Positions 1 through 64,000 of a stretch of 64,000 bases of DNA are shown here, one piece after another. Under the pieces are notes generated by a model, which did not search any database, was not told the DNA's origin, and saw nothing but the letters and a program-made list of their open reading frames with translations. The stretch lies in assembly GCA_963665095.1 (NCBI GenBank), contig OY762069.1, positions 3,008,001 to 3,072,000 on the forward strand. The letters run 5' to 3'. Source of the stretch: an uncultured Desulfobacter sp. (GTDB lineage Bacteria > Desulfobacterota > Desulfobacteria > Desulfobacterales > Desulfobacteraceae). A program made the position numbers and the translations under genes. The stretch's first letter is position 1, and every line of letters starts with the position of its first letter.

Positions 1-2277
1 TTTACTGAAAATCGTGGGGCTCCGGCCGTGATAAAAAAGGGCCGGGCCTTTTACGAAATCTGTAAAACCATTCCTGTAAAAATTTATGACCATGAACTGA
101 TCGTGGGGGCGTCAGGCGCATTCCGCAGATCTGCCGGTGTCAGCCCCGAGGTTTCCTGGCAATGGATTGAGGAGGAGATGTCCTCTTTATCCACCCGGAC
201 CCAGGACCCTTACCGCCTGGATCCGGATACCCGCCGGGAACTGACAGAAGAAATTCTGCCACAGTGGCAGGGGAAATCCGTGGAAGACGCCTTTCTGGCA
301 AGGATTCCTGAAGAGACGGCAAAGATCGCCGTGGACACGGGCATCATTGACAATGATTCCAAATGGCGGTGCGCTGTGGGTGAGGTTACCCCGGATTTTC
401 AGGATATCCTGTTTGTTAAAGGGATCAAGGGCTGCATGGAAGAGGCCCGGCAGCGCAGGGATGCGCTTGATATGTCCCTGCCAGAAGATATTGGAAAAGC
501 CCAATTTTATACAGCCGTCATTGACTGTGCCAAAGGGCTTATCTGCCTTGCCCGGCGATATGAGAATGCCGCCCGGACCATGGCGAACGCGTTGGAAGAG
601 GGCCAAAGAAAAACCGAACTTGAAACCATTGCCGCCAACCTGCGGCAGGTGCCAAAAAACCCGCCCCAGACCTTTTGGCAGGCCATCCAGATGGTATGGC
701 TGATTCAGCTGGGCAACACCCTGTTTGAAAATGCCGTGGCCCTGAACCTGGGCCGGTTTGACCAGTACATGGCCCCGTTTTACGAACAGGATCTGGCAAA
801 AGGGACGATCACCCAGGACTTTGCCCAGGAGCTGGTCTCCTGCCTGTGGATCAAATTATCCGAATGGGTCTGGTTTGTCTCAAAAAACACCGCGTCCTAC
901 TTTGCCGGTTACAGTGCCTTTCAAAATCTCACAGTGGGCGGAAAAAAAATTGACGGCAGCGACGGCACCAACCCTGTTTCCTATATGTGCCTGGCAGCGG
1001 CAGAACAGGCCCGGACCCACCAGCCCAACTTAAGCGTACGCATCCATCCGGACAGCCCCCATAAATTTGTCCTGGCGGTCTGCGATCTGGTCAAACAGGG
1101 CTTAGGCTTTCCCGCCATCCACAATGACCGGGTGGGCACCCAGATGCTCACCTGCCAGGGGCTACCCCATGCCCAGGCCCTGGACTGGAGCAATTGCGGA
1201 TGCGTGGTCCCCCACTCCAGAAAGGTCAGTGAATGGACATCTGCCTGCAACATCAACCTGACAGCTGCGTTGGAATTTACCCTGACAGGCGGCCGGCACC
1301 GGCTTTCAGGAACCCAGATGAGCATTGATACCGGTGATCTTTCATCCGTCACTGATTTTAACACGTTCAAGGCCCGGTACTTTACTCACCTGGCATATAT
1401 GATCCGCCACGGGGTGATTGCCACCCTTGTGGCCCAGGAGGCCCAGGCCGAACTGGCGCCAAGGCCTCTTTTCTCATTATTTACTGAAGGGTGTATGGAA
1501 TCAGGAAAAGATATATCCCGGGGCGGGGCCCGGCATATGGTGGGACCTGTGCTTACCGGCATCGGCATTGCAGATGCTGCCAACGGTCTTGCGGCCGTCA
1601 ACCACCTGGTATTTGATAAAAAAATAACGGATTTTTTCACCTTGGACCAGGCACTGGAAAAGGATTGGGAAGGGTATGAAGACCTGCACACCCAAGCGCT
1701 TTCCTGTCCCAAATTTGGAAACGATCTGGATGAGGTAGACCGGTTTGCCGTTGAAATCAGTGATTTTTACGAAGCTCAGATCAGCCAATATAAAGATATT
1801 TACGGTAACCGGTTCAACTCCGCGTTCATGGGTATCTCCAACTATATCCCGGCCGGAAAAGTCATCGGGGCAACACCCTGCGGCCGAAGGGCCAGTGAAC
1901 CTTTGACCGAAGGCTGCTCCCCCCACGCCGGTACAGATGTCACAAGTCCCACGGCAGCCATGCGGTCCACGGCAAAAATCAACCACGGCCGCCACACCGG
2001 AGGCACTCTTCTAAACATTAAGCTCTCCCCGGACACACTTAAAACCCGCAGTGACCTTAACAAGCTGGCAGGGCTGATCCGGGGGTACTTTGAACTGGAC
2101 GCCTTCCATGTCCAGTTCAATGTGTTTGACAAAGAGGTGCTTTTAGATGCCCAGGTCCATCCGGAGAACCACCAGGATCTTCTGGTGCGGGTGGCGGGGT
2201 ACAGTGCCCGGTTTGTCACCCTGTCCAAAGAGGTCCAGGACGCCATCATCCGGCGAACCTCCTATACAGGGATATAA
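1..2277 (+). CDS. Glycyl radical enzyme (PFL2/eliminase-like), substrate unknown; 5' end lies outside the window
   Basis: Frame is open from base 1 (FTENRGAPAV...). C-terminal glycyl radical loop LLVRVAGYS, Cys loop NCGCVVP, and GRFDQY and NLTVGG motifs are present. An activase follows directly. Confidence 0.93.
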   Translation, partial: FTENRGAPAVIKKGRAFYEICKTIPVKIYDHELIVGASGAFRRSAGVSPEVSWQWIEEEMSSLSTRTQDPYRLDPDTRRELTEEILPQWQGKSVEDAFLARIPEETAKIAVDTGIIDNDSKWRCAVGEVTPDFQDILFVKGIKGCMEEARQRRDALDMSLPEDIGKAQFYTAVIDCAKGLICLARRYENAARTMANALEEGQRKTELETIAANLRQVPKNPPQTFWQAIQMVWLIQLGNTLFENAVALNLGRFDQYMAPFYEQDLAKGTITQDFAQELVSCLWIKLSEWVWFVSKNTASYFAGYSAFQNLTVGGKKIDGSDGTNPVSYMCLAAAEQARTHQPNLSVRIHPDSPHKFVLAVCDLVKQGLGFPAIHNDRVGTQMLTCQGLPHAQALDWSNCGCVVPHSRKVSEWTSACNINLTAALEFTLTGGRHRLSGTQMSIDTGDLSSVTDFNTFKARYFTHLAYMIRHGVIATLVAQEAQAELAPRPLFSLFTEGCMESGKDISRGGARHMVGPVLTGIGIADAANGLAAVNHLVFDKKITDFFTLDQALEKDWEGYEDLHTQALSCPKFGNDLDEVDRFAVEISDFYEAQISQYKDIYGNRFNSAFMGISNYIPAGKVIGATPCGRRASEPLTEGCSPHAGTDVTSPTAAMRSTAKINHGRHTGGTLLNIKLSPDTLKTRSDLNKLAGLIRGYFELDAFHVQFNVFDKEVLLDAQVHPENHQDLLVRVAGYSARFVTLSKEVQDAIIRRTSYTGI

Positions 2278-3050
2278 TGGAAGCGCTGCCACTTCTCTTT
2301 AATATTCAGCGCTGGAGCCTCCATGACGGTCCCGGCATCCGTACCACACTATTTTTTCGGGGTTGCCCTCTCAGGTGCCAATGGTGCTGCAACCCTGAAT
2401 CATGGGCCTCACGCAGCCTGCCCGGACAAAAAGAGACAGCCCCGGAAAAGGCACTTGAAACCATCCTGAGGGATGCGGTGTTCTACCGGGCCTCTGGCGG
2501 CGGGGTGACCTTTTCCGGAGGTGAGCCTTTTATGGATTCAGCCCTCCTGGCTGAGCTGGCAGGTGCGGCAGTGGATGCAGGAATTCATACAGCCGTGGAA
2601 ACCAGCGGTTTTTTTGATATGGATGCGGCAGAGCCGGCCCTTCAGTCCATTGATCATCTGTTCATTGATATCAAATGCATGGACGATGCCCGACACAGGA
2701 TACTTACCCGGGTGTCCAATCAACAAATCCTTGATAACATCCGCCTGATTGACAAGACCGGCAAACCCATGGTTATCCGGATGCCCCTGGTCCGGGGCCT
2801 GAACGATCACCCAGAGGATATTGAAGCGGCCATCGGGCTTTGCAAAGGGCTTACGCATCTTTCCAGGGTGGAGCTGATGCCCTATCATCCCCTGGGAGAA
2901 GCGAAATACAAGACTTTAGGCCTGGACTATGACAGGACCATGGCACCACCGGCGCCCAAAGAGCTGGACCTGATTGTCGCCCGGTTCCAGGACGCCGGCA
3001 TTAAGACTGACTGCTCCGCGCCCCTGACGTCGCTGACAGATCCAATTTGA
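2277..3050 (+). CDS. Glycyl-radical enzyme activating protein (radical SAM), short form without ferredoxin insert
   Basis: HDGPGIRTTLFFRGCPLRCQWCCNPES (CxxxCxxC) and GGVTFSGGEP motifs. Start overlaps the GRE stop (TAATG). Confidence 0.95.
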   Translation: MEALPLLFNIQRWSLHDGPGIRTTLFFRGCPLRCQWCCNPESWASRSLPGQKETAPEKALETILRDAVFYRASGGGVTFSGGEPFMDSALLAELAGAAVDAGIHTAVETSGFFDMDAAEPALQSIDHLFIDIKCMDDARHRILTRVSNQQILDNIRLIDKTGKPMVIRMPLVRGLNDHPEDIEAAIGLCKGLTHLSRVELMPYHPLGEAKYKTLGLDYDRTMAPPAPKELDLIVARFQDAGIKTDCSAPLTSLTDPI

Positions 3051-3082
3051 CAACTGCAAATAACCAATTGACGGGGAATTCC

Positions 3083-3736
3083 ATGAAACCGGCACAACAA
3101 ACTGCGGGGGCAGCCAATACCCCGGACCTCATTGTAGAGACGCTGCGAACCGCTATTATCCAGGGCCGGTACAAGGCCAATGAGCCGTTGCGCCAGGACC
3201 GGATTGCCCGGGATCTGGGGGTCAGCAAAATTCCTTTGCGCGAGGCTTTGGTCCAGCTCAAGGCCGAGGGCTTGGTCACCTTCATGCCCAAGCGCGGGGC
3301 AGTAGTCTCATCCCTGTCTGCAACCGAAGTGGCAGAAATCTATATCATGCGAAAGGCTCTTGAAACAGTGGCCCTTGAACAGGCCGTCCCCAGGCTTGGC
3401 CGTTCAGATCTCATCCGGGCCAGAAGCGTACTTGAAATTATGGATGCGGAAACCGACCGGGGCCAGTGGGGAGACCTGAACTGGGAATTCCACGCCACCC
3501 TGTACCAGGCGGCCCGGATGCCTCTGATGCTTCAGACCATTCATTCCCTCCATAACAACGTGACCCGCTACCTGATCATATACCTGGACCGCCTGTCAGG
3601 TCTCAGCCGCTCCCAAAAAGAGCACTGGCAGATCCTTGACGCCTGTCAGGACCAGGATATTCAAACAGCCAAGACTGTGCTTGACAAACATCTGCACCAG
3701 GCGGCCGAAAACCTGATTTCCTATCTTGGGACCTGA
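3083..3736 (+). CDS. GntR-family transcriptional regulator (wHTH + FCD)
   Basis: IARDLGVSKIPLREALVQLKAEGLV helix-turn-helix, plus NWEFH and EHWQILDA FCD motifs. ATG at 3083 is preferred over TTG at 3047. Confidence 0.9.
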   Translation: MKPAQQTAGAANTPDLIVETLRTAIIQGRYKANEPLRQDRIARDLGVSKIPLREALVQLKAEGLVTFMPKRGAVVSSLSATEVAEIYIMRKALETVALEQAVPRLGRSDLIRARSVLEIMDAETDRGQWGDLNWEFHATLYQAARMPLMLQTIHSLHNNVTRYLIIYLDRLSGLSRSQKEHWQILDACQDQDIQTAKTVLDKHLHQAAENLISYLGT

Positions 3737-3816
3737 TTTTACGGCCGGAGATATAATAACCTGTTTCCTCTTGACACTGATTTGAAATTTTACCGGCATA
3801 GCATTGAGGGTAACAC

Positions 3817-4238
3817 ATTAAAATAATTAAAGAAGATATATATTCAAACTTAGCTGTCATTTCCTTTGCAATTGACTCATTTACCTGGCACTCGGCTGAA
3901 CAGTTCTATCAGGCATCAAAATTCACGGATGAGGTGATCATCATGAAAATCAAAGAGTGCCCCAATCCATTTCGATGTGCTGCCCTGGGGCAAACCCGAA
4001 AATTTAAAATTCGAGATGACTGGGAAGATATAAAGGTCTCTGTCATGGAGCGGGCTATACGTGCCCGATTTTATCAACATCACGATCTGGCCGAAATACT
4101 TAAACGCAGTAAAGGCACACTGTTGATCAAACGGCTGCGGACAATTTCTGAGGCCTCGGATATGATACCAACCAGGGTTTCAATGCCACTGGTAAAATAT
4201 TAATGAAAATCCGGGATAAGTTGCGGTCCACTGTGTGA
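3817..4238 (+). pseudogene. NADAR (YbiA-like) family pseudogene
   Basis: One frame reads YSNL...WHSAEQFYQASKF...RDDWEDIKVSVMERAIRARFYQHHDL. After a frameshift near 4122 it reads DQTAADNF*GLG...NATGKILMKIRDKL, with TGA at 4149-4151 replacing the conserved Trp. There is no ATG; an ATT follows GAGG. Confidence 0.8.
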
Positions 4239-4315
4239 CTGATTTTTGCTCTTTTTCTATTGCAGGGCATCGTGCTTGGATAAGGTGCCGTTTTCGGCCC
4301 ACGCACGCAGGGTTT

Positions 4316-4422
4316 TAGTGTCTGAACAAAATCCGTGCCCGGAGCGCATCCCTGTTTTGGGAACGGCTGAAAATACAAGGTTGGGCTTTATTTTTTCCCA
4401 GGATTAGTGCTACATCAGACAC
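4316..4422. repeat. Degenerate MITE-like element with 8-bp terminal inverted repeats GTGTCTGA/TCAGACAC
   Basis: TAGTGTCTGA at 4316-4325 and TCAGACAC at 4415-4422. The left end resembles TAGTGTTTGA at 22809. Confidence 0.35.
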
Positions 4423-4526
4423 CTGCCTTTCTGGAACCAATGATCCTCCAGAGTCTGGCAGCAGGGATAAGACCAGTAGCTGAACCGATTTGAGAAAGTC
4501 GAGCAGATAAAGAAGGAAGGAGTTGG

Positions 4527-5480
4527 ATGATGGCGGAATCTGAAAAGATGAACCTGCTTTCAGGCATGGCCATGTTGGTGCAAAGTTGCCAGAAGGAAAA
4601 TGATCTATTTGATGTGGCGTCCTGCTACCTGCCGCAGTTGTTTGAGGGCATGAGCGGGGCGGTCTATCTTTCAAAGACCGGAGAGGGGCCCATGGACCAG
4701 CAGCTGGCCTGGGGAGAGAGAGCACTGCAAAGACAGGTATCCGGCCAGTGCCCGGTGCTTCGTGCCGGTATCCCCCTGGATGCGGCCGGAGGGCCGGGCA
4801 AGGTCTGCCACGCCTGCGGCGAAGATATGTATTGTGTTCCTTTCAAAGATGGAACGGCAGCCTTCGGCATCCTCTGCCTGAACGGTAAGCAACAGGCAGT
4901 GTCGAGCCGAATACGGGGGCTGGCCTTTGTTACAGCAGAATACCTCTCCATGGCAGCGTCCAATATTCGCCTGCAGGACCGCCTCTACAAAATGGCGGTT
5001 AAGGACCCCCTTACCGGACTCTACAACCGCCGCTACATGAATGAGGCACTTGACAGGGAGATTCGAAGGGCCCAACGAAACAGGCTTACCCTTGGGATAA
5101 TCATGGTGGATCTGGATTATTTCAAACGCATCAACGATACCTTTGGACATGCGGCTGGCGACCGGGTATTGACCTCGGTTGCCCAGGCCCTGGTTTCAGG
5201 CCTGAGGCAGGAGGATATTGTCTGCCGGTTCGGGGGTGAGGAGTTCCTGATCCTTTTAACCGGAAGTGCCCTGGCTGGCACCCGACTCAAGGCAGAAGAT
5301 ATAAGGGCAAAGATCGCAGGGCTGGATATTCGGTGGGAGAAGGAATGCATCCATCCGGTCACCGCCTCACTGGGGGTGGCAGCCTTTCCAGACCATGGCA
5401 AGACCTTTGATGCCCTTGTCAACCATGCAGATCAGGCCCTTTACAGGGCCAAGGAAGGCGGCCGAAACCGGGTGGAATAG
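4527..5480 (+). CDS. GAF-like + GGDEF diguanylate cyclase
   Basis: DPLTGLYNRR, DLDYFKRINDTFGH, RxxD I-site (RQED) and GGEEF motifs. Strong SD AAGGAAGGAG. Confidence 0.93.
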   Translation: MMAESEKMNLLSGMAMLVQSCQKENDLFDVASCYLPQLFEGMSGAVYLSKTGEGPMDQQLAWGERALQRQVSGQCPVLRAGIPLDAAGGPGKVCHACGEDMYCVPFKDGTAAFGILCLNGKQQAVSSRIRGLAFVTAEYLSMAASNIRLQDRLYKMAVKDPLTGLYNRRYMNEALDREIRRAQRNRLTLGIIMVDLDYFKRINDTFGHAAGDRVLTSVAQALVSGLRQEDIVCRFGGEEFLILLTGSALAGTRLKAEDIRAKIAGLDIRWEKECIHPVTASLGVAAFPDHGKTFDALVNHADQALYRAKEGGRNRVE

Positions 5481-5681
5481 CGCACAGGGGTCCCGGACAA
5501 ACGTCACTTTTTTTAAATGGATTGACTTGACAAAATTATTCTGACCATACTGGCACCGACGCGCCAGCAAATGTTGCCACATGAACAGATTACTTTCCCC
5601 GTGAAAAGCTGTTTTCATGCGCTGCCACGTCAGGAGATGCACGAAAAGAAACAACGCGTCGCAACACATTAGGGAAACCCC

Positions 5682-6503
5682 ATGTTCCAGGGACACCAAA
5701 GGAAAAGAGTCTGTGCAGGATTTGTGCTCTGTCTCTTCATGCTCCTCTGCCAGGGCACTGCCCGTGCAGACCAGGAGCTGCCCCCTTCTGACAAGGTTCT
5801 TATAACCAACACAGCCGGTCTTGCCGCCATAACGGTCTGGGGAATTCTGAACTGGGATTATTTCTCCTGCTCACCCAAGGCCCAAAAGGAGGGGTGGTTT
5901 TCCGAAGATACCAAAGAGGGCGGTGCCGACAAGCTTGGCCATTTCTATTGTTCATACAGTCTGTCCCATATCTTTACCTACACCTATAAAAGCTGGGGTT
6001 ATACCAACGATAAGGCAGCCTGTCTGGGAGCCCTGTCCTCATTTGCCATGATGGGTTTTATGGAGCTTGGAGACTCTTTCAGTGATTACGGGTTTTCCTA
6101 TGAAGACTTTCTCATGAACCTGCTTGGATCCGCAGTGGGGCTCCTCTGGGCCAGATATCCGGCCCTGTCCGAAAAACTGGATTTCAGGGTGGAGTATACC
6201 CCTGATTTTGACCAGGCTGACGTATTCACCGATTACGACAATCTTAAATTCATAATGGCGCTGAAGCTTTCAGGTTTTAAGCAGATCCAACACTCCTATG
6301 CCAGATTTTTTGAATTTCAACTGGGATATTATGCAAGAAACTATGACCGTCAGACCACCCGGGAAAGAAACATTTATATAGGTATCGGCCTGAGCCTGCC
6401 TGCCATCTTTTCAGACCTTTCCATGCCGAGAATCTCAAAATTCTTCAACTATTTTCAAATTCCGGGAACATATATTTCCGCCGGGAAAGATCTTAATCAA
6501 TAA
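5682..6503 (+). CDS. DUF2279/YfiM-like exported or membrane protein
   Basis: Signal-like N-terminus, then GGADKLGHF, ELGDSFS-GFSYEDFLMN and GYYAR motifs. Confidence 0.7.
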   Translation: MFQGHQRKRVCAGFVLCLFMLLCQGTARADQELPPSDKVLITNTAGLAAITVWGILNWDYFSCSPKAQKEGWFSEDTKEGGADKLGHFYCSYSLSHIFTYTYKSWGYTNDKAACLGALSSFAMMGFMELGDSFSDYGFSYEDFLMNLLGSAVGLLWARYPALSEKLDFRVEYTPDFDQADVFTDYDNLKFIMALKLSGFKQIQHSYARFFEFQLGYYARNYDRQTTRERNIYIGIGLSLPAIFSDLSMPRISKFFNYFQIPGTYISAGKDLNQ

Positions 6504-6681
6504 GGAATTCTGAGCCCCCTTTTATTTAAAAAAACACAATGATGTAAAAATTTGTATCATACGATTAGTTTCGACCAACGCACGCATCGTCCAAACAGAG
6601 TAGCAGTAATTCATCATCACCCTCCTGCCAGTGCATTGCGATTTCCAAGTGAAATATCAATAGCGTCTGATAAGGGAAACG

Positions 6682-7329
6682 CTATTTTGATTTCATTTGG
6701 TCGGCATTGAGTCTCATGTTCCGTCCCCCTGTCTGATAGTATTTTTCTAATATCGGATGGGACAAAATTGTGATGGCATCTCTCTGTAATGGGCGGACAA
6801 ATACCATTTTCCCCGAATTGTTTTTATCACTATAACCGCCACGGATACGTTGATATCCTTTGGTAGTTCCGACAAAATGCCAATTTGACGCTTTATATAT
6901 GGTGCCATGGAATCGGGTCGGATCAACGAATGTTTCAAGAAGCAATAAAGGAGATCCAAAATGATTTAACCAATCATTTTGGATTCTTCGTTGACACAAT
7001 GACAAAATTTTTGATGCTAAATTTTTAAAATGATAGCCGGGAAAAATCAAAAAACGGGAGTTGTTCGCTAATAAATTCAACCGGTCATATTGATATCGGT
7101 ATTTCCAACCTATCCAATTGTCCCTTGCTCCGCATTTTAAGGCAGCTGCAGAAAATACGATCAAGGCCAACCAATCGTCCTGATACGTTGCCACGTACCG
7201 GATAGTATTACCTATCTTTGGTAAAGCACCAAGGTAATGGTGAGCTTGCATCAATTTTTGAAATACTGAAACTTCTGCTCTTTCTATTTGCCGGACGACT
7301 ATTCCTTTAAAATCCATAACTGCCTCCAT
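6682..7329 (-). mobile_element. DUF4338-domain N-terminal part of a truncated (probably ISAs1-type) transposase
   Basis: HHYLG, RDNWIGW, NNSRFLI and LLETFVDP..FHGTIYKASNW motifs. The ORF stops just after the linker GGRNMRLNADQMKS, with no DDE domain. The segment is AT-rich relative to its flanks. Confidence 0.65.
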
Positions 7330-7987
7330 CTCATGATGTACAGTTTTACATGGAATAAATTATGTTGTTCAGAAATAAATTTAAACGGTTAGGATTAATG
7401 AATTATTAAATTAGAATCAATTCACCGTGTTTAAAGACCTTAGTGCTTGACAATCCATGATCCGCTGAAGTATGGTTTTTGACCAAACGGATGCGGTTGA
7501 AATCGCGTCATATTTAAAACGAAGTATAAAAACCGTTTATTAATATTTAAGCCAGGAAGGCCTGAATTGTTCAGGAATTTCTGGCTTTTTTTATTGGAAA
7601 GGAATTTTTCGTTTAAATAGAGCAGGTTAAGACAAAATAAGGAAGACAGCAGCGCAGTCCGGTCAAAGAAGCAGTGCTGTCTTCCTTCAGGGTAAGCTCT
7701 GATCACTGTATCAGCAGTGAACAAGGCCTGTTCCTCTTTATCACCATGGTAACGGTGTCGTCAATCATGGTGCATTTTTCTTTTGTCTTGACTTATGCCC
7801 GTCCACAAAGGGCCAATTTGCCCGATACCGGCACTGCGCCACTGATATGGGTGGGTACAAACCAACATTTTATTCTGAAACCGGGTACCCCCGACTTTAA
7901 CGCTTTGACCTGCGCACTATGCGCTTGAGATGGTCTGCCGAGATGGTCGGAAATAAAAGGGAATCCTGTCAGGGAAAGGATTACACC

Positions 7988-8764
7988 ATGAAAACACCAG
8001 ACGGTTATTTTGTTATTTACAGGCCCCAGTACAGAACGCCTTCGGTACTGGACCTTCATTCACGGGGACTGTTTAAACAGCGGCCCACACTTACAGCCTC
8101 TTTTGGGTTCCAGGTGCTGGCAGATCAAGAATTCAGCCTGAAACTTCAATGTGCCTGGCTTGAGGAAAAACAGATCCGGGATGATGCGGGCCAGACCTGG
8201 CATTTTGTTCTGGAGACAAGACTGCTTGATCTTGGCCACAACCTTGGGCTGGATGCCGCCACCCTTGAACAAAAGATTCCCCATCCGGAATATCTCAACA
8301 GGCTGGATCAGGATTTCAGCCAATGGAAAGAGGCATACCTGGCCAAAGAAGAAAAGGACATGAAAAAGAAAATCACCGCGTCTATCCAGGACAACAAAAA
8401 GCAGCTGTGGACGCGCCTTGCCGGCATGAATCATGATTGGGTCATGGCAACCCTGCCAAGGCGGATTCAGATTTTCAAAGATCATATTTACCATCTTGTA
8501 AAAGCGTCTCTTTTCACATCCTACCAGGATCTGGGTGGCAAACTGGAAGAGAGGCAACTGATCCGCATGATTGTAATGTTCAACCATATTTTCGACAACG
8601 ACCAGACACCAGTGTTCCAACGGATTACCTGTGGCGCATTTGATCCGGAAGATCAGGCCTGGGAGTGCTGGATCGGCTTTGTCGGCTCTGAAGATGAAGC
8701 ATTACGTATATTCAAAACCATGGATACGGTGTTAGGGCCGGTTGCCCAGGAAATAGCAGCCTGA
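7988..8764 (+). CDS. Hypothetical protein (~258 aa)
   Basis: Long ORF with SD GGAAAGGA before the ATG at 7988. No motif recognised. Confidence 0.7.
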   Translation: MKTPDGYFVIYRPQYRTPSVLDLHSRGLFKQRPTLTASFGFQVLADQEFSLKLQCAWLEEKQIRDDAGQTWHFVLETRLLDLGHNLGLDAATLEQKIPHPEYLNRLDQDFSQWKEAYLAKEEKDMKKKITASIQDNKKQLWTRLAGMNHDWVMATLPRRIQIFKDHIYHLVKASLFTSYQDLGGKLEERQLIRMIVMFNHIFDNDQTPVFQRITCGAFDPEDQAWECWIGFVGSEDEALRIFKTMDTVLGPVAQEIAA

Positions 8765-8914
8765 CAAGTCGGCTGTCACAAGGCGGGGGAATTCAGAAAC
8801 GTTCACGGACCGGACTGATGATACAGATTTAAACATCACAGGACGGTCCATATTATTGACTGAAAGAATCCGGCAGGATAACGGATGCTTTCAAAAAAAT
8901 GGAGGATTTGAATT

Positions 8915-10177
8915 ATGCAGGAAATGGAAAAAGTGATGTATGCAGACAATGCACCTGCGGTTGGCACTGATCCGGACACAATTTTCTTTGTCCAGGTGGA
9001 TGCCACCAAATGTATTGCCTGCGGTCAGTGCGAAGAGGTCTGTGCCACCGGAGCCATCCAGTCCATCAACGATGACGGCATTCATCAGGTGATCCATCCG
9101 GCAGCCTGCATGAACTGCGGCCAGTGTCTGATCAACTGCCCTGCCGGCGCCATCTATGAAGGTGTCAGCTATGTAAACGAAATATTTGAAAAAATTACAG
9201 ACCCCGATACTGTGGTCGTATCCATGCCGGCCCCGTCCGTGCGCTACGGGCTGGCGGAGTGCTTTGGCAAGGCCGTGGGCACCTATTCAGGGGGCAAAAT
9301 GCACGCAGCCTTCAAAGCCCTTGGGTTTGACTATGTCTGGGACAACGAATTCACAGCAGACGTCACCATCATGGAAGAGGGAACCGAGCTGATCCAGCGC
9401 ATTTCCAACCCGGACAAGGAAAAACCCCTGCCGCAGTTTACCTCCTGCTGTCCAGGGTGGGTAAAATTTGTGGAAACCTTTTACCCGGACCTGCTGCCCC
9501 ACGTCTCCACCTGTAAATCTCCCATCGGCATGCTCGGGCCGCTTGCAAAAACGTACGGGGCACATGAAACCCATAAAAAAGCACAAAATATTTATACGGT
9601 TTCCGTCATGCCCTGTATTGCAAAAAAATATGAAGGGCTTCGCCCGGAGCTGGCTGACTCCGGCTTCAGGGATATTGATGCCACGATCACCACCAGAGAA
9701 CTTGCCTATATGATCAAACGCTCAGGTATTGATTTTGACACCCTGCCGGAACGGGAACCTGATCCGGTCCTGGGTCAGTCCACAGGTGCGGCCACGATTT
9801 TCGGCAACAGCGGTGGGGTTATGGAAGCAGCTTTGCGGCTGGCCTATGAAGTATTGTCCGGCAAGACCTTAAACGATCCGGACATCAAAGTGGTGCGTAC
9901 CCGGGAAGGCATTAACACCAAACAGATCAAGGTCCCCGGATTCGGCACGGTGAAAGTGGCAGTATCCAGCGGTCTTGAAAATGCCGCCAAAATCTGTGAT
10001 CAGGTCAGAGCCGGCAAGGCAGACTATCATTTTATTGAAATCATGTCCTGCCCGGGCGGTTGCGTCAACGGTGGGGGGCAGCCCCTGAATCCGGATGTGC
10101 GCGAGGCCAGTATCGGTAAGAAATTCAGAATGGCCATGAAAAAAGAAATGGAGACATCTAAAGCCCGCCGGGCGTAA
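8915..10177 (+). CDS. hydA: [FeFe]-hydrogenase large subunit (2x[4Fe-4S] ferredoxin domain + H-cluster)
   Basis: CIACGQCEEVC and CMNCGQCLINCP ferredoxin motifs. H-cluster motifs TSCCPGW, MPCIAKKYE and EIMSCPGGCVNGGGQP. Confidence 0.96.
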   Translation: MQEMEKVMYADNAPAVGTDPDTIFFVQVDATKCIACGQCEEVCATGAIQSINDDGIHQVIHPAACMNCGQCLINCPAGAIYEGVSYVNEIFEKITDPDTVVVSMPAPSVRYGLAECFGKAVGTYSGGKMHAAFKALGFDYVWDNEFTADVTIMEEGTELIQRISNPDKEKPLPQFTSCCPGWVKFVETFYPDLLPHVSTCKSPIGMLGPLAKTYGAHETHKKAQNIYTVSVMPCIAKKYEGLRPELADSGFRDIDATITTRELAYMIKRSGIDFDTLPEREPDPVLGQSTGAATIFGNSGGVMEAALRLAYEVLSGKTLNDPDIKVVRTREGINTKQIKVPGFGTVKVAVSSGLENAAKICDQVRAGKADYHFIEIMSCPGGCVNGGGQPLNPDVREASIGKKFRMAMKKEMETSKARRA

Positions 10178-10189
10178 AAGGAGGATAAT

Positions 10190-10531
10190 ATGAGCGAAAT
10201 TAAAATTTCCAGAAGAGGATTTATGATGGCAGCCGGTGCGGTTACAGGGTTTGCCGTGCTGGGCACACCGGCCATCAGGTTTGCGGGCGCAGCTGAAACA
10301 GATTTCGTGGGTGACCGCCAGAAATCAGTCTATAATGCAGACGCAAAGATCTACAAAATCCGCAAATCCCAGGACAACCCCATGGTAAAAAAGCTGTACA
10401 ATACCAAGGATGGCTTTCTGCATGACGGTCCCTGCGGCCATATGTCCCATCATCTGCTTCACACCCATTATACGGACCGCAGCAGCCGAATTGCTGCCCT
10501 GAAGGAAAAAGGATTTACACTGAATCTGTAA
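10190..10531 (+). CDS. hydB: [FeFe]-hydrogenase small subunit with Tat signal peptide
   Basis: SRRGFM twin-arginine signal, plus RKSQDNPMVKKLY and SHHLLHTHY motifs. Confidence 0.94.
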   Translation: MSEIKISRRGFMMAAGAVTGFAVLGTPAIRFAGAAETDFVGDRQKSVYNADAKIYKIRKSQDNPMVKKLYNTKDGFLHDGPCGHMSHHLLHTHYTDRSSRIAALKEKGFTLNL

Positions 10532-10537
10532 ACACCG

Positions 10538-10573
10538 GCCTGCTGCAGGCTTTTAAGCCTGCAGCAGGCTTTC
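10538..10573 (+). terminator. Strong hairpin after hydB (terminator or mRNA-stabilising stem)
   Basis: GCCTGCTGCAGGCTT-TT-AAGCCTGCAGCAGGC is a perfect inverted repeat with a short T tail. Confidence 0.6.
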
Positions 10574-10599
10574 CCCCGACACTGAAAAAGGAGCCTGCC

Positions 10600-12828
10600 A
10601 TGTTCCCCGCCAAAGCTATCATCTGTAACCGTATCCCTTTTCTATTACCATTGATGACGCTTTCTTTCCTGATTTCAGGTATCTGTTTTAGTCTACAGGT
10701 GACGGCAAAAGAGGTTGCAGGCTCCCCGGATCCGGCCATACTGATAGCCGGAACACAGGAAACAACCGCCGGGCATCAGGATACAACTCAAAAGGTCCCC
10801 CGGGAAACAGAGTCATCCGCCATGACGACACCTCAGACCTGTCTCGACCCGGTGGTGGTTACGGCCAGGGATATGCCGGGTTTGATGTCCCAGACACCGG
10901 GCGGTACCGGCGTGGTCACCTCCGTTGATATTGAGAGGCATCCGCCGGTCAGTCTCACGAATATCACCCGGCAGATAGCCGGTGTGGAAAAAACAACAGA
11001 CTCCCCCTGGGGGTCAGATATCAACATCCGGGGATTAAGCAGAAACAGTGTGCTCTTTCTTGTTGACGGATGCCGGGTGAATACAGCCACAGACATCAAT
11101 GCCAGGTTCGGGCTGGTCAATCCATATGATATTGAACGGATCGAAGTACTCAAAGGGCCGATTTCGGCCCTGTACGGATGGGGCGTAATGGGTGGGGTGG
11201 TCAACGTGATTACCCGCACGGGGGGATATGCGGATGTCCCGGAGACCAGGGAGCAGATATGGGTACGCACCTCATCCAATCCGGAAGGCTACGGTACTTT
11301 TGGTCGGATGGTGTTTCAAAGCCCTGACTTATGGATACTGGGTGCCGCAGGGTACTCAGATTATAATGACACTGAAAGTGCAGACAACACACCCATTCAT
11401 AACAGCCAGTTCAGGGATGTTTACGGACGGTTTGGCAGCGGGTATCTCTGGAACCCGCTGAATGAAACCCAGGTCAACATCCAGGTCATGGAGGGGAAAA
11501 ACATCGGCATTCCAGGCACGGGGCTTGCCTCTCTTGCCGAAACCACCGACGTCACCTATCCTTCCACTCAAAGGGTGCTGGGCAGTGTCACTCATACGGT
11601 GACACCGGAATCCGGGGTCCTTGACAGTTCCAGAATACGGCTGTTCTTCCAGGAAGTGGACAGAAACGTCAAAATTGACAACTTTCCTGCGGCAGCCGCC
11701 CTTGAGTCGGCCGAACCAGGGGCTGACCATAAAACCATGGGGCTTAACTGGACAAATCACCTGACCCTTGACACACATGCGCCGGTGCTGGGCATAGAGG
11801 TCTGGGAATGGAAAATTGATGATACCGAGCGGACCAAATATTTTAAATCCGGTCTTGTGGGTGTTGATTCCAGCCTTGGCAATCTGACCCAGACCGTAGG
11901 CGGCATATTTGCCGAAGACAACTGGGGTATGAATGATGCCCTGAATCTGAATATCGGGGGACGCCTGGATGCCACCCGGGTCAAGAGTGATGATCTATAT
12001 AACTGGATCACGCCGCCCTCATCAGCCATGACGGTTACCAAAGTCCGGGACGGGGAGACAACCACAGATGCGTCATGGCAGGCACAGACAGGTCTCACCT
12101 GGCAGATCGCCCCGGCCTGGTCTGCCACCGGGGTTGCCGCAGCCTCCTACCGGCCACCGGATCTCATGGACCTGTTTAAGTATGTCAGTCTTGGCAGCGG
12201 GGTTAGCCTGTACGGCAACCCGGATCTTAAACCGGAACGATCCTGTTTTTTTGAATCCGGGTTGCATTATGTGGACCGCAGGATACGGCTGACAGGCTGT
12301 GCTTACCTGAATGACCTTAAGGACATGATTACTGAAAACCAGGTCAGTGCCACCCGGATAGAGATGGAAAATGTGGACAGAGCCCGGATTTACGGAGCTG
12401 AAATGTCAGGCCAGTGGCGAATTGCGCCCCAGTTTCTTGCCCAGGCAGCTCTGGCATGGACACGGGGGAAGAACCGGACAACCGGAGAGCCTCTTCCTTT
12501 TATTGCGCCCTTGAATGCACAGATCTCCTTGGGATGGGATCAGGCGGGCCAGGATCAAAAGGCCAAAGGATGGCGGGCGGAAATTGTTTATGAATGGGCA
12601 GATGCCCAGGACCGGGTGCCTGAAGGCCAGCAGGCGTCAGACAGTTGGCAGACTTTTGATATCAGTGCAGGATACGGGTTTAAAGCCTTTGGGAAGGGCC
12701 ACGACCTGATGGTGGCCGTGACCAATATTTTAGACGAGGACTATCATAACTATCTGGCCACCTCCCGGGGAATGGTGCTCAAAGAACCGGGCATTGGCGT
12801 CAGCCTTCAGTACAGGATACAGTTATAG
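10600..12828 (+). CDS. TonB-dependent outer-membrane receptor
   Basis: TonB-box-like DPVVVTA, plug motifs INIRGL and IERIEVLKGPISALYG, and barrel motifs GNPDLKPE and NILDEDY. Confidence 0.92.
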   Translation: MFPAKAIICNRIPFLLPLMTLSFLISGICFSLQVTAKEVAGSPDPAILIAGTQETTAGHQDTTQKVPRETESSAMTTPQTCLDPVVVTARDMPGLMSQTPGGTGVVTSVDIERHPPVSLTNITRQIAGVEKTTDSPWGSDINIRGLSRNSVLFLVDGCRVNTATDINARFGLVNPYDIERIEVLKGPISALYGWGVMGGVVNVITRTGGYADVPETREQIWVRTSSNPEGYGTFGRMVFQSPDLWILGAAGYSDYNDTESADNTPIHNSQFRDVYGRFGSGYLWNPLNETQVNIQVMEGKNIGIPGTGLASLAETTDVTYPSTQRVLGSVTHTVTPESGVLDSSRIRLFFQEVDRNVKIDNFPAAAALESAEPGADHKTMGLNWTNHLTLDTHAPVLGIEVWEWKIDDTERTKYFKSGLVGVDSSLGNLTQTVGGIFAEDNWGMNDALNLNIGGRLDATRVKSDDLYNWITPPSSAMTVTKVRDGETTTDASWQAQTGLTWQIAPAWSATGVAAASYRPPDLMDLFKYVSLGSGVSLYGNPDLKPERSCFFESGLHYVDRRIRLTGCAYLNDLKDMITENQVSATRIEMENVDRARIYGAEMSGQWRIAPQFLAQAALAWTRGKNRTTGEPLPFIAPLNAQISLGWDQAGQDQKAKGWRAEIVYEWADAQDRVPEGQQASDSWQTFDISAGYGFKAFGKGHDLMVAVTNILDEDYHNYLATSRGMVLKEPGIGVSLQYRIQL

Positions 12829-13208
12829 GATTCCTTGAACCTTACTACCAATATCGTATCCCTTTTCCGGTCCGGAGTTTGGCTGATTTCCAGGCCCCGG
12901 ATATCGCAGCTTCTCTTTAGCGGAACATATCCTGTTCATCTTTTTTTTGCACTTATTCACTTTTTTGAAAAAAGGCACAAACTTATATCTACTGACATCA
13001 ATTGTTAATATTTGACATTGACAAGTAAGACAGCCTATTCTACAAAAGTTGGATAGGATTCATAATTAATCTGCTATAATTTTATAATTTTCAAAACCCA
13101 ATAATTTTCGTCATAAGGGTTTTCCCGACGAACTAATGCACGCCCCCGGACAGGTGCTTGTGCTGTAATATTTGATTACTTCAATATAATTTACAGGGCA
13201 CAAAAAAA

Positions 13209-16200
13209 GTGAGTGGACAGTTAACCAAGCTAAAGCGTCGTATGCAGCAGGCCATTGCCACGAAATTATTCGTATGGATTTTTTCGATTTATCTGCTGGT
13301 GGCTCTGATTACAACAGCCTTTTACCTGTTTGCGGAATTTGCCCATGCCAGGCGCAGCATCACCAATGAAATCAAAGCCATCAGCGACTCTTTGTCCCCC
13401 GGTATCGCCCGGGCTGTCTGGATTGCCAGCATTGAGCAGCTTCAGGCTCAGATTGAAAATGTGCCCAGTATTCCCTTTATCGTAGGCGTTACAGTTGAAA
13501 CCGACTGGTTTGAAAAAATGTCATACGGGATTACCCCGACGTCAGCGACTGAAAAGCCCGAGCAGGTTAACGGAATTCATATATTTTCAAGAGAGTTCTC
13601 CCTGTTTGGATACTCTGCCCCCCTGGTTTTTGACGACAACGAAGCTGTGATCGGCAAAATCACCTTTTATTCCAGTATTGATGTGGTCTGGAACCGGTTA
13701 CAGTACAGCTTTATCTCCATTATCGTCAATGTTCTGGTTCTGACCTTCGCGCTGTTTGTTATTTTTTTCCGTGTCAGTGACATTCTTCTCAGCCGGCCTT
13801 TGAAACAGCTCACAGCCGCATGCAGCCGGATTAATATCAACAGTCTGGATAAAGTGGCGGTTACTTTTAGTGTGACAGGGGAGGATGAGCTATCCATCCT
13901 GGGTCAGACCTTTAACGACATGGTCAAAAAGCTGCATATTTCAAACCAGGAGCTTTATACCATACACAATCAGTATACCCTGGACCTTGAATGCCAGGTT
14001 AAAGAACGCACAGCTGAACTGCAAAAAGCCCATGCTGAACTGGACACCATTTTTCAAAACAGCCAGGTGGGCCTGATGCTGCTGCGGGACGGCCGGGCCA
14101 TTGCCAGGGCCAACCAGCGGCTGGTTGACATCTTCGGCTATGACCATCCGGATGAACTTGAAGGGTCATCCACCCGAAAGCTGCACCTGTCCCAAAAGAA
14201 CTATAAAAAGTTCGGCGATCAGTTTTATCGTGCCATCAGGAAGGGCGACCAGACCAAACTTGAATACCAGCTTATCCGGAAAGACGGTACGGTTATATGG
14301 TGCACCCTGTCAGGCAAAGCGCTTGATAAAACCCTTCCGCCGGACTTGAGTAAAGGGGTTTTATGGGTTATTGATGACGTTACCTCCCGCAAAGTCATGG
14401 AACAGGTAGTAATCCAGGCACGGGAGCGGGCAGAAAAAGCACGGCTGGACGCAGAGCAGGCCAACCGTTTCAAAAGCGATTTCCTGGCCAATATGAGCCA
14501 TGAAATCCGGACACCCATGAATGCCATTATCGGCATGACATACCTGCTGCGGCAACAGGCATTAACGCCTGAGCAGGAAAACTATGTTGTCAAAATAGAA
14601 GCATCCTCAAGTGCGCTTTTAGGGCTGATTAACGACATTCTTGATTTTTCCAAAATCGAAGCCGGCAAGCTTGAAATCGAAACTGTGGCGTTTGACCTTC
14701 ACTCAATCATTGAAAATATCGCCACTCTGGTGGGCATAAAGGCAGAGGAAAAGCACCTCAATTTCGTCGTCTCCTACGATCCCTCTCTGGGCATGAACCG
14801 GTATGGCGATCCCCTGCGTCTGGGCCAGATTCTTACCAATCTTGCCACCAATGCGGTTAAATTTACGGAAAAAGGCGAAGTGGGCATCTACATTGACCGG
14901 GTAGAGGACGATCTGATCCGGTTTGAGGTGCGGGATACAGGCATCGGCCTGACCCTGGATCAGCAGAAAAGATTGTTCAAATCTTTTTCACAGGCTGATA
15001 CCAGCACCACCCGGAAATACGGGGGAACCGGCCTGGGTCTTGCCATCTCAAAACAGCTGGTGGACATGATGGGCGGCCGCATCTGGGTGGAAAGCCAGAA
15101 GGGGCAAGGCAGCTCCTTTATCTTTGAACTGCCCTTAAAAGAACAGACAAAAAAGGAAACCCCCCATAAAACGTTCTCAAACAAACGCGTGCTCATCGTA
15201 GACGACACCCCCTCATGGCAGAAGGTACTTTCCCGTATGCTCGAATATTACGGTATTGAAGCGGAAACAGCGGACTCGGGAGAAGAAGCCATCAGGCTGA
15301 TGTGTGACCAGGAGAAATACTTTGACCTGGTATTCATGGACTGGCACCTGCCCGGCATGGACGGCATTGAAACGGCCATGGAACTTAAAGCCGGCAGCAA
15401 AAAAGCGCCATCCGCTATCATCATGGTATCCGCATACAAAAAAGACAACATTGCCCATTCAGCCAGGGATGCCGGCATTGACCTGTTTATGGAAAAGCCC
15501 ATCAATCCGTCGCTGATGTATAACGTCATCGTGGATGCCTTTGGCGAAGGAATCAAGGATGATTACCGCCAAAGGGCAGATGCGTCATCTCTGAAGGAGG
15601 AGCTGACATCGCTTCGGGGCAGCACCATTCTTTTAGTGGAAGACAATGCCATGAACCGGGAGATCATCCAGGGCATGCTGGCCCACAGCGGCATTCATAT
15701 CAGGGAAGCGGTGGATGGTCACAAGGCAGTTGAGATTTATCAGGCAGCCCCCGACCTTTACGAACTGATCCTGATGGATCTTCAGATGCCGGAAATGGAC
15801 GGTTATGAAGCCTGCCGCCGCATTCGGAAGATTAATGCGGATGTGCCCATTATCGCACTGACAGCCAATGCCATGATCCAGGATATCCACCGCACGCGAA
15901 AAGTGGGGATGAATGCCCATCTGAACAAGCCCGTTGATGTGGAAAAACTGTTTTCCACGCTGCTCAATTACATTTCCAGGAAATGCAATCCTGTCCTGAC
16001 AGGCGACATGTTTAAAGCTCAGGAAAACGGTGCAGACTTTCCGGAATTTAAATTCATCGATACAAAAGCAGGCCTTGGACGGGTCATGGGCGATACAAAA
16101 CTGTACGCAAAACTGTTAAAAGACTTTTCCGCGGAATATGAAACTGCCGCGGAAAGACTGCCTGAACTTATGAAAGACAATCCACCCGCTGCTGACCGCC

Positions 16201-16604
16201 TGATCCATACCCTGAAGGGGCTCAGTGCCAATATCGGGGCTCAGTCTTTGCATGAAATTGTAAAAATACTTGAACAGCACCCCTCTTTGGATCTCATACC
16301 GGATTTTCGCAGCGAACTTATAAAAGTAGTAGCTGAAATTAAAGAAAATGAGTATCTTAATACCTGTACCCCCAAAACGAAAAAACACATTGTTGATCAC
16401 AAAACCCGCGAAGGATTGATGGCACGGCTGGCCCAGGGGCTTAAACGACGGCGGCCGCCCGTCATTCGTCCGCTGCTTGATGATCTGGAAGCATGTGCCC
16501 TGCCCCCTGAAGATGAAAAGCTGGTAGCAAATATTAGATCGTGGGTAAAAAACTATAAATTCAAAGAAGCACTGGCGGCTCTGGAAGGACGTACTAATGG
16601 ATGA
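13209..16604 (+). CDS. Hybrid sensor histidine kinase (TM-HAMP-PAS-HisKA-HATPase-REC-REC-HPt)
   Basis: [22 protein letters not shown] and GGTGLGL motifs. Two receivers ([22 protein letters not shown]) and an HPt ([12 protein letters not shown]). Confidence 0.95.
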
Positions 16605-17487
16605 TTTTTCAGATAAGACCATTTTGGTGGTGGATGACACAGAAAGCAACCTTGATATGGTTCTGGCAATTCTCCAGGATTTCGATGTCATCCCCTGTAC
16701 CTCAGGCGTTGATGCTCTGGAAATGGTTAAAGAAGAGGATATCAACCTGATCCTGCTGGATATTCTCATGCCTGAGTTGGATGGATACAGCGTATGTTCA
16801 ACGCTGAAATCAGATCCTGAAACCCAGGAGATTCCCATTATCTTCATTACTGCCAAGACCGATGAAGAGAGCATTGAAAAAGCCTATGAGATAGGTGGTG
16901 CCGATTATGTCACCAAGCCTTTCAAACCTAAGGAACTGCTGGCCCGGGTCCGTGTGCAGCTGCAGTTGCAGAATGTGATTCGGGAACTGGACCTTCTGGC
17001 CACCCGGGATGTTCTCACCGGCATATTTAATCGACGAAAATTCTTTGAACTGGGTAAAAACATGTTTGAGTCGTCCGGCGAAAATCTCTACGCCCTGATG
17101 ATTGACATTGACCATTTCAAAAAGGTCAATGACCGGTACGGCCATGATGTCGGCGACATTGTTTTAAGAAAGGTCTCCGATGTTATCGGCAAAACCCTGC
17201 CCGAGGATGCTGTATTCGGACGTATGGGCGGAGAGGAGTTTTCCGTGATGTTTGTCTCTGAAACCCATAATCAGGCCATGGATATTGTGTCTGATATTCT
17301 GAAAAATGTGGCCCAGGCCCAGATTCCGTTAAAGGACGGCACCACCATCTCCTGTACGATCTCCATTGGGATCGGGCGAAAATATCCTGAATTCCCAACC
17401 CTGGACAGCCTTTTAAAAGAGGCGGACATGACCCTTTATGAAGCCAAGGAGAGCGGCAGGAATACCAGCATTTTCAGGGACCGGTAG
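16597..17487 (+). CDS. Response regulator-diguanylate cyclase (REC + GGDEF)
   Basis: ILVVDD, LLDILMP and KPF receiver motifs, then DIDHFKKVNDRYGH and GGEEF. No RxxD I-site. Overlaps the kinase stop. Confidence 0.94.
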   Translation: MDDFSDKTILVVDDTESNLDMVLAILQDFDVIPCTSGVDALEMVKEEDINLILLDILMPELDGYSVCSTLKSDPETQEIPIIFITAKTDEESIEKAYEIGGADYVTKPFKPKELLARVRVQLQLQNVIRELDLLATRDVLTGIFNRRKFFELGKNMFESSGENLYALMIDIDHFKKVNDRYGHDVGDIVLRKVSDVIGKTLPEDAVFGRMGGEEFSVMFVSETHNQAMDIVSDILKNVAQAQIPLKDGTTISCTISIGIGRKYPEFPTLDSLLKEADMTLYEAKESGRNTSIFRDR

Positions 17488-17615
17488 AGAATCGGTGTTC
17501 ACAAATTCGCAGCCGTTTTTCATTGAGGAATCGCCCTGCGGATAAATCGCTTATTCTATCCGGACCTCGCCGGGGGAACGGCCGTGAAGAAGCCCTTTTT
17601 AATAAAAAAAATAAT

Positions 17616-19083
17616 GTAACTATTCAGCAAAAAAAACGCATTTGATGTCATTTTTCCCTTGACAGGGGTTTTGGCGAAAAATTTGAATTTTAGGTTTCAT
17701 ATACAAAACCCTTTATTGGGGAGGGTTATAGCGGATATCATTAGATCCACTGGTTTTTAGCCGACAGATGAATGGCAGGCCATATCCTTCATCAGACCCC
17801 AACCGAGAAAAGAAAAAGAAGAAACCTGGCGCCCGTAAACCCGGAGGACAAAACGGACATGTTGGAACCACCCTTCGAAAATTTGATACCCCTGATCAAA
17901 TCGAGAATATCCCTGTAGACAGAAAAAAACTTCCAAAGGGGAAATACAAAGATATCGGGTACGAATCCAGACAGGTTGTCGATATTGAGATCTCACGGGT
18001 TGTCACCGAATACCGGGCTCAGATTCTTGAAGATACCAAAGGGAAACGATACACAGATCCCTTTCCCGAAGGGATTAATCGTCCGGTACAATATGGCATT
18101 GATGTAAAAGTACATTCCGTGTATATGTCGCAATATCAGTTGGTGCCGTATAAGCGAATTGAAGAGGACTTTCAGGATCAGGTAAAAATTCCGATCAGCG
18201 CAGGGACGGTTTTCAACTTCAACTATGATGCCTATCATAAACTTGAGGCTTTTGAAGCCATGGTTAAATCAAAATTGATTGCGTCCGGCCTTTGTCATGC
18301 AGATGAGACCGGTATCAATATCAATGGGAAACGGGTTTGGCTGCATTGTGTATCCAATCCTTTATGGAGTTATTATCTTCCCCATGAAAAAAGAGGTTTA
18401 GAGGCCATGGAAGCGATGGGAATATTGCCTCATTTCAACGGGGTCCTCTGTCATGATCACTGGAAACCGTATTTCAGGTTTGACTGCCAGCATGCCCTGT
18501 GTAATGCCCATCACCTCAGGGAGCTTGAAAGGGCCTGGGATCAGGACAACCAGGAATGGGCCAGGGATATAAGAGATCTCTTATTGCAGATTAATCAAGC
18601 GGTAGATGATGCCGGAGGGCAACTGGAAACGGCAGAATCCCGGAAATATCGACAACAATACCGGGACCGGCTGGACAAGGCCCAGATTGAATGCCCGCCT
18701 CCCGATGAAAGCAAAAGAAAAAACAAGCGGGGCCGAACAAAACGATCCAAAGCAAGAAATCTTCTGGAGCGGTTGATTGATTATGAAACAGAAACCCTCC
18801 GCTTTATGGATGACGAGCATGTCCCCTTTACCAATAACCTGGGCGAAAACGACATCAGGATGACAAAAGTTCAGCAAAAAATATCCGGCTGTTTTCGTTC
18901 AACAGAGGGCGCTGCAATTTTTTGTCGAATTCGCAGTTATCTGTCAACGTGTAAAAAACATGGAATGAGAGCAACTGAGGCGTTGCGGATTTTATTTGAA
19001 GGCCGCCTGCCGGATTTTCTACATGAGTGATTCCGAGGTACCTCAAGATAGTATAATCTTGTTCAGGGGAGCTGAATAGTTAA
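17616..19083 (+). mobile_element. IS66-family element (single-ORF type), damaged
   Basis: IRL GTAACTATTCAGC (17616-17628) and IRR GCTGAATAGTTAA (19071-19083, last base mismatched). No matching target duplication. Confidence 0.85.
17768..19030 (+). CDS. IS66-family transposase, N-terminus apparently lost
   Basis: PSSDP...PGGQNGH, HADETG, CHDHW, LCNAHHLREL and FTNNLGENDIRMTKVQQKISGCFRS motifs. The ORF starts just before PSSDP. Confidence 0.85.
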   Translation: MNGRPYPSSDPNREKKKKKPGARKPGGQNGHVGTTLRKFDTPDQIENIPVDRKKLPKGKYKDIGYESRQVVDIEISRVVTEYRAQILEDTKGKRYTDPFPEGINRPVQYGIDVKVHSVYMSQYQLVPYKRIEEDFQDQVKIPISAGTVFNFNYDAYHKLEAFEAMVKSKLIASGLCHADETGININGKRVWLHCVSNPLWSYYLPHEKRGLEAMEAMGILPHFNGVLCHDHWKPYFRFDCQHALCNAHHLRELERAWDQDNQEWARDIRDLLLQINQAVDDAGGQLETAESRKYRQQYRDRLDKAQIECPPPDESKRKNKRGRTKRSKARNLLERLIDYETETLRFMDDEHVPFTNNLGENDIRMTKVQQKISGCFRSTEGAAIFCRIRSYLSTCKKHGMRATEALRILFEGRLPDFLHE

Positions 19084-19762
19084 TAGAGAAGCTTGTTGAG
19101 CCATATTCAAGTGGAGATCTAATGTACCGTTGCGATGGACTTGTAAAAGCACATACAATTTGTCTGATGAATTAAAAAATCAGGGCTATCCCGTGTCGCC
19201 AACAAGCGTACGAGCCCTGCTCAAAAATTTAGGATATAGCCTCCAAAGCAACCAAAAACGTTTTGAGGGGAGCCAGCATCCAGATAGGAATTCTTAGTTT
19301 GAATATATTGCAACAGCAACTGAAGAATTTCAAGATCGTGGTTGCCCTGTGATCTCTGTGGATGCCAAGAAAAAGGAACTAGTTGGAAACTTTGCAGACA
19401 AAGGGCGTGAATGGCAAAAGGCAAAACATCCGTTGGAAGTGGAGGCGTATGATTTTATCGACAAGGAACTGGGAAAAGTAACGCCATACGGAGCATACGA
19501 TATCACCCACAATTTGGGCTGGGTTAATGTGGGGACTGATAATGACACTGCTCAATTTGCGGTCAGAAGTATTCAGCGATGGTGGGAAGAGTTAGGTGAG
19601 CGTATGTATCCCGATGCTGAAGAAATACTGATTATGGCTGACGGAGGTGGTAGTAACGGATGGCGGAATCGCTGTCAATTCAACGGGCTGATTTTCACGG
19701 CGAGTGGAATTATTTGATTGCGCCAAGAAGAAGTTGATTAGATTATTTTTTGCGTAAACCCT
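19083..19762 (+). pseudogene. ISAzo13-family transposase remnant with probable right end
   Basis: Fragments IEKLVEP..GD / PLRWTCKST..LGYSLQSNQK..HPDRNS*FEYI..VISVDAKKKELVGNF..ADGGGSNG / QRADFHGEWNYLIAP. Two frameshifts, one stop and an internal deletion. Probable end TTATTTTTTGCGTAAACCCT. Confidence 0.85.
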
Positions 19763-19838
19763 AAGTAACATAATATTTTCGATATCGATTTTGAGATGAA
19801 CAGGGTCGGGATATTTTTGTTTTTATTGGGAATCAACT

Positions 19839-20951
19839 TTATTTTGACTCCAGGTTGATGAACAGGGCCATGATAATGCAGCCTATAACAAAAAAAAGCG
19901 CTCCCGCCACCAGAGGATCTTCCCTGCCCGGCAGAATATTGATATTGGTCTGGACAGATACATTTTCAAGGCAGGCAATCACGCCCGCCTCTTTGACATA
20001 CTGGTGCGCCATGACAATGGTCTTTTTAAAGGGCCACAGTGCATACAAAGACCCTGCCATCAGACCGCCTAAAAAGGCCATGGTGGCATTATAATACCGC
20101 GAGAGGACAAAACTGACCAGCCGGGCAAACAACAGCCCGCCAAATCCGACGCCAAGTCCAAAGACGCCCAAAAATATCAGGGTTTCGGGATGAAATGATT
20201 TTAAATCGGAGATTGCCGAGATCACATCAAAGTAAGCCCCCATTAAAATCAGGACCAGCGAGCCGGAAACCCCTGGCAGCACAGTAGCGGAAATGGCCAG
20301 GGCTCCGCAAAGGGCAATATAAAAATAATCTCCGGGAGAGTACCCGCCGGCAGCAGGGGTACCATCCTGCCCCGGATCCGGAACAGTGCTGACATATTGA
20401 TCGGCCTGAGCCTGATACGCCGTCCCAAGAAAATCCGACTTCATTTTGATTTTGTCATAGGGGTTGACCATGGCGGATACCCATACCGTCAGCCCGATGC
20501 CTGCCATCATGAAAACAAGGGCCCATAAATCAAACCGCTTGAGCAGCTTAAACGGGATAATAATGGAAACCAGGATCAGTCCGAAAAACAAAGAATATGT
20601 CACGGAAAAGTGCTGGAGTAACAGGAATTTCATCAAACTGGACAGGGCAAAAATCGCCACCACCGTTCCTGCAGCCAGTTTAAACAGAAAAATAAAGCCG
20701 GTATCCGTTAAAAATACAAACAGTTCCCGCCCCCCTTTGATCGGGTGGGCAGAACAGGCAAGGGCAAGTTTCAGGCAACGGAGACTAAAAGGCTTATTGA
20801 TCTGGTTTAAAATGGAAAATACCCGTTCATATATCCCGAAAACCAGTAAAAATGTCCCACCGGAAACACCGGGAATAATATTGGCAACACCTAGGCAGAA
20901 ACCCATGAGCAATTCTTTGATGGTTGAGTTCACAGAAGAGGAAGATGACAT
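19839..20951 (-). CDS. DUF368 membrane protein (undecaprenyl-phosphate translocase family)
   Basis: Repeated motifs ANIIPGVSGGT and ATVLPGVSGSLVL. Many transmembrane segments. Confidence 0.9.
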   Translation of the reverse strand: MSSSSSVNSTIKELLMGFCLGVANIIPGVSGGTFLLVFGIYERVFSILNQINKPFSLRCLKLALACSAHPIKGGRELFVFLTDTGFIFLFKLAAGTVVAIFALSSLMKFLLLQHFSVTYSLFFGLILVSIIIPFKLLKRFDLWALVFMMAGIGLTVWVSAMVNPYDKIKMKSDFLGTAYQAQADQYVSTVPDPGQDGTPAAGGYSPGDYFYIALCGALAISATVLPGVSGSLVLILMGAYFDVISAISDLKSFHPETLIFLGVFGLGVGFGGLLFARLVSFVLSRYYNATMAFLGGLMAGSLYALWPFKKTIVMAHQYVKEAGVIACLENVSVQTNINILPGREDPLVAGALFFVIGCIIMALFINLESK

Positions 20952-21013
20952 AAGAATATACCTATATTTGCAAATTGATTAATCCATATTCTAAGAGGCA
21001 TTAAGAAATTTAA

Positions 21014-21670
21014 TCAGGCCGGCCACCCGTGCTCGCCAATGAGTTTAACAAAACGACAGCCACCCAGATTAACTGTTTTTATACCGGTGGCGGTTTTCTC
21101 AATGCGCAGCAGCTCCTGGGAATGAAGGCCACCCACCGGCATCACAAGACGTCCGCCTTCGGCCAGTTGATTTACCAAAGGCTCAGGCACCTGGTTGCCG
21201 CCGGCAGTTACCATTATGGCATCAAAAGGACTTTCAGATTTCCACCCCTGGGTACCGTCGGAATATCTGGTAACAATATTGTGATACCTTAAGTGGTCAA
21301 ACAGCTTCCGGCTCTGCAGGTACAACGCATTGTTCCGCTCAATGGTATAGACCTTATATACAATCCGTGACAGCACCGCTGCCTGGTATCCCGATCCGGT
21401 GCCGATTTCCAGCACCCGTTCCGATCCGGTCAGGTTCAGGCTCTGGGTCATTTCTGCAATAATAAAGGGCTGGGAAATAGTCTGCCCTTCTCCGATGGGC
21501 AGCGGGAAATCCCCATAGGCACTGTCCACCAGGGCTTCACTGACAAAAAGGTGCCGGGGCACCTCCTTCATGGCCTGAATTACCAGGGGAGCACTGACGC
21601 CCCTGGCAACAATCTGTTTTTCCACCATCTCATGGCGCCACCGGGAAAATTTTTTGGGTTGGTCGATCAT
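21014..21670 (-). CDS. pcm: Protein-L-isoaspartate O-methyltransferase
   Basis: VPRHLFV, GQTISQP, VLEIGTGSGYQAA and PFDAIMVTAG motifs. Confidence 0.95.
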   Translation of the reverse strand: MIDQPKKFSRWRHEMVEKQIVARGVSAPLVIQAMKEVPRHLFVSEALVDSAYGDFPLPIGEGQTISQPFIIAEMTQSLNLTGSERVLEIGTGSGYQAAVLSRIVYKVYTIERNNALYLQSRKLFDHLRYHNIVTRYSDGTQGWKSESPFDAIMVTAGGNQVPEPLVNQLAEGGRLVMPVGGLHSQELLRIEKTATGIKTVNLGGCRFVKLIGEHGWPA

Positions 21671-21809
21671 GCTTTTTAATACCAGTAAGTGCATGGACCG
21701 TCAAGCATTAGAAATCGTTTAAAACCCTGTCCAGCAGGCGATTGCGATAATTATACTCATTTATATCTTTCCCTTGCATTTCTTTTGAAGTAAACGTAAG
21801 TAATAGGCC

Positions 21810-22811
21810 ATGAATAAAATGCTGAAAATGGAAATGACAGTCTTTGTCGCGGTGCTGGTTTTTGTCATTGGCACGGTGGGCTACATGGCCATTGAAGGAT
21901 GGGGTGTACTTGATTCCGCCTATATGACGGCCATCACCTTAAGTACGGTGGGGTTTCTGGAAGTCCATGATCTTTCAGATGCAGGACGGTTGTTCACCAT
22001 TATCATGATATTTACGGGTGTCGGGTACTTTCTGTACCTTGGCGGTGTCCTCATCGGTTCGGTGGTGGAAGGGGAAATCAAAAGCATACTGGGGAGGCAG
22101 CGTTTGGATAATAGAATCAGAAAAATGAAAGACCATTACATTGTATGCGGGTATGGTCGCATCGGCAGGGTCCTGTGCCAGTTTGTCTCCGAAGACACCA
22201 AGGAGATTGTAGTAGTTGAGCAAAGCGAAGAACTTAAAGGTGCTCTGGAAAAGGATAAAATCCATTATATTCTTGGGGATGCATCAGATGAGGAGGTGCT
22301 CGAAAAAGCCGGTATAGAGAGGGCCAGGGCCTTGGTGGCAGCCCTTGCAACGGATACGGCAAATGTATTCCTGGTGCTGACTGCCCGACAGCTCAATCCT
22401 GATATATATATCATGGCCCGGGCATCGAGTCCCCTGGTTCGAAAAAAACTCATTGTAGCCGGTGCCAATCAGGTGGAATCCCCCTATGACATTGGGGCGG
22501 TTTCCATGGGATTGAAACTGTTGCGCCCCACTGTTTCCAGTTTCCTGAACACAGCCTTGTCACGGCAGAGCAACGCCATCCAGATTGAAGAAGCCTTTGT
22601 GCCTGAAATTTCAGATTATGCCGGCAAAACGCTTAAAGACTCAGGAATTCGTCAGGATTTTAATTTAATTATTATCGCTATTAAGGAACGCTCGGGTCAT
22701 ATGGAATTTGCACCGCATTTTGAAACCATCATCCACCCGGGCGATACCCTGATTGTCATGGGAAAGACAGAGGATTTGAAAGGCTTCAGGCGTATCCTCG
22801 GAAATATTTAG
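21810..22811 (+). CDS. Two-TM potassium channel with TrkA-N/TrkA-C (RCK) domains
   Basis: Pore TLSTVGFLEV, HYIVCGYGRIG Rossmann motif and C-terminal RCK_C. Confidence 0.9.
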   Translation: MNKMLKMEMTVFVAVLVFVIGTVGYMAIEGWGVLDSAYMTAITLSTVGFLEVHDLSDAGRLFTIIMIFTGVGYFLYLGGVLIGSVVEGEIKSILGRQRLDNRIRKMKDHYIVCGYGRIGRVLCQFVSEDTKEIVVVEQSEELKGALEKDKIHYILGDASDEEVLEKAGIERARALVAALATDTANVFLVLTARQLNPDIYIMARASSPLVRKKLIVAGANQVESPYDIGAVSMGLKLLRPTVSSFLNTALSRQSNAIQIEEAFVPEISDYAGKTLKDSGIRQDFNLIIIAIKERSGHMEFAPHFETIIHPGDTLIVMGKTEDLKGFRRILGNI

Positions 22812-22874
22812 TGTTTGACTGAAACGTCTTCACCAGCAGCAACGCAACCGGCAGAAGACTTTTCAGTCAAACAC
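22811..22874. repeat. 21-bp inverted repeat (20/21 match) between convergent genes
   Basis: GTGTTTGACTGAAACGTCTTC-N22-GAAGACTTTTCAGTCAAACAC followed by GTTTTTT. Confidence 0.75.
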
Positions 22875-23010
22875 GTTTTTTGTTCAGGCAATATTCCGTT
22901 ATGAGGCCCGCCGGTGGTGACTGGGAAAGCCTTTGATACGCCTTGTATATGAGCCAAAGCTCTGCGTAATTTTTGTTCAACTTATTTAATTCCCGATTTT
23001 AACCGGGTTA

Positions 23011-23598
23011 CTATATTTTATATATCACCCGGGTATCAGTGATAATAATATCCACGGTAAATTTTCTGGATTCCATCTGAATCTGGTCCACAATCTGATC
23101 TTCATAGGCAAGAGAGACCTTGCGGCAGGTTTCCGGCAATTTTGTAATCAGTTTTGAATAATAATTATTCCCAAACCCCATGCGGCCGCCCTTATCATCA
23201 AAGGCCAGTCCCGGGATAATGGCAATATCCACATCATCGAGAGCGATTTTCTTGCAGCGCTCGGGATTGGGTTCAAGCATCTCATTGGCATTGAGAATCA
23301 GATCTTTGTCGTAATCAGTTATTTTATATAAAAGAAATGTATTTTTAACGTCGGTGAATACGGGCAGGATTACATTTTTTTCTATCTCCAGCGCTTTGCG
23401 TATGATCGTCTCAGTGGGAATTTCCTTGCTTCCGGGTGGATACAGGAAAACCTGCTGAGATTCTAGAAAATTTGCAAATTCAAACAATTTGTTTTCAATA
23501 ATATCATATTTCGCTTTAAGCTGTTCCGGGGAGAGCGCCTCCATCCGCTGTGCAACCAGACTTAACACGCTGCTTTTAGCACCTTTGGTTTCATCCAT
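23011..23598 (-). CDS. 5-formyltetrahydrofolate cyclo-ligase family
   Basis: DIAIIPGLAFDDKGGRMGFGNNYY motif, and VDIIITD at the C-terminus. Confidence 0.88.
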   Translation of the reverse strand: MDETKGAKSSVLSLVAQRMEALSPEQLKAKYDIIENKLFEFANFLESQQVFLYPPGSKEIPTETIIRKALEIEKNVILPVFTDVKNTFLLYKITDYDKDLILNANEMLEPNPERCKKIALDDVDIAIIPGLAFDDKGGRMGFGNNYYSKLITKLPETCRKVSLAYEDQIVDQIQMESRKFTVDIIITDTRVIYKI

Positions 23599-23777
23599 AA
23601 TAATATTCCTTAATTTTGCGCAAAAAAGTTTTTGAGAAATATTATACACTGTTGCCTAATTGTCAACTGCCAATAATCGTTGACTGTTTACATGGCCCGT
23701 GTTATCTGAATATAATAGTGAAAATTATTATAACACCCACATTTCAACCCAATTAATCTTGCAGGACAAAATCAAAA

Positions 23778-25058
23778 ATGCTGGATATCAAACTGATCAA
23801 AAATGACCTGGACACGGTTGTCCAGGGGATGAAAAAACGCGGGGCGGACATTGACTTCACCCAGTTTCTGGAAAATGAGGAAAAAAGAAAAGCCCTTTTA
23901 CTTGATATTGAAGAGTTACGTCATCTGAGGAATACTGTCTCTGATGACATTGCCAAGATGAAAAAATCGGGCCAGGATGCCCAGCCAAGTATTGATAAAA
24001 TGAAAGGGGTCTCCGACAGAATCAAGACGCTTGACAAAGACCTTTCTGAGGTGGATTCCTGGATGAAAGCCTTTCTTATCAGTCTTCCCAACCTGCCCCA
24101 TGGGGATGTGCCAAAGGGGAAAGATGATACGGAAAACCGGCTTGAAAAAACCTGGGGAACTCCGAAAACATTTGATTTTCAAATAAAAGACCATGCAGAT
24201 ATTGCTGAAGATTTAGGCATTTTGAACCTTGGCTGTGCAGCAAAGCTGGCCGGGTCCAGGTTTCCGTTGTACCTTGGGGCTGGTGCCAGGCTGGAACGGG
24301 CTTTAATTAATTTCATGCTGGATATTCACATCAACGAACACGGGTATAAGGAGGTGCTGCCGCCCTTTATCGTAAACAGAGAGACCATGACCGGCACAGG
24401 CCAGCTGCCCAAATTTGAAGAGGACCTTTTCAAGCTGGAGGGCTGGGACTACTACCTGATCCCCACCTCCGAGGTACCCATGACAAACATTCCGGCCGGA
24501 GAAATTCTGAGCGAAGCCAAGCTGCCCATGAAGTTTACGGCCTTTACCCCCTGCTTCAGGTCTGAGGCCGGATCATACGGCAAGGATACCAAGGGGCTGA
24601 TCCGCCAGCACCAGTTCAACAAGGTGGAGATGGTGAAGATCACCTCCTGCGACACCTCTTTTGATGAGCTTGAATCGTTGCTGTCCAACGCGGAAGACAT
24701 TCTTCAGCGACTGGAGCTGCCTTACCAGGTGGTCACGTTGTGTACAGGCGACTTGGGTTTTTCCGCCACAAAAACCTATGACATAGAGGTATGGATGCCC
24801 GGCCAGAACAAATACCGGGAGATCTCATCCTGCTCCAACTGTCTTGATTTCCAGGCACGGCGGGCCAACATCCGGTTCAAACGGGAAAATGCAAAGAAGC
24901 CGGAATTCTGCCATACCCTGAACGGATCAGGACTGGCCGTGGGCAGAACCTTTGCCGCTATTCTTGAAAATTACCAGATGGCCGACGGCACGGTTAAAGT
25001 GCCTGGGGCTTTAGTGCCGTATATGGGAGGCCTGGAGGTCATTACACATGAAGCTTGA
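23778..25058 (+). CDS. serS: Serine-tRNA ligase
   Basis: MLDIKLI start, LIPTSEVP, FRSEAGSYGKDTKGLIRQHQFNKVE, EISSCSNC and TLNGSGLAVGRT. Confidence 0.98.
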   Translation: MLDIKLIKNDLDTVVQGMKKRGADIDFTQFLENEEKRKALLLDIEELRHLRNTVSDDIAKMKKSGQDAQPSIDKMKGVSDRIKTLDKDLSEVDSWMKAFLISLPNLPHGDVPKGKDDTENRLEKTWGTPKTFDFQIKDHADIAEDLGILNLGCAAKLAGSRFPLYLGAGARLERALINFMLDIHINEHGYKEVLPPFIVNRETMTGTGQLPKFEEDLFKLEGWDYYLIPTSEVPMTNIPAGEILSEAKLPMKFTAFTPCFRSEAGSYGKDTKGLIRQHQFNKVEMVKITSCDTSFDELESLLSNAEDILQRLELPYQVVTLCTGDLGFSATKTYDIEVWMPGQNKYREISSCSNCLDFQARRANIRFKRENAKKPEFCHTLNGSGLAVGRTFAAILENYQMADGTVKVPGALVPYMGGLEVITHEA

Positions 25059-26541
25059 TCTGTTCCCGGAAGAGTTAAGGCCCTATATCATCCCTGAACC
25101 TAAAGGGGAGCTTTATTATAAATGTCTTGGATGTGGTGCGGAATACGGCATTGATGAACTCTTGTATGTATGTCCTGCCTGCAACCAGGTCCTGCTCATC
25201 CATGACCGGAATAAAGACCGGCTCAACACCATTGAGGGAAAAACCTGGCAGAAAATTTTTGATTATCGCAAAATGCTCAAAATTCCCGCGTTGAAGGGAA
25301 TTTACCGGTACCATGAGTTCATTGGATCCTGTATCCCTTTGGAATCCATCATCTATCTTGGAGAAGGACACACCCCAGTGGTGGAGGCCAATGCCGTGCT
25401 CCAGGAAAAAACAGGGATGACGTTCTACTATAAAAACGACGGACAGAATCCCTCCGCCTCCTTCAAGGACAGGGGCATGGCATCGGCCCTGTCCAGCATC
25501 AAATATCTGATTGACCAGGGGCTTGTCTCTGAAGTGATCTCAGTATGCGCCTCCACCGGAGATACCTCAGCATCGGCCGCCCTTTATGCGTCATACCTGG
25601 GTGACCAGATAAAGTCAGCCGTGCTTCTTCCCCACAAAAAGGTCACCTCGGCCCAGCTTTCCCAGCCCTTGGGCAGCGGTGCCAGGGTGTTTGAAATTCC
25701 AGGGGTATTTGATGACTGTATGAAGATTGTGGAGCATCTGTCTTCCTGTTATCCGGTGGTACTGCTTAATTCCAAAAATGCCTGGCGGATCCTGGGTCAG
25801 GAATCTTACTCATATGAGATTGCTCAGGATTTTGACTGGGATATGGATAAAAAAGTGGTAATGGTACCCATTGGCAATGCCGGTAATATTTCAGCGGTGA
25901 TGAATGGGTTCTTAAAATTTTACAATGCCGGGATTATTGACAAACTGCCCAAAATTATTGGGGTTCAATCCGAGCATGCCGACCCGGTCTTTCAGTACTA
26001 TCTTGAACCGGATGTTGCAAAACGACAATTTATCCCGGTTCAGACCCGCCCCAGTGTAGCCCAGGCTGCCATGATCGGAAATCCGGTCTCCATGCCCCGG
26101 GTGATCCAGATTGCAAAAGAGTATGATGCAACCAGCGGCCACAGAAATGTTTTCGTGGTTCAGGTCAAAGAACAGCAGATCATGGACTGGCAGTTGATTG
26201 CCAACCAGAACGGCCATATCACCTGCACCCAGGGAGGGGAGTGTCTGGCAGGCATGGTCAATGCAAAACAACAGAACCTGGTGGATGACAATGAAACCGT
26301 TATCCTTGACGCCACGGCCCATGCCATTAAGTTCAGTGGTTTCCAGGAGCAGTATTACCAAGGAGCGCTTGTTGACGGATACGGCATTTCATCGGACAGC
26401 CATTTTATCAACCTGCCCGATTTTGTTTCGCCGGATGACCCCAAGCTTGTACCGTCCCAGGAACAACCGCTTGAACCGTCCCAGTTTCAGGAATTCGTCA
26501 AGGAAGTATCAACGAAAATCGCTACCCGTCTGGGATTGTGA
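25048..26541 (+). CDS. thrC: Threonine synthase (N-terminal Zn ribbon)
   Basis: LGEGHTP, NPSASFKDRG (PLP Lys), CASTGDTSAS and VPIGNAGN motifs. Confidence 0.93.
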   Translation: MKLDLFPEELRPYIIPEPKGELYYKCLGCGAEYGIDELLYVCPACNQVLLIHDRNKDRLNTIEGKTWQKIFDYRKMLKIPALKGIYRYHEFIGSCIPLESIIYLGEGHTPVVEANAVLQEKTGMTFYYKNDGQNPSASFKDRGMASALSSIKYLIDQGLVSEVISVCASTGDTSASAALYASYLGDQIKSAVLLPHKKVTSAQLSQPLGSGARVFEIPGVFDDCMKIVEHLSSCYPVVLLNSKNAWRILGQESYSYEIAQDFDWDMDKKVVMVPIGNAGNISAVMNGFLKFYNAGIIDKLPKIIGVQSEHADPVFQYYLEPDVAKRQFIPVQTRPSVAQAAMIGNPVSMPRVIQIAKEYDATSGHRNVFVVQVKEQQIMDWQLIANQNGHITCTQGGECLAGMVNAKQQNLVDDNETVILDATAHAIKFSGFQEQYYQGALVDGYGISSDSHFINLPDFVSPDDPKLVPSQEQPLEPSQFQEFVKEVSTKIATRLGL

Positions 26542-26544
26542 TCC

Positions 26545-28044
26545 ATGATATTTCCCAGAACTTTTATTTTTTATATTGTTCTGTCACTTGCGTTCTCTAT
26601 CGTTTTCACCCCAAGCGCTTCTTTTGGAGCAAAAGGGGTGAAAACCCATTATAAGCAATACTCCCTTTTTACCTTTGAATCCAAAGATTACCTGTGCGAA
26701 CCCTATCTGGTACAAAAAGATGACTGGCTGTATAAAATTTTTCGCCAGAAAGGGGAAATCTCAGCTGCTGATTTTCCGTTGTTTTTGAAAATTTTCAGAC
26801 GGCTCAATCCCCAGATCAGTAATATCGATGCTATTCTGCCCGGCAGCAGAATTCTGATCCCTCTGAAACAGGTGGCCAAAGACGCTTATAAACAAAATAA
26901 AGCCGGCATGGTGGAAGTACCGGTGCTTGAATTCTCAGCAGACATTACACCTGAGACCTTGGCCCAATACACCATTAAGCATGAGGTTAAGGCCGGAGAC
27001 ACGGTTTCTCAACTTCTTCCCAAAGAATTTTTAACGCCTGAGGGTGCTGTTTCTGAAATTGGGGAAAAAGCCTTTTTACACCTTAATCCAGACACCAAAG
27101 ATATCAACCGGATTTACCAGGGTGCACGGATTGTAATTCCTGATCCTTCAATACTTTCCCAGCCCTGGTTCCGGGATGCGCTTACCATGGACAGCAATAC
27201 ACAGTTCACAACGTCTGTCCCGACTTACATTCCGGAAAAAAAAGTGACACAGCCCCCTGACCCTAAAATCCTCTCTTTAGCAGAAATTAGCCAATTAAAG
27301 CGCTATACCCAGTTGATCCAGGGCCATCTGATGCACCAGGGAAAACTTTTTTTCCCGTCGGCGGACGGCACGCCCCGTTCCATTGATCTGGCCCAGACGC
27401 CCATCATCAGTGACAGCACAGGCAGAAAAACAGTCATGCTTGGCCCGGAAACAACCGAACAGGACCTGAATCCGGATATTGTGGCAGCAATGAGAGCGTA
27501 TTGGAAGAATTTACAATTTAAAAAGCTCAATGAGGCACTTTCCGCCAATATGTTATTTAAATCCGAAACCATGGATGATATTCCCAAATCTCAAAAATCA
27601 CTGATAAAAACCCTTTTAAAAAATACCCACTATACCTATGAGTCGGATGTATTTTTCCCCATATCTGTAAACAATATTGAGATGACAGTCTCCCTTGGCA
27701 GGATTACCCATGACCGGATTGCTGATATTTTAATCAATACAGGCAATGTATACGGAAAAGCCATTGAAGCGATAAAAAAACAGGGATACAAGATATTAAA
27801 CCTGCCCCCCACCTTAAATTTCAGCGAAGTCTGCATCTCTCTTTTTTCCCGCCTGGGATACCAGGTATGGAAGAACCCCTCCTTCAATGCAGGCCAACAA
27901 ATAAAAAACATTCCAGGCGTCTATGCTGAAAAAGGAACAGACAGGCATTTTATGACCAGAACCCCACTTTTCAAAAGCGCAATAAGCTTTCTGGAAAACG
28001 AAAAGATAGACCTGATAACACTGAACAAGGAGCCGGCCCGATGA
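26545..28044 (+). CDS. Exported LysM-domain protein
   Basis: Signal peptide and two LysM-like repeats (YLVQKDDWLYKI...LNPQISNIDAILPGSRILIP; HEVKAGDTVSQL...LNPDTKDINRIYQGARIVIP). Confidence 0.8.
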   Translation: MIFPRTFIFYIVLSLAFSIVFTPSASFGAKGVKTHYKQYSLFTFESKDYLCEPYLVQKDDWLYKIFRQKGEISAADFPLFLKIFRRLNPQISNIDAILPGSRILIPLKQVAKDAYKQNKAGMVEVPVLEFSADITPETLAQYTIKHEVKAGDTVSQLLPKEFLTPEGAVSEIGEKAFLHLNPDTKDINRIYQGARIVIPDPSILSQPWFRDALTMDSNTQFTTSVPTYIPEKKVTQPPDPKILSLAEISQLKRYTQLIQGHLMHQGKLFFPSADGTPRSIDLAQTPIISDSTGRKTVMLGPETTEQDLNPDIVAAMRAYWKNLQFKKLNEALSANMLFKSETMDDIPKSQKSLIKTLLKNTHYTYESDVFFPISVNNIEMTVSLGRITHDRIADILINTGNVYGKAIEAIKKQGYKILNLPPTLNFSEVCISLFSRLGYQVWKNPSFNAGQQIKNIPGVYAEKGTDRHFMTRTPLFKSAISFLENEKIDLITLNKEPAR

Positions 28045-28817
28045 AAAAGCAACTGGTCATTCTGGCCTGTTTATGCCTGACCTGCTTATGCGCCTTGATG
28101 GGGGCCTCCTGCACATCCGGAACCGTCAATTCTGAAAAACAGGACAAACTGGCCCAGGCAATCAGAAGGGAAGGGGATGTATTCCGATCCCAGGGCAACT
28201 ATGCAGCGGCTTTAAGTAAACTGCTTGAAGCTGAAAAAATGGCGCCAGACGATCCCACCATCCAAAACAGCCTTGGATTGGCTTATATGAAAAAACAAAG
28301 GAACGAACTAGCCATCACAGCCTTTAACCATGCCCTGAATTTAAAGCCGGACTACACAGAGGCGATGAACAACCTGGGCGTTGCCTACCTGCTTGAGGAA
28401 AAATGGGATGTCGCCATAAAAACGTTCAATAAAGTTCTCAACGATGTCACCTACCCTTACCCGCACTCCCCTCTGGCCAATATCGGGTGGGCCTATCTGA
28501 ACCAGAATCTTTACCCCAATGCCCAGAAATATTTTTTAAAGGCATTAAAAGAGTCTCCGGGATTTGTTCAGGCCATTCATGGTCTGGCACAGGTATATCT
28601 GCGTACAGGCCAGACAGACAGGGCCATTTCCTATCTGTCTAAAAATATCAGGCGGTACCCGGGCACGGCCATCTTCCATGCCGACCTTGCCGAAGCCCAT
28701 GAAGTAAACGGGCATCGCCGAAAGGCTGTGAAGGCCTGGCAGACGGTTCTACACCTGACCCATGAAAACTCAGGGTTATATAGGAAAGCTGAGCAGCGTT
28801 TATTTGAGCTGGAGTGA
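28041..28817 (+). CDS. TPR lipoprotein, type IV pilus pilotin-like (PilF/PilW/Tgl)
   Basis: Lipobox-like MGASC and TPR repeats (NSLGLAY, NNLGVAY, YPYPHSPLANIGWAY). Converges on pilQ. Confidence 0.8.
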   Translation: MKKQLVILACLCLTCLCALMGASCTSGTVNSEKQDKLAQAIRREGDVFRSQGNYAAALSKLLEAEKMAPDDPTIQNSLGLAYMKKQRNELAITAFNHALNLKPDYTEAMNNLGVAYLLEEKWDVAIKTFNKVLNDVTYPYPHSPLANIGWAYLNQNLYPNAQKYFLKALKESPGFVQAIHGLAQVYLRTGQTDRAISYLSKNIRRYPGTAIFHADLAEAHEVNGHRRKAVKAWQTVLHLTHENSGLYRKAEQRLFELE

Positions 28818-28834
28818 CTGACCTAAAAATAATT

Positions 28835-28878
28835 ATCCCGGATCCCCTCTTGTGTCATATGGGAATCCGGGATTTTTC
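28835..28878. terminator. Hairpin between the convergent pilotin gene and pilQ
   Basis: ATCCCGGATCCC...GGGAATCCGGGAT followed by TTTT. Confidence 0.55.
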
Positions 28879-28945
28879 TGCAGCAAATATTTTTGATTTC
28901 AACGCCGGCGTTTGCCCGGCCCTGTTTAAAACTATGCTTTCCCCC

Positions 28946-31273
28946 CTATTTCACAACGTGCCTCTTCTGCTCAAGCTGCACTATGGAGGGGGTTAAAAAT
29001 ATCAGCAGTTCATTTCTGTCATCCACCTCGGCCTTTGAACCAAAAAGATACCCCAGGACAGGAATACCACTTAAGAAGGGAACCCCGTCATCATCCTGGC
29101 TCTGGGTGGTTTTGACCACACCACCGATGACAACCGTATCGTTGTTATTGACCAGAAGCTCGGTTTCCGCTTCGTTTGTGGCCAGGGTGGGAACCCCGTC
29201 AGAACTGATGCTGGCCACATCATTTTTAGTCAGACGGACGGTCATGGATATTCTGTTATCCGGTGTGACATGCGGGGTGACTTCCAAAAGCAGGTCAATA
29301 TCTTTATATGCCACGGAAGAGCCGCCGGAATCGTCCCGTTCAAGGTAGGCGTACTCCTGCCCCTGTTTGATCATGGCCTTTTTATTATCCAGAGTTAAAA
29401 TTCTTGGAGAGGAGACAATTTTTACATCACCCTGTTCTTCGGAGGCTTCCAACTGCGCATTCAAGGCCGTAACTGAACTGCCAAACAACCCGAAAAATGA
29501 AAAGTTTCCGGACACGCCCACCGTATTTGATCCATTGATGGAGACGCTGAAATCATCCACGAAGTCATCCACCACATTGGAAGCATTGGACAGGTTCCAG
29601 TTAATGCCAAAACTCCTGGAAAACTCCTTGGTTACCTCCACCACCTTCGCCTCTATCATAATCTGGGGCGTTACTTTATCAAGCCTGTAAATCAGCTCAT
29701 TGGCCTGATCTACTTTGGCCCGGGTATCGGTAATAATCAGCATATTTGTACGGCTGTCCACAGAGAGCTTCCCCCGCTCAGGGGTGAGAATCTGCAAGAC
29801 ATGGGGTTCTATATCTGCTTTTGCATCGGAATAATTAATGGGGATGTATTCGGTGACAAGGGGTTCCAGCGCTTTCCTCTGCTCTTCCGATTTCTGGACG
29901 GCAGCCATGAGATCCTGACGGTCCTGTTCCTCCTTGGCCAGGGTATCAACAGTGGCAATACGCACCACATTACCTTCCATCTTTTTACCCAGACCGTTCA
30001 TCTTTAAAACCAGATCCAGAATCTGATCCCAGGGAACCGGGTCCTCAAGACTTAGGGTCACCTTGCCGTCAACATCCTTGTCTATGGCAAAATTTACCCC
30101 CCCTACGCTTTTTAAAATTCTGAAAACATTTTTAATATCTGTTTCATAAAAATCCAGCTTGATCTTTTCACCTGTATAGCGCCCTGAAGAGGGATTTAAA
30201 AACGTATCCTGGGCTGAAGCGGAATGCTGGCTTGCACCGGTCTCTTTTCGGGGCTGCATGCTTTTGGGGCCACCCTGCCCGTCAAAGTTTTTTTGCAAAC
30301 CTGTCCCCTTAGCCATCCTGGCTTTTTCAAATTCAGGGGGCTGTACCGTTGAGGGCTCAAACACCATGTGAATACCTTTTGTGGTCTGGACCACCTGAAA
30401 CGGCACTTTCTCCCGAATTTTTATGTCCACCAGAGTATCATTGGGGTTGGCCGGGCTGGGCTTGGGCATGACGCTTTCCACAGCAGAATTGAAATACCGG
30501 GTTAAAAGCGGCCGCTGATGATACACCGGGGTTTTGGTATTATATAGTATGAGACTTATGGCGTCGCTGCCGTTCTGACGGGTTTCATATCGAACCGGAT
30601 GATCGGTTCCAACCCGGATGTCAGACTGACCGGTTTCATCATTGTCAAATTCAATATGGATCATCTGGGCCTGTGTCGAAGGGATCTGGACATCTTCAGG
30701 CAGGATCTCGCCGTCCTCTGGGTCGAGACCGGGTGAAGCGGCAGTCACCTCTGCCGCCCGGACCTGTTCCGCTTCACTCTGGCTGCCCTGGAGAATAATG
30801 CCTAACCGGTCGTCCTTTTCCTCCACCTGGTATGGCAGATCCTTTTTCAAAAGGATATCTACCCGGACCGTTGTCTGGGCATCATCTGCAAAGCCGACCT
30901 TGACATTACTGACACGGGGATCAGAAAACACACCGGCATCCACACCCGGTGCAAGCCTGGTATCGGAGATATAAACAGTCACGGCAAAAGGAAAAGACTG
31001 TTTAATGGAGGAATAATCATCCAGCCTGGTGGAACCCTGAATCCAGACCTCAAAAACGTCCTGTTCAGGATTGACCCATATTTTTTCAACCGTCCTGGAT
31101 AAAGACGATGATTCGTTCTGAGCAGCCTGGTTTTCAGGCACCTGCACCGCATCCCCGGAAGCCTGGCTTCCTGCCTCATGGGTTGCACATCCAGCCATAA
31201 GGAAAAGCAGCAGCACAGACACGATAAAATTTAACCCATACTGTCTGACAGCAGACCGATAATTCTGAATCAT
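28946..31273 (-). CDS. pilQ: Type IV pilus secretin PilQ
   Basis: YTGEKIKLDF, VPWDQILDLVL, QIMIEAKVVEV and GVPFLSGIPVLGYLF...ELLIFLTP motifs. Last gene of pilMNOPQ. Confidence 0.95.
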   Translation of the reverse strand: MIQNYRSAVRQYGLNFIVSVLLLFLMAGCATHEAGSQASGDAVQVPENQAAQNESSSLSRTVEKIWVNPEQDVFEVWIQGSTRLDDYSSIKQSFPFAVTVYISDTRLAPGVDAGVFSDPRVSNVKVGFADDAQTTVRVDILLKKDLPYQVEEKDDRLGIILQGSQSEAEQVRAAEVTAASPGLDPEDGEILPEDVQIPSTQAQMIHIEFDNDETGQSDIRVGTDHPVRYETRQNGSDAISLILYNTKTPVYHQRPLLTRYFNSAVESVMPKPSPANPNDTLVDIKIREKVPFQVVQTTKGIHMVFEPSTVQPPEFEKARMAKGTGLQKNFDGQGGPKSMQPRKETGASQHSASAQDTFLNPSSGRYTGEKIKLDFYETDIKNVFRILKSVGGVNFAIDKDVDGKVTLSLEDPVPWDQILDLVLKMNGLGKKMEGNVVRIATVDTLAKEEQDRQDLMAAVQKSEEQRKALEPLVTEYIPINYSDAKADIEPHVLQILTPERGKLSVDSRTNMLIITDTRAKVDQANELIYRLDKVTPQIMIEAKVVEVTKEFSRSFGINWNLSNASNVVDDFVDDFSVSINGSNTVGVSGNFSFFGLFGSSVTALNAQLEASEEQGDVKIVSSPRILTLDNKKAMIKQGQEYAYLERDDSGGSSVAYKDIDLLLEVTPHVTPDNRISMTVRLTKNDVASISSDGVPTLATNEAETELLVNNNDTVVIGGVVKTTQSQDDDGVPFLSGIPVLGYLFGSKAEVDDRNELLIFLTPSIVQLEQKRHVVK

Positions 31274-31274
31274 C

Positions 31275-31922
31275 TTATTCCCCATCCTCACTTTTATGAA
31301 ATTTAATCTCCTCAAAATGCTTGCGAAGATCTCCTTTATAATCTCTCACCGTTTCTTCAATCTTTAAACTGTCTTTAGTAATTGCCGTTACCCGGCCGCT
31401 GTTCTTACCAATATATGTACCTAGAGAGACTTCGTATCCTTTGCCGCTGGCCTCTTCCACCATGGCAATGGTCCGGTTCGGCATTTCAACAATTGCCACC
31501 AGCTTAATCTGACTTAAAGACAGCTTTTCCAGAGGCGTCAACTCCCGTTCCGGATCATCGCGGACAGGTGTTGGCGGGGTATTTGACTCATTTTTTTCAG
31601 CAATCAGAGGCACAAACGGATCCACCCGGCCTTTGCTGTCATATTTTTCCAACGGCTTAGAAATGTTTGATTTTTCTTGGACATCCATTGCAGACACCTG
31701 GACCGCATTTTCCTTCTTACCCTGCGCTGATTTTTTTTCTTTTGCATTTTCCAAACCCTGCTGGATAGTAGGTTTGGGAGCGGCCTTGCTGATGGATTTA
31801 GAAATCACCCGGGCCTTGTCTTTTATAGCGGCAGCAGGGGATTGCTCCTCATTGCATCCGACCATCAAAAGCATTGATACGCAAAGGCCGGCCACTCCGA
31901 ATATTTTAATAAATTTTGCCAT
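31275..31922 (-). CDS. pilP: Pilus assembly lipoprotein PilP
   Basis: Lipobox MVGC, GRVDPFVP, PLEKLSLSQIKLVAIV and GTYIGKNSGRV. Confidence 0.92.
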   Translation of the reverse strand: MAKFIKIFGVAGLCVSMLLMVGCNEEQSPAAAIKDKARVISKSISKAAPKPTIQQGLENAKEKKSAQGKKENAVQVSAMDVQEKSNISKPLEKYDSKGRVDPFVPLIAEKNESNTPPTPVRDDPERELTPLEKLSLSQIKLVAIVEMPNRTIAMVEEASGKGYEVSLGTYIGKNSGRVTAITKDSLKIEETVRDYKGDLRKHFEEIKFHKSEDGE

Positions 31923-31943
31923 ATCCTGTATCCGTTATCCCAT

Positions 31944-32609
31944 TTATGATTTTTTCCTGCCTTTGTTAGCCTTTGTCGCATCTTCTTCCTTGGGTTCTAC
32001 AAACATATAAGTCACAGCCCGGCATTTCATCTGAATAACATTTCTGGCTGTACTGTCTTTTTCAGGTTTAACCCGGTCCATAGAAATTGAGGGAATGGTA
32101 ACAATACGATTCAATCCGGCAACCTGGTAAAAGAAATCCGCCATCTGATGATACCCGCCCCGAACTGTCATGGATAATGGAATTTCTTTATAAAACTGGG
32201 AGTCCACAGTATTTTCCGGCTGAAACAGCTGCACCTCGAGGCCGGCACTCTTTCCGGCTTTGGATATCTCATCGAGCAGGGAAGGCAGCTCCCGTTTATC
32301 AGGAAGGGCTGTCATGGCAATATTAAACTGCTCCTGAACTTCAGCCATCCGGGCTTCTTCCTTTGGTAACGTCAGCGCTTTGCTCTTATATGTGGCTAAG
32401 GTCCGCCTCTCATTATTCAGGGTCTCTTCTGAACTTTTAAGGGTGTTAAATTGTGGCCCAATCAATAAAAAATAAAACCCCACGCCAATTAAAACAAAGG
32501 TTCCTACACAGATAAGCAGACGCTGGACTTTAGTCAGTTCCCCGATTTTTTGAAACAGTGCATCTGTTTTTTCACTGAACGTCCCGCGGCTCTCTTTTTT
32601 CTTAGCCAT
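31944..32609 (-). CDS. pilO: Pilus assembly protein PilO
   Basis: LPDKRELPSLLDEIS and FYKEIPLSMTVRGGYH...LNRIV motifs. Confidence 0.92.
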   Translation of the reverse strand: MAKKKESRGTFSEKTDALFQKIGELTKVQRLLICVGTFVLIGVGFYFLLIGPQFNTLKSSEETLNNERRTLATYKSKALTLPKEEARMAEVQEQFNIAMTALPDKRELPSLLDEISKAGKSAGLEVQLFQPENTVDSQFYKEIPLSMTVRGGYHQMADFFYQVAGLNRIVTIPSISMDRVKPEKDSTARNVIQMKCRAVTYMFVEPKEEDATKANKGRKKS

Positions 32610-32630
32610 TATTTTCCCCCTTCCGGGTGG

Positions 32631-33212
32631 TTATCCTTTATTCCCTGTCGCGTCTGCGTCAGGAGCAGGCAATTTTTTAACACAGGATATCACAAATTCC
32701 TTCAGCCGGATGGTATCATCAAACTTCTTTGTTTGTGACAATATCAGATCCACAGAACCAAACATGCCGGTATTTTCAAGCTTTCTCATAAACGCTGCAA
32801 TGGTTGGGTTATCAAACGCAATGCCTTTCAGGGATACCGTCTGTGGATCTGCAGATACACTGGTCAGCCACATTCTTGTTTCCACAACCCTGTCTGACAG
32901 CGCCTCCAAAAGCAGCAGTTGTTCTTTTTTCTTTGATTTCAGTCTTTCAACATCTTTCAGCTTGGCGTCCAGGATCTTCAAATTTTTCCGGATCTGGGAG
33001 ACGCGGTCAGCCTGTTTTTTATATTTAAGGCTTTCGCTTCTCACCGAGGCAATGGCTCCCTGAACCAGGTTAATTTTATTATTCATGGTAATGGAAAGCC
33101 ATACCAGTAACACGACAATGAAGACAATGGAAAGAAAGAATACCGACACCTGCCTGCGGATATTCTCCTTTTTCCTGGCCAGCCTGAACGGCAACAGGTT
33201 AATTCGTATCAT
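32631..33212 (-). CDS. pilN: Pilus assembly protein PilN
   Basis: MIRINLLP N-terminus, TM segment and coiled coil. Confidence 0.93.
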   Translation of the reverse strand: MIRINLLPFRLARKKENIRRQVSVFFLSIVFIVVLLVWLSITMNNKINLVQGAIASVRSESLKYKKQADRVSQIRKNLKILDAKLKDVERLKSKKKEQLLLLEALSDRVVETRMWLTSVSADPQTVSLKGIAFDNPTIAAFMRKLENTGMFGSVDLILSQTKKFDDTIRLKEFVISCVKKLPAPDADATGNKG

Positions 33213-34264
33213 TTGTCATCCACCCGTCTCATGGCAAGCCCCAGTGCAATAGGGGCCAGAAGCTGATACGCTTCCAGTTCGCCAATTTTTGAATTGCTGA
33301 CCAGCCCGGCAAAGGGGTTAATCCGTGATACCGGCACTTCCAGCTCCTTGGCCATATGCTCAACAAGGGCATCTATAAAACCGCCCCCGCCACTTATAAC
33401 TATCTGCTCAACCTTAAGATCATTGGTACCGGATTCAAAAGTATGGACGACTTCACAGATATCTGAGGACCAGTTACTGACAATGATGTCATAAATATCC
33501 GGCAGGCTGTAAGGCGATTCCGGGGGCTCGGCCTGCCCCAGGATAATCTGATGCGCTACCTCCTGGTCTACTTCAAACCGTTCACTGACAGCAGCCACCA
33601 GCTGGCTGCCCCCCCCGGTCATATCCCGCATCATCATGGAACTATTGTTCTGAAGGATATTCAACGAAATTTTAGACGCCCCGGCATCTATCAGCAGGGT
33701 CACCTTCTCATGGTCAAGGTCGGGAAGAGCTTCATAAACATTCTGCAGGGCAAATGCATCGACATCAATGATAACCGGATTTAATCCAGCCATCTGGATC
33801 AGCTCAATATATTCGGCCACAAGATCTTTTCTCACCGCCACAAGAAGCACATTCATCTGCTCAGCTGAATACTCGCTCTCCCCTAAAATCTGATAATCAA
33901 TGTTGACATCATCTATATCGTAAGGAATGTACTGCTCAGCTTCTGCTCTGATATTTTTATGCAGCTCCTCTTCTGACACTTTGGGCGTACTGATGGTCTT
34001 GATCACCACGGACTGTCCGCCCGTTGACACAGCCACGTTCTTTTCTTTAATTTTCTGGGATTTAAACAAGGAACGAATAATTTCAGCCAACCCCTCCATA
34101 TCAGCAATCCGGCCCTCGCTAATCGCGCCTTCCGGAACTGGAAGGATGCCAAACCTGTGAAGGGAGTTTCCTTTTTTAGAGGTCTTGATTTCAGCCGCTT
34201 TCACGAAAGCGGAGCCAATATCTAGACCAACAAGATGATCTTTTTTTCCGAATACCATACGCAT
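33209..34264 (-). CDS. pilM: Pilus assembly protein PilM
   Basis: VGLDIGS, AEQYIPYDIDDVNIDY, IDVDAFAL and GLAMR motifs. Confidence 0.95.
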   Translation of the reverse strand: MRMVFGKKDHLVGLDIGSAFVKAAEIKTSKKGNSLHRFGILPVPEGAISEGRIADMEGLAEIIRSLFKSQKIKEKNVAVSTGGQSVVIKTISTPKVSEEELHKNIRAEAEQYIPYDIDDVNIDYQILGESEYSAEQMNVLLVAVRKDLVAEYIELIQMAGLNPVIIDVDAFALQNVYEALPDLDHEKVTLLIDAGASKISLNILQNNSSMMMRDMTGGGSQLVAAVSERFEVDQEVAHQIILGQAEPPESPYSLPDIYDIIVSNWSSDICEVVHTFESGTNDLKVEQIVISGGGGFIDALVEHMAKELEVPVSRINPFAGLVSNSKIGELEAYQLLAPIALGLAMRRVDDK

Positions 34265-34482
34265 CTATCCTTCATGGTGGCTATCGCAAAGGCGCTGAAT
34301 AGAAAATGCAATTTATATTTTTTGTTGATATCCTGCATTAATATGACTATATAATTGATACGAAATGCACGTAAAGTCAAGTAGAATCCGACTTTTAATG
34401 AGTTGAATAGCAAAAAAAAAAAGTATTTGTCAAACAAAAAACAACAAAAGTATGAATATTATTTCATAAAAATATAGAAATT

Positions 34483-35934
34483 GTGAAAAACAATCCACAA
34501 AAAAATACCGCTCCCACAGGTGGCCGCCCTTTTGTCCTAGTTAAAGCCTTTACCGTTTCAAGCCTTATTGTCATGCTTTCGGCCACCATAGTTATCGCCG
34601 CACTCAATGCCCACTGGGTAAGGAAAATTCTGCTTGAGAAAAGTAAAGAGTATAACCGGCTACTTGTAGAAAATCTTAACCATCAGATATTTTTAAGATT
34701 TGTCTGGCCGGTTGTTGTGAAGCATGGAGAAATAAAGCTGCGGGAACCCAATCAGTATCAGCTTCTTGATACGGTAGTCAAAAGCACCCTGCACAGCTTC
34801 CATGTTGAAATGGTCAATATATACGGCACAGACAATATCATCGGGTACAGCCTGAAACAATCCAATATCGGGAAAAAAAATGCCGGCGGCGTGCATTATG
34901 AAAAGGCCATGAACAAGGAAGTCACCTCCAAACTGGTGCAGACGGGAAGTTTTCTTGAACTGATGTTCTGGTTTCCCAAGGAGACAAAGATAGTCACCTT
35001 TGCACCTCTGATGCAGGAGGTGCAGCTCACCCGGGACAAAGACAGGATGGTTATCGGCGCCATTGAAATTGTCAGGGATGTATCTGACGACTACCAGCAG
35101 GTGTTTAAACTGCAGGGACTGGTTGTCGCCTCCTGCGCCACCATTATGGGGATGCTTTTTCTCATTTTACGTTTTGTGGTAAAACATGGTGAAAATATCA
35201 TTGAACGCCGGGCTGAGGAGCGGCTTAAACTTGAGGAAAAACTGCGACGGGCAGAACACCTGTCTGCCATAGGAGAAATGACGGCCGGTGTATCCCATGA
35301 AATTCGCAATCCATTAGGAATTATCAAGAGCTCTGCCCAGTTAATGAAAAAGAAAATGGCCAAACTGAATCTGCCTGCCAATATACCGGATATTATTGTG
35401 GAGGAGTCCAGTCGGCTTGACCGCATCATTACCGATTTTCTTGATTTTGCAAAGCCTAAAATCGCAGATTTAAGGCCCTGCAGACTGGAAGATATTCTAG
35501 AAAAAAATCTGGCGTATCTCTCCTCCACAGATGAGCAGAAAAATGTGACGATCATACGGGAATACCAGCCGGACCTGCCCTATATCATGGGTGATCCGGC
35601 CATGCTTTATCAGGCATTTCTTAATATTTTCCTAAACTCTTTCCAGGCCATGGGAAATGAAGAAGGCACTCTGACCATCACCACCTGGTATGAACCAGAT
35701 CTGGTATGTATCGATTTTGCAGATACCGGTCCTGGCATTGATGAAGATATTCAAAAAAAAATATGGACACCGTTTTTCACTACCAAGGAAACAGGTACTG
35801 GCCTGGGTCTTGGCATTATTAAAAATATTATCCAGGCCCATCATGGCGAAATAAGCATATCCAATGCCGAGCCTTCAGGCGCCGTAATAGAGGTCTGCCT
35901 GCCGTCCCAGCAAACCAAGACCCAGGAGCAGTAA
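34483..35934 (+). CDS. Membrane sensor histidine kinase (NtrB/PilS class)
   Basis: Two TM segments, GEMTAGVSHEIRNPL, and PFFTTKETGTGLGL. Confidence 0.93.
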   Translation: MKNNPQKNTAPTGGRPFVLVKAFTVSSLIVMLSATIVIAALNAHWVRKILLEKSKEYNRLLVENLNHQIFLRFVWPVVVKHGEIKLREPNQYQLLDTVVKSTLHSFHVEMVNIYGTDNIIGYSLKQSNIGKKNAGGVHYEKAMNKEVTSKLVQTGSFLELMFWFPKETKIVTFAPLMQEVQLTRDKDRMVIGAIEIVRDVSDDYQQVFKLQGLVVASCATIMGMLFLILRFVVKHGENIIERRAEERLKLEEKLRRAEHLSAIGEMTAGVSHEIRNPLGIIKSSAQLMKKKMAKLNLPANIPDIIVEESSRLDRIITDFLDFAKPKIADLRPCRLEDILEKNLAYLSSTDEQKNVTIIREYQPDLPYIMGDPAMLYQAFLNIFLNSFQAMGNEEGTLTITTWYEPDLVCIDFADTGPGIDEDIQKKIWTPFFTTKETGTGLGLGIIKNIIQAHHGEISISNAEPSGAVIEVCLPSQQTKTQEQ

Positions 35935-37325
35935 TGGAAAGCATATTAATTGTTGACGACGAAAAACACTATCCAATGATCATAGGAGAGGTACTGGCCG
36001 AAGAGGGCTACACAACCTTCACTGCCTCAAGCGGTATGGAAGCATTGGATATCCTTAATACCCAGATCATCGACCTTGTTCTGTCAGATGTAAAAATGCC
36101 GGGAATGTCAGGTATTGACCTTATGGAGAAAGCCAAAGAGATTAAGCCGGATCTGCCGGTAATCATTATGACCGCTTTCGGCAGCGTGGAAAAGGCTGTT
36201 GAAGCCATGCACAAAGGCGCCTATACCTTTATTTTAAAACCATTTGAAAATGAAGCACTCATTGCCCATATCGCCAAAGCCCTGTCCATATATAAAATTG
36301 TCCGGGAAAACGCCCGGCTCAAGGATGCCATCCGCACACGGTATCAGTTTGATAATATTATAGGTAAAAGCAAACCCATGCAGGAGCTGTATGAGATAAT
36401 TAAAAAGGTGGCGCCCACCAGCGCCACCGTGCTGATCGAAGGAGAGAGCGGCACCGGAAAAGAGCTTGTGGCCAAATCAATTCATTACAACAGCCTAAGA
36501 AAAAACCAGTCCCTGGTAGCGGTGAACTGTTCTGCCTTTGCGGAATCTTTACTGGAAAGTGAGCTCTTCGGCCATGAAAAAGGCGCCTTCACAGGGGCTG
36601 TCGGTTTAAAAAAAGGCCGGTTTGAATTGGCCGACAAGGGGACAATATTCCTGGATGAAATTGGCGAACTGCCAATGCCGCTTCAGGTAAAACTTTTAAG
36701 GGTACTTCAGGAACGCACCGTGGAACGGGTGGGTGGCACCCTGAGCCTGCCTGTAGATTTTCGACTCATTGCCGCAACCAACAAAATTTTGGAAGATGAG
36801 GTAAAAAAAGGTAATTTCAGAGAAGATCTCTACTACCGGCTCAATGTTGTCAAGGCCGCGCTCCCCCCCTTGCGGGAGCGTCAGGAAGACATTCCTTTAC
36901 TCATAAACCATTTCATTGAAAAATATACCAAAGGGCCTGAACCCGCCGGGAAAATCACCGGTATTGAAAAAACAGCGATCCAACGCCTGTGCGACTATGA
37001 GTGGAGAGGAAATGTCAGAGAATTGGAGAATGTAATTGAACGGGCAGTCATACTGGCCCCCGGAAATCGAATCAATGTATCAGATCTGCCGGCCCAGGTT
37101 CGCAATCCCAAACCTGGCACGCTTCAGCTTGAAGGTATCCCGGAAGGGGTGGGCCTTACAGAAACACTGGCAGCTGTAGAAAAAAGGATGATTCAGCGGG
37201 CAATGAAGATGTCCGGCAATATCCAGACAAAAGCGGCCGAAATTCTTGGTATCGGGAAAAGCGGTTTGAATCAAAAATTAAAAAAATTCAACCTGGACAA
37301 GGAGTTAAAACTGGACAACAAATAA
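35934..37325 (+). CDS. Sigma54-dependent response regulator (NtrC/PilR class: REC-AAA+-HTH)
   Basis: [34 protein letters not shown] and [10 protein letters not shown] motifs, with a Fis-type HTH. Confidence 0.96.
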
Positions 37326-37337
37326 TTAAAAAATCCG

Positions 37338-37435
37338 GTTTAAATTTTTGAACTCCCGTGAAACATGCATATTTAAAGATACGGTATCTATTTTTTCATA
37401 AAACTGGGAATTAAAAGTTCATTTTTTTGAACTTT
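37338..37435. promoter_or_regulatory. Two GTTYA-N6-TGAAC palindromes, candidate enhancer (UAS) sites
   Basis: GTTTAAATTTTTGAAC at 37338-37353 and AAAGTTCATTTTTTTGAACTTT at 37414-37435. Confidence 0.45.
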
Positions 37436-37539
37436 GAACTGTTTGTTTTCATATTCTTAATCACTGACCTGACAGTAAACTTTCATTTTTTCCTTTAATT
37501 TAAAGGATGTTAAAATAAAATTAATTTTTTACAGTCAGG

Positions 37540-37555
37540 TAGCACGGAAATTGCT
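37540..37555 (+). promoter_or_regulatory. Candidate sigma54 -24/-12 promoter
   Basis: TAGCAC-GGAAA-TTGCT versus consensus TGGCAC-N5-TTGCW. Spacing is correct, with one mismatch in the GG. Confidence 0.5.
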
Positions 37556-37565
37556 TTTAAATATT

Positions 37566-37643
37566 TCCACTAACCACGGTTAGTTTTTTCATCTTTTTTT
37601 CCTTTTCTAAAAAAGGCTGCCCGGTCCAGGCAGCCTTTTTTAG
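37566..37643 (+). ncRNA. Putative small regulatory RNA (~75 nt)
   Basis: 5' hairpin ACTAAC-CACG-GTTAGT at the predicted start, a pyrimidine-rich linker CATCTTTTTTTCCTTTT and an intrinsic terminator. No ORF. Confidence 0.45.
37607..37643. terminator. Bidirectional intrinsic terminator
   Basis: CTAAAAAAGGCTGCC-CGGTCCA-GGCAGCCTTTTTTAG, with perfect 15-bp arms. Confidence 0.85.
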
Positions 37644-37690
37644 TTTGATGTTTAGACGATCAGGTCAGGAAAAAGGCCGGGAATGGCCCG

Positions 37691-38392
37691 TTACTGATCA
37701 GAAATTTTAGCCTGAGCAATGGCCTTATACATGGAACTATCCTGACTCAAAGCAATTTCTTCATACATATTTCGGCTTGCTTCCATGTCATTAAGTTTTT
37801 CATAAATCTGAGCCAGAGCAAACCGCGCACTGTCCTTTAACAGGGCAGAGTCACTTTTTTCCACACGAAGATAATAGGATTTTGCCTGCTCCAGGTCATT
37901 TTTCAACTCACTGATGGTTCCCAGGGAACAAAGAATAAAATTTTCCATCTCAGCCTTTTTCCCAACAGAGGACAAAGCTTTAGAGTACATTGAGAATGCT
38001 TTGTCATACGCCTCGGCATCAAAACAAATTTTGCCAAATGTAACCAGGGCCATGCGTCCCGCACTGGTGTTGGCATATTCATCAAACACTGTCTGAAAAT
38101 CATCTTTTACAGCCTCAAATCCTTTTTTGGCATCCCTGTCTTTGGCATACTGGGTTTCATATTTTGAATACGCGGCCGCCACAAGTTCAGAGGCGTTGAT
38201 CTCCGACTGTTTGAAACTGAACATGATGGCAGAAAATATGATTACCACACCGGCCACAGCGCCAATGCCGATGCACAATGGCTTTTTATGGGCCGATGCC
38301 CAGGACAGGATTTTGGCCATGTAAATCTGAAAAGAATCCATCTGCGCCAGCTCTTTTTTACGCTCATTTGATACGCCCTGATTAGTTGCCAT
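37691..38392 (-). CDS. YfgM-like TPR membrane-anchored protein
   Basis: RKKELAQMDSF N-terminus, a single TM and TPR helices. Confidence 0.75.
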   Translation of the reverse strand: MATNQGVSNERKKELAQMDSFQIYMAKILSWASAHKKPLCIGIGAVAGVVIIFSAIMFSFKQSEINASELVAAAYSKYETQYAKDRDAKKGFEAVKDDFQTVFDEYANTSAGRMALVTFGKICFDAEAYDKAFSMYSKALSSVGKKAEMENFILCSLGTISELKNDLEQAKSYYLRVEKSDSALLKDSARFALAQIYEKLNDMEASRNMYEEIALSQDSSMYKAIAQAKISDQ

Positions 38393-38535
38393 GTAAATTC
38401 ACCTTATGTATTTTGTTAATATGATCTTCAAATATAAAACAAAGGAAACAGGGTTCGGTCAAAACCCTGTGAGCCCTGTCCGTACACCTTACTATACGAA
38501 ATCTGCCTTAAAAACAGCCTGAACACATTGGTTGG

Positions 38536-38991
38536 CTACCATACCAGACGTTTAAAAATCCAGCCTTTTTCACCATCCGCATGTTCAATGTGAATCCAGT
38601 CCCCTTTTCGGTCCAGTACCCTGAAAGGCACCCCTCGCTCTACCTGTAATATAATTTTGCTTGTTTTATCAGGTTCTTTTCGGACATTGCATTTTGATTT
38701 TGTGGAGATAACCGTATTTATATTCCCTAAAAGCGACTTATGAATCCAGGCCGTATCTCCTTCAAAGTCCTTTACCTCACACCAGTCTTTATTTTTATTA
38801 ATCACAAGGAACGGATGGAATTTTTCCACCTGCCACAACACCTTATATTTGGTTCCGGCTCCGTTTCTCAGATTTGCAATGGACGCTTTTACCGCCAGGC
38901 GTTCAGAGGCATTAGCCGCAAAGGATCCAATGAGCAGACAAAGAAGAGCTCCTATAATTACAGATGGTTTTACCCTTTTGATGCATACCAT
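38536..38991 (-). CDS. Exported tandem bacterial SH3-domain protein
   Basis: Signal peptide, then ANLRNGAGTKY..WCEVKDFEGDTAWIH and CNVRKEP..WIHIEHADGEKGWIF. Confidence 0.85.
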   Translation of the reverse strand: MVCIKRVKPSVIIGALLCLLIGSFAANASERLAVKASIANLRNGAGTKYKVLWQVEKFHPFLVINKNKDWCEVKDFEGDTAWIHKSLLGNINTVISTKSKCNVRKEPDKTSKIILQVERGVPFRVLDRKGDWIHIEHADGEKGWIFKRLVW

Positions 38992-39199
38992 ATCTATCTC
39001 CAGCCCCGTTCTGTTTCAATCACACCGTACCCGTATATCAAAAAAAGCCCCTCCCATGCAAGGAATTGAGGCAAGCCATATTCCTACCTGCCAAATTTCC
39101 GGCAATTATCTGCATAAGATATTGATTTACAATGAATATGATTTTCCCACCAACGGACAAATAATAGATACAATGGTTATTTACTGATGACATCCGGCC

Positions 39200-40171
39200 T
39201 CACCGTGTAAAATTCTCCACAAAAACTCTGGCTGCATCCTTTTTGGAAAGGGTTACACGATGCCCCCGCACCATAACCTCCATATAGTCCAGAGAGGTAT
39301 GATCCTGTAAAACCTGAACCATAACACCCTGGCTGAAACCCATCCTGTTTAACCGGCGCCGGGGGAAATGTCCTCCGTGAATCCGGGCAATGCTGCCCTG
39401 TTTTCCCTGGCCCAACCAGCTGAGAGGAACGGCTTCATTGGAAAAAGGTAGTTCATCTTTCCAGGACAGGTGGCCTGAATCATCGTCTCCACATTTTTCC
39501 GGCCGGACCCAGATTTTTCCGGCCATGCCTGCGCACAGGACAAGCCTGGTAAGATCAGCGGCAACAACAACCTGGCCTCCAATGCTGCCGGAAATAATTT
39601 CAACGAGACTGCCCGTCCGAAGCCCCATGGACGCGAACCGCATCTGCATTTTCCTGCCGCCGCCCACCTGGACGATCTCCACCTTCTCGCCAATCCTGGC
39701 CTTGTGCAAAGGAATCAGATTATCCCGTTTATCCATACAAGCTTTGCACAGCCCGTAAATCTCCATCTTATGCTGGAGCATAAAGAATCCGTATTCTGCC
39801 GTAAGCTTTTCCTGAAGGCTTTCCAAGGCCTTATCGTTGAATTCAATAATGTCTCCGCATTTGGTGCAGATCATATGGTCATGATGTATCCCAAGGTGAC
39901 GGTGTTCATAAAGGGGCGTATCATCCTGGCCAAACACCACCTGACTGGCAAAGCCGAACCGGCACAGCAGCTCCATACACTCCAGCAGAAATTCATTATC
40001 CACAACAAGGCCATCCTGCCGGACCTGCTCAGCGATCTGTGCCAGACTGACATGGCGTTCCAGTTTTAGAAAAGAGGCCAGGACCTGAAATCTTTCTTCA
40101 AAACGATCAATCCCCTGCTGCCCGAAAAGCCGGTGGAACTGCTCTTTTTCCTGCTGATGCCGCTCCAGCAT
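39200..40171 (-). CDS. Fur-family metalloregulator fused to two FeoA domains
   Basis: HHDHMICTKCGDIIEF..HKMEIYGLCKAC Fur motifs. FeoA-like GGRKMQMRFASMGLRTG and PRRRLNRMGFSQG. Confidence 0.85.
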   Translation of the reverse strand: MLERHQQEKEQFHRLFGQQGIDRFEERFQVLASFLKLERHVSLAQIAEQVRQDGLVVDNEFLLECMELLCRFGFASQVVFGQDDTPLYEHRHLGIHHDHMICTKCGDIIEFNDKALESLQEKLTAEYGFFMLQHKMEIYGLCKACMDKRDNLIPLHKARIGEKVEIVQVGGGRKMQMRFASMGLRTGSLVEIISGSIGGQVVVAADLTRLVLCAGMAGKIWVRPEKCGDDDSGHLSWKDELPFSNEAVPLSWLGQGKQGSIARIHGGHFPRRRLNRMGFSQGVMVQVLQDHTSLDYMEVMVRGHRVTLSKKDAARVFVENFTR

Positions 40172-40420
40172 ACTTTAAACTCCTCCTTTAAAAAGAGCAT
40201 AAAAATAGTATATGCCCCTGACTTTGTCAATCATGCCGATCAAACCCTATGCCGTCATGAAAATACGATTTGCCATAGATAGTAACATAGCACTAAAAGG
40301 CCTGCCTGTACTCCAGGAACGACAGAATCATTTGACAGGGGCGACAGGATTCTTTTAAGATAAAAATACGCTTCTTTTAAAAATCCAGATGAATCCGACA
40401 TAACGCAAGGAGGCTTTGCC

Positions 40421-41563
40421 ATGGGAACTGACAACCTGATTTTCCTTGAACTGCTGGAGTGGTTTGACGAAACCGGAGAAGAACTGGTCCACCGTCTGCC
40501 GGAAAAAGGGTCCGGTGAAATCAAATTTGGGGCACAGCTCATTGTCCGGGAAAGCCAGGCAGCTGTATTTTTTTATAAAGGGAAAGCAGTGGGCGCATTT
40601 GGCCCTGGACGGCACACCCTGAAAACTGGCAACATTCCTATCCTGACAAAAATTGCAAGCCTGCCCTGGGCCATGGAAAGTCCCCTAAAAGCCGAGGTCT
40701 ATTTTGCCAACTTAAAAACCTTTACCAATATGAAATGGGGTACCAGAGATCCTGTGGCATTCAAGGATAAGGAACTTGGCTTGGTGCGACTGCGGGCTTT
40801 TGGAATCTTTAACATTAAAATTGTTCAACCGGTGCTGCTCATCAACACCCTGGCCGGCACCCAGGGGATTTACACCAGTTCCGAAATAAGCGATTATCTG
40901 AACCAGGTGGTGGTGTCCCGGTTTAATGACTACATCGGAGAAAAGATATCCACGATTCTGGACCTGCCCCAGCAGTATGACGAACTTGGCAAGGGCCTGA
41001 CCCAACGGCTTCAGAAGGATTTCTCCCGGTTCGGCCTGGCGTTAACCCATTTATACATCAACGCCATTACCCCGCCCCCGGAAGTTCAGCAGGCTATTGA
41101 TGATAAAAGCCGGTTGAGCCTGTTTGACGACATGAACAAGCTCATGCAGATGAAAACCGCCATGGCCATGGAAAAAATCGCGGAAAACCCCAACGGCATG
41201 GCGCCGGACGGCGCCCAGGCCGGCATGGGCTTAGGCCTTGGCATGATGCTGCCGGGTATTTTTGCCCAGCAGATGCAACCCGCTTCGGCACAGCCCGCTG
41301 CCCAGCCCGCTCTGGAAGCCACCTGTCCGGAATGCCACAGCCCCATCCCCCGGGATGCCAAGTTCTGCCCCCAGTGCGGCCACCAGCAGGTGATTTTTGC
41401 CCAATGCCAGAGCTGCGGCAAAAACATCACACCCGGGACAAAATTCTGCCCAAGATGCGGCAAACCGGTCCAGGACCATACATCACCAAAGATATGCAGT
41501 AACTGTGGGGCCCAGGGCCTGTCGGATGCCATGTTCTGCAACCAGTGCGGAGAAAAATATTAG
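40421..41563 (+). CDS. SPFH (band 7)-domain protein with C-terminal zinc ribbons
   Basis: GAQLIVRESQAAVFF, KWGTRDP and VRLRAFG motifs, then three CxxC...FCxxCG repeats. Confidence 0.88.
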   Translation: MGTDNLIFLELLEWFDETGEELVHRLPEKGSGEIKFGAQLIVRESQAAVFFYKGKAVGAFGPGRHTLKTGNIPILTKIASLPWAMESPLKAEVYFANLKTFTNMKWGTRDPVAFKDKELGLVRLRAFGIFNIKIVQPVLLINTLAGTQGIYTSSEISDYLNQVVVSRFNDYIGEKISTILDLPQQYDELGKGLTQRLQKDFSRFGLALTHLYINAITPPPEVQQAIDDKSRLSLFDDMNKLMQMKTAMAMEKIAENPNGMAPDGAQAGMGLGLGMMLPGIFAQQMQPASAQPAAQPALEATCPECHSPIPRDAKFCPQCGHQQVIFAQCQSCGKNITPGTKFCPRCGKPVQDHTSPKICSNCGAQGLSDAMFCNQCGEKY

Positions 41564-42788
41564 TTACGCGGTTCAGCATCAATGTCCCCAGTGCGGGGCA
41601 CCTGTCACCCTGGGTGAAGATGCCCGATTTTTTGTGTGCGAATTCTGCAGAGTCCGCTCATTTATTTCCCAGAAAGGCTTTCCCAGGTATTATCTGCCTG
41701 CATCCCCCAAGGTGCCGGAAGATGCAGATATAGTCTATATCCCTTACTGGCGGTTTAAAGGCGTCCGCTACATCTGCCGTGCCGCAGGAATTACTCCCAA
41801 ATTTACAGATATCTCTGTCCTGGCCCGCCAGGATCTTCCCCAGCAAATACCCTTTTCACTGGGATTCCGCTCCCAGGCCCTGACCATGAAACTGATCGGC
41901 AGCGACACAAAGGGCCGGTTTCTCAAGCCGATGCCGTCAGCAGTGGTTCTTAAAGAGAGATCTGGCCCGGATCTGCCCAATGAGACCACCTTTCAGGAGG
42001 ATATCGGGGAGACGTTCAGCCTGATTTATGCCCCTTTCTACTTAAAAAATGGAAGTCTTATGGATGCGGTCATCAATGAAGCATTGCCTATGACACCCGG
42101 TTTTGACTCTGCTATATTGGACAAGGAGATAGTCAGGCCGGAGGCAGACACCCATTTTATTGCCGGCATCTGCCCCGGCTGCGGCTGGGACCTTGAAGGC
42201 GCAAGTGACTCTCTGGTTCTGGTTTGCCGAAACTGCAAATCTATATGGTGGGCAAAGAGTGATCGTCTGGTTAAAATTAAATTCAAGGCAGCCGCCCCGG
42301 CCAATGCCACCGACCTGATGGTACCGTTTTGGAAAATAAGGGCACAAATATCCCCCATGAAACTGGACAGCCATGGGGATCTGGCAAAAATGGCCCCGCA
42401 GACCGGTGTTCCGGCCCTGGAATGGGATGAAAAACCTCTCTATTTCTGGTGCCCGGCGTTCAAGGTCCGCCCCAATATATTTTTACGCCTGTTGGGACAG
42501 ATCACTACAGCCCAGCCAGCGCCGTCCCTGGCCCCGGTTTTTGAAGAAAACCCATGTCAAACCATAAATCTGCCGCCTTCCGAAGCGGTTCAATCCATCC
42601 GCGTCACCATGGCATCCCTGCTTCGTCCCCGAAAAGAGATCATTGATGTTCTGCCGGTAACAGAAGTGGTTTCCCAACAGATCTCCCTGGTTTTTCTGCC
42701 CTTTGAGTCCCGGCACCATGATATTGTCTATCGGAATTTAAACATTGCCATCAACAAAAACGCGTTGGCATTATCTGCCAATCTGTAA
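41526..42788 (+). CDS. Zinc-ribbon-containing protein, partner of the SPFH gene (start uncertain)
   Basis: CPQCG..CEFC, YIPYWRFKG, CPGCG..CRNC and VPFWKI suggest a duplicated ZnR-PxW module. Start is either ATG 41526 or ATT 41559 after GGAG. Confidence 0.72.
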   Translation: MPCSATSAEKNISYAVQHQCPQCGAPVTLGEDARFFVCEFCRVRSFISQKGFPRYYLPASPKVPEDADIVYIPYWRFKGVRYICRAAGITPKFTDISVLARQDLPQQIPFSLGFRSQALTMKLIGSDTKGRFLKPMPSAVVLKERSGPDLPNETTFQEDIGETFSLIYAPFYLKNGSLMDAVINEALPMTPGFDSAILDKEIVRPEADTHFIAGICPGCGWDLEGASDSLVLVCRNCKSIWWAKSDRLVKIKFKAAAPANATDLMVPFWKIRAQISPMKLDSHGDLAKMAPQTGVPALEWDEKPLYFWCPAFKVRPNIFLRLLGQITTAQPAPSLAPVFEENPCQTINLPPSEAVQSIRVTMASLLRPRKEIIDVLPVTEVVSQQISLVFLPFESRHHDIVYRNLNIAINKNALALSANL

Positions 42789-42890
42789 TCCTGATTATCC
42801 CCATAGATCGCTTTGCTTAAGGCATTGCAGAAATGATTCATGCCTGATACAACCTTGGCATTATTATGCATCCATGCATGGAGAGGGCAA

Positions 42891-43667
42891 ATGAAAATTC
42901 AGTGGACAGGCACAGCAGGATTTAAAATCCAGTCAGGAAACGCTTGCTTTCTAATTGATCCATACCTGAGTCGAAACAAAGATGCCAGTCCGGCCCAGCC
43001 GTTGACCCCAAAAGATCTGGGTGAATTTTCCCATATTTTTATCTCCCATGGTCACTTTGACCATATTCTGGATATCCCGGATGTTGTCAGAGATACCAGG
43101 GCACGTGTGATATGCGATTCTGTGGCCGCCCGAACGCTCACCCAAATGGGGGTGCCCCGGGATCATATAGAGGAAGTAACGCACCCGGGATTTAAAATCG
43201 ATTTTAACCATGTTCATGCTGAAGCATTTTACAGCCGGCATATCCGGTTCGATGCCAAGCTGCTTCTCACCACCCTGATGCGGGCGGGCAGACAGATACG
43301 GGAGATCCTTCCTCTGTTTAGAGACTACCCCTGTGGCCAGGTGCTGAGCTGGCGGCTCGAACTTGAAGACCGGCGCATTCACTTTTTTGGCAGTGGCGGC
43401 TCCACCCGTCCAGAACTTCAAGCGCTGGCATCCATGCCGATTGATCTGCTGCTTTTGCCCCTCCAGGGCCATTCCAAAATCTGTGACAAAGCGGTGACCT
43501 ATGTGGAAATGCTACAACCCGCCGTTGTGATTGCCCACCACCAGGACAATTTTTATCCGCCGGTCTCCCAGACTGTAGACATTAAACCGTTTCTGGAACA
43601 GGTACATCGCAGGTACCCCAAAACAAAAACCGTGGTCATGAATATTAATGAAACAATCGAATTCTGA
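42891..43667 (+). CDS. MBL-fold metallo-hydrolase
   Basis: LIDPYLS, SHGHFDHILD and AHHQD motifs. Confidence 0.88.
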   Translation: MKIQWTGTAGFKIQSGNACFLIDPYLSRNKDASPAQPLTPKDLGEFSHIFISHGHFDHILDIPDVVRDTRARVICDSVAARTLTQMGVPRDHIEEVTHPGFKIDFNHVHAEAFYSRHIRFDAKLLLTTLMRAGRQIREILPLFRDYPCGQVLSWRLELEDRRIHFFGSGGSTRPELQALASMPIDLLLLPLQGHSKICDKAVTYVEMLQPAVVIAHHQDNFYPPVSQTVDIKPFLEQVHRRYPKTKTVVMNINETIEF

Positions 43668-44715
43668 TGTCATGGAAGGCAGCGCCCTTCGCACACCGGA
43701 AGATCTGTCCGCATACCTGAACCAACCACTGTCCATTGGATCAAAAGCCATCTCCAACCGGATGGTGCTTGCGCCCATGGCAGGGTTAGGGCACATTGCG
43801 TTCAGGCACCTGGTAACCGAATTTTCAGGATTTGGCCTGCTTTTCACCGGCATGTGCTCGGCAAAAGCCGTTCCCCATGAAAACCCAAAGGTATCCCATG
43901 TTTTTTCCTGGCGGCCCGAAGAGCTGACGCACACCGTGTGCCAGATCTTTGGCGCAGACCCGCAGGTCATGGCCTGTGCAGCCCAGCGTATTGAAAAAGA
44001 AGGCTTCTTTGGCGTGGATCTTAATTTCGGGTGTTCCGTGGCTGCCATCTGCAAAAAAGGATGCGGTGCCGCCCTGCTGAAAACCCCTGACCTTGCAATT
44101 GATATTATTTCAGCCGTCCGAAACGCGGTGTCATGTCCTGTTTTTGTCAAATACAGAACCGGCTGGACCGATGATCCTGATTTTCCTGTGGCCATGGCAA
44201 AGGCCTTTGAAGAAGCCGGGGCGGATGCGCTGACCTTCCATCCCCGGGTGGCACCGGACAGACGCAGCCGGAGACCCAAATGGGAACTGATCGGCCGGGT
44301 CCGGCAGGCCGTCACCATTCCTGTGTTTGGAAACGGCAATCTGTTTGAGCCGGAAGACGGGATAAAAATGATCAGCCAGACCGGCTGCCAGGGGCTTTCC
44401 ATCGGCAGGATGGCCGTGGCCAGACCCTGGTTGTTTGCCCAGTGGACCAAAGGATTTGAGCCGGGACCGGATATCTATATTTCCTGTGCCCTGAGGATGG
44501 CAAGGCTTTTAACCAAGCATTATGATGACCATTTTGCCCTGAAAATGTTCAAAAAGGCGGCACCCTATTTCTGTGCAAATTTTAAATTCTCCAATGCCAT
44601 CTTAAAGGATCTGGTCAGGGCCGACTCTATGGATGCCCTTTGTGACAACATCCAACGTCTTCTGGACCCAGCGCCCCAGACCTTACGTATTCCCAACATT
44701 AATTTATTTATCTGA
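43648..44715 (+). CDS. tRNA-dihydrouridine synthase family (DusB-like)
   Basis: LAPMAG, QIFG, DLNFGC..GCGAALL, HPR, GNGNL and IGR motifs. Confidence 0.9.
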   Translation: MKQSNSDVMEGSALRTPEDLSAYLNQPLSIGSKAISNRMVLAPMAGLGHIAFRHLVTEFSGFGLLFTGMCSAKAVPHENPKVSHVFSWRPEELTHTVCQIFGADPQVMACAAQRIEKEGFFGVDLNFGCSVAAICKKGCGAALLKTPDLAIDIISAVRNAVSCPVFVKYRTGWTDDPDFPVAMAKAFEEAGADALTFHPRVAPDRRSRRPKWELIGRVRQAVTIPVFGNGNLFEPEDGIKMISQTGCQGLSIGRMAVARPWLFAQWTKGFEPGPDIYISCALRMARLLTKHYDDHFALKMFKKAAPYFCANFKFSNAILKDLVRADSMDALCDNIQRLLDPAPQTLRIPNINLFI

Positions 44716-44895
44716 TCATCCATGCCTGATGTGGTGGGACTTTGCCATAAAAAAAACACTGGACAAAAACCGTACAGGCCATGTAACGTTTCTTACCTGT
44801 CCGGAACAGGTCAAAAAAAGCTGTATCGATTCCTGCCTGTAATAACCATTTCCGGAAAAGTCTGAAATTTGAATAAACATAAACAAGGAACCATC

Positions 44896-45837
44896 ATGAT
44901 CTGTCAGGCAATAATAAACAGATGCATAAAAATAATAATTCTGGCTGCCATGCTGGGCATCACAGGATGTGCCGGAAAACCTGAACCAGAGCCCATTCAA
45001 ACAGCCCCGGGCATATGGTACAATCAGGAGATCACCGCAGACGGACAGACAGACGACTGGCCTGATACCGCCCCCCAGTATACGGCCCAGGACAAAACCA
45101 CCCGTATATGGGTGAATAACAATCTTGATGTCATCTGTCTTCTGGCAGAAATAAAAAATCCCCAGGCCATCCGGCAGTTTGCACAGGCAGGGCTGACCTT
45201 TACCATACAGACACAGGAAAAAGAGGCTGGTCCCTTTTCCATTACACTGAAGGGCGACGGTCCAACCAGACGGCACTGCAGGCCGGGGAGTGATGCTGAA
45301 GAAACTGGACAAAAGGCTTCCAGGCCCCCTGACCCTCCGGATACAATGAAGGAAGAGGCTCAGGCCATGGCCAAAAAACCTTTCCCGCCTCCAGAACTCC
45401 AGGTAAAACTGCCAGACGACCTTGTTGTCGTGTATCCATTTTCCTCCGGCCCTATGATCATGTCCATGGAAGAAGCCCGCACCAAAGGCCTGACCCTTGG
45501 CATGGCAGGTAATCCAAAGCAGGAACCATTAATTTTTGAAGCAGTCATCAGCCTCGATGCCGTTTTTTTTGACACGCCGCAACAGGGCGGTTCCCCGGTC
45601 ATTATCTCTTTATCGGCCGTGGACAATGGCCGCCCTAAAAAGGGGAGTGGACAGAAAGGCAACGATGGTGGGCCACCTGGCGGAGGATCCCCCGGTGATG
45701 GCCCTTCTGGTGGCGGAAAGCCCCCGGGAGGGGGAGATTTTGATTCCGGCAAATCTGGTGGTAAAGCAGATACAAAAGGGGCTGGTGGATTATTTAAGGC
45801 GGCTATAAAAATAACACTTGCAGGCCCTGTGGAATAA
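44896..45837 (+). CDS. Hypothetical lipoprotein with Gly/Pro-rich C-terminus
   Basis: Lipobox GITGC, a DGQTDDW motif and a low-complexity GGPPGGG tail. Confidence 0.7.
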   Translation: MICQAIINRCIKIIILAAMLGITGCAGKPEPEPIQTAPGIWYNQEITADGQTDDWPDTAPQYTAQDKTTRIWVNNNLDVICLLAEIKNPQAIRQFAQAGLTFTIQTQEKEAGPFSITLKGDGPTRRHCRPGSDAEETGQKASRPPDPPDTMKEEAQAMAKKPFPPPELQVKLPDDLVVVYPFSSGPMIMSMEEARTKGLTLGMAGNPKQEPLIFEAVISLDAVFFDTPQQGGSPVIISLSAVDNGRPKKGSGQKGNDGGPPGGGSPGDGPSGGGKPPGGGDFDSGKSGGKADTKGAGGLFKAAIKITLAGPVE

Positions 45838-45908
45838 ACAATGCTAAGCGGGCTAAGGGCTTTCCGACAGGAAATAACCTCTTTTGAAAGGCAAAAAACT
45901 AAATTGAT

Positions 45909-46256
45909 ATGACAGCCAGTAACACCCCTGACCTTGCCGGGTTTAAATGCATTGGATGCGGTACCTGCTGCAGGCAGACCGGGCACGTTCGCCTGGCCTT
46001 AAGGGAACCTGATATCATCGCGGATTTTTTAGGAATGGGTGTCCGTGAATTTATAAAATCATACACCTGCCTGACCCGTGACCGTCACGGGCTTTCACTC
46101 ATTGACGCCCCGGACGGGGCATGCATTTTCCTTGATAAAAACCACTGCCGTATAAACCCGGTCAAACCGGCTCAATGCCGGGATTTTCCTGAAAAATGGC
46201 GATTTTCTGACTTCTGGCAGGTCTGCGGCTGGGCAAAGAACCATGAAAAACCATAA
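45909..46256 (+). CDS. YkgJ-family cysteine-cluster protein
   Basis: FKCIGCGTCC, CIFLD..CRI..KPAQCRDFP motifs. Confidence 0.88.
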   Translation: MTASNTPDLAGFKCIGCGTCCRQTGHVRLALREPDIIADFLGMGVREFIKSYTCLTRDRHGLSLIDAPDGACIFLDKNHCRINPVKPAQCRDFPEKWRFSDFWQVCGWAKNHEKP

Positions 46257-46412
46257 ACAAAAGCACCCGTCTATTGAAAATCAATATACCTGTGTACGAA
46301 CAAATTCAATTTCTCAATTTGACTTGGCTTTCACCCTGGCCTTAGATTTATTCGATCTATTCAGCTTAACTGTATAAGCTGGCAAATCTGTCAAAAGGAG
46401 ACTTGAGGTACA

Positions 46413-47036
46413 ATGGTCAAAGAATTAGACTGCAGAAAAATGGACTGCCCGGCACCGGTACTGGAAACCAAAAAATGTCTTGAGGCGGAAGCACTGCCGC
46501 ATATCCGGATTTTAGTGGACAATGATGCCGCCGTGGAAAACGTCAGCCGGTTTTTAACCTATGCCGGATTTGAGGTCAGTGTGGAGTCCGACGGAACTAT
46601 GTCGGCCGTGGAAGGGACGCGAGACCCTTCCACGGCTGTAAAGCTTTCTTCCGGCCCGGTCGGGCAAACAGGCCAGAGTAAGTCCGGCCAGGAGAGTCTG
46701 TCAAAGATTATGGTTATGGCAGCATCCAACCGCTTTGGTATAGGAGATGATGAACTCGGGGCAAAACTGATGATTAATTTTATCAAAACCCTTAAGGAAA
46801 TGGGGCCCGAGTTGTGGCGTCTGGTCTTTGTCAACCACGGGGTAACCCTTGCTACCAATGATTCTGAAGTTCTTGACGAATTACGTGAGCTTGAAGCATC
46901 CGGTGTTACAATCCTTGTGTGCGGCACCTGCCTGACCCATTTAGGCCTTATGGAGAAAAAAGCCATTGGTCAGACTACCAACATGCTGGACATTGTCACA
47001 GCCATGCAGCTGGCTGACAAGGTTGTCAACCTTTAA
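46413..47036 (+). CDS. yedF: Sulfurtransferase-like selenium metabolism protein (TusA + DsrE domains)
   Basis: LDCRKMDCPAPVLETK, GDDELGAKLM and LVCGTCL..TNMLDIV motifs. Confidence 0.9.
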   Translation: MVKELDCRKMDCPAPVLETKKCLEAEALPHIRILVDNDAAVENVSRFLTYAGFEVSVESDGTMSAVEGTRDPSTAVKLSSGPVGQTGQSKSGQESLSKIMVMAASNRFGIGDDELGAKLMINFIKTLKEMGPELWRLVFVNHGVTLATNDSEVLDELRELEASGVTILVCGTCLTHLGLMEKKAIGQTTNMLDIVTAMQLADKVVNL

Positions 47037-47040
47037 TAAT

Positions 47041-48453
47041 TCACTTGTTGCTCACAAAAAAATCAGCAATGATATGATCGGCCTTAAGGCGGTTGCCATA
47101 AGTCTGGGCACTATTCTGGTCCGTGAATTCAGACACCCGGACCAGATACCAGGTTTTACCGCCGCCTTTTGAAACTTTTGTGGTGGCCTTAACCCCTTTT
47201 TTCGCCAGTTCGGCCACATAGCGCTCGGCATGGGCCTGCTTCAGGTAAGCCGCCACCTGAATGGTAAAAGGTTTTGGGATTTCCACTTTGATCTGCCTGG
47301 CCGGCGGCTGTTCTACGGATTTGAACATATGTGAAAACGTGCCCCAGACAAAAGCAATCAGCCAGGCCCCCATACAGACCACGATAACAACCTTCACCCG
47401 GCTCCACAATTTTTCACGGCTCTGCATGAACTGCAGGGTTGCATCTTTGGCCCTGCCTGTCCGTCCAGCAATGGATGAGGTATATCCGGCTGCTATTTCC
47501 CTCACCCCGGCCAACAGTGACGAACGGCGCACCGGCCTTCCATCCGAAATAGCGGATATATCTCCATCTGGTTCACCTGGCACGCCTTCATCTGCCAGGA
47601 CCGCTCGTTCTTTAATGACAGCAAAAAGGCCCTTTCCCTCAGTCCGCAGCGTCTCCCCTCCGGTCCTTTGATCCCCAAGGGTCAGTCCGGCAGGGTCAGG
47701 CGCTGCAACATCCGTTTCCCGGACTGGCTCAGGTGCATCTTTCAGCCGGGCCGACATCATCTCCCGGATCATGTCGGCATGGGCGGTATCTCTTCTGTCG
47801 ATAAACCCGTCTTTTCCCTCCAGCTCCAGAAAAGACCGGTACAACCGCCTGGCGGAAAAATCCATCCGGCCCAATTTTAGAAACAGCTCCACCAGCATCC
47901 GGCAAAGCTCCGGGTCCGCATACCATTGATCTGCCAGGGCTGAAAGAACTGACTGGATTGACGTTCCGGAAATGTCCTGATCCTGAATACGTTCCAGCCA
48001 GAACCGTGCAAGGGTTCTCTCCGTTGGATTCGCTGCCAGCCACGCTCCGGCAGCCCCCTGGATTTCCCGGCGCTGGCTTCCTGATGCAAGATAAAACCGC
48101 GCCAGGGATGAGGCAAGTAATGCCCCTGCCCGCCTGGCAGTCAGCACAGAGAGCCAGGCACTGTCGTAGAGACGCACAGCCCGGATCAACTTTTTTTCCG
48201 CCCGGGTAGTGATGCCGGAACGCTCCCACAGCTGGGCGTCCCTGATCAGGCTTCTTATTCGCAACAGCCCGGCAACATTCAGCATAAAACCAATGCCAAG
48301 GCCAAAAACCGCATACATGGCAACAAGAAATACCACAGCAGGTGTATCAGGAAACCAGACGGCCAGCCGTGGCAGCACAACAAAGCTGCCCGGCAGGGTA
48401 ATCAAAGTTGCCAGCCAGAACCAGATACTGATATGTCGGATCATACGAATCAT
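47041..48453 (-). CDS. Membrane protein with C-terminal SPOR domain
   Basis: N-terminal TMs, a helical region and a further TM, then FTIQVAAY...WYLVRVSEF. Confidence 0.82.
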   Translation of the reverse strand: MIRMIRHISIWFWLATLITLPGSFVVLPRLAVWFPDTPAVVFLVAMYAVFGLGIGFMLNVAGLLRIRSLIRDAQLWERSGITTRAEKKLIRAVRLYDSAWLSVLTARRAGALLASSLARFYLASGSQRREIQGAAGAWLAANPTERTLARFWLERIQDQDISGTSIQSVLSALADQWYADPELCRMLVELFLKLGRMDFSARRLYRSFLELEGKDGFIDRRDTAHADMIREMMSARLKDAPEPVRETDVAAPDPAGLTLGDQRTGGETLRTEGKGLFAVIKERAVLADEGVPGEPDGDISAISDGRPVRRSSLLAGVREIAAGYTSSIAGRTGRAKDATLQFMQSREKLWSRVKVVIVVCMGAWLIAFVWGTFSHMFKSVEQPPARQIKVEIPKPFTIQVAAYLKQAHAERYVAELAKKGVKATTKVSKGGGKTWYLVRVSEFTDQNSAQTYGNRLKADHIIADFFVSNK

Positions 48454-48454
48454 C

Positions 48455-50515
48455 TTAGTTTGCCCTGCAGGGTTCCTGGCCTTTTTTTAACGCCACACGC
48501 ATCATTTTTCCTGAACTTTCGCCGTCTACGGCTTCCTCCCCCTGGGAAGAATCTGTCAAAGTTATCTCGTCAGGATTTAACCCGGCCTGTTGGCCATGGG
48601 GACATCCGGTGGCCACCGCCACGGTCTCAAACCGGATATCTTCAGGAATGCGAAAATCACGTTCAGGCTCACCATTCATGGCCCGCAGCATAAAAAGGGT
48701 CCAGATGGGTACGGCACCCCGCCCCCCTGTTACCCCCCTTCCGTTTTTATCCTTGAGCTTTTTCTTCTGATCAAACCCTGTCCAGACAGACACACAAAGC
48801 GAGGGGGTAAACCCCGTAAACCAGGCATCATTGTAGTTGTCCGTAGTGCCTGTTTTGCCGGCAGCCGGGCGTTTGAATCCCAGACGTCTGACCCCCCGTC
48901 CGGAGCCTGCGTCCACCACGCCTTCCATCATGTCCACCACCTGATAGGCCGTGGCAGGATCAAGGACCCTGCGATCCTTGACAATCTGTTCAAAAATTAC
49001 CCGCCCCCTGGCGTCTTCCACCCGCCAGAATAGAAAGGGATCATGCCGGACTCCGAGGGTGGCAAGGGTGGCAAACCCGGCCGCCATATCCATGACACGC
49101 ACTTCAGAAGTACCTAAAGCCACGGAATATACCGGTTTCATAGGACTTTTTACCCCGCAGGACTTGGCAACATCCACCACGGCATCCGGTCCCACATCTG
49201 CCACCACCTGGGCCGCAATGGTATTGACCGAAGAAATCAGGGCCTGCTTAAGGATCATGGGGCCCTTGTAAGTTTTTTCAAAATTTTTCGGATGCCAGTC
49301 CGGTGCCCCTGCAACCGGGATATTCACAGGCCTGTCCTGGAACAGGCTTGCCGGATGAAACTGTCTGTCCCGGAATGCCGCATAGTACAAAAAGGGTTTG
49401 AATCCACTGCCGGCCTGGCGGCGACTGCTCACAGCCCGGTTGAACTCACTGGCATAATAATCCCGGCCACCCACCATGGCCTTGACAGCACCGCTGGCCG
49501 TATCAATGGCAACCAGAGCCGCCTGGGGTTTCTCCGGTGCATCACCCTCCAGTCCCATGAGTTTATCTAAGCGTCCCAACCCCTCTTTGACAGAAACCCT
49601 GGCATCGGACTGCAGTCTTGAATCCAGAGTGGAATAAACTTTGATACCCCCATGGTATACCACATCCTCACCATAGGTTTTCACAAGCTTTTGAATCATG
49701 GTGTCCAGAAAATAACTGCCGGTACGGGCATCTCTCCGGCCGTCATGCAGCTTTGGACGGACAGCATCCGCCTCTGCAGCAGCCTGATCTGAGATGAACC
49801 CAGCTGCGGCCATACGATTCAATACCACCCGCCGCCTGGCCAGGGCCCGTTCATAATGACGGAAAGGATTATACTGGGCAGGAGACTTGGGCAGGCCGGC
49901 CAGTAAGGACGCCTCCGGCAGGGTCAGATCCAGGGCCGCCTTGTCAAAAAACATCCTGGCCGCCTTTTCCACCCCCTGGGCACCGGCCCCGAAATGAATC
50001 TGGTTGACATAGGCCTCAAGGATCTGTTCCTTGGTATTGGATTTCTCAATCTGGAAGGCGACCAGCATCTCCTTGAATTTACGCTGCCAGGTTTTCTCAA
50101 AGCTGAAAAACATATTTTTGGCAAGCTGCTGGGTGATGGTGGATGCCCCCTGAATTTTCCCGGGTTTAAACAGGGTAATATACAACGCCTTAAGGGTACG
50201 CAGTTTATTGACACCATGATGTTCAAAAAACCGGTGATCTTCCGTAGCCACAATGGCGTTGAGGAAATCAGGGGAAACCATATCAAGGGATACAGATGTT
50301 TTCTGACCAAGGGCAATGAGTACCTGGCCGTCGGCTGCATAGATCAGGCTTTGGGGGGTTTCAATAATCCGGCTTAAGGGAGATGGCAGTTTAGGCAGAT
50401 CTCCGGCAATGTGAAAGGTGACCAGGCCGGCTGCCGCCACCATGACCCCGGCCATCAGCAGCGCTGTATAAAAAAGGAGCCGAACGCCTGTAACAACAGC
50501 AAAAAACCATTTCAT
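48455..50515 (-). CDS. Class A penicillin-binding protein (PBP1A family)
   Basis: EDHRFFEHHG, GASTITQQLAKN, RKFKE, SGFK (SxxK), SVN and KTGT motifs. Confidence 0.95.
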   Translation of the reverse strand: MKWFFAVVTGVRLLFYTALLMAGVMVAAAGLVTFHIAGDLPKLPSPLSRIIETPQSLIYAADGQVLIALGQKTSVSLDMVSPDFLNAIVATEDHRFFEHHGVNKLRTLKALYITLFKPGKIQGASTITQQLAKNMFFSFEKTWQRKFKEMLVAFQIEKSNTKEQILEAYVNQIHFGAGAQGVEKAARMFFDKAALDLTLPEASLLAGLPKSPAQYNPFRHYERALARRRVVLNRMAAAGFISDQAAAEADAVRPKLHDGRRDARTGSYFLDTMIQKLVKTYGEDVVYHGGIKVYSTLDSRLQSDARVSVKEGLGRLDKLMGLEGDAPEKPQAALVAIDTASGAVKAMVGGRDYYASEFNRAVSSRRQAGSGFKPFLYYAAFRDRQFHPASLFQDRPVNIPVAGAPDWHPKNFEKTYKGPMILKQALISSVNTIAAQVVADVGPDAVVDVAKSCGVKSPMKPVYSVALGTSEVRVMDMAAGFATLATLGVRHDPFLFWRVEDARGRVIFEQIVKDRRVLDPATAYQVVDMMEGVVDAGSGRGVRRLGFKRPAAGKTGTTDNYNDAWFTGFTPSLCVSVWTGFDQKKKLKDKNGRGVTGGRGAVPIWTLFMLRAMNGEPERDFRIPEDIRFETVAVATGCPHGQQAGLNPDEITLTDSSQGEEAVDGESSGKMMRVALKKGQEPCRAN

Positions 50516-51393
50516 CAGCCCTCTCCCTTCAGCTCCAGGCTCAGCTGCCAGACAGCCCACTCCCTGGCTTTGACCGCCACCACCCGGGTCTCCCCGAGAT
50601 GTTTAAATTCAAAACCAAGCAGGATAAATCCGTCCTGGGCAGAATTTCCCACACCCACCCGCTCAAGAGTACCGTTTTGGGATAGGAGCTCTTCGGTGTC
50701 TGAAATCAGATCCGATACCATGTCGCCAGGAAGCCGGGATATGGCTGAAAAGAAAAGGGCTGCCGGATACACCCGGCCTGAAAATTCAGGACTGTTATCC
50801 AGATCTCCCTGGATAATGGGTTGCCCCGCATCCTTGCCGAATTTTTTTGAATCAAGGTCCAGTTGCTGAATGACCCGGTTATCCGTATCAATGAAGAATA
50901 TCTTCATCCCGCCCATACGGCCTTCACAGAAAATCCGGTCCGTGCCTCCGCCGCTCAGCAGCCATACCAGGCGAACCGGATCAATCACCGCTTGTCGAAG
51001 ATAGGACGGCAGCCCCAGATATAGCTGCCGGAACCGGTCCTTGTCCAGATTTGCCCACTCCCCGGGGCCAAGCTTGGCAGCCAGGTCAGTAAAAGAATCC
51101 GCAGTGCGGACTGTCCGGCCGGCACTTTCCCTTTCCAGGGCCATCTGATCCAGTGTCTGAAGTGCATCTACGGCATGACGCCCTGATTCCCATACCACGC
51201 CGGTTTCAGGGCGATTGTCGTTGGTGCTGGCCAGGTATTGTCCGACCAGTTGTTCACACCAGTCAAAACGAAACTCAGCCACAACAATAAGGCAGGTAAT
51301 TACCAGGACTGCCAGATTCAGGACTGAGAAAATTCGCTTGAGCCATTCACCGAATGTTGATGGTCCGTACCAGTATCGCACAACAGGATTCAT
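50515..51393 (-). CDS. Hypothetical membrane-anchored protein
   Basis: One N-terminal TM. Stop overlaps the PBP start (TGATG). Confidence 0.72.
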   Translation of the reverse strand: MNPVVRYWYGPSTFGEWLKRIFSVLNLAVLVITCLIVVAEFRFDWCEQLVGQYLASTNDNRPETGVVWESGRHAVDALQTLDQMALERESAGRTVRTADSFTDLAAKLGPGEWANLDKDRFRQLYLGLPSYLRQAVIDPVRLVWLLSGGGTDRIFCEGRMGGMKIFFIDTDNRVIQQLDLDSKKFGKDAGQPIIQGDLDNSPEFSGRVYPAALFFSAISRLPGDMVSDLISDTEELLSQNGTLERVGVGNSAQDGFILLGFEFKHLGETRVVAVKAREWAVWQLSLELKGEG

Positions 51394-51417
51394 AACCAAT
51401 AAAGACAATAGTAAAAT

Positions 51418-52053
51418 TTATGCCTTACCGGCAGCTTTCATGGAACTGTTAAATACAGCATAAAATGTTTCATGTTCAGACAGGGCCACGGCCAGAATAT
51501 CATCCACTAAAGAGGCGTCCTGCTGCTCCAGGTCCTGGGATCTGATGACGTAATTTACACTGAAATGAAGCGCTGTCATGGCGTTTCCAGTCTCAACCCC
51601 CGGGCTGACCTGCACCAGGCAGATATTGCGCCGAAGGGACATATCCATACCATTCATATGCTGGGCCATACGCTTGTCAGCATCAAAATCATCATCCACC
51701 AGTACCAGAGGATATGTACTGTATTCAAGGTTTCTCAATGCATGGGCCGCCTCCTGGGCAACATGGGCCACAAAACCGGCATTCTCCAGGCCGCTTATCA
51801 CACGATTACGTCCCAGGGACGGTACCATGCACACCAGGGCCTGTTTCATGCTGCCTGCCTGAAACCTTGACAGATTCTGGTCAGCCGGCGGGGCCTTGGG
51901 CTCTGTAGCCACCTGTCCAGAATTCAATTCAGATGCCTTGACAGGAACCGAGGACCCGCACCCCGGACATTTAAAGGAAAAATCCCGGTCTTTGGGAATT
52001 TTGTGGTCCGGAAGCTCGGTGTCCTTTCCGCATGACGGGCAATTAATATTCAT
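51418..52053 (-). CDS. Zinc-ribbon (MJ0042-like) + receiver-like domain protein
   Basis: INCPSCG..PDHKIP..FKCPGCG, then a C-terminal beta/alpha domain (YPLVLVDDDF). Overlaps the upstream ATPase stop. Confidence 0.72.
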   Translation of the reverse strand: MNINCPSCGKDTELPDHKIPKDRDFSFKCPGCGSSVPVKASELNSGQVATEPKAPPADQNLSRFQAGSMKQALVCMVPSLGRNRVISGLENAGFVAHVAQEAAHALRNLEYSTYPLVLVDDDFDADKRMAQHMNGMDMSLRRNICLVQVSPGVETGNAMTALHFSVNYVIRSQDLEQQDASLVDDILAVALSEHETFYAVFNSSMKAAGKA

Positions 52054-53219
52054 CTGTCATATCCCCCATACCCCTTGTCAATTTCAAGGGATGCAATCCC
52101 GCTGGTGGATTCACCCCTGGCGCTCTTGATGCTGTCAAGCCCTCTTCCCACGATATCCTGCCTTGACGCATAACCGAGTGCCGTGGCTTCGTCGATCTTT
52201 CCCTCTTCATACAGGCGGATAATATACTCGTCAAAGGAAATCATGCCTTGGGCCTTGCCCGCAACAATGATGTCATTAAATGTCTTCCCTTCAGATTCCC
52301 CGTTAAGGATGGAATCTTTGACACGCAAATTGGTGCCCATCATTTCAAAAGCAGCCACACGCCCCCCCCCGACCTTGGGCAGAAGCCTTTGGGCCACCAC
52401 CCACCTGACCGTATCTGCCAGCCGGATGCGGACCTGCCGCTCCTCTTCTGTGGAAAACATGCCCAGCACACGGTTGATGGTCTGCCCCGCATCCACGGTG
52501 TGCAGGGTGGAGAGCACCAGATGCCCGGTCTCGGCCGCTGCCAGACCAATTTCAACGGTTTCCCGGTCCCGCATCTCACCCACCAGAATCACTTTGGGGG
52601 CCTGGCGTAAGGCCGCCCGCAGGCCTGAGGCAAAGGTATCAAAATCCATGCCCAGCTCACGCTGGTTAAAGGTGGAGCGCTTCTGCTGATGCTGGTACTC
52701 AATGGGGTCCTCAAGGGTGATGACATGAACGGATTTCGTTTCATTAATTTTATCCAGCAATGCGGCAAGGGAGGTGGATTTACCAGACCCTGTGGCACCG
52801 GTGACAAAAATAATACCGTTTTTTACATCGGCCATGGTATGAAAACTCTGGGGAAGGTTCAGCATCTCAATGGTAGGGATGGTGGCTTCAAGTTTTCGTA
52901 ACACAATGGCGTATTTGCCTGATCTGGAAAATATATTTACCCTGAATCTGGCCTTGGTGCCCAGCTGATAGGACAAATCGCAGCTGCCTTCACGCAGCAG
53001 GGTTTCGGTGAGTTTTCTGTCATTATGGAGCAGATTCAACGCCAAAGCTTCCGTCTGAAACGGGGTCAAAATTTTAAAATCCGGCTCCATATCCACAGCA
53101 ACAAGCTGGCCTGAACTCTCCACCTGAAGGGGCTTTCCCGGTGTGAAGTTAAGGTCCGACACATTGCCGTGGGCATCCAGCATTTTGGAAAGGATATAGT
53201 CAAGCTGCTGTTTTTTCAT
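52050..53219 (-). CDS. PilT/PilU-family pilus retraction ATPase
   Basis: GATGSGKST, TLEDPIEY, ALRQAPKVILVGEMRD and GHLVLSTLH motifs. Confidence 0.93.
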   Translation of the reverse strand: MKKQQLDYILSKMLDAHGNVSDLNFTPGKPLQVESSGQLVAVDMEPDFKILTPFQTEALALNLLHNDRKLTETLLREGSCDLSYQLGTKARFRVNIFSRSGKYAIVLRKLEATIPTIEMLNLPQSFHTMADVKNGIIFVTGATGSGKSTSLAALLDKINETKSVHVITLEDPIEYQHQQKRSTFNQRELGMDFDTFASGLRAALRQAPKVILVGEMRDRETVEIGLAAAETGHLVLSTLHTVDAGQTINRVLGMFSTEEERQVRIRLADTVRWVVAQRLLPKVGGGRVAAFEMMGTNLRVKDSILNGESEGKTFNDIIVAGKAQGMISFDEYIIRLYEEGKIDEATALGYASRQDIVGRGLDSIKSARGESTSGIASLEIDKGYGGYDR

Positions 53220-53251
53220 GCCTTACTCCTGGAAATAGACTAAACCGTTTA

Positions 53252-54334
53252 TCAGGCTTCTGTAAAATCCGTGGGCGGCGTCTTAAGAAAGGGCCTGAAC
53301 AGGGATTTATTATTGGCCTTGGCATACGCTTCATCCGGGCTGATCTTCCCTTTTTTATACAGATCCATGATGGCATCATCCAGAAGCTGCATGCCGTACT
53401 GTTTTCCGGTCTGAATCATGGAAGGGATCTGGTGGGTTTTGGATTCACGGATTAAATTTCTCACCGCGGGGGTTGCCACAAGGATTTCCAGGGCCGCGCA
53501 CCGGCCTTTTTTGTCTACGCGTTTAAACAGCACCTGGGCCACCACGGCCCTGAGACCATCTGCCAGAGTGGAGCGAATCTGGGCCTGTTCGGTGCTGGGG
53601 AACACCTCAATGATTCTGTCCACGGTTTTGTGTGCACTTGAGGTATGCAGGGTGCCGAATACCAGGTGGCCGGTGGAGGCAGCTTCTATGGCCAGAGAGA
53701 TGGTTTCAAGATCCCGGAGCTCGCCAACCAGGATAATATCCGGATCTTCACGCAGGGCACCGCGAAGCGCTGCGGAAAACGTTTTGGTATGAAGGCCAAC
53801 CTCCCTGTGGTTCACAATACAGCTCTGGCTTTTGTGTACAAACTCAATGGGGTCTTCCACGGTAATAATATGATCTTTCCGGTGCTGATTGGCCTGGTCA
53901 ATGATGGCTGCCAGGGTCGTTGATTTACCAGACCCCGTAGGCCCTGTTACGAGTACAAGCCCCCTTGGCAGATCTGCCAGCTTGGAAATGACGGGGGGCA
54001 GCCCGAGTTGATCCGTGGTCATGATATCAGACGGAATTTCACGAAATACGGCTGCTATGCCGTTTTTCTGCATGAAATAGTTGGCCCTGTACCGGGCAAG
54101 GCCTGGAATTTCGTAAGCAAAATCCACATCCCCGGTCTCTTCAAACACCTTGATTTTTTCCTGGGAAGTGATTTCATTCAACATTGCCCGCAGCTTATCA
54201 TTGGTCAACTTGTCGTATTTAATTCTCTCAATATCACCATGAAGCCTCAAAGCCGGCTGCTGCCCGGCGGTCAGGTGCAGATCCGAAGCACCCTGTTCAT
54301 GCATCAATTTAAAAAACGCATCTATTTCAGCCAT
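53252..54334 (-). CDS. pilT: Twitching motility ATPase PilT
   Basis: ASDLHL, GPTGSGKST, ALREDPDIILVGELRD and AVRNLIRE motifs. Confidence 0.96.
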   Translation of the reverse strand: MAEIDAFFKLMHEQGASDLHLTAGQQPALRLHGDIERIKYDKLTNDKLRAMLNEITSQEKIKVFEETGDVDFAYEIPGLARYRANYFMQKNGIAAVFREIPSDIMTTDQLGLPPVISKLADLPRGLVLVTGPTGSGKSTTLAAIIDQANQHRKDHIITVEDPIEFVHKSQSCIVNHREVGLHTKTFSAALRGALREDPDIILVGELRDLETISLAIEAASTGHLVFGTLHTSSAHKTVDRIIEVFPSTEQAQIRSTLADGLRAVVAQVLFKRVDKKGRCAALEILVATPAVRNLIRESKTHQIPSMIQTGKQYGMQLLDDAIMDLYKKGKISPDEAYAKANNKSLFRPFLKTPPTDFTEA

Positions 54335-54440
54335 TTTTTCCCCTTTTACTTTAACGGTTTTTAATTGAAGACAGGTTTCGTTTAAGCAGCAGTCCTGATT
54401 CTATTCAGGGGCCTGCCGCCGGAGCCTCTTTAGGAAAGAA

Positions 54441-54941
54441 TCAGGCCCGCCGGATAAACTTCAGTGCAGCATCAGACTCATCAGCTGCCTCGTTTTCTTC
54501 TTTGGTCATTTCAAGCAGTTTTGAATGCGATTCAAGAACTGAACTGATCTGCATTTCAAGCTGAATACGCTGGCGTTTGAGTTCAGTGATATCACTGTGG
54601 AGCTGGGCAAGGCGTTTATGGGCACGGTTCAGAATTTTTTCAGCCTCTACTTCGGCATTGGCAATAGTGACCTGAACCGTTTTCTGCGCATTATCCTTCA
54701 TCTGATCCAGCACTTTCTGGGACTGAATCATGGCATTTTTCATGGAGTCTTCCCGTTTTCTGTAGCCCTGATTCTCCAGATTCAGCCGGTGATTCTCCTG
54801 CCTGAGGTTGTCTATGGCAACTTCCTGGGATTCCAGCTCCCTTGCCACCTCCTCAAGAAACGTATCCACTTCCTGAACATCAAACCCCCTGAAACGGGTG
54901 GAAAATTCCTTTTGTTTGATCACCAGTGGTGTAACGCCCAT
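54441..54941 (-). CDS. DivIVA-domain protein
   Basis: TPLVIKQKEFSTRFRGFDVQEVDTFL followed by a coiled coil. Confidence 0.92.
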   Translation of the reverse strand: MGVTPLVIKQKEFSTRFRGFDVQEVDTFLEEVARELESQEVAIDNLRQENHRLNLENQGYRKREDSMKNAMIQSQKVLDQMKDNAQKTVQVTIANAEVEAEKILNRAHKRLAQLHSDITELKRQRIQLEMQISSVLESHSKLLEMTKEENEAADESDAALKFIRRA

Positions 54942-54961
54942 AAAAAAACTCCCTATTATGG

Positions 54962-55261
54962 TTATGACATTGAACGGGCCAGACCGATCAGACTCTTTAC
55001 AACAAAATTCTGTATAAAAATAATAGCTAAAAATACAACGATCGGAGAAAGATCCAGGCCGCTGAAATTAACCGGCAGATATTTTCGAATAAGGTAAAAA
55101 ACAGGTTCCGTGGCCCTGCGAAGGAACCTGACAATAGGGTTATATGGGTCTGGATTGACCCAGGACAGGACAGCAGCCGCAATAACAATCCACATATATA
55201 TATTTAGTGCATAATCAAGGACAATGGCTACGGCCATAAAGAAATTGGCTAATATCAGCAT
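54962..55261 (-). CDS. yggT: YggT family membrane protein
   Basis: LSWVNPDPYNPIV..TEP..GLDLSPIV motif. Confidence 0.93.
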   Translation of the reverse strand: MLILANFFMAVAIVLDYALNIYMWIVIAAAVLSWVNPDPYNPIVRFLRRATEPVFYLIRKYLPVNFSGLDLSPIVVFLAIIFIQNFVVKSLIGLARSMS

Positions 55262-55517
55262 ACCGGATCACTTAAATTCAGGTTAATTTTCACAAATTCT
55301 GTGTTATCGTGAAACATTTGAAAAGTCAAGTTTTTTTGCCTCTGTGAAAAAACCGCTTTGTAGCAGATCCGGCCCCTCAAACCTATGCGTTTCCAACTGC
55401 CGGACTCTGCTGAACCCGTTTCACATAACGAAATTTTACTTCACAAAAAACAGCTTGTCTGTTAGAAACGTCACTGATTCTTTTAACTTTTATAAAAACA
55501 ATAACTTTTTGACTATT

Positions 55518-57005
55518 TTGAAGCAAATACTCCACTTTATTAAAGCCCTTTTTACCGGCAAACCACAAAACCAGTCCCCTCCGGAAGAGGCAGAAAATTC
55601 AAGTCTCGCGCTCTCAAAACAGACGCTTGACGTGGCAGCAGATTCAAAGCCAGGTCCCGGCAAGCCCAAGCCAGCCCCAAAACCCAGAAAACCGCGCTGG
55701 ACCACGGGCAATTTCCAGGCCCCCCCCAAGGAGGGCAAAACCCGGTTCCATGACCTGAACCTGACCACGGGTCTGATGCACGCTATCTGTGATCTTGAAT
55801 TCAAATACTGTACAGATATTCAGGCACAGCTTCTGCCCCATACCCTTAAAGGTCAGGATGCCACCGCCAAGGCCCAGACCGGAACAGGAAAAAGCGCCTC
55901 CTTTATCATTACATTGCTGAACTGTTTTGTGCGCAAACCCGTTAAACGGGAAAAAAAATATCCCCGGGCACTGATTCTTGCCCCCACCAGAGAGCTGGTG
56001 TATCAGATTGAAAAGGACTTTAAAGGGCTTGCCAAATATTCCCATATTAACATTGTATCCGTATTTGGCGGCACCGGGTACACCCAGCAGCAGAAACTGC
56101 TTACCCAAAAGCCGGTGGACGTTATTGCCGCGACACCTGGCCGTCTCCTTGACTTTATTTCAAAAAAAATAATTGATCTGTCCCGGGTTGAAATTGTTGT
56201 CATTGATGAGGCGGACCGGATGCTGGATATGGGGTTTATTCCCGATGTCAGGCGCCTTATTTACATGACCCCGCACAAAGACAAACGCCAGACACTGTTT
56301 TTTTCCGCCACGCTGACGGATGAAGTCCTGCGGCTGGCTGATTCCTGGACACGGGAGGCCGTGCGTATTGAAATTGATCCGGAACAGGCGGCTGCCGATT
56401 CCATTACCCAGATCGTTTATCTGACAACGGAAGATGATAAATTTAAGAATGTCTGCAACTTGTTAATTTCTGAAAACCTTGAACGGGTCATCATATTTGT
56501 CAACCGGAAGGATACGGCAAGATTCTTGTCGGATAAGCTATCACGGTACGGCCAAAAAGCAGGTGTTCTGTCCGGGGATGTGGCCCAGGACAAGCGGTTT
56601 AAAGTCCTTAATGGATTTAAAACCGGAGAAATCAGTGTTCTTGTAGCCACAGATGTGGCAGCCAGAGGTCTGCATATCGAAAACATCAGCCATGTCGTTA
56701 ATTATGATTTACCCCTGGAACCTGAGCATTACATACACCGGATCGGAAGGACCGGCCGGGCTGGTGCAACAGGCACCTCAATCAGCTTTGCCGATGAAAT
56801 GAGTTCCTTTCAAATTCCTAAAATTGAAGAGGTTCTCGGGCATAAAATCAGCTGTGAATACCCCACCCCGGCCCTGGAGGCGGACCTGCCGGCACCAATG
56901 CCTGTAAAACACAATTCCGGACAAAATCAAACAAGTCAAAACAGCGGGAAGTCTTACAGAAGACGGAGAAGCCCCAGAAAGCCTGCACCGGCCAAAAACC
57001 ATTGA
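55518..57005 (+). CDS. DEAD-box RNA helicase (RhlB-like); start uncertain
   Basis: AQTGTGKS, PTREL, TPGRL, DEAD, SAT, ARGL and HRIGRTGR motifs. Confidence 0.92.
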   Translation: MKQILHFIKALFTGKPQNQSPPEEAENSSLALSKQTLDVAADSKPGPGKPKPAPKPRKPRWTTGNFQAPPKEGKTRFHDLNLTTGLMHAICDLEFKYCTDIQAQLLPHTLKGQDATAKAQTGTGKSASFIITLLNCFVRKPVKREKKYPRALILAPTRELVYQIEKDFKGLAKYSHINIVSVFGGTGYTQQQKLLTQKPVDVIAATPGRLLDFISKKIIDLSRVEIVVIDEADRMLDMGFIPDVRRLIYMTPHKDKRQTLFFSATLTDEVLRLADSWTREAVRIEIDPEQAAADSITQIVYLTTEDDKFKNVCNLLISENLERVIIFVNRKDTARFLSDKLSRYGQKAGVLSGDVAQDKRFKVLNGFKTGEISVLVATDVAARGLHIENISHVVNYDLPLEPEHYIHRIGRTGRAGATGTSISFADEMSSFQIPKIEEVLGHKISCEYPTPALEADLPAPMPVKHNSGQNQTSQNSGKSYRRRRSPRKPAPAKNH

Positions 57006-57089
57006 ACCGGTTGACACCCCCACCGGTTCAATGTAAAACCAACCTGATAATTCAGAATAATCTGCAATCACAAGGAGTAACACCCGCAT

Positions 57090-57542
57090 ATGTTTGGTCT
57101 TGGAATGCCGGAAATCTTGTTGATACTGGCCATTGCACTGATTGTCATCGGCCCCCAGAAACTGCCGGAAGTCGCTAAAACCCTTGGCAGGGCAATGGGA
57201 GAATTTAAACGGTCTGCCCAGGATTTAAAAAGATCCATCGATATAGATACCACACCGGTAAAAGAAGAAGTAAAACCGAGGCCTGCAAAGAAAAAACTCA
57301 AAGATGTGATCAAGGAGATGACTTCGGAAGAGTCTGAAGAGTCCACGCCGGCATCCCAGCCCCCTGTTACGGCCAAAAGTGACACCACACGTTCCCAGGA
57401 CGACGCTACGAAGTCGGAACAGCCGTCACAGGAGAGCCCGTCCGGCGCTGCCGACGCTTCTTCATACGCCCCGGACTGTGATCCTGTATCAGAAAATTCA
57501 GATACAGCTGCCAAGTCTGCCACAGAATCGTCTAAATCCTAA
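57090..57542 (+). CDS. tatB: Twin-arginine translocase TatB (TatA/B family)
   Basis: MFGLGMPEILLILAIALIVIGPQKLPEVA, located upstream of tatC. Confidence 0.85.
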   Translation: MFGLGMPEILLILAIALIVIGPQKLPEVAKTLGRAMGEFKRSAQDLKRSIDIDTTPVKEEVKPRPAKKKLKDVIKEMTSEESEESTPASQPPVTAKSDTTRSQDDATKSEQPSQESPSGAADASSYAPDCDPVSENSDTAAKSATESSKS

Positions 57543-57560
57543 ATCAGTCAGGTATCTGCC

Positions 57561-58409
57561 ATGAGCGACCAGGAAGGAAAAAGCCCTTTTACCGAACATT
57601 TAGGAGAGTTGAGGGATCGCCTGATTCACTCCTTCATTGCCGTAGGTATCGGATTTGTTGCCGCATATTTTTTTAAAGAAAAATTATTTGAACTGCTGAC
57701 CGCCCCTCTAGTTACAGCCATGTCTGAAAGCGGCCATGCCAAGCTGATCTTTACCGGACTGCCTGAAGCTTTCTTCACCTACCTCAAGGTCGCCCTGATG
57801 GCCGGCATTATCCTTGCCACCCCGGTTCTGTTTTATGAATTCTGGATGTTTGTTTCACCCGGGCTGTACAGAAATGAAAAAAAATATATTCTACCCATTA
57901 TTCTGTTATCCGTTATTTTCTTTATGGCAGGGTCATCATTCGGGTATTTCATTGTTTTCCCGTACGGATTTCAGTTTTTCTTAGGTTTTACCACAGAAAC
58001 CATCCAGGCCATGCCCTCCATGAAAGAGTACCTTTCATTTGCATCTAAAATGCTTCTGGCCTTTGGTTTTGTTTTTGAACTGCCCCTGGTGCTGACTTTT
58101 CTCTCCCGCATGGGCCTGGTCTCCACCGATTTTTTAAAAAAGAACAGAAAATATGCCCTGCTCTTATTTTTCGTAGGCGCTGCCATCATCACCCCGCCGG
58201 ATGTGGTCACCCAGGTCATGATGGCCATGCCACTCATTCTCCTGTATGAGATAGGAATCATCGGCGCAATGGTTTTCGGGCGAAAATCCCCGGTTCAGGA
58301 TGATGAGGCAGAGGAAGACGGAAATGGGGAAGACACAACTCAGGAAGAAATTCTTGACGATGACGGAGTACCCGGCAGTGATACGGATGATGAAGAGATC
58401 ATTGATTAA
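57561..58409 (+). CDS. tatC: Twin-arginine translocase TatC
   Basis: EHLGELRDRL, FVSPGLY..EK, FELP and ITPPDVVTQ motifs. Confidence 0.97.
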   Translation: MSDQEGKSPFTEHLGELRDRLIHSFIAVGIGFVAAYFFKEKLFELLTAPLVTAMSESGHAKLIFTGLPEAFFTYLKVALMAGIILATPVLFYEFWMFVSPGLYRNEKKYILPIILLSVIFFMAGSSFGYFIVFPYGFQFFLGFTTETIQAMPSMKEYLSFASKMLLAFGFVFELPLVLTFLSRMGLVSTDFLKKNRKYALLLFFVGAAIITPPDVVTQVMMAMPLILLYEIGIIGAMVFGRKSPVQDDEAEEDGNGEDTTQEEILDDDGVPGSDTDDEEIID

Positions 58410-58627
58410 GTCTTTGTTCTAAATTAAAAAACCGTCATGATTTTCTGAGAGAGGCGCGAATAGAAGAGATGGGCCATACTGAACAATCGTAACTTTGATT
58501 TGGATGGTATTGACTTTAAGCCGGCCCTGGGTGTAAAAAGGCCAGATAGAAAATAAATATATCCGGTAAGTGTAATACCGGGAGAGATAAGATAGATTAA
58601 CAACTTTTTTAAAGGAGAAGAGAGGTT

Positions 58628-59095
58628 ATGAGTAAAAAAAGTATCACACTTCTGCTGGCTGCAGGTATTGCTGTGATTTTTCTTGCCACCGGACTTCAGG
58701 CAGGCACCAAGGTAAATGACGTCATTACCATGGAGAGCAAGGTTATCAAAAACCGCAAAAAAGGGCCTGACGCTAAAAAGCCGTGTAAACTGGTTGAGTT
58801 CACCCATAAAAAACACAGTGAAGATTACAAACTTTCCTGTGGTGACTGCCACCACGACAAAGACGGCAAACCCCTTGCCAGCCTGAAAATGGGTGATGAT
58901 GTAAAAAAATGTGACGAATGCCACAATCGCGAAAAAGCCAAAGCATCAGACAAAACCTTTCAGGGCAAATACAAGAAAAAACCTGTGGATATTAAACAGT
59001 ATGAATCAGCCATTCACGAGAACTGCATTGGCTGCCACAAGGAAAAAGGCCTGAAAGAAGGCACCAAATGCGGTGACTGCCATAAAAATATGTAG
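58628..59095 (+). CDS. Tetraheme class III cytochrome c3
   Basis: Signal peptide, four CxxCH motifs (CGDCH, CDECH, CIGCH, CGDCH) and four extra His (FTHKKH, CHH, AIH). Confidence 0.93.
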   Translation: MSKKSITLLLAAGIAVIFLATGLQAGTKVNDVITMESKVIKNRKKGPDAKKPCKLVEFTHKKHSEDYKLSCGDCHHDKDGKPLASLKMGDDVKKCDECHNREKAKASDKTFQGKYKKKPVDIKQYESAIHENCIGCHKEKGLKEGTKCGDCHKNM

Positions 59096-59137
59096 GATCG
59101 TATAGCAAGAAAGATACAACTACATGTTATAAAGTTC

Positions 59138-59174
59138 AAAGGGGAAAATCACAAACAAGATTTTCCCCTTTTTT
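59138..59174 (+). terminator. Intrinsic terminator of cytochrome c3
   Basis: AAAGGGGAAAATC-N8-GATTTTCCCCTTT followed by TTT. Confidence 0.8.
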
Positions 59175-59303
59175 CTTTCCTCAGTTATTGATCACTTGAA
59201 ATACAATCCGTCACATGCTTGTCTGACTCTGATGACCCCATATGTGCCTGTGGCATGGTACCGATTTCCTTGCAACATGGTGATTCCTAAATCCTGCCTG
59301 GAG

Positions 59304-61511
59304 TCATCCCACACACCCAAGGCTTGGATCCTGCACCACAATGGTACGTCTCCGACGCTTCTTTTTCACCTGGCAAAGCAGGGTTTTATACACCGGAAAC
59401 CCGGATATGGGATCAAACTGCTCCAGGTCCGTGAGTACATTGACATTGGCCTTGCGCCAGGATTCAGATCCCAAAGGACCACCCCCACCCACAGGCGCAT
59501 AGACAAAGCCGGCCATCACATCGTCGGTAACATAGGCACGCATCTCCACAAAACCTCTGGCTGTTTTCACCACCACGGCATCCCCGGGTTCAATTTTTCT
59601 GTCTGCCGCGTCCTTTGGATTCATCTGAACCAGGGGATCGGGGTATTTTTTAATAAAATCGGGGATGGCCCTTAAACAGGACTTCATGTCCGGCTTAAAT
59701 GGTCCGGTCCCAAGCACCAGTGGGAAACGACCTACCATGAGCGGGCGGCTAACAGGGGTTTCAAAGGACTCCTCATATTTGGGCAGGCCCTCATATCCCA
59801 TCTTTTCAAGCAGACAAGATTTAATCTCAAACTTACCTGACGGGGTTTCAAATCCGGGTTTTCCGTCCTTTCGTAAAAGCCCTGTTTCCCATTTCCTGTA
59901 GGCCATGGGTTCTGCTTTCTGACGATATGTCAGACGCTCATCCTGTTCAAGATCAGCCCTTGAAATGCCAGTGCCCTTGAGCGCCTGATCCAAAAGCGTG
60001 ATTTCATCGGCCGGGAACCGGTCTGCATACCCAAGTTTTCCCGCCAGTTCCGTTAAAATCGTAAAGCATGGCCTGCTGTCCCCCACCGGCTCAATCATTT
60101 TTTCTCTCAACCTTACAGCATTGCCGTAAAAACAGTAGGAAGACTGCTCAAATGCGGTGGTGGCCGGCAGAACAATATCAGCCCAGGCGGCATCCCGGGT
60201 AAGCTGCAGGTCAATGCTCACCATAAAATCCAGGGCGTCAAAGGCCTTTTGCCACAGAATGGGATTGGGCCAGGAGGTAAGAATGGAGGCCCCGAGCACA
60301 AAAAGTCCCCGGATTTTATAGGGGTCGGACTCCAGAATGGCTTTAGGCAGACGGTTGGCATGGGGCTCACCGCCGCAGAAATGGGCATACACCGGGAAAT
60401 GACCGGCACCGATGGATTTATCAAACCCCGGTGTGGCAATCTGGTGATCTTTGTTCAAATGGATCTGATTTTCATGGCGGACAAAACAGCGGCCCCCCTC
60501 CACATCCATCTGTCCGGCCAGCGCCCAGAGGACCTGCACCGCCCGGATGTTCTGGACACCGGATTTGGTATACTCCAGCCCTGTGTACATCACATAACTG
60601 GCCCCTTCGGCGTCTGCAATCTCTTCGGCCAGTTCCATGATCAGGTCCCGGGGAACACTGGTGATGCCGGCCACGGTCTCCGGGGTAAATTCTTCCACAT
60701 ACCGGACGAACTCGTCATACCCGACAGTCCACTCTTCCACAAAGGCGTGGTCCACCCACCCCTCCCGGATTAAAATATGGCACAGACCCAGGGCCAGGGC
60801 ACCGTCCGTACCCGGACGGATGGGCACCCACAAACTGTCCGGCAGTTTGGCAGATGCGGTCTGCCTTGGATCTATAACAATAATCCGTGCCCCTTCATGG
60901 GCAGCCCTGACCAGACGGCCGAACATGGCGGGCGGCGTGGAGGTGGACGGGTCTGTGCCCCAGACAAAGATCAAATCTGAATTATCCACGTCAGAAAACA
61001 TATCCGTGTGCAGACATCCGCAGGTCAGCTGAGGGGCCAGCACACCCAGGGAGGTGTAGCAGGGCGCCCCTACCCCAAAGGTATTGGGCGACCCATAGGG
61101 AAACAGAATACTTGAGGCCAGATAGATATGGGAACCGGCCAGCTGGAAGGCATCTTTAAATGCCCGCTCATAGGAGCCTGTACCCGCGTAAAACCCCAAT
61201 GCCTCTGGCCCGAGCCTCGCTTTAATTTTTTCCATATTTTCGGCAATAAGATCAAAGGCTTCATCCCAGGAAATTGGTTCAAAATCAAGTTTTCCCTTGG
61301 GACCTGTCCGCTTTAACGGCTGTCGGATCCGATCCTTTGAATAAATGATCTGCTTTGCACTGGCAGCCATGGGGCACAGTACCTCGCCCATGGGGGCATC
61401 AGGATCCGGAGTGAGCCGGTCGATTTTTCCATCATCATCAAAATGAACCATCACCCCGCATCCGGGGCTGTGAAAACATAATCCGCAAATGCCTGGTTTC
61501 TGCGTTTCCAA
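59304..61511 (-). CDS. Cytoplasmic molybdopterin/tungstopterin enzyme (acetylene-hydratase/MES-like)
   Basis: CGLCFHSPGC...C Fe-S motif, RIRQPLKR, ISWDEA, IVIDPR, RPGTDGALALG, ADIVLPA and TPSGKFE. No Tat signal. TTG start after GGAAGGAGG. Confidence 0.9.
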   Translation of the reverse strand: METQKPGICGLCFHSPGCGVMVHFDDDGKIDRLTPDPDAPMGEVLCPMAASAKQIIYSKDRIRQPLKRTGPKGKLDFEPISWDEAFDLIAENMEKIKARLGPEALGFYAGTGSYERAFKDAFQLAGSHIYLASSILFPYGSPNTFGVGAPCYTSLGVLAPQLTCGCLHTDMFSDVDNSDLIFVWGTDPSTSTPPAMFGRLVRAAHEGARIIVIDPRQTASAKLPDSLWVPIRPGTDGALALGLCHILIREGWVDHAFVEEWTVGYDEFVRYVEEFTPETVAGITSVPRDLIMELAEEIADAEGASYVMYTGLEYTKSGVQNIRAVQVLWALAGQMDVEGGRCFVRHENQIHLNKDHQIATPGFDKSIGAGHFPVYAHFCGGEPHANRLPKAILESDPYKIRGLFVLGASILTSWPNPILWQKAFDALDFMVSIDLQLTRDAAWADIVLPATTAFEQSSYCFYGNAVRLREKMIEPVGDSRPCFTILTELAGKLGYADRFPADEITLLDQALKGTGISRADLEQDERLTYRQKAEPMAYRKWETGLLRKDGKPGFETPSGKFEIKSCLLEKMGYEGLPKYEESFETPVSRPLMVGRFPLVLGTGPFKPDMKSCLRAIPDFIKKYPDPLVQMNPKDAADRKIEPGDAVVVKTARGFVEMRAYVTDDVMAGFVYAPVGGGGPLGSESWRKANVNVLTDLEQFDPISGFPVYKTLLCQVKKKRRRRTIVVQDPSLGCVG

Positions 61512-61524
61512 ACGACCTCCTTCC

Positions 61525-62478
61525 CTAATCCATTGATCTTGCCGCTAATATAAACTGAGAGGTAATATGCTCCCACAAATGCCGGGTTTTCCTGATTTTC
61601 CACAAGAGCTGACCTTTGTCCTCTATGGTAAACCCTGGCGCAAAGGGGCCTTGGGCATCTTCAAGCAAGTGGCAGACATTTTCCATTCCAAATCCCTTGA
61701 ACGGACCGTCAAGGGTGCCGCCAAGCCACAGATCCGGACTGCTGACACTTTCATCCCAGGAAAAAGGATCTGAAAAAAGGAATCTGGCATTGGTTTTATC
61801 CATGACCCGGTTGGCTTCCTGTAAATGGCGTTCAGGGTACGGGACCTTTTCCAGAATGTTAACGGAACTTGCCGTGGCAAACCGGCTGGAACGAAACGGC
61901 AGGGCCATGGCATCAGCGACGATGAACTCTGCATTGGCAAACCCGTAACCTGCATCCAGCTCACAGGAACGTTTCTCAGTGATCTGGCCCTCCATGATCA
62001 GGTCAAATTCCAGGCGTCGGGTTTGGGCAAGGGTTCTGGCGGCCCGGATAAAAGAGATGGAGGTGTCAATACCCACAGCCCTGTCATGGCTTTTTGTCAT
62101 CTCAAAGGTCAGCCGCCCTACAGAACAGCCAATATCCAGTGCCCAGCCGGATCGTGGTGCACTGAATGCCCCTGCCCATTTGCGGTAGGCATCTGTGGCG
62201 TCGGGTCCGTTAAAAAATTCGGAATAATGACTCCATAAATAGGAGGAGAGCATGGAAAACGAATTGTACCCGGCTGTGTCCTGGATAATGGGCAGGGTAT
62301 GGTCAGGCACTACTAAGGCAATGCCCTGCCGGATCTCATACCGGTGCTGACAATTAGGACAAATCAGCTCCCCGTCAATAATATCATCCTCGGTTTCAAT
62401 GCGAATTTCCGGTTCAAGCACAAAATTGCTGCCCCGGCACTGGGGACAGATCAACTCTTCGATCAGCCATTTTTTCAT
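61525..62478 (-). CDS. Trm112-like Zn-knuckle + OvoA-C-terminal-like SAM methyltransferase
   Basis: LICPQC..LICPNC..YEIRQGI, LSSYLWSHY, ALDIGCSVGRLTFEM, GIDTSISFI, SDPFSW..WLGG and IRKT...H..SQ motifs. Confidence 0.82.
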   Translation of the reverse strand: MKKWLIEELICPQCRGSNFVLEPEIRIETEDDIIDGELICPNCQHRYEIRQGIALVVPDHTLPIIQDTAGYNSFSMLSSYLWSHYSEFFNGPDATDAYRKWAGAFSAPRSGWALDIGCSVGRLTFEMTKSHDRAVGIDTSISFIRAARTLAQTRRLEFDLIMEGQITEKRSCELDAGYGFANAEFIVADAMALPFRSSRFATASSVNILEKVPYPERHLQEANRVMDKTNARFLFSDPFSWDESVSSPDLWLGGTLDGPFKGFGMENVCHLLEDAQGPFAPGFTIEDKGQLLWKIRKTRHLWEHITSQFILAARSMD

Positions 62479-62739
62479 ATCTGTTCCTTTGCCTGCTGCG
62501 TCTTCCTCCACTTTACCGGCACTGTAAAAAAGGGCCGGCAATATAACGCGGAAACTGAAAATTATTGCTTTAACAGGGAATAACGGCAGGATCGATAGCG
62601 AAAATAAAATGATAATAAGAATTATTTCAAAAAGCTTTGGCTTCAGCCATGTAAGGGTCAGGTATACCACTCAGAGGCGTCAGAATCAACACTTTGAAAA
62701 TCAGGGTCGCCGATTTAAAGAATCCTGCAGCCCACCCAT

Positions 62740-62781
62740 AAAAACCAGGCTGCTATTCCTGACAAAATAGCAGCCTGGTTT
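62740..62781 (-). terminator. Intrinsic terminator of the M55 peptidase gene
   Basis: AAACCAGGCTGCTATT-N8-AATAGCAGCCTGGTTT, with perfect 16-bp arms. Confidence 0.8.
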
Positions 62782-62802
62782 CAGAAAACAAATTTTTATA
62801 AA

Positions 62803-63606
62803 TCAGGAAACAAAAACAATCATCCGCAGGACTTCAAACCAGTCGGGGCTCTCAAAGGCAATGGTCCGGGCAGAAATCAAACGGGCTCCGGGGTAGAAGG
62901 CTTTCTCGTAGGCGTCGCTCACACGGTTATAAGTAATTTGAATACTGAAATGACCCGGCAGATCAATGGCTTTGGCTGCCAGGGGAGTTTCAAGGGCTTT
63001 CTTGGCCCCGGCCCGGATCGCGTCCACCGCCACATCGGGATGAAGGTTAACAGTGGAGCCGCCAAACCCCTCTTTAACAGCAACGGTGGTAATGCCGGGG
63101 ACAAGGTCCGGTGCACCGTTGCATAATTCTTTATCTCCGGAGATCATCACCACCGGCACATTCTCTAAAGCGGCTGTATAGGTATTAAGAAAAAACTCCG
63201 ATACAAACTCATGCCCGTTGATCCGGATGCCTGCAATCCTTTCCGAACTGATGGTATGGGCCAAAGGGTTACCGCTCCCCCCTGCCATGGTATGATACCC
63301 AATCATCATGGCTGCATCAAAACTATTATCAATCCCCTGCATCATAAAATAGGGGTGGGTTCCCCACCCGGAAATCACACGGGCCTGCGGCGGCAGCCGG
63401 CGGGGTATCAAATTGCGTGCTGTGGAGTGGGCGTCTTTGACCACAATCTCTGTGGCACCGGCCTCAAGAGCACCTTCGCAGGCCGCACACACCTCCCGGG
63501 TCAACTGCTCTTTATATACATCATAACCGTCCTGCCCTTTGGTGACTTCGCACCACTGGGTAACACCTGTCACCCCTTCCATATCCGTGCTGATAAATAC
63601 TTTCAT
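62803..63606 (-). CDS. M55-family D-aminopeptidase (DppA-like)
   Basis: MKVFISTDMEGVTGV, VKDAH, IGYH..LAHT, SGD and VAVKEG motifs. Confidence 0.93.
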   Translation of the reverse strand: MKVFISTDMEGVTGVTQWCEVTKGQDGYDVYKEQLTREVCAACEGALEAGATEIVVKDAHSTARNLIPRRLPPQARVISGWGTHPYFMMQGIDNSFDAAMMIGYHTMAGGSGNPLAHTISSERIAGIRINGHEFVSEFFLNTYTAALENVPVVMISGDKELCNGAPDLVPGITTVAVKEGFGGSTVNLHPDVAVDAIRAGAKKALETPLAAKAIDLPGHFSIQITYNRVSDAYEKAFYPGARLISARTIAFESPDWFEVLRMIVFVS

Positions 63607-63785
63607 ATAACCAATTCCTTTGCATTCATTAAAAGGTCTGCTTGTTACCGAGGCAGGATCCATCTGGCCTGTCACCATATCAACCAATATTTCCAAGCGT
63701 TGGCATTTTGTGGGTATGCCAAATTTTTGTCAATATTTTATTAAAAACCATGAATTTGGGGGTAATGGGGAATGCTTGGCCAAGA

Positions 63786-63959
63786 GGTGTTGGTTGGGCT
63801 GTTGTGGAGCGTTAAGCTGGATTTTTTACAGCCTTTTAATGCAGCCTAGCGGTTAAAAGAAAAAGCTGTCTGACCAAAGGGAGTTCTTTTTCTTCAGCAA
63901 AGCGAAATTTAAAGGCTGTTAAAAATCTTTGCGTGCGGAACAACAGCCTGCCCAACGCC
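63786..63959. repeat. ~174-nt imperfect palindrome (rod-like hairpin)
   Basis: Nested stems: 63797-63805 with 63940-63948 (9/9), 63820-63840 with 63907-63927 (19/21) and 63857-63865 with 63886-63894 (9/9). Confidence 0.75.
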
Positions 63960-64000
63960 GGATTGAGATTTGAAAGGAAGGGATGACAGAAATAGGGAAA

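What the first reader, a model, noticed from the sequence alone, without database searches (positions are those of the whole stretch)
59304..62478. Candidate oxygen-independent ovothiol/thiohistidine pathway: OvoA-type methyltransferase + MES-like metallopterin enzyme
Seen: two co-oriented genes 13 nt apart with a strong SD, separated from the upstream peptidase by a terminator. The first has the motif series Y-x5-LSSYLWSHY, ALDIGCSVGRLTFEM, MEGQITEKRSC, SDPFSW-x8-WLGG and IRKT-x4-H-x2-SQ. From memory these match the C-terminal thiohistidine N-methyltransferase domain of OvoA. The second is a Tat-less bis-MGD enzyme with no electron-transfer partner gene. Its segments FPYGSPNTFGVGAPCY and VMYTGLEY..SGVQNIRA..LWALAGQMDVEGG resemble, from memory, the acetylene-hydratase-related module of metallopterin-dependent ergothioneine synthase (MES). 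Established: OvoA forms the C-S bond with O2 and non-heme iron, while MES forms an imidazole C-S bond anaerobically. Inference: in this anaerobe a MES-like enzyme replaces the OvoA sulfoxide synthase, sulfurating histidine (probably at C5), and the methyltransferase then gives ovothiol or an analogue. I know of no described pathway with this pairing.
Basis: partly seen in the sequence, partly recalled or inferred. Interest (0 to 1): 0.9.

Follow-up and report, generated by a model that had tools for sequence, protein, structure and literature searches.

The report
Candidate oxygen-free ovothiol-like pathway
Two adjacent genes that travel together in many sulfate-reducing bacteria encode a molybdenum/tungsten enzyme, whose closest relatives put sulfur on a histidine derivative without oxygen, and a methyltransferase distantly related to the one that finishes the antioxidant ovothiol, so the pair likely makes a methylated sulfur-histidine compound by an oxygen-free route, though the product is untested.

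Summary
The gene pair is real and tightly coupled: 21 of 22 genome loci (the other is cut off), and 18 of 24 congeners have both genes, 6 neither. The Mo/W enzyme is the sister clade of metallopterin ergothioneine synthase (MES): 48-53% identical, IQ-TREE 100/100. It lacks MES's fused desulfurase but ends in a predicted flexible arm with a cysteine (119 of 120 homologs), like MES's essential relay cysteine. That supports sulfur transfer with a donor in trans. The methyltransferase folds like OvoM/OvsM (Z 22-24) but is not a member: 95 bits against a cut-off of 170, and it falls in a separate Trm112-fused sister clade. That clade also pairs with an unrelated Mo enzyme, with a B12 radical SAM plus dipeptidase, and with type VI secretion genes (a paralog in this genome scores as well against OvoM). 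Best reading (about 0.5): oxygen-free synthesis of a methylated thiohistidine; ovothiol A itself about 0.25. No such route turned up in nine literature searches. The scan noted the same pair on at least four other genomes. New variant of a known kind, testable in cultured strains.

The parts
61525..62478 (-). SAM-dependent methyltransferase, 317 aa: Trm112-like N-terminal domain plus an OvoM/OvsM-like class I domain
62302..62478 (-). Trm112-like domain (residues 1-59) with invariant C11, C14, C40, C43, likely a Zn site
   Evidence: PF03966 35.8 bits; invariant in 57 aligned homologs
61512..61524 (-). 13-nt intergenic gap with a Shine-Dalgarno (AAGGAGG) before the TTG start
   Evidence: sequence
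59304..61511 (-). Stand-alone bis-MGD (Mo/W) enzyme, 735 aa, sister of the MES N-terminal module
61374..61487 (-). Predicted [4Fe-4S] cysteines C9, C12, C18, C46, with a clade-specific two-residue insertion (F13-H14); no Lys/Arg at position 48
61059..61061 (-). Cys151, predicted metal ligand, equivalent to MES Cys153 (GVGAPCY vs GVGALCY)
   Evidence: invariant in 107 aligned proteins; MES sequences read
59304..59351 (-). C-terminal arm (residues 721-735, ending QDPSLGCVG) with Cys733, predicted flexible; candidate persulfide carrier
   Evidence: Cys at -3 or -2 in 119 of 120 homologs; pLDDT <50; absent in outgroup clades
62741..62782 (-). Terminator-like hairpin after the upstream D-aminopeptidase gene
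59138..59171 (.). Terminator-like hairpin between the pair and the convergent cytochrome c3 gene

Best explanation
The two genes form a conserved cassette whose Mo/W enzyme likely transfers a sulfur atom onto the imidazole ring of histidine or a close derivative without oxygen, and whose methyltransferase likely methylates the product to give an ovothiol-like methyl-thiohistidine. Inferred cycle, by analogy to the MES proposal (PMC9516567): a persulfide on Cys733 of the flexible C-terminal arm re-sulfurates the metal (Cys151-ligated Mo/W=S). The imidazole attacks the sulfido ligand and thiohistidine is released, so no electron-transfer partner is needed. The arm would be loaded in trans (a free desulfurase, a rhodanese or DsrC-type carrier, or polysulfide), replacing MES's fused desulfurase. 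Shown: gene order, coupling, phylogeny, conserved residues and predicted folds. Inferred: substrate, direction, sulfur donor, ring position (C5 or C2), methylation site and order of steps.
For: (1) Sister to MES: 50-53% identity to the best 120 long homologs, nearly all MES-type desulfurase fusions; 52% over 718 aa to a Calditrichaeota one; IQ-TREE 100/100, FastTree 0.997. 225 columns are at least 90% conserved and identical in both clades; some of them (D120, Q123, Y152, E382, H384) are not conserved in the outgroup clade. (2) A terminal Cys occurs in 119 of 120 homologs on a predicted disordered arm. 119 of 120 MES-type proteins also end in a Cys, and MES Cys1135 is essential (PMC9516567). 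The outgroup clades lack it. (3) Position 48 (Lys/Arg in the outgroup and in clade D) is hydrophobic in all 109 of 120 scored homologs and in 120 of 120 MES; this fits a cycle with no external electron partner (role of this residue recalled). (4) Parallel logic: MES fusions had an EgtD-type gene nearby in 16 of 20 loci; this clade has the OvoM-like MTase directly upstream in 7 of 7 other phylum-sample genomes. (5) MTase model: the top seven VIA hits are OvoM, OvoA and OvsM (Z 21.9-23.8), next best 17.4; Y71, Y80, H84, N207, W241 and R296 match the OvoA-C consensus. (6) The 32 fixed differences from MES cluster around the ligand loop, with bulkier Y130/L131 and loss of MES's Arg at 380; this fits a substrate other than trimethylhistidine, and EgtD was not found in 30 of 30 cassette genomes first tested. 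A SAM-consuming partner and no transporter gene favour synthesis (inference).
Against: The MTase is outside the OvoA-C/OvoM clade (100/99) and below the family cut-off. The T6SS-cluster paralog in this genome scores 58-70 bits and a clade-D MTase 50-71 bits against the same solved proteins, so the hit is not diagnostic. Of 39 sub-cut-off matches in 401 genomes only 8 belong to this cassette. 16 pair with an unrelated Mo enzyme that lacks the Cys arm, 4 with a B12 radical SAM, 9 have no such neighbour, and 2 are T6SS-like. Two clade-A MTases in metagenome loci with long flanks have no Mo gene beside them. OvoA-conserved NLIDR and RET-RKFQ read NILEK and RKT-HLWE here, although part of the second motif is a dimer interface in OvoA (PMC10696552). 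MES accepts sulfur only in cis, so a donor in trans is a real departure. Absence of OvoA/EgtD is weak evidence: at phylum base rates, chance absence in 30 genomes is 0.47 and 0.16, and one congener with the cassette has a partial EgtD-family hit. There are no biochemical or expression data.
Confidence: 0.5

Rival explanations
1. Same sulfur-transfer-plus-methylation chemistry, but the substrate is not free histidine: a peptide-bound histidine or another N-heterocycle.
For: The Trm112-fused MTase clade also works with a B12 radical SAM whose best NCBIfam match is the RiPP maturase ApyD (below cut-off). An M19 dipeptidase subfamily was found in only 7 of 401 genomes, all 7 carrying a MTase of this clade (four families, so not independent). 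It lies near the MTase in 8 of 91 loci and next to the radical SAM in two of the 'orphan' genomes. Pocket motifs differ from OvoM. The MES paper expects other heterocycle-sulfurating Mo enzymes.
Against: This genome has no M19 of that subfamily (best 24-29%) and no conserved precursor or third gene flanks the cassette. Both enzymes' nearest characterised relatives act on free histidine derivatives.
Confidence: 0.2
2. The Mo enzyme runs in reverse: it strips sulfur from scavenged thio-imidazoles (ergothioneine, ovothiol) onto its own Cys arm, which explains why no desulfurase is needed. The MTase methylates the substrate or product for salvage or detoxification.
For: MES with a dead desulfurase still exchanges sulfur between ergothioneine and TMH, so the step is reversible. 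The desulfurase domain is absent while a terminal Cys is kept.
Against: No transporter or downstream catabolic gene is conserved beside the pair. Spending SAM is unusual in catabolism (own knowledge). The strict two-gene coupling is not explained.
Confidence: 0.12
3. The MTase is a protein-modifying or maturation partner of the Mo enzyme (methylating a His or the arm Cys), and the Mo enzyme does some other hydration or redox reaction.
For: Related MTases pair one-to-one with two unrelated Mo enzyme clades (8 of 8 and 16 of 16) and lie among structural T6SS genes. Trm112 domains serve RNA and protein methyltransferases (own knowledge). RlmA(I) and CARNMT1 are the next structural hits.
Against: MES, the sister clade, is active in E. 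coli with no such MTase. MTases of the clade persist without any Mo neighbour. The Asp after the second cluster Cys of acetylene hydratase is not kept.
Confidence: 0.1

Closest known systems
Metallopterin-dependent ergothioneine synthase (MES, Caldithrix abyssi; Beliaeva & Seebeck 2022, PMC9516567) with EgtD
   Same: Sister clade, about 50% identity over the whole Mo module; same Cys ligand loop, cluster cysteines and terminal cysteine; coupled to a methyltransferase of a histidine-related family; anaerobic hosts.
   Different: No fused cysteine desulfurase; the terminal Cys sits on a short arm directly after the Mo module; 32 fixed differences around the active site; the partner is an OvoM-like rather than an EgtD methyltransferase.
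OvoM / OvsM / OvoA C-terminal domain (thio- and selenohistidine N-pi-methyltransferases; TIGR04345; PDB 9BXL, 9BXH, 8KHQ)
   Same: Best sequence and fold matches (Z 22-24, rmsd about 2.5 A); shared Tyr, Y-x3-H, N and W-x-GG motifs.
   Different: Below the cut-off; a separate sister clade; extra Trm112-like domain; NLIDR reads NILEK and RET-RKFQ reads RKT-HLWE; no sulfoxide or selenoxide synthase found in the genome.
Acetylene hydratase (PDB 2E7Z)
   Same: Best solved sequence and fold match of the Mo enzyme (E 1e-59; TM 0.84); Cys ligand; no Tat signal.
   Different: Only 25% identical in the structural alignment; the Asp after the second cluster Cys is replaced by F-H; MES is far closer.
EanB (rhodanese-type anaerobic ergothioneine synthase)
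   Same: Oxygen-free C-S bond formation on an imidazole from sulfane sulfur supplied in trans (described in PMC9516567).
   Different: Unrelated fold; acts on TMH at C2 with an EgtD-type partner.

Membership tests
MES | N-terminal acetylene-hydratase-related bis-MGD module, homologous over its full length | tested here: met
   48-53% identity over about 715 aa; sister clade 100/100
MES | Cys metal ligand (Cys153) and four [4Fe-4S] cysteines | tested here: met
   C151 and C9/C12/C18/C46 invariant in clade A; two-residue insertion
MES | Fused C-terminal PLP cysteine desulfurase acting in cis | tested here: not met
   735 aa, no PF00266; no desulfurase gene conserved beside the pair
MES | Terminal relay cysteine (Cys1135) | tested here: inconclusive
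   A terminal Cys is present in 119 of 120 homologs, but in a different sequence context; an analogy, homology not shown
MES | Co-encoded EgtD supplying trimethylhistidine | tested here: not met
   PF10017 not found in own genome or in 29 of 29 other cassette genomes; one partial hit in a congener
MES | Produces ergothioneine from TMH | not testable with these tools
   needs an assay
OvoA-C / OvoM / OvsM | TIGR04345 score above the curated cut-off of 170 | tested here: not met
   94.9 bits; 11 members in the same phylum score 337-355
OvoA-C / OvoM / OvsM | Nested in the OvoA-C/stand-alone OvoM clade | tested here: not met
   That clade is 100/99 without the query (57 of 119 rows; all 119 in FastTree). 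The solved OvoM/OvsM sequences were not in the tree, and the root rests on long outgroup branches.
OvoA-C / OvoM / OvsM | OvoM-type fold | tested here: met
   Z 21.9-23.8 over 231-237 residues, next 17.4; Foldseek top ten
OvoA-C / OvoM / OvsM | Substrate-recognition Tyr and catalytic Asp (recalled from the abstract of Ireland et al. 2025; paper not held) | tested here: inconclusive
   Y71 is invariant; the Asp of NLIDR is Glu210 in clade A; which Asp is catalytic could not be read
OvoA-C / OvoM / OvsM | N-pi-methylation of 5-thio- or 5-selenohistidine | not testable with these tools
   needs an assay
Ovothiol pathway (OvoA/OvoB) | O2-dependent non-haem iron sulfoxide synthase | tested here: not met
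   TIGR04344 best 42.9 bits vs cut-off 400 in own genome; none over the cut-off in 29 cassette genomes
Acetylene hydratase | Asp directly after the second cluster Cys (catalytic role recalled) | tested here: not met
   F13-H14 at that place

The most novel reading that the evidence does not exclude
This is the missing oxygen-independent route to ovothiol A: a stand-alone Mo/W enzyme sulfurates histidine at C5 rather than C2, using its own swinging persulfide arm loaded in trans. The arm's end (DPSLGCVG) resembles that of the sulfate-reduction carrier DsrC (PKPTGCV in this genome), so it may draw on respiratory sulfur. A Trm112-fused methyltransferase finishes the molecule, and the same methyltransferase clade has been recruited by two further unknown anaerobic routes (a second Mo enzyme; a B12 radical SAM with a dipeptidase).
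Probability: 0.25. Interest if true: 0.9.

Novelty: new variant of a known kind. Interest (0 to 1): 0.72.

Why it matters
Ergothioneine has two known oxygen-free routes, whereas ovothiol had one characterised route, oxygen-dependent, as of 2023 (PMC10696552), and a 2021 survey found OvoA in strict anaerobes surprising (PMC8433421). A confirmed product here would fill that gap. It would show how a Mo/W enzyme changes substrate or ring position for C-H sulfuration and give a smaller, desulfurase-free MES relative (full-length MES could not be purified, PMC9516567). It would also name a low-molecular-weight thiol in major marine sulfate reducers. Cultured strains carry the pair (Desulfobacter curvatus, D. 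latus, Dethiosulfatarculus sandiegensis), and an E. coli assay already exists for MES, so the test is direct. Even if the product is not ovothiol, it is a new C-S-forming candidate in the DMSO reductase family.

Tried and rejected
Complex prediction of the two proteins was not available, so physical interaction is untested. Sequencing runs: no RNA holder listed; no evidence either way on expression. The OvoM/OvsM structure paper is not held, so pocket residues could not be mapped. Mutual exclusion with OvoA or MES as evidence: rejected as not significant (P of no overlap 0.09-0.82), and four genomes with a related MTase also have full OvoA. Cytochrome c3 as electron partner: rejected (opposite strand, hairpin between, 4 of 91 loci). 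Upstream M55 peptidase as part of the unit: rejected (no match in the 91 related loci). The 381-aa start: rejected. A fusion of the Mo enzyme with the MTase: none among the best 120 long homologs, which carry desulfurase domains in all but one case; weak evidence only. The ESM Atlas gave only generic methyltransferase clusters. The sigma-70 promoter scan gave chance levels (3 found vs 3.6 expected). A selenium product (the best sequence hit is OvsM) was considered; no selenium gene recurs beside the pair, so it was left open. IQ-TREE failed to run (option clash); that tree is FastTree and was repeated on a subset.
Full report
Observation. The two ORFs, the 13-nt gap with a Shine-Dalgarno, and terminator-like hairpins on both sides are as described. 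The host is a 6.9-Mb genome whose closest relatives by this protein are Desulfobacter and other Desulfobacterales. The methyltransferase has a Trm112-like N-terminus and a class I domain. Its best NCBIfam match is ovoA_Cterm at 94.9 bits against a cut-off of 170, with the next class I methyltransferase family at E 4e-6. The Mo enzyme's best solved match is acetylene hydratase.

Coupling. In GTDB, 21 of 22 loci found with the MTase have the Mo gene directly downstream (72-89% identity); the 22nd contig ends there, and no flanking gene family recurs in more than 5 loci. In a 401-genome phylum sample, 8 genomes (own included) have this Mo clade, and the 7 others all have the MTase directly upstream (one split at a contig end). 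Among 24 congeners, 18 have both genes and 6 have neither, four of the six being at least 95% complete; 17 of the 18 are adjacent and one is split over two contigs. In metagenomes, of 19 loci closest to this MTase, 13 have the Mo gene adjacent, 4 end too early and 2 have long flanks without it.

The Mo enzyme. The best 120 long homologs are 50-53% identical, and all but one carry a class V aminotransferase (desulfurase) domain, i.e. MES architecture; 24 of the 401 genomes have such fusions, and 16 of 20 fetched loci have an EgtD-type neighbour (two confirmed as PF10017). FastTree on 107 rows and IQ-TREE on 35 of them make the window's clade the sister of MES (0.997; 100/100). Stand-alone enzymes of 40-47% identity lie outside, and none of the seven fetched had the MTase beside it. 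Comparing 29 clade members with 138 MES modules gave 225 shared conserved columns and 32 fixed differences, concentrated at residues 109-160 around Cys151, plus the F13-H14 insertion and C379, C460, C612. Position 48 is hydrophobic in both clades and mostly Arg or Lys in the others. The enzyme ends in a basic stretch and DP(S/T)LGC(V/G)G, with Cys at -3 in 117 and at -2 in 2 of 120 homologs. AlphaFold gives mean pLDDT 92.8, with residues 721-735 mostly below 50. MES ends in a cysteine that is essential for sulfur delivery, needs its desulfurase in cis, and catalyses reversible sulfur exchange (PMC9516567; I read parts 1-3 of 6 of the text and parts 1 and 3 of 4 of the supplement). The genome's DsrC-like protein (named from recall) ends PKPTGCV, and one NifS-type desulfurase lies elsewhere with no link to the pair; these are leads only.

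The methyltransferase. The model (pLDDT 88.3) matches OvoM, OvoA and OvsM far better than anything else. But the match is not diagnostic. A member over the cut-off scores 230-299 bits against those structures, the window protein 50-79, a clade-D relative 50-71, and a paralog in this genome 58-70. That paralog lies between PAAR and TssG-like genes in a T6SS cluster and scores 98.9 on TIGR04345. Trees put OvoA-C and stand-alone OvoM-like proteins in one clade (100/99) and all Trm112-fused proteins in another (93/85). The latter is split into the window's clade (100/97), a sister group (100/94) and T6SS-like proteins (100/100) (random subset of 57 of 119 rows; root uncertain). In the 401 genomes there were 11 matches over the cut-off and 39 below. 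The 39 are: 8 this cassette; 16 directly upstream of a different Mo enzyme (about 30% identical, no Cys arm, and all 16 of its close homologs have the MTase beside them); 4 beside a B12 radical SAM; 9 with neither; and 2 T6SS-like. An M19 dipeptidase subfamily was found in 7 of 401 genomes, all with such a MTase; in two of the nine 'orphan' genomes it sits beside the same radical SAM elsewhere. The clade therefore serves several systems.

Genome context. OvoA-N, EgtB and EgtD were not found in this 97%-complete genome; OvoA-N over the cut-off and EgtD were not found in 29 other cassette genomes (several incomplete). Given base rates this is not significant, and one congener has a partial EgtD-family hit.

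Mechanism and odds. Combining the MES kinship, the cysteine arm, the lost basic residue at 48, the remodelled pocket and an obligatory SAM-dependent partner of the imidazole-methylating fold, I put oxygen-free synthesis of a methylated thiohistidine at about 0.5 and ovothiol A itself at about 0.25. Regiochemistry can switch between close homologs among sulfoxide synthases (AshA vs OvoA; PMC13674229, passages), so C2 and C5 are both open. OvsM does not methylate plain histidine (PMC11030361, passages), which would favour sulfur first if it carries over. Rivals: a peptide-bound or other heterocyclic substrate (0.2), reverse desulfuration (0.12), protein methylation (0.1).

Literature. Nine full-text searches turned up no description of this pair or of an anaerobic ovothiol route; subscription papers are mostly not covered. 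I saw passages of PMC8433421, PMC13603875 and PMC10696552 and part 1 of 3 plus passages of PMC12631010. Of Ireland et al. 2025 (Structure) I saw only the citation; its active-site residues, which bear directly on the MTase assignment, are recalled. Supplements of bioRxiv preprints were not seen. The scan's own notes report the same pair on four other genomes; these are not independent support.

Verdict. A real, conserved, apparently undescribed cassette; a new variant of the MES kind with an OvoM-related but non-member methyltransferase. Interest 0.72.

Noticed in passing
G000:C1:803901-805010 (L001:1060-2166, +); also L179, L180, L188: A Trm112-fused OvoM-like methyltransferase lies directly downstream of a PAAR gene inside a type VI secretion cluster of this genome; the PAAR-MTase order recurs in three metagenome loci. 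Function unexplained.
   Followed up: partly
L130:5358-8562 and 15 other loci: A second obligate cassette ('clade D'): a sister methyltransferase plus an unrelated 687-aa acetylene-hydratase-like Mo enzyme (GNGS[VI]C ligand loop, Lys kept after the fourth cluster Cys, no Cys arm), in 16 of 401 Desulfobacterota genomes.
   Followed up: partly
L236:8916-13078; L231:4985-8357; L232:209-3540; L171: A third system: B12 radical SAM (best match ApyD, below cut-off) plus Trm112-fused methyltransferase plus an M19 dipeptidase subfamily found in only 7 of 401 genomes, all carrying the methyltransferase; possibly peptide-linked modification of histidine.
   Followed up: partly
L022, L026, L027, L030, L031, L038: In six cassette loci the same M19 dipeptidase-like subfamily lies divergently upstream of the methyltransferase; L031 reads H-x-G where the radical-SAM-linked L107 reads H-x-D.
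   Followed up: no
L044-L050; P0245: Stand-alone Mo enzymes 40-47% identical to the window enzyme form the outgroup of MES plus this clade, without desulfurase, Cys arm or conserved neighbours in the loci seen; candidates for other heterocycle chemistry.
   Followed up: partly
L141:5101-5955 (G249): A stand-alone OvoM over the TIGR04345 cut-off in a genome where no sulfoxide synthase or EgtD was found; its thiohistidine source is unexplained.
   Followed up: partly
L193, L196, L203, L205, L206, L213: Stand-alone 241-249-aa OvoM-like proteins, most with Cys in place of the NLIDR Asp, sit between a conserved 185-aa gene and a fatty acid desaturase, not beside a sulfoxide synthase.
   Followed up: no
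G000:C1:1451148-1451465 (L228:249-566): The DsrC-like protein ends PKPTGCV, similar to the Mo enzyme's arm (two homologs end exactly in LGCV).
   Followed up: no
window 58628-59095 (+), 62803-63609 (-), 57090-58409 (+), 52050-54334 (-): Ordinary neighbours: class III cytochrome c and M55 D-aminopeptidase (Pfam); tatB/tatC-like and two PilT-like ATPase genes (named from recall of the sequences).
   Followed up: no
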